NCBI GenBank assembly: GCA_016930955.1
Contig: JAFGFR010000211.1
Span: 1 to 31,194 of the forward strand
Source: Victivallales bacterium
Lineage (GTDB): Bacteria > Verrucomicrobiota > Lentisphaeria > Victivallales > JAADHT01
Length of the DNA stretch: 31,194 nucleotides
Direction of reading: 5' to 3'
Shown: positions 1 to 31,194 of the stretch, piece after piece
How the letters are laid out: each line of letters begins with the position of its first letter
How positions within the stretch are numbered: position 1 is the first letter of the stretch
Position numbers and translations under genes: made by a program
The notes under the pieces: model-generated
Told to the model about the DNA's origin: nothing
Databases searched by the model: none
Seen by the model: only the letters and a program-made list of their open reading frames with translations

Positions 1-1508
1 AGCAGTTCAGGCAAAGCGGGGTGATGCACATCTTCGCCATATCCGGTCTGCACGTCGGGATGCTTGCCATGACGCTCTATCTGGTTTTCTGCTGGGTGCC
101 CTTCAGGGTCAGGCATGCGCTGGTGCCTTGTTTTTTGCTGCTCTATGTTTTGAGCACCGGGATGCAGTCGTCCGCGTTGCGGGCGTTTCTGATGATAGGC
201 ATCTGGTCTTTTCACCGATCGAGCCTCCGGTCGGTGTCGGCGTTGAACGCGGTGTTCCTTGCCGCGGTGCTGGTGTTGCTTTTCAATCCCTCGAGCTATC
301 TGGGCGCGGGTTTCCAGTATTCTTTCACTGTGGCGGGTTTTCTGGTGCTTTCTTGGAAGTCTTTGGACGGCTGGGTCAGGTGTCTGAACGAGAGACGGAT
401 GTGGATACCCGAACTTCCCGGGGTGTTCGGGTATCATTCGACGAGGCTGCGGGACAACGCGCTGAAGTCGCTGGCTGTCAGTCTTGTTGCGTGGCTTGCT
501 GGGACGGGTCTGAATCTTCTGCACCGCAATCTCTTCATCCCCGGCGCAGTGCTTGCGAACTTCGCGATACTGCCTTTTGTCTGGCTGTTGTTTCCGGTTG
601 CGGGACTGAATATCCTTCTGCTCCCGCTCGGGTATCGTTTTGGGGCCGGGCATGTCCTTGAGCTGCTGCTTAGGCTGATAGACGGTTTGAGTGCTTTGGG
701 CGCGGAGCATGGCGGGGGTCGGTATCTCGTGCCGCCGCCGCCGTGGGCGCTTGTGGTATTCTTCGTGTGCCTGCTGGTTTTTGTCACCGCCTCGTCCAGG
801 CGTGCCTTCATGTCCTCGGGCGTGCTGTTGTTCATCATGCTGGCTTACTGGCATTTTGTTTCCGACATGGCATCAGGGAAAGGTGAGATAGTGATGTTCC
901 ATGGGGACGAGAGCCAGGTCCCGTCGTTTGTGTGCATCCCTCCGGGCAGACGGGGTGTTTCGGTGGTGAACGTCGGTTCGCCGGGCAGGGCACGGAGCAT
1001 ATTGGCCTATCTTGGCGCGAAGGGAGCGAATTCGGTGGACATGCTGTATTTCACCGGGGCATCGAAGGATGTCTGCAACGGGTCTTGGCTGATGTTCTCG
1101 GGGGTGAGAGTGAGTCGTGCGGTGTTCCCGTTGGGATACAGCAGAAGCCGTTATGCGAAACTTGCCTTCAAATCAGCTGTCCGGGATGGAGTGGACATAG
1201 GCTGGCAGCGATCCAGACAGGATGGCAGTATTGAAAAATCTGTTTATTCAGACGCAGTTTTCCGTACGGCAGGCAACACTGGTGGATTTTACTTCTCGGC
1301 CTTCAATCCGACTGCGATTTTCAGCGCTTCGGTCGCCGAAGATGTCAACGGCGAGAAGCTGGTCGAGACGACATCCCCGGAAGGGAAAAAACTTTTCCGG
1401 TTGACGAACACCAACACCGAAGACATGATTTACTGTCTTGAGCCTACATCTGGGCGGTTTTCAATCCTTCAAACAGAATTTGTGCCACTTCGGCCGGTTC
1501 GACCCTGA
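1..1508 (+). CDS. comEC: ComEC/Rec2 family competence protein, 5'-partial (Competence domain plus degenerate C-terminal metallo-beta-lactamase-like region)
   Basis: HIFAISGLHVG and SALRAFLM motifs, LLFNPSSYLGAGFQYSF, many TM helices. The frame is open from the window edge (QFRQSGVMH...), so the true start lies upstream. Confidence 0.85.
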   Translation, partial: QFRQSGVMHIFAISGLHVGMLAMTLYLVFCWVPFRVRHALVPCFLLLYVLSTGMQSSALRAFLMIGIWSFHRSSLRSVSALNAVFLAAVLVLLFNPSSYLGAGFQYSFTVAGFLVLSWKSLDGWVRCLNERRMWIPELPGVFGYHSTRLRDNALKSLAVSLVAWLAGTGLNLLHRNLFIPGAVLANFAILPFVWLLFPVAGLNILLLPLGYRFGAGHVLELLLRLIDGLSALGAEHGGGRYLVPPPPWALVVFFVCLLVFVTASSRRAFMSSGVLLFIMLAYWHFVSDMASGKGEIVMFHGDESQVPSFVCIPPGRRGVSVVNVGSPGRARSILAYLGAKGANSVDMLYFTGASKDVCNGSWLMFSGVRVSRAVFPLGYSRSRYAKLAFKSAVRDGVDIGWQRSRQDGSIEKSVYSDAVFRTAGNTGGFYFSAFNPTAIFSASVAEDVNGEKLVETTSPEGKKLFRLTNTNTEDMIYCLEPTSGRFSILQTEFVPLRPVRP

Positions 1509-1923
1509 AAAACGCCCCTTTGCCCTCGAAGAATCCGTGGGTCTCAATCATATGGATATTCAGGTCGGTCCAGACAAGCTGCTTTCCGATGTCCATGCGT
1601 TCGGCGATGGTGATGCGTTTTCCATAGGCACCTTGATGCGGCCACGGACATACAAGGCTGCCCTTGAAGTCTTCACTTTTGACGCGCAGTTTCCCTGGCT
1701 CGGCTTCGATCCAGCCGCCAAGGCGGGGTATGGCCAGTTCCGTCAGTTCCCGCATCCTCGCGGCAACCCGAGCGGCAGTCAGCCCGAGTTTTTCCAGTCG
1801 GGAGCAGTCATCATCGACGACTTCCGCGGGATGCCGTGTATCGGTTCCCATGAACCCCCCGGCGACCAGTTTGGTCGAGCGAAGAATTTCTTCGAGTTTT
1901 TTTTCTTGTGGCGACTGTTTCAT
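1444..1923 (-). CDS. Uncharacterised 159-aa soluble protein, last gene of the Nqr/Rnf-like operon
   Basis: Starts 15 bp after the nqrF stop on the same strand; protein-like composition with CPWPH and HGFFEGKG motifs. Confidence 0.75.
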   Translation of the reverse strand: MKQSPQEKKLEEILRSTKLVAGGFMGTDTRHPAEVVDDDCSRLEKLGLTAARVAARMRELTELAIPRLGGWIEAEPGKLRVKSEDFKGSLVCPWPHQGAYGKRITIAERMDIGKQLVWTDLNIHMIETHGFFEGKGAFFRVEPAEVAQILFEGLKTAQM

Positions 1924-1938
1924 TTGGCATTCTCTGAT

Positions 1939-3051
1939 TTACGCGAATTTATCGAAATAGATTTTATCTTCTGGCATCCCCAGCGCGACAAAGACTTTGA
2001 TCGCGGCATCGATCATGCCGGGGCTGCCGCACAGGTAGCCTTCGTAGCCGTCCAGGCTGTCAAATTGCCGCTGGACCGCCTCGGTCACCAGGCCCGTTTC
2101 ACCGTCCCAGCTTTCGTCATCTTCTGGACTAGCCACGACCGGGGTAAAATCGAATCCCTCCAGGGCATCCTCGAAGGCTTCCATTTCGTCCGCCATGCAG
2201 AGGTCTTTGACTGCATTGCCGCCGAAGAAGTATTTGATCTGTCGGTTGATATGATTGTTCTGCATGTGATGCAGTATCGACACAAACGGCGCCATGCCGC
2301 TACCGCCGGCAACGAACACCATCGGCGCATCCGTGTCACTCAAGTGGAAATCGCCGTAGGGTCCGTTCATTCGGACGGGGTCGCCCTCTTTGAGGAAGTC
2401 AAAGCACCAGGTCGTGCAGATACCGTTGGGCACGCGGCGAATGATCAAGTCGACAATATTGTCGGCACTCGGGTCGGAGGCAATCGAGTAGGCCCGATAA
2501 ACCTCCTCGCTGTTGTCTTGGTATTGGGGGCACAGCAGCTGGAGGTACTGGCCGGCGGTGAATTTGATGACTGGCGGATCCTTGAGATCAAAACGAAACC
2601 GCTTCATGTCATACGTCAAGTCCTTGATCTCGGCACAGACTGCATGAAACTCTTTGACATTGAACAATTCATCGGGAATTTCGATCGCGATATTGTTGCG
2701 CACTTTGACCTGACAAGACAGGCGGATATTGTCGGCTTGTTCTTTTTTGGTCAAAAACGGGGTTTCGGTTGCCAGTACGGGCCCGGCACCATCAATCACC
2801 TTGACCTTGCAGACACCGCAGGTCCCGCGTCCACCGCAGGCACTGGGAATAAATATCTTTTCCTCCCGCAGAACCGTCAGCAACGATTCCCCGCCCTGGA
2901 CGTTCAGTTCTTTTTCATCGTTGACGATGATTTTACAGGGGCCGTAGTTGACGACGTATTTTTCACAGAACACCAAAATGGCAGCCAATGCAGCGCCGAT
3001 TGAACTGATAATTAATATGATAAATGCAAACTCTAGAATCGCCTGGAACAT
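1939..3051 (-). CDS. nqrF: NqrF-like NADH:acceptor oxidoreductase subunit (N-terminal TM anchor, 2Fe-2S, FAD- and NAD-binding domains)
   Basis: IPSACGGRGTCGVCKV...RLSCQ 2Fe-2S motif, RAYSIAS FAD motif, GPYG, AGGSGMAP, YLCGSPGM, C-terminal DKFA; TGATG overlap with the upstream gene. Confidence 0.9.
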   Translation of the reverse strand: MFQAILEFAFIILIISSIGAALAAILVFCEKYVVNYGPCKIIVNDEKELNVQGGESLLTVLREEKIFIPSACGGRGTCGVCKVKVIDGAGPVLATETPFLTKKEQADNIRLSCQVKVRNNIAIEIPDELFNVKEFHAVCAEIKDLTYDMKRFRFDLKDPPVIKFTAGQYLQLLCPQYQDNSEEVYRAYSIASDPSADNIVDLIIRRVPNGICTTWCFDFLKEGDPVRMNGPYGDFHLSDTDAPMVFVAGGSGMAPFVSILHHMQNNHINRQIKYFFGGNAVKDLCMADEMEAFEDALEGFDFTPVVASPEDDESWDGETGLVTEAVQRQFDSLDGYEGYLCGSPGMIDAAIKVFVALGMPEDKIYFDKFA

Positions 3052-3650
3052 CAGTTCAACACCCCTGTAAACCCGATAAATGCCAGAGCCATCAATCCAG
3101 CGATGATCAGAGTGATGCCGGGCCCGCGCAGTCCTTCCGGGATGCGGGATTCGTTAAGCCGTTGACGGATGCCGGCCATCGCAATGATAGCCAGGAACCA
3201 GCCGACACCGGCACCGAAACCCCAGCCGATGGTGACAATGAACGAGTATTCGCGGATCACCATAAACAGCGACGCACCCAGAATCGCGCAGTTGACCGTA
3301 ATCAACGGCAGGAAGATACCGAGGCTCTGATAGAGCTTGGGTGAGTAGCGGTCAATGACCATCTCAACGAACTGCACGAACGCGGCGATGATGATAATGA
3401 ACAGGATAAAGCGGAAGAACTCCAGTTCCAGCGGCACCAGCACATAACGATAAGCCAGCCAGTTAAGCAGCGTCGTACAGGTCATCACGAAGATGACCGC
3501 CCCCCCGAGTCCGGATGCGGTTTTGACCTCGCGCGAGACGCTGGTGAACGGGCACATGCCCAAAAATGTGGTCAGCAGGATATTTTGTGTAAAAATGGCC
3601 GCGAAGCAGGTAACCATCGCCAGCCAGACTTCTGCGCCGACAGCGTTCAT
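3051..3650 (-). CDS. nqrE: NqrE/RnfA family membrane subunit
   Basis: FLGMCPF, GIFLPLITVNCAILG and GFGAGVGW motifs. Start reassigned to MNAVG (3650), which overlaps the upstream stop as ATGA. Confidence 0.88.
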   Translation of the reverse strand: MNAVGAEVWLAMVTCFAAIFTQNILLTTFLGMCPFTSVSREVKTASGLGGAVIFVMTCTTLLNWLAYRYVLVPLELEFFRFILFIIIIAAFVQFVEMVIDRYSPKLYQSLGIFLPLITVNCAILGASLFMVIREYSFIVTIGWGFGAGVGWFLAIIAMAGIRQRLNESRIPEGLRGPGITLIIAGLMALAFIGFTGVLN

Positions 3651-4267
3651 GATTTCGTTTCCCTCATTTTGATCGAGCGGCACAGCCAGATGATGGACGC
3701 CAGCGCGAAAAACGCACCCGGCGGCATGACCATGATGATCCAGTTGTCCCAATATGCCGTTGAAAAGTACGGCATATTATAGCCAAGCAGACTCCCCATG
3801 CCGAATAATTCACGGAAAACTGAAATAGCCAGCAGGACAAATGAATAACCCATCCCGCTGAAGAGCCCGTCAATGAACGCCGGCCGCATGGGATTGGCGC
3901 CAGCGAATGCCTCACAGCGACCCATGATGATGCAATTGGTGATGATAAGACCGACAAAGGGGCCGAGATTACGGCTCATCTGAGGCCAGTAAGCCTTGAG
4001 CATCAAATCGACGATTATCACATAAAAGGCTATGACCAGCGTTTGGACCATCATGCGGATATTTTTGGGTGTCCAGTCTCGCAAAAGCGAGACCGTCATG
4101 CAACTCATGGCCGTCACCAGCGTCAGCGACACACACATCACCAGCGTATTGAGTACGACATTGGTTACCGCCAGCGTGCTGCAGATGCCCAATACCTGAC
4201 GGAAAATGGGGTTGTCACGCCAGAGGCCGTCCAGCATAATTTGCCTTGTGGGTTTGGCAGGGCTCAT
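3647..4267 (-). CDS. nqrD: NqrD/RnfE family membrane subunit
   Basis: DNPIFRQVLGICSTLAVT, GLIITNCIIMGRCEAFA and MPPGAFF motifs; ATGA coupling at both ends. Confidence 0.9.
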   Translation of the reverse strand: MSPAKPTRQIMLDGLWRDNPIFRQVLGICSTLAVTNVVLNTLVMCVSLTLVTAMSCMTVSLLRDWTPKNIRMMVQTLVIAFYVIIVDLMLKAYWPQMSRNLGPFVGLIITNCIIMGRCEAFAGANPMRPAFIDGLFSGMGYSFVLLAISVFRELFGMGSLLGYNMPYFSTAYWDNWIIMVMPPGAFFALASIIWLCRSIKMRETKS

Positions 4268-4875
4268 GGCGTGATCTCCTTAGCCTGCATCGCATCCAGC
4301 CATGCCCGAATATCCCGGTTCATCAGTGCCTCTAGGCGAATGCTGGTCTGTGTTGCGCCGGTGACGGCGTGGACTTTATTGTCATCAAGTGTCCGAGCCG
4401 CCGGCACGATGCCGATGGGTTCGTCGCTGTACTCAATTTTTTTATCGATAAATTGCCGGCGAAATTCATCCTCGTCAATCCGTGCGCCCAGGCCGGGGGT
4501 TTCCTTCTGCTCGTAGAAGGCTACTCCTCTAATGGTTTGGCAGTCGGCGGCAATTCCGATGATGCCCCGGATCTTATCCCAAAAGCCCTGTCCTTCAAAT
4601 GGGACGGCATAGCCGGCAAGCTGACCGTCTTTTTTATAGCGATACGCGCCGATGCGGTCGTCCTTTTCAAATCGTTCAGTGAAGATATCATGGATCTGCC
4701 GGTTGTCCTGATATTGGATTTCCGGGAAGGCCTGCACCACGGCCCGTTCGAAACCAAGCTGTTCGTTGACTTCGACCCGATGACGCGTAAGCTGTGCCAG
4801 CCCGATCAGTATCGAACTGAAGAATGCCGTGATCACAAACATATAGATGATCGGATAGTATGGCTTGTCTTTCAT
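4264..4875 (-). CDS. nqrC: NqrC/RnfG family FMN-binding subunit
   Basis: N-terminal TM helix, GQGFWDKIRG, QKETPGLG, and VTGATQTS (covalent FMN Thr motif). Confidence 0.88.
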   Translation of the reverse strand: MKDKPYYPIIYMFVITAFFSSILIGLAQLTRHRVEVNEQLGFERAVVQAFPEIQYQDNRQIHDIFTERFEKDDRIGAYRYKKDGQLAGYAVPFEGQGFWDKIRGIIGIAADCQTIRGVAFYEQKETPGLGARIDEDEFRRQFIDKKIEYSDEPIGIVPAARTLDDNKVHAVTGATQTSIRLEALMNRDIRAWLDAMQAKEITP

Positions 4876-6221
4876 GCGGACACCTCTTTGGGTTTATGCC
4901 TGTCCTTAAACGCATTGATGCCATAATCAATGATCGGCGCGAACATATTGCCCAGAAGAATCGAGAACATCAACCCTCCGTTAAAGATCGAAAAATTACG
5001 AATGACCATGGTAGCGGCAGCAATGAGAATGCCGTAAAAAATCCTTCCCGGCTCCGTCCGTGGAGAACTTACCGGGTCGGTAGCCATAAAGAACGCCCCG
5101 AACAAAAATCCACCGCCTAAAACGGCCGGCCAGGCACCGGGAACCGGCTTGATGCCACACCAGAACAACACTTGGTTCAACGCAGCATAGGTGATTATGA
5201 CGGAAAGGATCGTCGTACGGCTGGCAGTTTTTGTCCAGTATAGATAAACCCCGCCGATCAAGATGAGAACCACGCTGGTAACACCCATGGTCCCACTGAG
5301 GCGCCCCAGGGTCAACGCATTGAAAAGCGTTGATTTGTCAACCTGAATCGTTTCGTAATCGGCAATTTCAAAAGGAATTTCAGCTGAATACACTGTCTTT
5401 TCGGCATCGGGGTCTAATGTCAGATTGCCCGATTTGAGACGGGCCATTGGTGTGGCTCCGGTCGTAACTATTGATCCATCCGCGCGGGTCGCAGTCGTCC
5501 ACTGCGTCAAAGCGCCCATGGGGCCTTCTGCGGCGGGAAGCCATATCCCGGTCAAAGCAACCGGGAAGCAGACATAGACAAAACAGCGCCCTGCCAGTGC
5601 AGGGTTGAAAATATTCCGCCCGAAGCCGCCAAATACTTCTTTGGAAAAGATGACGGCGAATCCCATTCCGACCGCCAGCACATGCCAGCCCACACCGGGC
5701 GGCATCACCAGCGCAAACAGCACGGCTGTCACCAGGACCGCTTCCGAGACCGGTTCTTTCCGGCGGCGGCAAAAAAACCATTCGAGCAAGAAACCCCAGA
5801 GACAGCAAAAAACAATCATCGCCAGAGAACGCCATCCGAAATAATAGACCGACCCAAACACGCAGGGCATCAAAGCAAGCAATACCTTCCTCATCGCCGG
5901 CTGTCGCCGCATGAGGGATTGTTTCTCTTGTGAGCCAGTTTCGAAACTACACGTGGCCGCGCGGCCTGCCATTTTGGATGCGAGGCCACGCCGATGCGGA
6001 AGTGGGCATGCCTGCCTGGTCTGCCCCGACCGATCCGGCGTGGCATTCGCGCCAAAAGAGCTTGCCGCCCAAAGGGTTGAGGCGGAGGCACAGCATACGC
6101 CACGGCGAAATGGCCAGCACAGACAGCTTAAAGTATGCACCAGCCATTTCGCCGCACCGCCTGCCGCGCCTGCGCTCCCAATGCGGTTCACGCGGAGTTT
6201 TGAAACTGGCTCTTGTGCCAT
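4872..6221 (-). CDS. nqrB: NqrB/RnfD family membrane subunit carrying an in-frame 95-codon repeat insertion after codon 3
   Basis: KEVFGGFGRNIFNPALAGR, TTGATP (FMN Thr), FMATDPVSSP and FSILLGNMFAP motifs. GAAGGGA SD-like sequence upstream of ATG 6221. Residues ~4-98 are translated repeat DNA; ATG 5912 is an alternative start. Confidence 0.85.
   Translation of the reverse strand: MAQEPVSKLRVNRIGSAGAAGGAAKWLVHTLSCLCWPFRRGVCCASASTLWAASSFGANATPDRSGQTRQACPLPHRRGLASKMAGRAATCSFETGSQEKQSLMRRQPAMRKVLLALMPCVFGSVYYFGWRSLAMIVFCCLWGFLLEWFFCRRRKEPVSEAVLVTAVLFALVMPPGVGWHVLAVGMGFAVIFSKEVFGGFGRNIFNPALAGRCFVYVCFPVALTGIWLPAAEGPMGALTQWTTATRADGSIVTTGATPMARLKSGNLTLDPDAEKTVYSAEIPFEIADYETIQVDKSTLFNALTLGRLSGTMGVTSVVLILIGGVYLYWTKTASRTTILSVIITYAALNQVLFWCGIKPVPGAWPAVLGGGFLFGAFFMATDPVSSPRTEPGRIFYGILIAAATMVIRNFSIFNGGLMFSILLGNMFAPIIDYGINAFKDRHKPKEVSA
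5932..6212. mobile_element. 281-bp MITE-like element (copy A) with ~19-bp terminal inverted repeats and 4-bp TSD TTGT
   Basis: Left end GAGCCAGTTTCGAAACTAC, right end GGAGTTTTGAAACTGGCTC; TTGT at 5928-5931 and 6213-6216; no transposase. Confidence 0.85.
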
Positions 6222-6304
6222 CTTTTAGAATCCCTTCAAATTATCAGCATCAACACATATAAGACAAAAATAAACCATGAACCTAAATATTAGCACTGTC
6301 ATCT

Positions 6305-6420
6305 GGCCATGGCGGGGCGACATGGCCCTACAACCCCGAATTGTGCCTGCCACGGCATAGCCTTGGCGAAGCCTGGAACCGTGTTGTGATTGCATCCACG
6401 GGTAGTTTTGAGATTTGCCA
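6305..6420. repeat. Degenerate repeat mosaic downstream of fprA: GGCCATG/CATGGCC hairpin, CGCCAAGGCTA REP-like module and a decayed right TIR
   Basis: Hairpin at 6305-6327; CCTGCCACGGCATAGCCTTGGCGAAG at 6346-6371; CCACGGGTAGTTTTGAGATTTGCCA at 6396-6420 matches the end of copy B (CCACGGGTAGTTTTGAAATTGGCTC). Confidence 0.65.
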
Positions 6421-7602
6421 CTACACAATGCCTAAAGTTCTGTGCCTGTCAAGAATATTGTCGGCCAATTCATCCAGAGCTGAATAAGTCTCCTCGGAAG
6501 GCATCCCTTTGGCCAACACCGGCTCGAATGCCTCGCATTTCAGGTTCCCCATGACTGCGGTCAATTGTTCGATCATTTTGCTGCCCCAGCCGTAGGAGCC
6601 GATAATGCCGACGAATTTGGTTTTTGGTCTGAGGGCATTGACCAGTGCGGCACAATAGATTGCCGATGGATGGGCTCCGACCAGAACCGTAGGGGAACCT
6701 AGGACGACAGTCGCCGCGTCGACCAATTCGATCACGATCTCTCCGATGTCGGCCACAGTCAGATTGAACAGCTTGACACCGACGCCACGGCTCATCAACG
6801 CCTCCACGAGATACTCTGCCATCTTGCGGGTACTGTCATGCATGGAGACGTAAGGGATGACGACCATGTTGCTGACCTTATCTTCGTTGATCCAGTCTTT
6901 GTATGCATCCACGATCAGCGCCGGGCGACTATAAACCGGACCATGGCTTGGCGCGATCATCTGGATATCCAGATCTTCAAGTTTTTTCAGATTGCCACGG
7001 ATTGAACCGCGGAACGGCATCATGATCTCTCCATAGTAGCGTCTAGCCGCTTCGAGCACGCGATGTTCGTCATCGACATACAGATTGCTGGCTGCCTGGT
7101 GCGAGCCGAAAAAGTCGCAGGAGAATAGAATATTGTCTTCCGGCAGCCACGTGCTCATCGTTTCCGGCCAGTGCACCCACGGGGTATAGATGAATTGCAG
7201 CGTTTTGTCTCCCAACGACAAGGTTTCACCGTCCTGAACCTCGATGAAACGATCCTCTCCGATATGCAGATGGTCCATCAACATTGATTTGCATTTGGGA
7301 TTCGTGACGATCTTAGCGCCCGGGTACACCCGCAGCATGTCCTGAAGACTGCCGGAATGATCCTGTTCGGCGTGATGACTGATGATGTAGTCGATCTTGT
7401 CAGCGCCAGCCTTGACAAGATGATCGATCAGCATCTCGACCTTGGTCGGGTCGACAGTGTCCAGCAATGCACTTTTCTCACTGCCCTTGATGAAGTAGGC
7501 ATTATAGCTGGTGCCATCCGGCAGCGGAATCAGTTCGTCAAACAGACGCCGATCCCAATCCTGAACGCCGACTTCATAAACATTCTTAACAAGTGTTCTC
7601 AT
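6421..7602 (-). CDS. fprA: FprA-family flavodiiron protein (metallo-beta-lactamase plus flavodoxin domains; O2/NO reductase family)
   Basis: DGTSYNAY, HHAEQDHSGS, HWPET, DFFGSH, APSHG, GSPT and GSYGWG motifs; GAGGTG SD upstream. Confidence 0.92.
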   Translation of the reverse strand: MRTLVKNVYEVGVQDWDRRLFDELIPLPDGTSYNAYFIKGSEKSALLDTVDPTKVEMLIDHLVKAGADKIDYIISHHAEQDHSGSLQDMLRVYPGAKIVTNPKCKSMLMDHLHIGEDRFIEVQDGETLSLGDKTLQFIYTPWVHWPETMSTWLPEDNILFSCDFFGSHQAASNLYVDDEHRVLEAARRYYGEIMMPFRGSIRGNLKKLEDLDIQMIAPSHGPVYSRPALIVDAYKDWINEDKVSNMVVIPYVSMHDSTRKMAEYLVEALMSRGVGVKLFNLTVADIGEIVIELVDAATVVLGSPTVLVGAHPSAIYCAALVNALRPKTKFVGIIGSYGWGSKMIEQLTAVMGNLKCEAFEPVLAKGMPSEETYSALDELADNILDRHRTLGIV

Positions 7603-7614
7603 AATTTCACCTCG

Positions 7615-7634
7615 GAGCCAGTTTCAATTGGCTC
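7615..7634. repeat. Collapsed 20-bp copy of the MITE termini (GAGCCAGTTTCAATTGGCTC)
   Basis: Left-end GAGCCAGTTTCAA is fused directly to right-end TTGGCTC; forms a 7-bp stem GGAGCCA/TGGCTCC at 7614-7635. Confidence 0.65.
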
Positions 7635-7646
7635 CATAAATTGCCT

Positions 7647-9161
7647 CTACTGCTTACCATGAGTCTGAGCAGCCGCCTTCCTGCGGTATAGCTCGATGCT
7701 CATGTCAACCTCGCGTCTTACATGGGGATATTGTATCCCGCTCGAGGCATCCAGCAGAAGCTTTATCGCCTCGTCGTACTGTTCCTTCACGGCAAGCATT
7801 TCCGCTTGTACCCTGACCTTCCGGTAGTTTTCCATCATAGCTTCCTGCAACTCCTTCTCCTGTGTGAGCTGAACTATCTTCTGCTCCAGCCCCGACTCGG
7901 CGGGAAGACCCTTGCTCTTGAGCTTGGCCTGTTTGTATAATTCGATCATTGACTCGTATTCTCCAGGATGATCGGCCATGAAACATTCAGCCTTCTTTAT
8001 CGCTTTTAACGAAGAATCCTTCTTGTGGTGATCCTGGATGAGCAAGGCCGCCACCCCTGCTATTGCGAGAAGCAACAGATAAATGAAGATGCTCGAGGTC
8101 GCGCTTCCGGAAGATTTGGAGACAGCGACTGGCAAGGGCACTTTCGGCGAAGGCGAAGCGCGGCGACGCCCCTTGTTCACGGTCAGTGCCTTCTGCCTCT
8201 TCCTCGGCTTGCGCTTCGGGTCAATGGCCCGAAGCGCAGCTTGTGCATCCTCGATGAACCCCTGCCATGAGTCATATCGATCGGCAGGTGTCTTGCCCAT
8301 CATCTTGCGCATTATCTCCACAGTCGCTTTTGTGACCTCTGCTGTGGGGTTGCGGGAAAGAGGCTCGGGGAAGGGCTCAGTGGTATGCATCTCAATGATC
8401 TCGACGACATCCGGCGCATCGAAGGGAGGCACCCCGACAACGAGGTTGTAGAGTGTCGCGCCAAGGGAATAGAGGTCGCTGCTCCAGCTAAGTCTTGCCG
8501 CCACTGTCTGCTCGGGGCTCATATAGAAGGGGGAGCCGAGAATATGATCCTCGCCGCCGGAGCTTTCGCCAATATACTGGGCAATGCCCATGTCCATCAA
8601 AAAGATTTCGCCGCTCTTGTCCAGCATCAGATTGCCCGGCTTGATGTCCTTGTGGAGAAGCCCGTAAGACTCCCAAGCGTAGCTCAGCGCATGCCCGATC
8701 TTTATACCGATGAGCAGTGCCTCGTTCTCCGGGATAAAGAACTTCCTCGACAGCACGTGCTCGAGGTCCTCGCCTTCGACATAGGCAGTGGCGAGATAGT
8801 AGGTCCCCTCGTGCTCGCCGGCATCTATGGCAGGTATTATATTGGGATGGTTGAGCCTTCCGGAGACCTGTGCCTCATTGAGGAACTGCTCGACCGAGGC
8901 CTTGTTGGAGGTCAAGGATTTAAGCAGCACCTTGAGCGCGACAAGCCTTTCCATGGAAATCTGCCTGGCTAGATATACGTTCCCCATCCCCCCCCTGCCG
9001 ATGATGCGAATGATCTCGAACCCGCCCATGATCGTTCCTTGCGGAAGGTCTTTCTCCGGCAGCGAGACAGTCCCGTTGCAATGCGGACAGGCAACTATTT
9101 CAGAATCGCCTTCATCGCTCTCGAACACCTTGTGGCAGTGCGGACAGTCATATGATCTCAT
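7647..9161 (-). CDS. Hanks-type Ser/Thr protein kinase with N-terminal Zn-ribbon, one TM helix and a C-terminal helical domain
   Basis: CPHC...CPHC, GRGGMGNVY, VALK, HKDIKPGN, DMG, GSPFYMSPE, SDLYSLG; hydrophobic IFIYLLLLAIAGVAALLI. Confidence 0.92.
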   Translation of the reverse strand: MRSYDCPHCHKVFESDEGDSEIVACPHCNGTVSLPEKDLPQGTIMGGFEIIRIIGRGGMGNVYLARQISMERLVALKVLLKSLTSNKASVEQFLNEAQVSGRLNHPNIIPAIDAGEHEGTYYLATAYVEGEDLEHVLSRKFFIPENEALLIGIKIGHALSYAWESYGLLHKDIKPGNLMLDKSGEIFLMDMGIAQYIGESSGGEDHILGSPFYMSPEQTVAARLSWSSDLYSLGATLYNLVVGVPPFDAPDVVEIIEMHTTEPFPEPLSRNPTAEVTKATVEIMRKMMGKTPADRYDSWQGFIEDAQAALRAIDPKRKPRKRQKALTVNKGRRRASPSPKVPLPVAVSKSSGSATSSIFIYLLLLAIAGVAALLIQDHHKKDSSLKAIKKAECFMADHPGEYESMIELYKQAKLKSKGLPAESGLEQKIVQLTQEKELQEAMMENYRKVRVQAEMLAVKEQYDEAIKLLLDASSGIQYPHVRREVDMSIELYRRKAAAQTHGKQ

Positions 9162-9313
9162 AAAAAAACCTCGGCACCATGCCGGTCCTATTTCAACAGT
9201 GTCGCTTGATTCCCTGGAGAACCAAGCTAAATTTTCACCCGGTCAATCTATACCGGATAACGCCTCCGGTCAAACTTGAAAACGGCTATGTCAGCTTAAA
9301 AATCGGGAAAACA

Positions 9314-10486
9314 ATGACTCGGAGAGAAGTCAACGAATACCTTGAGCAGTATTTCCTTGAAGTGATAGACAACAGGCATCTTTCGAGGTCTGATGTAATT
9401 GTCAGGGGGCTTTTGTTCGCGATGTCCCGTGTATATAGGCGTGCTGTGCAGTTCAGGCACTGGGTGTACGACAAGCGGATATTCAGGAACAAGGCTCTAG
9501 GCTGTCTGGTGGTCAGCATAGGAAACCTGACGTGCGGCGGCACGGGGAAGACGCCTGTGGTGGAGGTTTTCGCGAAAACCCTTAGCCAAAAGGGCAGGAA
9601 GGTTGCAGTTTTGAGCCGCGGATACCGCAGCCGTGACAGGAGCATGCTGGAGAAGTTGAAGGAAAGATTGTTCTCTAAACGACATGCAGTCCCTCCGCGT
9701 GTCGTATCCGACGGCGAGAATCTGCTTCTCGACTCTTCTTCAGCCGGGGACGAGCCATACATGCTCGCATCGAATCTCAAGAACGTGGTTGTTTTGGTTG
9801 ACAAGGACCGAGTGAAGTCCGGGCTTTTCGCGATATCCGAATTCTCCGCCGACACTCTGATCCTTGACGACGGCTTCCAGTATCTGGACCTGAAGCCCCG
9901 TCTTAACATAGTATTGGTGGACTCCACTCAGCCATTCCACAACCACCATGTTCTGCCCCGCGGGCTTCTGAGGGAGCCGATAAAGAACATCAGACGTGCA
10001 GACTACATATTCCTGACCAAGTCCCGGGGCGGCAAACACCTGAGGCACATAAAAAGCTTCCTCCGAAGGCATAACCGACGTGCTGAGATAATCGAATGCC
10101 GACATGAGCCGAAGTACCTTGAGGACGTGTACGACAAGAACAACCGCAAAGGGCTGGAGCTTCTTGAAGGTGCCCGCATAGCGGCCTTGAGCGGGATAGC
10201 CAATCCCCAGAGTTTCGAGGACTTCCTCGATGATCTCGGTGCCGAGATCGTCTACAAGGAGAGGTTCATGGACCATCACCGCTACAGGCAGCAGGAGCTG
10301 ATTGACTTTGTCGTGGAGGCCAAGAGGGTGAAGGCGGACCTGATCGTGACCACGGAAAAGGATGCAGTGCGTTTCCCGAGGCTCGACAGGAGGGATATCC
10401 CAATATTCTTCATGCGTGTTGAGATAGGCATAATCAGTGGGCAAGAGAACTTCGACCAGTGCATATCGAGGATATGTTTCGTATGA
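9314..10486 (+). CDS. lpxK: Tetraacyldisaccharide 4'-kinase
   Basis: VSIGNLTCGGTGKTP P-loop, LSRGY, GDEPYMLA, LDDGFQYL, LPRGLLREP, DHHRY, TTEKDAVR. Start placed at MTRRE (9314) rather than 9179. Confidence 0.93.
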   Translation: MTRREVNEYLEQYFLEVIDNRHLSRSDVIVRGLLFAMSRVYRRAVQFRHWVYDKRIFRNKALGCLVVSIGNLTCGGTGKTPVVEVFAKTLSQKGRKVAVLSRGYRSRDRSMLEKLKERLFSKRHAVPPRVVSDGENLLLDSSSAGDEPYMLASNLKNVVVLVDKDRVKSGLFAISEFSADTLILDDGFQYLDLKPRLNIVLVDSTQPFHNHHVLPRGLLREPIKNIRRADYIFLTKSRGGKHLRHIKSFLRRHNRRAEIIECRHEPKYLEDVYDKNNRKGLELLEGARIAALSGIANPQSFEDFLDDLGAEIVYKERFMDHHRYRQQELIDFVVEAKRVKADLIVTTEKDAVRFPRLDRRDIPIFFMRVEIGIISGQENFDQCISRICFV

Positions 10487-10538
10487 TTCCTGAGGCCTGC
10501 CGGCAGAATATGAATGAGATTTGTTATAGGGAGCGACG

Positions 10539-11930
10539 ATGAAGACGGTAAGGGAGTTTTTCAAGATCGAGCAGCGGGGCAGCAGCATCAGAACGGAGGT
10601 GTTCGCCGGAGTGACGACATTCATGACGATGTCGTATATAATATTTCTGCAGCCGCTGATCCTTTCCGGGGCTCTTTCCGGCACATCCACCGGGATGCCC
10701 GCGGATGCCCTTATATCCGGGGTCTGTGTGGCCGCGGCATTCGGCTCGATACTGATGGGCCTTCTCGCCAACTACCCGATAGCGCTTGCGCCGGGAATGG
10801 GGGAGAATTTCTTTTTTGTCGCCGTGATTTCCTCTTGCGTCGCGCTGGGCATATCCGAGCCGGAAACAGCATGGCAGACAGCCTTGGGCGTGGTTTTCAT
10901 CTCGGGAGCGATCTTCCTTGTCCTTTCAGTTTTGAACATACGTGAGCTGCTCCTGGTCTCGATCAGCCAGAGCATGAAGCACGCCATGGCCGCTGGCATA
11001 GGGTTGTTCATCGCGCTGATAGGCTTCAAGAACGGCGGCCTGATACATACGGTCCACGGAAACTACATTTTGAACACTGAAGGGCTGTACAGCGCCGCCT
11101 CGCTGATCTTTTTCACCGGACTAATCGTAACGGCTTCGCTTCATGTGCTCAAGGTCAGAGGATCGGTGCTGTGGGGCATCCTCTGCGGGGCAGCTATGGC
11201 ATTTCTTCTCGGTCAGGTAAAGTTCGAGGGGATAGTCGGGAAACCGGCGGGAATGGGTGAGCTATTCGCAGGCATGGATTTGGTGAATGTATTCTCCAAC
11301 ATCCACAAACTGCTGCCGTTCATCATCATATTCACGTTCATGGATGTGTTTGACACTTTGGGCACTCTTGTCGGGGTGGCGACCCAATCCGGGCTGATGA
11401 AGGGCAACAATCTGCCGAACTCGAGGAAAGCCTTCGCGGCGGACTCCATCGCGACGATGTTCGGGGTGTTCTGCGGCCAGAGCACTGTCACGAGTTACAT
11501 CGAGAGCTCCACGGGAGTCGAGTACGGCGGGAGAACCGGATTGGCCGCAGTCACCTCAGGGTTTTGCTTCGTGATCGCAGTGTTCTTCACCCCTCTGATC
11601 GCGATGACAGGAAACTATCCGGGAGGCGTCAACCCGATAACCGCTCCGGCTCTGGTGATCGTGGGAGCCATAATGATGCGCAGTGTAACGGAAATAGACT
11701 GGAAGGATTTCAGCGAGGCAGTGCCGTCTTTTATGATAATTGCAGGTATCTCCTTCACCTTCAGCATATCCGACGGCCTGATGCTGGGGTTTGTGGCGTA
11801 CCCGGCAATAAAACTCTTCGGGGGAAAGGCAAGGCAGATAGGCTGGCTGAACTACCTTATCGGAGGAACCCTGCTTTTCTACTTGCTTTGCGTCAAAACA
11901 GGCATTTTCGGGACATGGCTCTCAAATTGA
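10539..11930 (+). CDS. NCS2/AzgA-family nucleobase (guanine/hypoxanthine/xanthine) permease
   Basis: EVFAGVTTFMTMSYI, LAPGMGENFFF, DVFDTLGT, TSYIESSTGVEYGGRTG and TFSISDG motifs; ~12 TM helices. Confidence 0.92.
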   Translation: MKTVREFFKIEQRGSSIRTEVFAGVTTFMTMSYIIFLQPLILSGALSGTSTGMPADALISGVCVAAAFGSILMGLLANYPIALAPGMGENFFFVAVISSCVALGISEPETAWQTALGVVFISGAIFLVLSVLNIRELLLVSISQSMKHAMAAGIGLFIALIGFKNGGLIHTVHGNYILNTEGLYSAASLIFFTGLIVTASLHVLKVRGSVLWGILCGAAMAFLLGQVKFEGIVGKPAGMGELFAGMDLVNVFSNIHKLLPFIIIFTFMDVFDTLGTLVGVATQSGLMKGNNLPNSRKAFAADSIATMFGVFCGQSTVTSYIESSTGVEYGGRTGLAAVTSGFCFVIAVFFTPLIAMTGNYPGGVNPITAPALVIVGAIMMRSVTEIDWKDFSEAVPSFMIIAGISFTFSISDGLMLGFVAYPAIKLFGGKARQIGWLNYLIGGTLLFYLLCVKTGIFGTWLSN

Positions 11931-12023
11931 ACCTGCCATACATCTCAGGATCAACTTCAAGACTAACCGTTCACGTCAGGACAGCAAAAACACTGGAAAA
12001 TCTGCTCTTCCATGCAACCACAC

Positions 12024-12051
12024 TTGATTTCCAACTCTAGACCTGTATAAT
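12024..12051 (+). promoter_or_regulatory. Putative sigma70 promoter for lpxC
   Basis: TTGATT(12024-12029)-N16-TATAAT(12046-12051), about 56 bp upstream of the lpxC ATG. Confidence 0.55.
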
Positions 12052-12107
12052 CCGACTTGCTGAGGAGCCAATAAACTTATCATTATAACAGAACGAGATG
12101 AACCCTG

Positions 12108-12950
12108 ATGGAAGAAATGCAGAACACGCTCAAGAGGGAGACGGGATTGTCGGGAATCGCACTGCACACCGGTGTCAGGGCAAACTTGACCTTGCGGCCT
12201 GCGGAAAAGGACAGGGGCATAGTCTTTCGAAGAGTTGACCTTCCCGGGAAGCCCTCGGTCAAGGCTTTGGCGCAAAACGTGGTGGATATAAGGCGTGGGA
12301 CGACGATCGCGAGCGGGGATGCGACGGTTTGCACGGTAGAGCATGTCCTGGCGACTCTGAACGCCTGCGGCATAGACAACGCCCTTGTGGATATGGACGG
12401 TCCGGAGCCGCCGATCGCCGACGGCAGCGCTCTGCCTTATCTTGACATCGTCAGCGATGCCGGAGTGGCGGAGCAGGATGCTGCCGCAAGGAGCTGGACA
12501 CCGGGAACGGTAATGGCGTTCGAGGATAACGGCTCCATCTCGGTGGTGATCCCCAATGATGGAGGATTGAAAATATCCTGCATGGTGGAGTATCCATCAT
12601 ACGCGCTGGGGACACAGTACTACTCCGCCTTGATATCCTTCGAGGAGTTTGCCGCCAACCTGGCTCCGGCCAGGACTCTGGTAGAGTTCCGCGACCTCGA
12701 GAAGCTCATAGCAATGGGGCTGGTCAAAGGAGGTAGTCTGGACAACGCGATCGTGATACATGAGGGTGCCTTGATCAGCAAGGAAAACCTTAGATTCCCG
12801 GACGAGATCGTCAGACACAAGGTGCTGGACATAATCGGCGACATGGCCCTCCTTGGCCTCCGTTTGAACGCACATCTCCTCTCGATCAGGCCAGGGCACG
12901 CATCGAACGTCTGTGTCGCCAAAGAGCTTGCGAAACTGATCTCACCATAG
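12108..12950 (+). CDS. lpxC: UDP-3-O-acyl-N-acetylglucosamine deacetylase (stand-alone, no FabZ fusion)
   Basis: GIALHTG, TVEHVLA, EPPIADGSA, GGSLDNA, EIVRHKVLDIIGD and GH motifs. Confidence 0.95.
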   Translation: MEEMQNTLKRETGLSGIALHTGVRANLTLRPAEKDRGIVFRRVDLPGKPSVKALAQNVVDIRRGTTIASGDATVCTVEHVLATLNACGIDNALVDMDGPEPPIADGSALPYLDIVSDAGVAEQDAAARSWTPGTVMAFEDNGSISVVIPNDGGLKISCMVEYPSYALGTQYYSALISFEEFAANLAPARTLVEFRDLEKLIAMGLVKGGSLDNAIVIHEGALISKENLRFPDEIVRHKVLDIIGDMALLGLRLNAHLLSIRPGHASNVCVAKELAKLISP

Positions 12951-12952
12951 GA

Positions 12953-13053
12953 AAGCCGGTTTCAAAACTCCGCGTGAACCGCGTTGGGAACACCGTCTGC
13001 CGTGCCTCCACCCCAACCCTTTGGGCGGCCACGGGTAGTTTTGAAATTGGCTC
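12953..13053. mobile_element. 101-bp MITE-like element (copy B)
   Basis: AAGCCGGTTTCAAAACTCCGCGTGAACCG ... CCACGGGTAGTTTTGAAATTGGCTC; starts 2 bp after the lpxC stop; no intact TSD (AGGA vs TGAA). Confidence 0.8.
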
Positions 13054-13232
13054 TGAAGATACTGGTTTCGGTAGCGATTTCGATTTCGATTACAAGACAT
13101 AAAGACGGATTCTCAATGGCTGCCATTCGGGGGCAGGCCAGTACTGGACAGTATCCGAGTGTCTCAGGCACAATCCCGACGTGGTTTGGTTAATATCTAC
13201 CCTCCGGGCCCCCTCCGGGCACGCCAGCACTT

Positions 13233-13811
13233 TCATTTTCCCGTTGGCTGCAGTATTTCGAGCACTGGCGTGCCGTCGAGGTACAGATTCTCGATCACTG
13301 CATGTCCGTTTTTCACTCTTACGGCGACGAATGTGTTGTCATTATCCTGCCTGCTGGCTTTGAAATAGGCCTTCTCGGCCTCGGGAGCCAGGTGCTCGTT
13401 CATATAGAACCTATCGAAGGGTATCTCCAGGCGTGTCTCTCCGCTGTCCGAGCCCCATCGTGTCTTCATCTTGATGTAGTCCCCCTTCCCTACCGGCGGT
13501 GTCCTGTGCGCGGATGTGAACTTCGCAAACCCGTCGTCACCCGTTATGACTACCACATAGACGGTCTCGCACGGGTTGAACGATTCCCCATCAGACCTGA
13601 CGCTGTCCTCTCTCATGCTCAGCGCCACATATCTGCCGCGGAAGGCATCGTAGGGATCCACCGGGGCAGTCCTGAACTTATATTGCGTACCGTTTCTGAT
13701 GACATCCTCGTAACGGACAATCATCGCCGCCGGGAGACCAAGCTGCAAAATCGCCACTGCAAAGAAAAAGTGCAACATGAACTTTTTTGTCTTGAAAAAC
13801 TCGATATTCAT
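13233..13811 (-). CDS. GDYXXLXY-domain membrane-anchored protein
   Basis: N-terminal TM helix, TAPVDPYDAFRGRYVALS, DRFYMNEHLAPEAE, VRVKNG; 4-bp overlap with the upstream DUF2157 gene. Confidence 0.85.
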   Translation of the reverse strand: MNIEFFKTKKFMLHFFFAVAILQLGLPAAMIVRYEDVIRNGTQYKFRTAPVDPYDAFRGRYVALSMREDSVRSDGESFNPCETVYVVVITGDDGFAKFTSAHRTPPVGKGDYIKMKTRWGSDSGETRLEIPFDRFYMNEHLAPEAEKAYFKASRQDNDNTFVAVRVKNGHAVIENLYLDGTPVLEILQPTGK

Positions 13812-15151
13812 ACCGTCTGCCCTCCTTCAGCCCGTTTAAGTGCCGCCTTGCGCCTGACCATCAAGACGTTGGCGACCATAAAGCACGAGCCCATAATGAT
13901 AAAGGTCAACCCCCTGAAAAGTATATCGAGGCCGCTGTCGAAGAACCTCAAGAAAATCAGCAGCGACAGCACAGCCATGCCCATATTCAACCTGCCCAAG
14001 CGCGAACTCCTGACCCCTATTGCAATCAACGACACACCGACAAACACGAGGTAAAAGTTGAAGATCAGCATCGGCAGCATGGATTTGGAAGTGAGGTTTG
14101 CAAGGAGACATGACAGCAGTGCCGCCACAACGGCCGAGCCGCCGAAAATCAGCGCCTGGTATCTCCTTTTCCTCAGCGCTTGGACAATCAACCACACAAG
14201 AGGGATGTATATCACGACAAGTATGGCGATCGCCAGAAGCAGTCTTGCATGGTCGGCACCATCGAGAAGCCTGTATCGTCTATAGTAGTCCTGCCATATC
14301 CATTCGTAGGTGGATAATGTTGCCATGACAATCACTCCCACAGGGCCGATGAAGCTCAACGGACGCAGCCAGATCGTGGCGGGACCGTCAAGCCACACCT
14401 TGCCTGCGAGGCAGGACAACGCAAAGAAACCGAAATAAGCGAGCACCCTCAGGTTGTGGGTGGCCGACTCGAAAGATAAGCCAAGGCATATCGTGTAGCA
14501 TATCGAGAGCGTCCATAGAAGCAGTGCCGAACGTGCAGAGCAGCGACTTGTCCTCACCGAGAAGAAGATGTGAGGAAAAACAAGAAGCGACATCAGCCAG
14601 AAGTCCGCGATATGAGGGCCATCCCATGACAAAGCACAGGCTCTGGAGGCAATGCCTGCCATGAACATCATCGCGACTGTGGTGGAGTTGAAAAGATAGA
14701 TCAACGGAAAGCTGATAAGCATCCACGTGAAAAGGAAGCTCTCCAGGTCGCCCCCGACATGGTAGGTCTGCCCGATTATCGCTATCGATGAACCCGAGGC
14801 GAGCATGGTGAAGGCTCCCACGCCCTCTTTCCATGCGGTCCCCTTATCCTTCAACACTGAATAAGCCCCTGCACCCAATGCGGCCATGAGCGGCAGGAAG
14901 GCGAGCACGGTCCTCTCGAATTTCCCTAGAGCATCCCAGTTGTGCGCGAGGATGAGTATTATCCCACCGCCGATCAGCAACGCACCGAGGATACCGAAAA
15001 TCAACAAAGCTATCTTCGAAGTGTCCGTCTTGGGAACATCTCCGTAGTGCTTCCTGATACGACCGGCGGCATCCTCGCCTAAAACCCCCTCCGCAACAAG
15101 CCCCGGCAACTCGCCGTAAAGCCACTTCAGACCTTTCCTGTCAATACCCAT
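13808..15151 (-). CDS. DUF2157-domain integral membrane protein
   Basis: WLYGELPGLVAEGVL, GALLIGGGIILILAHNWD, IAIIGQTYH motifs; multi-TM; the usual partner of GDYXXLXY proteins. Confidence 0.87.
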   Translation of the reverse strand: MGIDRKGLKWLYGELPGLVAEGVLGEDAAGRIRKHYGDVPKTDTSKIALLIFGILGALLIGGGIILILAHNWDALGKFERTVLAFLPLMAALGAGAYSVLKDKGTAWKEGVGAFTMLASGSSIAIIGQTYHVGGDLESFLFTWMLISFPLIYLFNSTTVAMMFMAGIASRACALSWDGPHIADFWLMSLLVFPHIFFSVRTSRCSARSALLLWTLSICYTICLGLSFESATHNLRVLAYFGFFALSCLAGKVWLDGPATIWLRPLSFIGPVGVIVMATLSTYEWIWQDYYRRYRLLDGADHARLLLAIAILVVIYIPLVWLIVQALRKRRYQALIFGGSAVVAALLSCLLANLTSKSMLPMLIFNFYLVFVGVSLIAIGVRSSRLGRLNMGMAVLSLLIFLRFFDSGLDILFRGLTFIIMGSCFMVANVLMVRRKAALKRAEGGQTV

Positions 15152-15234
15152 ATATCCTCGTCCAAATCAAGAAGTCAATCAATCACAAGGCACTCACAAC
15201 CACTAAAGATACAAGTCGAAAGCATTTTGTCAAC

Positions 15235-15306
15235 GAGCCGGTTTCAAAACTCAGCGTGAACCATGTTGGAGACGCAGGCGCGGCAGACGGCGCGGCGATA
15301 TGGCTC
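15235..15306. mobile_element. 72-bp internally shortened MITE-like element (copy C)
   Basis: GAGCCGGTTTCAAAACTCAGCGTGAACC...GCGGCGATATGGCTC; shares the left module with copies A, B and D; its end overlaps the AraC stop codon. Confidence 0.75.
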
Positions 15307-16066
15307 ACTTCCATGAGGTGATTTTCCGTCCGGCAAGCTTCCTGAAATATGAGGGAGGTCTGCCTTCAATCCGAGAAAACATCCTTGAAAAATGGAAGGG
15401 ACTGCTGAACCCAAGACGCGATGCGGCATCTTCAACACTGCTTCCAGCAAGGATAAATTCCTTTCCGGCCTTCACCCTCTCCCGTCTGGCATATTCCATG
15501 GGAGAATAACCCGTTTCTTTTTTGAACTGGTGGGAAAGCAGAGAGACACTCACATTGCAAAGTTTGGCCAGTTTCGGAATATTCGGGGGATTGACAACGT
15601 TCCCTCCGAGAACTTCGAGCGCCTTTGACGTCGCAGTGCTGTATCCTTGTCTGGTGCCGCCGTCAACCCTTTCAGCCACTGCAGATAAAATCATGAGTGT
15701 GCCGCCAATGGCTTTAAGTTCAAATCCCGCCGGACGGAAATGCAAGGCTCTGACTACATCCATCATTCTACCCGCAACATCAAAACCTCCCTCAAATGTA
15801 CTGGCACGGTTTTCCGGAATCGTCGGGATAATGCCTGATTTCCCGGAGATATGCAGGAACAAGCATGCAAATCCCCAAGCACAGTCGCCGGTGTTGCGCT
15901 CATAAAAGGGAATCCCTGGGGGAATGACATAAACTGTCCCGGGGCCGATCTGTATTGTCCTTCCTTGGCATTCCATCTCCCCCTTGCCTGATACCAGAGT
16001 TACAACAACCCACACATTCTGAATGCAGTGCCGAAAGGAAAAACCCTCCCTTTCAAAGCCGCTCAT
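15305..16066 (-). CDS. AraC-family transcriptional regulator (cupin-like sensor plus double HTH)
   Basis: LAKLCNVSVSLLSHQFKKETGYSP and ASRLGFSSPFHFSRMFSRIEGRPPSYFR; divergent from the catabolic cluster. Confidence 0.9.
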   Translation of the reverse strand: MSGFEREGFSFRHCIQNVWVVVTLVSGKGEMECQGRTIQIGPGTVYVIPPGIPFYERNTGDCAWGFACLFLHISGKSGIIPTIPENRASTFEGGFDVAGRMMDVVRALHFRPAGFELKAIGGTLMILSAVAERVDGGTRQGYSTATSKALEVLGGNVVNPPNIPKLAKLCNVSVSLLSHQFKKETGYSPMEYARRERVKAGKEFILAGSSVEDAASRLGFSSPFHFSRMFSRIEGRPPSYFRKLAGRKITSWK

Positions 16067-16327
16067 TGCGGACAGCCCCCCCCAATGCCGGCGGCATCTG
16101 AAACGGGATTGCCATGGGGAAGCATCCCACCCATTCGCTCAATCACCGCAATCGAAGAAGTTGTAGTCCCCCCCGTCGGAAGAAGAAAAGAGTTCTGTGA
16201 TTTCAACATTATGTGCCCTCGTCTGCAAAGTTTCAGTTTTGCCAAAACAGATATGATTAATGCAGTTTTGTGCATGGCATTAACCTGCCTAATCCGCTAT
16301 TGACATAATAATACACAAAGGAAGGCG

Positions 16328-17437
16328 ATGTTGCAAATGAAAATAGATATCATGATGGGAAAAAGGGAACGGGTCGAGGCCACTCTGAATCGCAAACCTG
16401 TCGATCGCTGCGCTCTGCTCGAGCAATTGAGCTACAATCCCCGGGTGATTTCCGACTGGACCGGCAAAGAAATAGAAGACTTCAGCTACACGTTGGACGA
16501 CATCTGCGAGGTAATCCGTCAGACCTGCGACCTGGTCATGCCGCCATGCGCACCGGAAGGGATTTCGCGTGTCACATCACCGGACGGATTTGTCACGCAG
16601 CATGACAACTGGACGAGTTGGCATGTCAGCCGCCCCTTCTGCGACGAACATGGGGCTGGCAAATGGCTCAGGGCAAGGACAGCCGGACTGCATGAAACAC
16701 CTTTCGACGCAATAAAAGCCCGCGAAGAGTATCGCCACAAAATGCTCTCCTTGCAGAAGAAGATCGCCGACACCGTCATTCTAGACTACAGTTGGACAGG
16801 CTTCTGCAGCGCCTACGATGCCATGGGTCTGGAGATCTTCACGTTTTTCCAGATCAAATACCCGGAGGTGCTGAAAGACTACATGGAAACGTCTGTGGCG
16901 TGCGAACTTCGCAGGATACATGCGGTGGCCGATCCTGCCCTTTCGCCTGTGATCCTTATCCCGGAGGATTTCGCCACCAAACAAGGGCCTATCTTTCCGC
17001 CGGAATTCCTGCATGAATATCATTATCCTTACATCAGTAGACTTGCGGCCGCCTGGCACGGACATGGAGTGAAGGCGCTATACCACAGCGACGGCAACTG
17101 GAAGAAGGTCATTCCCGATCTGATCGCCTGCGGAGTGGACGGTTTCTATTGTCTCGAACCCAATTGCGGAATGGATATAGTGGAACTGAAGAACACATGG
17201 CCGGAAATGGTCTGGGCCGGCGGAGTTGATGGAGTTGATTTGTTGGAACGCGGGACTCCGGAGCAGGTGAGAGCCGAAGTCCGCCGACAAATCCGGGAAA
17301 CCCGCGCGCTGGAGACCGGCGGCATGTTCGTGGCATCCTCCAGCGAGATCAACCCACCCATCCCGCCGGAGAACTTCCGGGCGATGGTCGAGGCAGCAAA
17401 GGAATTGAATCAGTGGTCTGTAATCAGTGGTCTGTAA
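16328..17437 (+). CDS. Uroporphyrinogen decarboxylase / MtaA-CmuA superfamily TIM-barrel protein
   Basis: N-terminal RERVEATLNRKPVDR, EDFATKQGPIFPP, YHSDGN, LEP, GGVD, GGMFVASSSE; lacks the HemE RQAGR signature. Confidence 0.82.
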   Translation: MLQMKIDIMMGKRERVEATLNRKPVDRCALLEQLSYNPRVISDWTGKEIEDFSYTLDDICEVIRQTCDLVMPPCAPEGISRVTSPDGFVTQHDNWTSWHVSRPFCDEHGAGKWLRARTAGLHETPFDAIKAREEYRHKMLSLQKKIADTVILDYSWTGFCSAYDAMGLEIFTFFQIKYPEVLKDYMETSVACELRRIHAVADPALSPVILIPEDFATKQGPIFPPEFLHEYHYPYISRLAAAWHGHGVKALYHSDGNWKKVIPDLIACGVDGFYCLEPNCGMDIVELKNTWPEMVWAGGVDGVDLLERGTPEQVRAEVRRQIRETRALETGGMFVASSSEINPPIPPENFRAMVEAAKELNQWSVISGL

Positions 17438-17442
17438 TCAGT
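17408..17442 (+). repeat. 14-bp tandem repeat AATCAGTGGTCTGT, 2.5 copies
   Basis: Exact units at 17408-17421 and 17422-17435 plus a partial unit; spans the stop codon of the upstream gene. Confidence 0.85.
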
Positions 17443-17482
17443 TTAAAAATGTGGGACAAATACCAATCGAGGAGTTTACAGT

Positions 17483-18673
17483 ATGTACAGGATGGGACAG
17501 GAAGAAGTTGATGAGGTAGCGAAAGTTCTGCTTTCAAAACAGTTGTTCCGGGTAGGAGATCCGCAGAAGGGACACTTGCGCGAAGTCGAGAGGTTCGAGC
17601 GGGAATGGTCCGGGAAAATAGGGACGAAATACTCATTGCTGATGAGCGGCGGAGGCACTGCCGCCATTGTCTGCGGTTTGGCTGGAATGGGAATCGGCCC
17701 GGGCGACGAAGTGATTGTCCCCGCATACACCTGGCTCGCCACAGCAACTTCTGTTCTGACGGTCGGTGCAATCCCCGTACTGGCCGAGATAGATGAAACA
17801 CTCGGACTTGATCCTGATGATTTTGAGAAAAAGATAAGCCCCCAGACCAGAGCTGTCATTCCAGTCCACATGTGCGGACGCCCGGCAAATCTCGGGAAAA
17901 TCATAAAAATCGCAAAGAAGCATAAGCTGAAAGTCCTCGAGGATTCCTGCCAGATGGTCGGAGGTTCATATAAGGGGCGCAGAACGGGAAGCTGGGGAGA
18001 TGCGGGTGCTTTCAGTTTCAACTTCTTCAAGATCATCTCCAGCGGCGGCGAAGGCGGGGCGCTTGTGACCAACGACAGGAAAATCTTTGAACGTGCATTC
18101 ATTTACCATGATTCCGGTTCTGCGTTCCGCCCCATGGCAGGTGAGCTTGCCGAGCCGATATTCGTGGCGCAGCAATACCGGGCCGACGAGGTGATGGGGG
18201 CAATTGCACGGATACAGGCGCAGCGGCTGGATGGGATCATCGCCGATCTGCGGCGCGTCAGGAAGCAGTTGGAATCGAAACTGTCAAAAGCCGGCAAATT
18301 CAAGATCGCCCCGAGCAACGATCCTGACGGTGACTGCGGTGTATGCATAGTCCTGCAGTTTGAAAATGAACACAAATGCCGTGATTTTGCGGGGAAAATA
18401 CCGCACACGGGAAAATATATCGGCATCGACCACAGCAAGCACGTATATACCCAGTGGGAAGCGCTGCGCTCAAGGCGGATTATGCACCATCCGGACATGA
18501 ATCCATTCCTCTTCGAGAAAAACCGCGGACTGCGCATGAATTATGACGACGATGCATGTCCTCGTTCGTTGGAGATACTCAAACGGTCCTTGTTTATTCC
18601 CCTGGACCCCGACATGACGGACGAGAAGATCAAATCATTTGCGGCAACTCTTAAGAGAGGTGAGGGAAAATGA
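17483..18673 (+). CDS. DegT/DnrJ/EryC1/StrS family PLP-dependent aminotransferase
   Basis: GIGPGDEVIVPAYT, VIPVHMCG, EDSCQ, FSFNFFKIISSGGEGG (PLP lysine). Confidence 0.92.
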   Translation: MYRMGQEEVDEVAKVLLSKQLFRVGDPQKGHLREVERFEREWSGKIGTKYSLLMSGGGTAAIVCGLAGMGIGPGDEVIVPAYTWLATATSVLTVGAIPVLAEIDETLGLDPDDFEKKISPQTRAVIPVHMCGRPANLGKIIKIAKKHKLKVLEDSCQMVGGSYKGRRTGSWGDAGAFSFNFFKIISSGGEGGALVTNDRKIFERAFIYHDSGSAFRPMAGELAEPIFVAQQYRADEVMGAIARIQAQRLDGIIADLRRVRKQLESKLSKAGKFKIAPSNDPDGDCGVCIVLQFENEHKCRDFAGKIPHTGKYIGIDHSKHVYTQWEALRSRRIMHHPDMNPFLFEKNRGLRMNYDDDACPRSLEILKRSLFIPLDPDMTDEKIKSFAATLKRGEGK

Positions 18674-20097
18674 AACTGACAAACTGGAAAGTGCTTGATG
18701 AATCGGAAATCAGACAGATTCATGAAGCCTCGTTGGAGATACTTGAGAAAACAGGGATTTCGATTGAAAGCCCGGAAGTGCGGAAAATCCTGTCCGGCAA
18801 GGGGCTTCCATGCGACCGGGAAGTCGTCAGATTCCCGCGCTCGGCGGTCGAGGTCTGCATCGCGAAAAACCTGAGGACTTTTCCAATAGTTGACCGCAAT
18901 GGGAAAGAAGTGTTCATGCTCGGAGATGGAAACGTCCGTTTTGCAGGCGGGCACAATGCTGTCTTTGTAATGACCGACAGAATTGGAGATCGGCAGAACT
19001 CTGTGTTGAAGGATGTTGCGGATTTCGCACATCTTTGCGAGCGTCTGGATGACATTGATATGATTGGCGTGCCGCTGAATCCGTCCGATGCCCCTTCCAA
19101 GACAATGCTTGCCCATGCGGTTGCCGCGATAATGAAAAAATCTGTGAAGCCTATTTTCTTCTCCTGTGAGAGCCGGGAAGTAAATCTCGCGATCATCGAA
19201 CTTGCGGAAGCCGCATCAGGAAAAAGGAATCTCGAAAATGGCTCATATATCATTAGCCAGCTCTCGACCACCAGTCCGCTCTTCTGGGAAAAGGGAGCCT
19301 GCGAATCGCTGGTGGAATGCGTCCGGCGCGGTATTCCTGTCGCATTTCTCCCACAGCCGATCGCCGGGCTCACCGCCCCTTACACCATTGCAGGAAATAT
19401 CACCATACATAATGCCGAAGTGCTTTCCGGCGTCGTGATATCACATCTTGTAAATCACGGCACTCCTCTTATTTACGCCGCCGCCTGGACTTCCTACGAC
19501 ATGCGCTCGAGCAATGTGATAATCGCTCGTCCCGAAGAATCCCTTATGCGAATCGCCGGTGCACAGATGGCGCATTTCTACAATATGCCGTCCCATTCCA
19601 TTGGGCCTGATGCCGATTCAAACGTATATGACGAACAGCTCGGCTGGGAAAAGATGATGAGCCTTCTGGCTGCGGTCTCTGGCGGCAATGACCTGATTGT
19701 CAACTCTGGTATGTTCGGCACCGGCATGACTGTCACAAACGAACAGCTTATTCTGGACAATGAGATGAACCGTTTCGCGAAACGGATGAAGCAGGGGATA
19801 ACGGTGAATTCCGGGACAGTCGCATCGGATGTCATCATGGAAGTCGGACATCGCGGAAGTTTTATTGATCACGAGCACACTGTCGTGCATTTGAGATCGG
19901 GCGAACATGTCGAACCGACTGTCATTGATGCAATGAACTATGCCAACTGGCAGAAGAATGGTTCTCCTGACTGTGCGGCACTGGCTTCTGCGAAAGCCGC
20001 GGAACTGCTCGCGGAAAATGACTCCCCGCCGCCGGATAAGGGAATATTGGAGAGTATCGGTAAAATACTTGAAAAGTGGGATGAAGTTTATAGTTGA
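18670..20097 (+). CDS. Trimethylamine methyltransferase (MttB) superfamily protein, non-pyrrolysine
   Basis: IHEASLEILEKTG, STTSPL, APYTIAGNITIHNAEVLSG, AQMAHFYNMPS, DEQLGWEK, NEQLILDNEM; uninterrupted ORF; ATGA coupling on both sides. Confidence 0.88.
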   Translation: MKLTNWKVLDESEIRQIHEASLEILEKTGISIESPEVRKILSGKGLPCDREVVRFPRSAVEVCIAKNLRTFPIVDRNGKEVFMLGDGNVRFAGGHNAVFVMTDRIGDRQNSVLKDVADFAHLCERLDDIDMIGVPLNPSDAPSKTMLAHAVAAIMKKSVKPIFFSCESREVNLAIIELAEAASGKRNLENGSYIISQLSTTSPLFWEKGACESLVECVRRGIPVAFLPQPIAGLTAPYTIAGNITIHNAEVLSGVVISHLVNHGTPLIYAAAWTSYDMRSSNVIIARPEESLMRIAGAQMAHFYNMPSHSIGPDADSNVYDEQLGWEKMMSLLAAVSGGNDLIVNSGMFGTGMTVTNEQLILDNEMNRFAKRMKQGITVNSGTVASDVIMEVGHRGSFIDHEHTVVHLRSGEHVEPTVIDAMNYANWQKNGSPDCAALASAKAAELLAENDSPPPDKGILESIGKILEKWDEVYS

Positions 20098-20126
20098 CCG
20101 AGAGACAAACTATCAGGAGGACGATT

Positions 20127-21158
20127 ATGAAAGGAACGTTCAGATTTTCGTTTGGCCCGTGGAACATTCACGAGGGGGCTGATCCCTTCGGTCCTGCTGT
20201 CCGAAGAAGTATAGCCTTCAACAAAAAACTGGAGATGTATAAAAAGCTGGGATTCGACGGTGTGCAATTCCATGATGACGACGCGGTTCCATGCATGAAT
20301 GATCTTGGCCAAAAGCAGATAGCTGCCGAAGCAAAAAAAGTAAGGAAGCAACTCGATGAGCACGGGTTGACCGCTGAATTCGTTGCTCCGCGTCTATGGG
20401 AAGATCCACGGACTATTGATGGCGGATATACCAGCAACGAACCGGCATGCAGGAAATATGCATTGGAACGCAGCATTCGGGCAATTGACATCGCAAATGA
20501 ACTTGGCACAAAAAACATTGTGCTCTGGCTCGCACGAGAAGGCACTTATATCCGCGAGGCGAAAGATTCAGCCGAGGCTGTGAAACGCATAGCCAATGCA
20601 TTGCAGTCAATGCTTGATTATGGGCAGAAGATCAGGATAATGATAGAATCCAAGCCGAATGAGCCAATGGATCACACGTATATTCCAACCATCGGACATG
20701 CAATTGGGCTGGGACTTCTAACTGATGCTCCTGAGCGCGTTGGCTGTCTGATTGAGAGTGCACATGCGATTCTCGCAGGACTCGATCCTTCCGACGAGAT
20801 GGGGTATGCCCTTGCGCACAAAAAGCTCTGGAGTGTCCATCTGAACGACCAGAATGGATTGAAGTACGATCAGGACAAAACGTTTGGAGGCGTTGATTTG
20901 AGAAGGGCTTTCAACCAGGTTCGTATCCTTGACAAGCATGGTTATGGCAATAATGGAGAATGGGTTGGACTTGATGTGAAGGCTATGCGTACTCAGAAAG
21001 CTGGGGTCGCCACAAAACATCTGAGCAACAGCCGTGAAATCTTTCTTCGTCTTCTGGAAATAAGCAGGTCGTTGGACGACGGCAAGGTTATATCTCTGAT
21101 CAAAGAACGGAACTACGAGGGACTCGAAATGCTGGTTTTGAAAAACCTGATCGGGTAA
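20127..21158 (+). CDS. Xylose-isomerase-like TIM-barrel sugar isomerase
   Basis: FSFGPW, FHDDD, WLAREG, ESKPNEP, HLNDQ, YDQD, LDVK motifs; AGGAGG SD at 20115-20120 supports a start at 20127. Confidence 0.85.
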   Translation: MKGTFRFSFGPWNIHEGADPFGPAVRRSIAFNKKLEMYKKLGFDGVQFHDDDAVPCMNDLGQKQIAAEAKKVRKQLDEHGLTAEFVAPRLWEDPRTIDGGYTSNEPACRKYALERSIRAIDIANELGTKNIVLWLAREGTYIREAKDSAEAVKRIANALQSMLDYGQKIRIMIESKPNEPMDHTYIPTIGHAIGLGLLTDAPERVGCLIESAHAILAGLDPSDEMGYALAHKKLWSVHLNDQNGLKYDQDKTFGGVDLRRAFNQVRILDKHGYGNNGEWVGLDVKAMRTQKAGVATKHLSNSREIFLRLLEISRSLDDGKVISLIKERNYEGLEMLVLKNLIG

Positions 21159-21174
21159 AAAGCTTTCAAGGAGA

Positions 21175-22485
21175 TTGATGAAAAACATTCTTGATCCTAA
21201 AATTGCGATTATCGCATTGTCCAGCCCGCTTGAAGTCGGTGCCGGAAGGGCTTTGCAGAAAGCCTCGGGACTGGAAGCGGCACTCAAGGGAAAAAAATGC
21301 GACGTAATACAGTCCGCCGCGGTTTCAACGCATCAGGAAGCCGCGGCCATCGGCAGAAAGCTTGCCGGTTTGTTCCCGGACATGGTGGTGTTTCTGCCGG
21401 TATGTTGGTTTGAAGACTATCTGGTCACGGACTTTATCGAGGAGTGCAAAGCTCCGCTTCTCCTATGGGCGTTGCCAGGCATGGAGACCGGTTCCCTCTG
21501 CGGAAGCCAGCAGCTTGGAACTTTGCTCAAATATCTCGGTCATCCGTTTTTTCATGTCTTCGGAGAACTCAACAATCCGGAGGTTGTTTCCGAGGCATTG
21601 AAATATTTCAAGGCTGCGGCGTTATATTCGCGGCTCCGCCGCTCGAGAATCGGATTGTACGGCTCCAGAGTCAACGGGATGACGCATACGTCTCCAAATG
21701 AATTCATGTTGAAAAAAACTCTGGGTTCCAGGATTGTCCCCGTTCCGTCTGGGAAAATCATATTCATTGGCGATGATCTTGAAGTCAAGAAAGTCTGGAA
21801 TTCATTCAAAAAACGCTGCGGAGCGGTCAACGTAAGCTACGAGAGCGGGATAGAGTCAATAAGAACGTATTGCGCATTGAAGAAAGTTGTTGAGGAGAAT
21901 GATTTGAATGCTCTTGCGGTCGGATGCTATCCAGATCTGATGGGTAAGGTGTGCATTGCCGCCTCACTGCTGGCGGAAGAAGGGATCCCCATGGCCTGCG
22001 AAGGGGATGTCAACGGGGCGCTTGGGCAACTCATCCTGACATTGCTGAGCGGGAAACCGACCATGAACACCGACTTCCTCGAGCCTGTTGACGCAAACTC
22101 CATCGTCTTCACGCATTGTGGTTCGAGCTCGTTAAGTCTTGCAGAAAAGAAAAGCGATACATCATTGAATTCCGTGCGCCTGATGAGGCAGGGGGTCTGC
22201 GCCCTTTTTCCAGCGAAACCCGGCAAGGTGACGATGCTGAATCTCACTCCAGTCGAAAACGCATACCAATGTGCAATGCTGTCCGGCGAAGCCATGGCGA
22301 CGGAAATGGTCTTCCCGGGCAATCCCGCAAGAGTGAAATTCGGCCGTCCGGCAAAGGATGTGATTGACTGGACTTTTCAGGAGGGCATGGGGCACCACTG
22401 GATGATCGCTTACGGAGACTATTCCGAGGAAATAAGAGCATGGGCTAAACTCGTCCAGAATAATTTTATCTTCAAGGAGATGTGA
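21175..22485 (+). CDS. L-fucose/L-arabinose isomerase family protein
   Basis: MACEGDVNGA, FTHCG and GHHW motifs typical of the FucI/AraA C-terminal region. Confidence 0.82.
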   Translation: MMKNILDPKIAIIALSSPLEVGAGRALQKASGLEAALKGKKCDVIQSAAVSTHQEAAAIGRKLAGLFPDMVVFLPVCWFEDYLVTDFIEECKAPLLLWALPGMETGSLCGSQQLGTLLKYLGHPFFHVFGELNNPEVVSEALKYFKAAALYSRLRRSRIGLYGSRVNGMTHTSPNEFMLKKTLGSRIVPVPSGKIIFIGDDLEVKKVWNSFKKRCGAVNVSYESGIESIRTYCALKKVVEENDLNALAVGCYPDLMGKVCIAASLLAEEGIPMACEGDVNGALGQLILTLLSGKPTMNTDFLEPVDANSIVFTHCGSSSLSLAEKKSDTSLNSVRLMRQGVCALFPAKPGKVTMLNLTPVENAYQCAMLSGEAMATEMVFPGNPARVKFGRPAKDVIDWTFQEGMGHHWMIAYGDYSEEIRAWAKLVQNNFIFKEM

Positions 22486-22525
22486 AAACGCAATATCAAT
22501 TTGTTTTTGCCTTATTTGTAAAATG

Positions 22526-22566
22526 GTATTGCATTTTATCTGTATCCGTATTACAATATGCAATAC
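22526..22566 (+). promoter_or_regulatory. Promoter and palindromic operator of the toxin-antitoxin pair
   Basis: TTGCAT(22529-34)-N17-TACAAT(22552-57); perfect 9-bp inverted repeat GTATTGCAT(22526-34)/ATGCAATAC(22558-66); GTATTACA-ATA-TGCAATAC overlaps the -10 box. Confidence 0.7.
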
Positions 22567-22582
22567 AAATTGGAGGCTTATC

Positions 22583-22822
22583 ATGATTACATTGAGAATG
22601 GACAAAAAGCTTGAGGAAAAGCTGGAAATAGCTGCCAGAGCGAAAAGCCTGACAAAGTCTGAGATTATCAGGCAGAGCCTTGTCGAATATCTGTCCCTGC
22701 ATTCGCCGGAGAACGCACATAAGATAGGGGAGAAAGTCTTCGGCAAGTACGGAAGCGGGAAAAATAACCTATCCGTGGATTCCGAAAAAATGCTTAGAGA
22801 TAAATTCAAAAAGAAGCACTGA
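22583..22822 (+). CDS. Ribbon-helix-helix (CopG-like) antitoxin
   Basis: MITLRMDKKLEEKLEIAARAKSLTKSEIIRQSL beta-alpha-alpha pattern, FGKYGSG...LS tail; GGAGG SD at 22572-22576; directly upstream of the PIN gene. Confidence 0.82.
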   Translation: MITLRMDKKLEEKLEIAARAKSLTKSEIIRQSLVEYLSLHSPENAHKIGEKVFGKYGSGKNNLSVDSEKMLRDKFKKKH

Positions 22823-22830
22823 AGAACACA

Positions 22831-23253
22831 ATGCGTCCTGAAAGAGCTGTAATTGATACCGGTCCTATTGTCGCACTTTTCGACAACTCTGACAAATTCC
22901 ATCCCAATTCCCTGGATTTCATAAAGGAAAATGATCGCCGGCTATATACTACGCTGCCAGTCATTACAGAAGTGATGTTCCTGCTTGATTTCAATGTAAA
23001 TGCCCAGTCAGACTTCCTCTTATGGATATACTCTGGAGCCATGGAAATTCCAGATTTGAGACAGGACGATTTCAAGAGAATCCCGCAACTGATGAAAAAA
23101 TATCGCAATCTTCCAATGGATTTCGCAGATGCATCAGTAGTATTGGCCTGCGAAAACCTTGAAACTAAATATGTGGCCACATTGGACAAAGATTTCAATA
23201 TTTACCGTTATCAGGACAGGCATCCTTTCAGGAACATCTTCATTACTGATTAA
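22831..23253 (+). CDS. vapC: PIN-domain (VapC-like) toxin
   Basis: VIDTGPIVAL, TTLPVITE, MDFADAS and TLDKDF acidic PIN motifs. Confidence 0.88.
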   Translation: MRPERAVIDTGPIVALFDNSDKFHPNSLDFIKENDRRLYTTLPVITEVMFLLDFNVNAQSDFLLWIYSGAMEIPDLRQDDFKRIPQLMKKYRNLPMDFADASVVLACENLETKYVATLDKDFNIYRYQDRHPFRNIFITD

Positions 23254-23478
23254 ATGCCCGGAAATTTCAAATTCAATCCCATTGTCTTCCCATTGTGTTC
23301 TTCGCTCCATCCTCTCCCGTCAAATTTGCAGTTCCAGATATGTTTTTTGCAGAAACAGGCATGGTGAATCCTGTGCTTCTGACATATAGTAGATGCGTCA
23401 AACAGGAACTGGTTCCTCTTTTCAGGACTGTCGTTGGAAGTGTGAATGAAACGGAAATGAAATATTTAAGGTGGGAAA

Positions 23479-26400
23479 ATGGCTGGGAATATTGCTATTG
23501 TTGACATTAAGCCTGCCCTCTTTCTCAAAAAAGATGCCGGGATTCTGAAACAGTTGATTAAAGTAGTAGTAAGCAATAGGAATCCGGAACCTGTCGCAGG
23601 AGAACTGTCGCTGAAATTTGGCGGGCATGAGATTCTTCGGAAATTACCCGCCATCGCCGTCGGGGACTCGGAAATCGAGGCATTTATTCCGGAACATAAG
23701 AGGGAGACCAGGCTTGAAGCGTCTCTTACACTGGCAGACAAATCTCGTGGCATTAATATAGACACAATGAAACTGCAAGAAAGACACGCTTCCTCCTCCG
23801 CCAAGGCTACGGCGGACAGGAAAGACGTGAACTCCAACAGCAGGTTCAAAAAAGGCAAGCACTCAGCAGTAACTTACAAGACGCTTGTTTCACCTCCCCG
23901 TCACTGGAGGGTGCATGTTGTGCAGTTCTCGCACCATGACCTCGGCTATACGGGTTTGCCTTCGAATGTCCTCAGCAAGCATGCGCGCTATCTCGATCAG
24001 GCAATCGACATGGCTGAGGCGACAACGGATTATCCTGACGATGCCAAGTTCCGTATAGTCATCGAGCAGGCGTGGTCGGTGGATTATTTTCTGAAACATG
24101 CCAGGCCTGGGCGGGCGGAGAAAATGATCCGCCTGATGCAGTCCAGACAGTTCGAGCTTACTGCGCTTTTCGGCAATATGACCACGGAGATTTGCGGCCA
24201 CGAATCTCTTATGAGGACATTGTATCCGTCCTTCCGGCTGAAGAGGGAATACGGAATCCCGATTGTTTCCGCAGAACACAACGACATTACCGGAATCTCC
24301 TGGGGATTGTGCCGGGTTTTATGCGATACGGGACTAAGGATATTCTGTCCCGGCCTGCCGCTGTATTACAACTGGGTGGAGACCAAATACCAGTCATTCT
24401 GGGATCAGAAGGCTGTCTTCGGATTTGACAAACCGGGTGTTCCTGGTGCTTTCTGGTGGGAGGCTGCCGATGGCAAGAGGATCCTTTTCTGGTGCAACAA
24501 CAAAGGCTGCGGCGGAGGTGCCGATCTGAAATTCCCTGGATTGCCTGAAGCGCTTGAAGGTGCAGATGAAGTCGGCTATCCGGGAAATATTATGCGATGG
24601 CCCGTCCAGGGCGGAGGCCGCGACAATTCCCCCTACATAATGGGCTTTGCCGAATCGATTAGGAAATGGAATGAGACTTGGGAATATCCGAAACTCATCT
24701 CCAGCACCAATGCCCGGTTCTACGAGGAATTCAACAAGGAGGATCTCTCAGAGCTGCCGGTCCACAGAGGAGAACTGCCGGGACAGGATTATCCGGTCGG
24801 CGCAATGTCCACCGCCAGGTCTACTGCTCTGAACCGGAACAACCACCACGACCTGGTCACGGCGGAAAAACTTGCGGTTTTCGCAAAAACTGCAAGCGAT
24901 TATGAACACCAGGCCCACGAACTTGAAAATGCCTATGATGACACGAAGATATTCGAGGAACATGCCTGGGGGCATTCATACTCGCATGGCCCGGCAATGA
25001 TCGGAGCCGAAGCCGAAAAGGCGGTTCACGCATGCCGGGCGGCAGCATACGCCCACGATGTCAAACAAAAGGCGCTTGCGAAGATCGCAGACAATGTCCG
25101 CAAAAATAGCGATAACATTCATCTAATAGTATTCAATCCTTTGGCCTTCGCACGCAATGGCATTGTCCGCATGCCAATGCGCGAAATCGAGAACAGTGAA
25201 ATAATCATGGTCGAGGTGGATGGCGTTCAAACCTCTTCCAGTCTGTTTGGGCGCAAAGAACGGACTCATCTGGTTCTGCCGGAAGAAATGATAGCCGGAA
25301 ACTTCGAACTGATTGATGCGGAGACGGATGAAAAGATTGATTTTCAACTGTTGAAAATATCGGCTGATGATCCAGCCGTCGCCCATGCTGCGCAAAGGAC
25401 CGGTCTGGCGCAGGGCCGGAAAACATATTTCAATCACCCAGACGGCTGGGATCACGACTGCTGCTTCGTTGTAAAGGATGTTCCTGCGATGGGCTACAGG
25501 AGCTATCTGCTGCGGCAGATTGTCCCTGTCGGCCGCCAGACCTGCCAGACCTGTCAGACAGGTCTGACAAACCATGTCGAAAATGAATTCTACAGGATCA
25601 CTATTGATCATCATTCCGGAAGGATTGTCTCGATTATCGATAAGGATGCTCAGCGCGAGCTGATTGATCCCGATGCTCCGCACAGCTTTGGAGAGATCAC
25701 TGTCCGGTCACCATCCAATGATAAGGCCGTGACTGCCGTACCTGCCGGGGAAACCAAGATCGGGCACGGGAACATTGTTTCATCCATATCAACCGCTTGG
25801 TCTGCTCTCGGCCACCCGGTCATCCAGGAAAAAATCCTGCTGTATAAAGGGGTTAAAAGAATTGATTTCGCCGCCAGGATACTCAAGGATTCAAGCCCTC
25901 TGCTGGATGCCCATATTGCCTTCCCGTTTGCGATAAGAAAGCCTGAATTCCGCTATGAAGGTACATTGAATACCCTGAAACCGGTCAGAGACTTCCTTCC
26001 CGGCGCCTATTCGGATGCACTGACAATCCAGAACTGGGTCGAGGCAAGTGATGGTGATTTCAGCCTGATCTGGTCCAGCCATGACTCTCCTGTGGCGGCA
26101 CTTGGACAGCTCTGGCCGGGATATGTTTCGCCTGCCCATTCCTGCGTGGTTCCCGACCGTATGAGACATTCACCGCAAAAGGAGAAGGACTTCAAGCACG
26201 CATGGATCTATTCCACTCTTTTCAACAATAATTTCTGCACGAATTTTTCCGTGACTCAGAACGGCGAGTTCACATTCCGTTATTCCATGACTACTTTCCC
26301 GGAAAAATTATCCGCTTCAGAGGCTGTTATGGCAGGATACGATCTCTCGACACCCTTCGAGCATATCTTCAGCCCAGGTAAAAATCAGGGGAAACTTCCG

Positions 26401-31194: not shown

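What the first reader, a model, noticed from the sequence alone, without database searches (positions are those of the whole stretch)
1939..6221. Nqr/Rnf hybrid operon with NqrF but no NqrA/RnfC subunit
Seen: five translationally coupled genes (ATGA/TGATG overlaps) in B-C-D-E-F order, with repeat DNA and fprA upstream instead of nqrA/rnfC, and no apbE. Established: Na+-NQR needs NqrA-F, and Rnf needs RnfC and RnfB. The ~354-aa B subunit (after removing the insertion) is RnfD-sized, while the terminal subunit is clearly NqrF. Inference: an evolutionary intermediate or a variant complex with a different electron exit.
Basis: partly seen in the sequence, partly recalled or inferred. Interest (0 to 1): 0.62.

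Follow-up and report, generated by a model that had tools for sequence, protein, structure and literature searches.

The report
NqrA-less Nqr-type pump with sixth gene
This is an intact six-gene operon for a trimmed relative of the sodium-pumping NADH dehydrogenase that lacks the NqrA subunit by design and always carries a small protein of unknown fold. The class has been remarked on in genome papers since 2014, but its electron acceptor is still unknown.

Summary
Five minus-strand genes in B-C-D-E-F order (6221..1939) are joined by ATGA/TGATG overlaps, and no nqrA, rnfC or rnfB is in the locus or the MAG (72% complete). apbE is on another contig.

X directly follows the NqrF-like gene in 78 of 80 related loci.

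B-C-D-E-F-X without an A subunit recurs across Sedimentisphaerales and in MAGs labelled Firmicutes, Spirochaetota and Victivallales. Relatives that are 92-94% complete lack nqrA.

Paralog-rooted NqrD/NqrE trees place the complex as sister to canonical Nqr, so it is not an Nqr/Rnf mosaic.

A quinone acceptor is unlikely: B has no quinone-type helix III, and five genomes show no menA or mqnA-type genes. Neighbours suggest an oxygen-stress acceptor, but this is inferred.

NqrA-less nqrBCDEF has been noted in genome papers since 2014, and this scan found the class, with X, before on other DNA. Verdict: a new member of a known but uncharacterised kind.

The parts
4872..6221 (-). nqrB-like subunit. 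The native start is ATG 6221, and the gene is interrupted after codon 3 by an in-frame MITE. It is 354 aa without the element and 449 aa as it stands. Internal ATGs at 5912 and 5894 are alternative starts.
   Evidence: PF03116 matches at 2.5e-81. It scores below the rnfD and nqrB NCBIfam cut-offs. The best PDB match is V. cholerae NqrB (122 bits), against RnfD at 91-107 bits. The flavinylation motif T-G-A-T-P is conserved. The N-terminus matches relatives after excision.
5932..6212 (.). A 281-bp MITE with terminal inverted repeats (GAGCCAGTTTC[A/G]AAACT) and a 4-bp target duplication (ACAA on the minus strand). It adds 95 stop-free codons to nqrB.
   Evidence: blastn against the MAG gave 446 HSPs, with many full-length copies at 87-91% identity on other contigs. 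Boundaries come from the sequence.
4264..4875 (-). nqrC/rnfG-like FMN subunit (203 aa) with an N-terminal TM helix and a V-T-G-A-T flavinylation motif.
   Evidence: FMN_bind matches at 4e-13. nqrC scores 89.5 bits and rnfG 72.6 bits, both below cut-off. The motif was read.
3647..4267 (-). nqrD-like membrane subunit (206 aa). Both Fe-S cysteines are present (LGICS, ITNC).
   Evidence: NF006777 nqrD scores 230.8 bits against a cut-off of 235; rnfE scores 179-192 bits. It sits in the tree as sister to canonical NqrD. The sequence was read.
3051..3650 (-). nqrE-like membrane subunit (199 aa from ATG 3650). Both Fe-S cysteines are present (LGMC, VNC).
   Evidence: TIGR01940 nqrE scores 228.1 bits against a cut-off of 247.6; rnfA scores 216.8 bits. 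The start was set by the ATGA overlap with D.
1939..3051 (-). nqrF-like reductase (370 aa): a TM anchor, a 2Fe-2S ferredoxin domain (C-x5-C-x2-C...C), FAD (RAYS) and an NAD(P)H-binding FNR domain.
   Evidence: Pfam finds Fer2, FAD_binding_6 and NAD_binding_1. TIGR01941 scores 271.5 bits against a cut-off of 295. The best PDB match is full-length V. cholerae NqrF, 181.7 bits.
1444..1923 (-). Sixth gene X (159 aa): soluble, with no Pfam or NCBIfam family. Conserved features are G-F-[LM]-G-x-D-x-R, C-P-[WF] and D-L-x-I-H-x-I-x-x-H-G-F.
   Evidence: No family match. It follows the F gene in 78 of 80 loci. The AF2 model has pLDDT 93.8. No solved fold was found. The family has 1629 clusters. It is present after F in Firmicutes-, Spirochaetota- and Victivallales-labelled loci.
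6421..7602 (-). Flavodiiron protein (fprA-type), the upstream neighbour. It is context, not part of the complex.
   Evidence: ODP/Lactamase_B + Flavodoxin_1 domains. An fprA homologue lies about 1.6 kb upstream of B in 22 related loci.

Best explanation
The region encodes a complete NqrA-less, Nqr-lineage membrane redox complex: B, C, D, E, F and a sixth soluble protein X. The predicted electron path is as follows. NAD(P)H is oxidised at the membrane-anchored F subunit (FAD, then 2Fe-2S). Electrons pass to the intramembrane Fe-S site held by the four cysteines of D and E. They then reach the FMN on C, which is covalently attached by the ApbE encoded on contig C240, and next the FMN on B. They leave B on the cytoplasmic side. 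By homology, this path is coupled to Na+ or H+ export. The exit is not a quinone, because the complex has no NqrA, B is RnfD-sized, and helix III carries Gly-Phe instead of Nqr's Gly-Gly. The most likely acceptor is a soluble redox protein of the oxygen/ROS-defence network (rubredoxin, rubrerythrin, flavodiiron protein or superoxide reductase). X would act as an F-associated adapter or first acceptor.

Shown here: the gene set, the cofactor motifs, conservation of the A-less layout, the F-X linkage and the placement beside canonical Nqr. Inferred: ion pumping, the non-quinone exit and the identity of the acceptor, for which I give about 0.35. In this MAG, nqrB also carries an in-frame MITE after codon 3. 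Whether the gene is still expressed, from ATG 6221 or from the internal ATGs, is open.
For: - Family matches and overlapping junctions define the five genes.
- The cofactor motifs are intact in all five subunits.
- ApbE is present elsewhere in the genome.
- The same B-C-D-E-F-X operon, with unrelated upstream genes, occurs in G016, G012 and G033.
- It occurs complete in 56 of 80 loci found through X, and 9 more are cut by contig ends.
- It occurs in MAGs labelled Firmicutes, Spirochaetota and Victivallales.
- nqrA was found in none of the same-order genomes searched, against 21 of 151 across the phylum.
- G033 (94% complete) has the operon but no rnfC over cut-off.
- In the paralog-rooted D/E tree, A-less plus Nqr form a clade (support 98 and 100), and A-less is sister to canonical Nqr. 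In the B tree the A-less sequences form their own clade (support 94).
- At helix III, canonical Nqr has G-G, while A-less B has G-F, G-Y or G-L.
- menA and VitK2_biosynth were not found in G000, G001, G016, G012 or G033.
- Close relatives show the synteny fprA, desulfoferrodoxin, ferritin, rubrerythrin-like, [BCDEFX], G6PD, Rex.
- The Spirochaetota-labelled locus has 6PGD, G6PD and PGL upstream, and rubredoxin, nitroreductase, ferritin and Fur downstream.
- X is called as one protein with rubredoxin, rubrerythrin, AhpC/TSA or nitroreductase in some records.
- The predicted F-X complex gave weak support: score 0.57, best control 0.02. That mark was reached by 58 of 80 solved complexes and 2 of 110 mismatched pairs, but at 0.60 or under by only 7 of the 80 solved complexes and by both mismatches. 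The runs agree in at least 67% of contacts, and the partner's pLDDT is at least 85.
Against: - The MAG is only 72% complete, so absence in this genome proves little on its own.
- No biochemical data exist for any member of this class.
- The reference set for the trees is small: four canonical Nqr sequences from Planctomycetota, two Rnf from relatives, and E. coli Rsx.
- A UbiA-family gene is present in four of the five genomes, so an unusual prenylated carrier is not excluded.
- F-X pairs occur without BCDE, and with an F that lacks the TM anchor. X may therefore be a partner of the reductase rather than a subunit of the membrane complex.
- In this window the SOR, ferritin and rubrerythrin genes are not next to the operon; only more distant homologues lie on other contigs.
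- At least one 'fusion' (P0129) looks like a read-through of adjacent genes on a poor contig.
- The MITE may have silenced or altered nqrB in this population.
Confidence: 0.78

Rival explanations
1. The complex is an ordinary Na+-NQR or Rnf whose sixth subunit (nqrA, or rnfC/rnfB) is encoded elsewhere, in the unassembled 28% of the MAG or borrowed in trans from a canonical rnf operon.
For: The MAG is 72% complete. Relatives G012, G016 and G001 carry a canonical rnfB-rnfC-rnfD operon elsewhere. G015 and G011 also have rnfC.
Against: No nqrA was found in any same-order genome searched, including three at 92-94% completeness. The rnfC genes sit in complete rnf operons with their own rnfD. G033 (94%) and G029 (88%) have the A-less operon without rnfC over cut-off. 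The layout recurs in other phyla. B lacks the NqrA-contacting N-terminal extension.
Confidence: 0.05
2. The complex is an evolutionary intermediate. It descends from the Rnf-to-Nqr transition: RnfB has already been replaced by NqrF, and RnfC was lost instead of becoming NqrA.
For: The A-less clade is sister to canonical Nqr, not nested in it, in the D, E and B trees. B and C are RnfD/RnfG-sized, and helix III keeps a bulky residue as Rnf does. NCBIfam scores fall between the two families.
Against: A sister position is equally what an early nqrA loss from a full Nqr would give. Only four canonical Nqr references, all from one phylum, were available. No ancestral-state or rooting test was possible.
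Confidence: 0.3
3. In this particular MAG the operon is crippled. The MITE after codon 3 of nqrB blocks or alters B, so the locus is decaying.
For: A 281-bp element lies inside the coding region. The SOR, ferritin and rubrerythrin genes that sit between fprA and B in close relatives are missing here.
Against: The insertion is in frame and free of stops. Two in-frame ATGs (5912, 5894) lie just before the first TM segment, and the gene caller used 5894 (P0002). All six ORFs are intact, with all cofactor motifs. A promoter-like site remains upstream at 6267-6240, a consensus match only.
Confidence: 0.2
4. X is not part of the membrane complex. F plus X form a two-component soluble-type NAD(P)H-dependent redox system, and the BCDE module merely shares the F subunit.
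For: Eight loci with enough upstream DNA have F-X only. In five of them F lacks the TM anchor. Three of those genomes show only Rnf-type D/E homologues. The predicted F-X contact has weak support (score 0.57, best control 0.02, with the counts given under the best explanation).
Against: X sits at the end of a complete BCDEF operon in 56 of 80 loci and in three other phyla. Two F-X-only loci have a TM-anchored F, and an A-less-type D lies elsewhere in those genomes.
Confidence: 0.25

Closest known systems
Na+-translocating NADH:quinone oxidoreductase, NqrABCDEF (Vibrio cholerae; PDB 7XK3, 8A1T)
   Same: B, C, D, E and F are homologous, in the same gene order. The same cofactor motifs are present: flavinylated Thr in B and C, four Cys in D/E, and a TM anchor, 2Fe-2S, FAD and FNR domain in F. 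NqrB and NqrF are the best PDB matches. D and E group with canonical Nqr against Rnf.
   Different: There is no NqrA. B lacks about 55 N-terminal residues and the roughly 50-residue insert, and has Gly-Phe instead of Gly-Gly in helix III. F lacks about 30 residues. All five subunits score below the NCBIfam equivalog cut-offs. A sixth protein X is added. The host appears to have no menaquinone pathway.
Rnf ferredoxin:NAD+ oxidoreductase, RnfABCDGE (PDB 7ZC6, 9ERI, 8AHX; E. coli Rsx)
   Same: It shares the membrane core (D/G/E/A = B/C/D/E). B and C are of RnfD/RnfG size, and helix III carries a bulky residue.
   Different: There is no RnfC and no RnfB; NqrF takes the input position. The D/E subunits are phylogenetically outside Rnf. 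Relatives carry a separate, complete rnf operon.
NqrA-less nqrBCDEF clusters remarked on in genome papers: Thermotoga (Pseudothermotoga) thermarum and lettingae (PMC4148951), Clostridium ultunense (PMC5924567), Ca. Izimaplasma ZiA1 (PMC6256511)
   Same: The five genes are in the same order, NqrA is missing, the hosts are strict anaerobes, and canonical Rnf co-occurs in the same genome. The papers state that the other reaction partner is unknown.
   Different: Those papers do not mention a sixth gene or an oxidative-stress context. I could not fetch those sequences, so orthology with them was not tested directly. I did show the B-C-D-E-F-X layout in Firmicutes-, Spirochaetota- and Victivallales-labelled MAGs.
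'NQR/RNF-like' flavinylated systems of Meheust et al. 2021 (PMC8238504)
   Same: They are partial Nqr/Rnf systems thought to use NAD(P)H and an ApbE-flavinylated subunit.
   Different: That class is defined by a single protein fusing an NqrB/RnfD membrane domain to an NqrF-type NAD-binding domain, and it lacks D/E. Here B and F are separate and D/E are present. Their operational definition of 'NQR' (NqrF near an FMN-binding gene) would have counted the present type as ordinary NQR.
NAD(P)H:rubredoxin oxidoreductase - rubredoxin - flavodiiron protein/rubrerythrin chains of anaerobes (from my own knowledge, not tested here)
   Same: This is a functional analogy only. NAD(P)H-derived electrons feed O2/ROS-reducing enzymes, and the same enzyme families are neighbours of this operon.
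   Different: Those chains are soluble and not energy-conserving, and they have no homology to B-E or X.

Membership tests
Na+-NQR (NqrABCDEF) | NqrA subunit encoded with the complex | tested here: not met
   TIGR01936 finds nothing in the MAG. In relatives it gives only weak hits, which are RnfC N-terminal domains inside rnf operons. None was found in same-order genomes searched.
Na+-NQR (NqrABCDEF) | NqrF: TM anchor + 2Fe-2S ferredoxin + FAD/NADH FNR domain as electron input | tested here: met
   Pfam domains and motifs are present. It aligns over its full length to V. cholerae NqrF at 181.7 bits. TIGR01941 scores 271.5 bits, just under the cut-off of 295.
Na+-NQR (NqrABCDEF) | Covalent-FMN threonines in B and C; four Fe-S cysteines in D/E | tested here: met
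   B has T-G-A-T-P, conserved across the clade. C has V-T-G-A-T. D has LGICS and ITNC. E has LGMC and VNC.
Na+-NQR (NqrABCDEF) | NqrB-type quinone site: long N-terminus and Gly-Gly in helix III | tested here: not met
   B aligns to NqrB only from about residue 137 and lacks the insert. Helix III is G-F, against G-G in four canonical NqrB sequences.
Na+-NQR (NqrABCDEF) | Scores over the curated NCBIfam equivalog cut-offs for nqrB-F | tested here: not met
   All five are below cut-off: B 193 vs 350, C 89.5 vs 144, D 230.8 vs 235, E 228 vs 247.6, F 271.5 vs 295.
Na+-NQR (NqrABCDEF) | Quinone reduction and Na+ pumping | not testable with these tools
   This needs biochemistry. Indirectly, no menA or mqnA-type genes were found in five genomes.
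Rnf (RnfABCDGE) | RnfC (FMN, 2x[4Fe-4S], NAD site) and RnfB (poly-ferredoxin) subunits | tested here: not met
   Neither is in the locus. No rnfC or rnfB scores over cut-off in the MAG. Relatives' rnfB/C belong to separate rnf operons.
Rnf (RnfABCDGE) | Membrane subunits group with RnfD/G/E/A in trees | tested here: not met
   D and E group with Nqr and exclude Rnf, with support 98 and 100. The reference set is small.
NqrA-less NqrBCDEF(+X) class | Translationally coupled B-C-D-E-F, no A/RnfC/RnfB, RnfD-sized B | tested here: met
   The same layout occurs in 56 of 80 loci and in three other phyla.
NqrA-less NqrBCDEF(+X) class | ~150-160-aa X protein directly after F | tested here: met
   Window 1923..1444. 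F is directly upstream of X in 78 of 80 loci. X homologues at 33-35% identity follow F in L123-L125.
NqrA-less NqrBCDEF(+X) class | Orthology with the published Pseudothermotoga and C. ultunense clusters | not tested
Only the papers' descriptions were compared.

The most novel reading that the evidence does not exclude
BCDEF plus X is an ion-pumping NAD(P)H:rubredoxin, rubrerythrin or flavodiiron-protein oxidoreductase. That would make it a quinone- and cytochrome-free 'respiratory' chain that lets strict anaerobes conserve energy while reducing O2 and reactive oxygen species. X, a protein of new fold with a conserved Cys/His/His site, would be the electron-exit adapter that replaces NqrA/RnfC.
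Probability: 0.25. Interest if true: 0.85.

Novelty: new member of a known kind. Interest (0 to 1): 0.5.

Why it matters
NqrA-less nqrBCDEF operons have stood in anaerobe genomes since at least 2014, with the remark that the other reaction partner is unknown, and the 2025 RNF/NQR review I read does not treat them. This window adds a Phycisphaerae member. Together with its relatives it narrows the question in four ways:

- The complex belongs to the Nqr lineage.
- It is A-less by design.
- It probably does not reduce quinone.
- It is tied to an uncharacterised protein X, which is itself tied to the NqrF-type reductase and to oxygen-stress and NADPH-generating genes.

This gives a directly testable hypothesis for the acceptor. 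If it proves right, it would describe a new way for strict anaerobes to gain energy from oxygen detoxification. The MITE inside nqrB is a local curiosity of this MAG.

Tried and rejected
- **Fold of X.** Foldseek against the PDB gave nothing at E <= 0.001; the best rows were PqqB/MBL fragments with TM 0.22. VIA-align against 48,161 chains gave a best Z of 2.5. A profile of X against PDB sequences gave only Nup54 coiled-coil hits at E = 0.006, which I treat as chance. No fold or function is assigned from these.
- **Atlas.** It returned only 'hypothetical protein' clusters from Planctomycetota, Spirochaetota, Thermodesulfobacteriota and Cloacimonadota. These are leads on spread only.
- **Context of distant X representatives.** The contigs were 1-2 kb and showed little. 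One had an NqrF-like gene upstream.
- **Model coordinates.** They are not available to scripts, so I could not check whether C92, H124 and H129 cluster in space.
- **Published A-less operons.** I could not fetch the Pseudothermotoga or C. ultunense sequences.
- **The 'NQR/RNF-like' class of PMC8238504.** I considered it and rejected it as a different architecture, a B-F fusion without D/E.
- **X as an NqrM-type maturation factor.** I considered this and set it aside. X has no TM helix or Cys cluster and is twice the size. This rests on my own knowledge of NqrM and was not tested.
- **B-family tree.** With only three clades it cannot say which two are sisters, so I relied on the paralog-rooted D/E tree.

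Full report
**What is there.** The window is contig C323 of a 2.7-Mb MAG in 342 contigs, 72% complete. Titles of related records place it in Planctomycetota, class Phycisphaerae, among Sedimentisphaerales/Anaerohalosphaeraceae-type anaerobes.

Six co-oriented genes lie on the minus strand:

| Gene | Coordinates | Match |
|---|---|---|
| B | 6221..4872 | PF03116 |
| C | 4875..4264 | FMN_bind |
| D | 4267..3647 | Rnf-Nqr |
| E | 3650..3051 | Rnf-Nqr |
| F | 3051..1939 | Fer2 + FAD_binding_6 + NAD_binding_1 |
| X | 1923..1444 | 159 aa, no Pfam or NCBIfam match; starts 15 nt after F |

The listed 233-aa E ORF starts too early. The ATG at 3650 overlaps the D stop and gives 199 aa.

**The 'repeat DNA' and the size of B.**
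- Bases 5932-6212 are a 281-bp element with terminal inverted repeats and a 4-bp target duplication.
- blastn against the MAG gave 446 HSPs, with many full-length copies at 87-91% identity on other contigs. Fragments also occur elsewhere in this window.
- The element sits after codon 3 of nqrB, is in frame and has no stop.
- Removing it with one duplication gives a 354-aa protein starting MAQEKQSLMRRQPAMRKV. This matches the relatives' MAQAQKKQTLLRKQPAMRKV.

Whether B is now made with 95 extra residues, or from the in-frame ATGs at 5912 or 5894 (the gene caller chose 5894), cannot be told from sequence.

**Is the missing subunit really missing?** In this MAG:
- nqrA was not found.
- No rnfC or rnfB scores over its cut-off.
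- There is only one PF03116 gene.
- One ApbE gene lies on contig C240.

Because the MAG is incomplete, I looked at relatives.
- The same B-C-D-E-F-X operon occurs in G016, G012 and G033 (92-94% complete), with unrelated genes upstream: ThuA, an unknown gene, and a divergent GntR regulator.
- A scan of one genome per species with the X alignment gave 263 loci, of which the best 80 were kept.
- Of those 80, 56 carry all six genes and 9 more are cut by contig ends.
- F lies directly upstream of X in 78 of the 80 loci.
- No conserved A-like gene precedes B.
- nqrA occurs in 21 of 151 genomes sampled across the phylum, but in none of the same-order genomes searched.
- Weak 'nqrA' hits in G012, G016 and G001 are RnfC proteins inside complete rnfB-rnfC-rnfD operons of their own.
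- G033 (94%) and G029 (88%) have the A-less operon and no rnfC over cut-off.

The A-less state is therefore a design feature, not an assembly gap. It also does not depend on a canonical Rnf.

**Beyond the phylum.** Close homologues of the short B of G016 are named by NCBI as coming from Victivallales, Spirochaetota and Firmicutes MAGs. Their contigs show the same layout, B-C-D-E-F followed by a 155-159-aa gene without a family. That gene is an X homologue at 33-35% identity.

**Where it belongs.**
- All five subunits score below the curated NCBIfam cut-offs of both families. D is nearest to nqrD, while B scores about equally on rnfD and nqrB.
- Against solved structures, B is closest to V. cholerae NqrB (122 bits, against 91-107 for RnfD). 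It aligns only from about residue 137 and lacks NqrB's N-terminus and insert.
- F aligns over its full length to V. cholerae NqrF.
- I built trees with four canonical Nqr operons from Planctomycetota, two Rnf operons from relatives, and E. coli Rsx.
- The A-less B subunits form their own clade, with support 94.
- In the NqrD/RnfE + NqrE/RnfA tree, where each paralog roots the other, A-less and canonical Nqr form a clade that excludes Rnf (support 98 and 100). Within it the A-less sequences are sister to canonical Nqr.

This makes the complex a branch of the Nqr lineage rather than a mosaic of the two families. The reference set is too small to say whether it split before NqrA arose or lost nqrA early.

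**Cofactors and exit.** All input and transmembrane cofactor motifs are present:
- F has the TM anchor, C-x5-C-x2-C...C, RAYS and a GGSGMAP-type NAD(P)H site.
- D and E carry two cysteines each.
- C and B carry the flavinylation threonines.

Several points argue against quinone as the acceptor:
- At the helix-III position where canonical NqrB has Gly-Gly, the A-less B subunits have Gly-Phe, Gly-Tyr or Gly-Leu. Reyes-Prieto et al. link that Gly-Gly to the opening of the quinone site (PMC4014512).
- menA and the futalosine-pathway family VitK2_biosynth were not found in this MAG, its congener, or the three relatives at 92-94% completeness.
- A UbiA-family gene of unknown role exists in four of the five genomes and in none of G016's contigs.

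These are indirect indications.

**The sixth gene.**
- X gives a confident model (pLDDT 93.8) with no match among solved structures.
- The family is large: 1629 clusters at 50% identity.
- Motifs conserved across phyla are G-F-[LM]-G-x-D-x-R, R-G-x-[LIV]-x-C-P-[WF], and D-L-x-I-H-x-I-x-x-H-G-F-[FY]-x-G-x-G. That gives one cysteine and two histidines as possible metal ligands.
- X is tied to F more tightly than to the membrane module. Eight loci with ample upstream DNA have only F-X.
- In five of those loci F has no TM anchor.
- Three of those genomes show only Rnf-type D/E homologues. Two others have an anchored F and an A-less-type D elsewhere in the genome.
- A structure-prediction test of F(36-370) with X gave weak support. 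The score was 0.57 and the best control 0.02. That mark was reached by 58 of 80 solved complexes and 2 of 110 mismatched pairs. At 0.60 or under it was reached by only 7 of the 80 solved complexes and by both mismatches. The runs agree in at least 67% of contacts, and the partner's pLDDT is at least 85.

**Context.**
- In the closest relatives the operon is flanked as fprA, desulfoferrodoxin, ferritin, rubrerythrin-like, [BCDEFX], glucose-6-phosphate dehydrogenase, Rex.
- The counts of loci are: fprA 22, rubrerythrin-like 18, ferritin 14, SOR 11, G6PD 28, Rex 13.
- The Spirochaetota-labelled locus has 6PGD, G6PD and lactonase directly upstream. Downstream it has rubredoxin, nitroreductase, NifU, ferritin and Fur.
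- Some database proteins join X to rubredoxin, rubrerythrin, AhpC/TSA or nitroreductase. At least the rubredoxin case looks like a read-through of adjacent genes, so I count these as adjacency evidence.
- In this window only fprA remains next to the operon. SOR, ferritin and rubrerythrin homologues lie on other contigs at 39-51% identity.

This pattern points to oxygen/ROS defence and to NAD(P)H supply. It does not show what the complex reduces.

**Most likely mechanism.**
- NAD(P)H reduces F.
- Electrons cross the membrane core as in Nqr and Rnf, driving Na+ or H+ export.
- They leave B on the cytoplasmic side to a soluble acceptor rather than to a quinone.
- X, bound to F and perhaps also to B, is the adapter or first acceptor toward rubredoxin-, rubrerythrin- or flavodiiron-type enzymes.

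Only the parts list and its conservation are shown. Pumping, direction, nucleotide preference and the acceptor are inferred.

**What is known.**
- It has also been noted for Clostridium ultunense (PMC5924567) and Ca. Izimaplasma ZiA1 (PMC6256511).
- In my term searches of the 2025 RNF/NQR review and the 2014 evolution paper, I found no mention of an NqrA-less form.
- The 'NQR/RNF-like' class of PMC8238504 has a different architecture.
- I found no paper that mentions X.
- This scan has met the same class, with the sixth gene and the oxygen-stress link, in several other genomes. My results agree with those notes and were obtained from this window's own relatives.

**Verdict.** It is a new, Phycisphaerae member of a known but uncharacterised kind, and this copy has a MITE in nqrB.

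Noticed in passing
window 5932-6212; further pieces at 28461-28566, 15235-15305, 12954-13029, 31111-31194: A highly repeated 281-bp MITE family. blastn of 5880-6300 gave 446 HSPs across the MAG, with many full-length copies at 87-91% identity. This may contribute to the MAG being in 342 contigs.
   Followed up: partly
L027, L043, L098, L032, L082 (F-X only loci): Here an NqrF-like reductase without a TM anchor is followed directly by X, with no B-E genes nearby. The genomes of L027, L043 and L097 have only Rnf-type D/E homologues. This is a soluble F'-X two-gene module.
   Followed up: partly
L020:8296-11152 (G010): A lone NqrF-like gene (56% identical to the window's F) stands without B-E or X. 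It lies next to a 577-aa ORF that joins ribose-5-phosphate isomerase B (LacAB_rpiB) to serine hydroxymethyltransferase.
   Followed up: no
L114:89-2710 (G043): In one canonical nqr operon of the phylum, nqrA and nqrB lie in one continuous 873-aa open frame. This is a possible A-B fusion or a start-codon artefact.
   Followed up: no
L104:1351-2748 (G001, same genus): The congener's rnfC is split into 195-aa and 262-aa ORFs. This is either a frameshift or an assembly error.
   Followed up: no
L124:3679-14227 (Spirochaetota-labelled contig): The oxidative pentose-phosphate genes (6PGD, G6PD, lactonase) are directly upstream of B-C-D-E-F-X. Rubredoxin, nitroreductase, NifU, ferritin and Fur are downstream. 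This is the clearest NADPH and oxygen-stress context seen.
   Followed up: partly
window 7647-9161 (-), 21-1508 (+): A PknB-type Ser/Thr kinase (504 aa) lies upstream of fprA. A ComEC fragment converges on the end of X. Here ComEC lies where close relatives have G6PD-Rex.
   Followed up: no
window 9179-12950: The lipid A genes lpxK and lpxC flank a xanthine/uracil-family permease.
   Followed up: no

Follow-up and report, generated by a model that had tools for sequence, protein, structure and literature searches.

A MITE within the first codons of nqrB in a Victivallales bacterium and the codon-neutral length of its family

The nqrB locus and its insertion

The window analysed here is the whole 31,194-nucleotide stretch of contig JAFGFR010000211.1 (assembly GCA_016930955.1) from a Victivallales bacterium. 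Positions 1939-6221 hold an nqrBCDEF operon in which nqrB comes first and is followed on its 3' side by an FMN_bind gene, two Rnf-Nqr genes and an NqrF-type Fer2/FAD/NAD gene; all five nqr open reading frames (ORFs) are intact and have coupled starts. The nqrB product matches PF03116 (NQR2_RnfD_RnfE) at 2.5e-81, NqrB chain 7xk3_B at 3e-34 and RnfD chains, and shares 80% identity with its nearest homologue. No nqrA or rnfC/rnfB partner was found in the window or in the orthologous loci L051-L056. The start region of nqrB contains a MITE with terminal inverted repeats (TIRs) and a target duplication (TSD), and the features of the gene and its start region are as follows.

4872-6221, minus strand: NqrB/RnfD-family ORF with a 95-codon insertion, 449 aa, open throughout; PF03116 match over residues 107-435
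5889-5916, minus strand: RNA hairpin in which one internal AUG pairs with the other; 5875-5931 folds at -19.6 kcal/mol (z -3.13)
5892-5894, minus strand: conserved internal Met (AMRKV), at which the public gene call (340 aa) starts
5910-5912, minus strand: ATG from a lineage-specific Leu-to-Met change, candidate secondary start, 19 nt past the element
5928-5931, unstranded: TSD copy 2, TTGT on the plus strand (ACAA on the gene strand), a perfect 4-bp match to copy 1
5932-6212, minus strand: MITE, 281 bp, read in its +1 frame (EPVSKL...SFETGS) within the nqrB ORF
5932-5955, unstranded: distal TIR arm, 24 nt, pairing with 6189-6212
5970-5972, minus strand: in-frame ATG within the element (ASK-M-AGR), present in the family consensus too
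6189-6212, unstranded: TIR arm near the native ATG, 24 nt, 88% complementary to 5932-5955
6213-6216, unstranded: TSD copy 1, TTGT on the plus strand (ACAA on the gene strand)
6219-6221, minus strand: native nqrB start codon (MAQE...); orthologues begin MAQ/MTK...LLRKQPAMRKV
6228-6240, minus strand: upstream motif TTTGAAGGGATTC with SD-like AAGGGA, present in orthologous loci L051 and L052 as TTTGAACGGA(T/C)TC
6240-6267, minus strand: promoter-like site (TTGTCT, 16 nt, GATAAT), weak, one site where 0.7 are expected

On the minus strand, ATG GCA CAA leads into the element and ACAA GAG AAA CAA TCC CTC ATG follows it; the insertion point lies after codon 4 of nqrB as counted from the native ATG. 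The added DNA amounts to 281 + 4 = 285 bp, which is 95 codons. A preliminary description of this DNA had reported the element, its inverted repeats and TTGT flanks, and an nqrB frame that stays open across exactly 95 additional codons; all of these coordinates hold. It had further proposed that excision restores a protein of about 354 residues with a MAQEKQ-type N-terminus. This is borne out, as removal of the element and one TSD in silico yields MAQEKQSLMRRQPAMRKV, a 354-aa protein that matches the orthologue N-terminus MAQAQKKQTLLRKQPAMRKV and the orthologue upstream motif. The excised DNA aligns to two orthologous loci (L051 and L052) across both the start codon and this motif, which reads TTTGAA(G/C)GGA(T/C)TC across the orthologous loci, and the nearest homologues (80-65% identity) begin with MAQAQKKQTLLRKQPAMRKV or close variants. 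The orthologue alignment that the same description had suggested as a search for an empty site recovers the N-terminus MAQ..K..LLRKQPAMRKV, including in orthologues whose gene calls start at MRKV. The SD that it had seen upstream of the native ATG (GAAGGGA) contains the SD-like AAGGGA of the motif kept in the orthologous loci and, in line with its remark that ATG 5912 has no clear SD, neither internal AUG is preceded by an SD-like sequence. Judged from the excised-sequence alignment, the nqrB site is empty in orthologues, which is evidence of mobility. An Rfam scan of 5500-6700 returned only sub-threshold miRNA/sRNA noise on the hairpin, and a terminator search at the element found no U-tract and no terminator-like site. 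Because the element is one of a large multi-copy family with TIRs and TSDs (see below), its presence in nqrB lies far beyond chance, and the sequence evidence confirms the MITE at 5932-6212 as a real mobile-element insertion in coding sequence.

Measured against the open frame, the public nqrB call starts 110 codons too far in, and neither the native start nor the element is part of it. Similarly short gene calls occur in several nqrB orthologues that lack the insertion. A native start at MRKV, as suggested by 341-aa orthologue calls, was considered and rejected, as all of these genes have a longer conserved N-terminus in frame upstream.

The surroundings of nqrB differ from those in relatives. 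In L051-L056, the stretch from the flavodiiron gene to nqrB holds genes for desulfoferrodoxin, ferritin and rubrerythrin, with rubrerythrin preceding nqrB in the orthologous loci; the window lacks all three. A degenerate element end (GGCAAATCTCAAAACTACCCGTGG) within window positions 6222-6420 starts right after the flavodiiron stop codon and, because it adjoins that stop codon where the genes are missing, an element-mediated deletion of the desulfoferrodoxin, ferritin and rubrerythrin genes is suggested. In the relatives, nqrBCDEF is part of a cluster of oxygen-defence genes (Fur-like regulator, rubrerythrin, AhpC, flavodiiron protein, desulfoferrodoxin, ferritin, rubredoxin, G6PD and Rex), and this setting hints that the operon may supply electrons for oxygen detoxification. 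Among nqrB homologues, the closest (75-80%) carry Phycisphaerae or Planctomycetota labels, and the two genomes that share the element, the same-genus genome G001 and G015, were deposited as uncultured Victivallales MAGs. The only nqr operon in the G001 assembly is 49% identical (contig C323 versus G001:C45). Either the nqr operon was acquired horizontally or orthologues went unassembled in incomplete MAGs.

The element family

The assembly to which the window belongs (G000) is a 2.7-Mb MAG that is 72% complete. The 294-bp stretch spanning the insertion has 54 matches in this assembly, where full-length copies are 87-91% identical; a more sensitive blastn search with the element returned 392 HSPs, and 554 element ends were counted with an 18-nt end motif at no more than three mismatches. 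In an alignment of 18 near-full-length copies with their flanks, homology ends exactly at GAGCCAG...CTGGCTC and the copies are surrounded by varied 4-bp duplications (TTCG, CTTA, AACC, CAAG, ATTT and others). Perfect 4-bp TSDs flank 43 of the 109 paired ends in G000, without a target consensus. Family members range from 50 to 281 bp and fall into size classes of 50 bp (19 copies), 74, 86, 206 and 281 bp (15 copies), with a 281-bp consensus from which copies diverge by 6.8% on average. Five copies lie in the window itself, at 5932-6212, 12954-13029, 15235-15305, 28461-28566 and 31111-31194. The family is as abundant in G001 and G015 as in G000, and is essentially absent from the 38 other relatives searched.

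The family thus combines TIRs, a TSD of fixed length, high copy number, small size, lack of a transposase and filled and empty orthologous sites. On these features it is classed as a non-autonomous TIR transposon (MITE) that has every hallmark of such elements bar an identified parent IS. Of the TIR pairs longer than 300 bp, none has either a TSD or a transposase. A Pfam search with DDE_Tnp_1 and DDE_Tnp_4 found DDE_Tnp_1 genes in G001 only, none of them bounded by family ends; ISs often go unassembled in MAGs. On one G001 contig, family ends lie near a 541-aa transposase ORF and do not bound it. Most family copies are intergenic and gene interiors are strongly depleted: after in-silico excision, at least 100 open codons on both sides are found at 3 of 90 sites, versus 50% of random sites.

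Open frames and codon-neutral length

The family consensus is stop-free in three of its six frames (+1, -1 and -2), and of the 17 other aligned copies, 12 are free of stops in the +1 frame, the one that nqrB uses. The idea that three open frames are special was rejected: at least three occur in 13% of dinucleotide shuffles of the consensus. Variability among the 17 copies has no codon-position periodicity (p 0.49), and the peptide therefore fails the test for family-wide coding selection.

The length of the elements is more distinctive. Length plus 4 is divisible by three in 72 of 99 complete elements of up to 300 bp, far above one third, and in 34 of the 43 elements with perfect TSDs. This holds for all five size classes with at least four copies (50, 74, 86, 206 and 281 bp) and for 24 of 44 distinct lengths (p 0.003, a value that treats descent-related copies and classes as independent). 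A small sample from G001 and G015 points the same way, with 10 of 20 such lengths, and 9 of 13 among elements with a TSD match of at least three of four positions. Frame preservation is a property of the family and is not peculiar to the nqrB copy. The preliminary description overrated the in-frame fit in nqrB: because frame-neutral length is family-wide and half of the frames are open, an open frame at nqrB is expected, not remarkable, and says nothing about selection.

In-frame copies in other genes

Further copies lie in frame in at least four unrelated genes of G000, all in the same +1 frame (EP.SKL...SFE.GS).

G000:C325:634-914 (L009): NuoE/F-like flavoprotein (PF01512), 281-bp copy with TSD, mid-gene
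G000:C119:2404-2567 (L062): TMTC-like glycosyltransferase with TPR, 164-bp copy adding 56 codons at residue 191
C296: transglutaminase-like membrane protein, 281-bp copy after codon 9 (MTSAEIKPT), before the TM anchor
G000:C240:2326-2411: apbE lipoprotein, 86-bp copy right after the Met-Lys start

The NuoE/F-like site is empty in sister G001:C241 (L074), where ...ITPCDI is joined directly to KDSDGPVEAF... in an orthologue that is 94% identical downstream. About 170 nt before the copy, a single base is missing from a G-run of the G000 gene, which is either a true frameshift or a low-coverage assembly error; because of this deletion the NuoE/F-like precedent may be a pseudogene. The two halves of the TMTC-like protein lie in one uninterrupted ORF of 555-608 aa in orthologues from five relatives, and a paralogue is present on C309. 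The public gene call for the transglutaminase-like gene on C296 reads through the copy.

The apbE case spans two genomes. The apbE gene of G001 (L084, G001:C69, about 1310-1520) carries a copy of 206 bp at this very site, flanked by the same TSD (GAAG/GAAA); the two copies differ in size by 120 bp and are open in both G000 and G001. The sequence 3' of the element continues with K-A/V-IKWRF, a hydrophobic core and GCG, with no Met before the signal-peptide core; ApbE homologues without the element start directly with MK..K... Because the apbE copies are open and have no downstream start, they argue that ribosomes of this lineage do read through family elements. The peptide added in apbE would be removed with the signal peptide. 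The earlier characterization of the nqrB insertion as tolerated and translatable gains from the in-frame copies in these four genes; for the nqrB copy itself, translation is a step that we infer.

Translation of the interrupted nqrB gene

The most likely reading, which we favour with some reserve, is that ribosomes continue to begin nqrB at its native ATG (6221) and translate across the element. A 281-bp MITE with 24-nt TIRs and a 4-bp TSD would have transposed into codon 4 of nqrB, the first gene of nqrBCDEF, and the element plus TSD would add exactly 95 codons in one of the family's three stop-free frames. Because whole codons are added in a stop-free frame, the gene would not be broken. Ribosomes would start at ATG 6221 in a region that is predicted to be unstructured until the distal TIR is transcribed, and read-through would yield an NqrB with a 95-residue basic (pI about 10.4), non-hydrophobic cytoplasmic N-terminal tail. 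Their passage would moreover open up the long MITE hairpin and sustain expression of nqrC-F, which are translationally coupled. Use of the native start, tolerance of the tail and a working complex are inferred from several lines of evidence. The upstream motif and the five nqr ORFs are intact, and the 71 nt of the native start region made before the distal TIR fold weakly (-11.1 kcal/mol, z +0.41), and the internal AUGs are locked in their hairpin. In-frame precedents exist in the apbE, TMTC-like, NuoE/F-like and transglutaminase-like genes. The inserted peptide has a pI of 10.35 and a net charge of about +9 (12 K+R versus 3 D+E), is rich in Ala, Ser and Arg/Lys with six Cys, and matched no family in a Pfam search. 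It lacks a TM-like segment, with a maximum 19-residue Kyte-Doolittle mean of 0.99 versus 2.1 for TM1, and would form a cytoplasmic tail ahead of TM1 rather than a new membrane segment. Tail length varies naturally in NqrB: the Vibrio protein has about 57 residues before TM1, and query residues 8-33 align to Vibrio 58-83. Logan contigs from a metatranscriptome and from the sediment metagenome that is the source of the MAG were placed on positions 1900-7700, where the organism has a depth of about 5-7x; contigs from the RNA library lie on nqrB with 0-1 differences and may be DNA carry-over. Several observations weigh against read-through. Once the transcript is complete, the TIR stem begins at +10 of the native AUG as part of a -208 kcal/mol fold of the whole element (z -8.45) and should hinder initiation when the RNA has folded, and the Leu-to-Met ATG past the element resembles compensation for a lost start. 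The absence of codon periodicity, the 12 of 17 other copies that are equally open and the 1-nt deletion in the NuoE/F-like gene also count on this side.

A possible, though less likely, alternative is that the insertion cut off the native start and that NqrB is made from ATG 5912 or Met 5894, minus 8-14 non-essential residues. The MITE would then serve, in line with the leader that the preliminary description had offered as its other option, as a long structured 5' leader that determines how stable the mRNA is and how much the operon yields, and that may be cut by RNase III. The TIR stem and the stable fold of the whole element fit such a leader, and at the position of Met-5912, 92 of 99 homologues have L, the other 7 have F and none has M, which makes the Leu-to-Met change unique at an L/F-only position. 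The new ATG also follows an A-rich stretch shortly past the element, and gene callers pick Met-5894 both here and in several orthologues. Set against this, the 5889-5916 hairpin pairs one internal AUG with the other and has no equivalent in the two orthologous mRNAs folded, and the lack of SD-like sequence noted above applies to both AUGs. The Leu-to-Met change is a single conservative one and may be neutral, and restart is impossible in apbE and in the mid-gene copies, whose frames stay open.

Read-through in nqrB could also be part of a broader pattern, in which selection has shaped the family to be codon-neutral and translatable (lengths 3n-4) as a PVC-group counterpart of the Rickettsia RPEs, regularly supplying N-terminal and internal extensions to membrane and redox proteins. 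We regard this broader proposal as doubtful. On this view, the 3n-4 lengths, seen across independent size classes and in sister genomes, would serve to make each insertion with its 4-bp TSD add whole codons, and copies in gene starts such as the apbE signal peptide would persist for species-level times.

Decay of the operon is unlikely. It would mean that nqrBCDEF was inactivated or strongly reduced, is dispensable and is becoming a pseudogene, with the open frame due to luck. Landing in an open frame is indeed likely by chance (about 3 of 6 frames, with some 70% of copies still open) and the locus is rearranged, with the three genes between the flavodiiron gene and nqrB missing and an element remnant in their place. 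The operon may be accessory, since G001 has only the 49%-identical one, and another copy-bearing gene has a possible frameshift. These points are opposed by the intact nqr ORFs with their coupled starts, the identity of NqrB to its nearest homologue together with its full-length Pfam match, and the RNA-library contigs that match nqrB; the perfect TSD indicates that perhaps little time has elapsed, which cuts both ways. Misplacement of a repeated element into nqrB by mis-assembly is highly improbable: depth is low and Logan contigs break at the repeat, with none of those listed bridging either junction or joining an empty site, but both flanks are homologous to the orthologue nqrB start region and rejoin to the codon with a family-typical 4-bp TSD, and this rules against an artefact because a chimeric join could not give such exact rejoining and a TSD.

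Comparison with known elements

In-frame MITE insertions are already known from Rickettsia RPEs, intragenic ERIC and Coxiella QMITEs (PMC10969869, PMC5896051, PMC3184786). The ERIC/IRU elements of enterobacteria (Delihas 2007, cited in PMC10969869 and PMC3184786) resemble the present family as small TIR repeats with open frames that are occasionally intragenic and co-transcribed; they differ in being about 127 bp long, of other sequence and largely intergenic. QMITE1 and QMITE2 of Coxiella burnetii (PMC5896051) likewise form very stable hairpins and code for basic peptides; they extend proteins by overlapping the ends of genes or by lying in frame in ORFs. Their sequence, host and size are different, and their reported effects are mostly on 3' ends or hypothetical genes (PMC5896051). 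Copies of the present family, by comparison, interrupt nqrB and apbE at their first codons, and others lie inside conserved enzymes.

The closest parallel is with the RPEs (Ogata et al. 2000, 2002), which PMC10969869, in summary form, describes as repeats of about 100-150 bp encoding a conserved peptide. According to that summary, they too are hairpin-forming short repeats, many of them in frame in unrelated genes, where a peptide is added and the host protein is kept, and several RPE copies lie in metabolic and respiratory genes. The elements described here are, in contrast, classic TIR/TSD MITEs of 50-281 bp that are mostly intergenic and whose peptide has no sign of coding selection, and their host is a free-living PVC-group sediment MAG instead of an obligate intracellular alphaproteobacterium. 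The family is RPE-like in that its copies have entered several unrelated ORFs in frame, but it does not pass the test for a peptide under selection.

The Correia elements (NEMIS/CREE) of Neisseria are an abundant co-transcribed MITE with TIRs and a TSD, and processing of their hairpin can alter downstream expression. They provide the model for a structured leader upstream of a restarted nqrB. Correia elements have a TA target duplication, a length of 100-155 bp, and IHF and promoter functions, and we know of no frame-preserving insertions of them into gene starts. To our knowledge, no family-wide codon-neutral length has been described for ERIC/IRU either.

Implications

The nqrB locus is a clean natural case in which a mobile element has entered a respiratory-complex gene within its first codons and left the frame intact, and the parallel cases in the same genome turn a single anecdote into a family property. 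In-frame MITE insertion itself is already known; the aspect that is possibly new is the codon-neutral length across the family. Gene annotation of such MAGs is systematically wrong at element sites, as the public nqrB call illustrates by hiding the native start and the element. Should the inserted peptide be made, this family would be a case of selfish DNA contributing protein segments in bacteria other than Rickettsia and Coxiella; should it not be made, the locus would show a gene regaining a start codon after an insertion.
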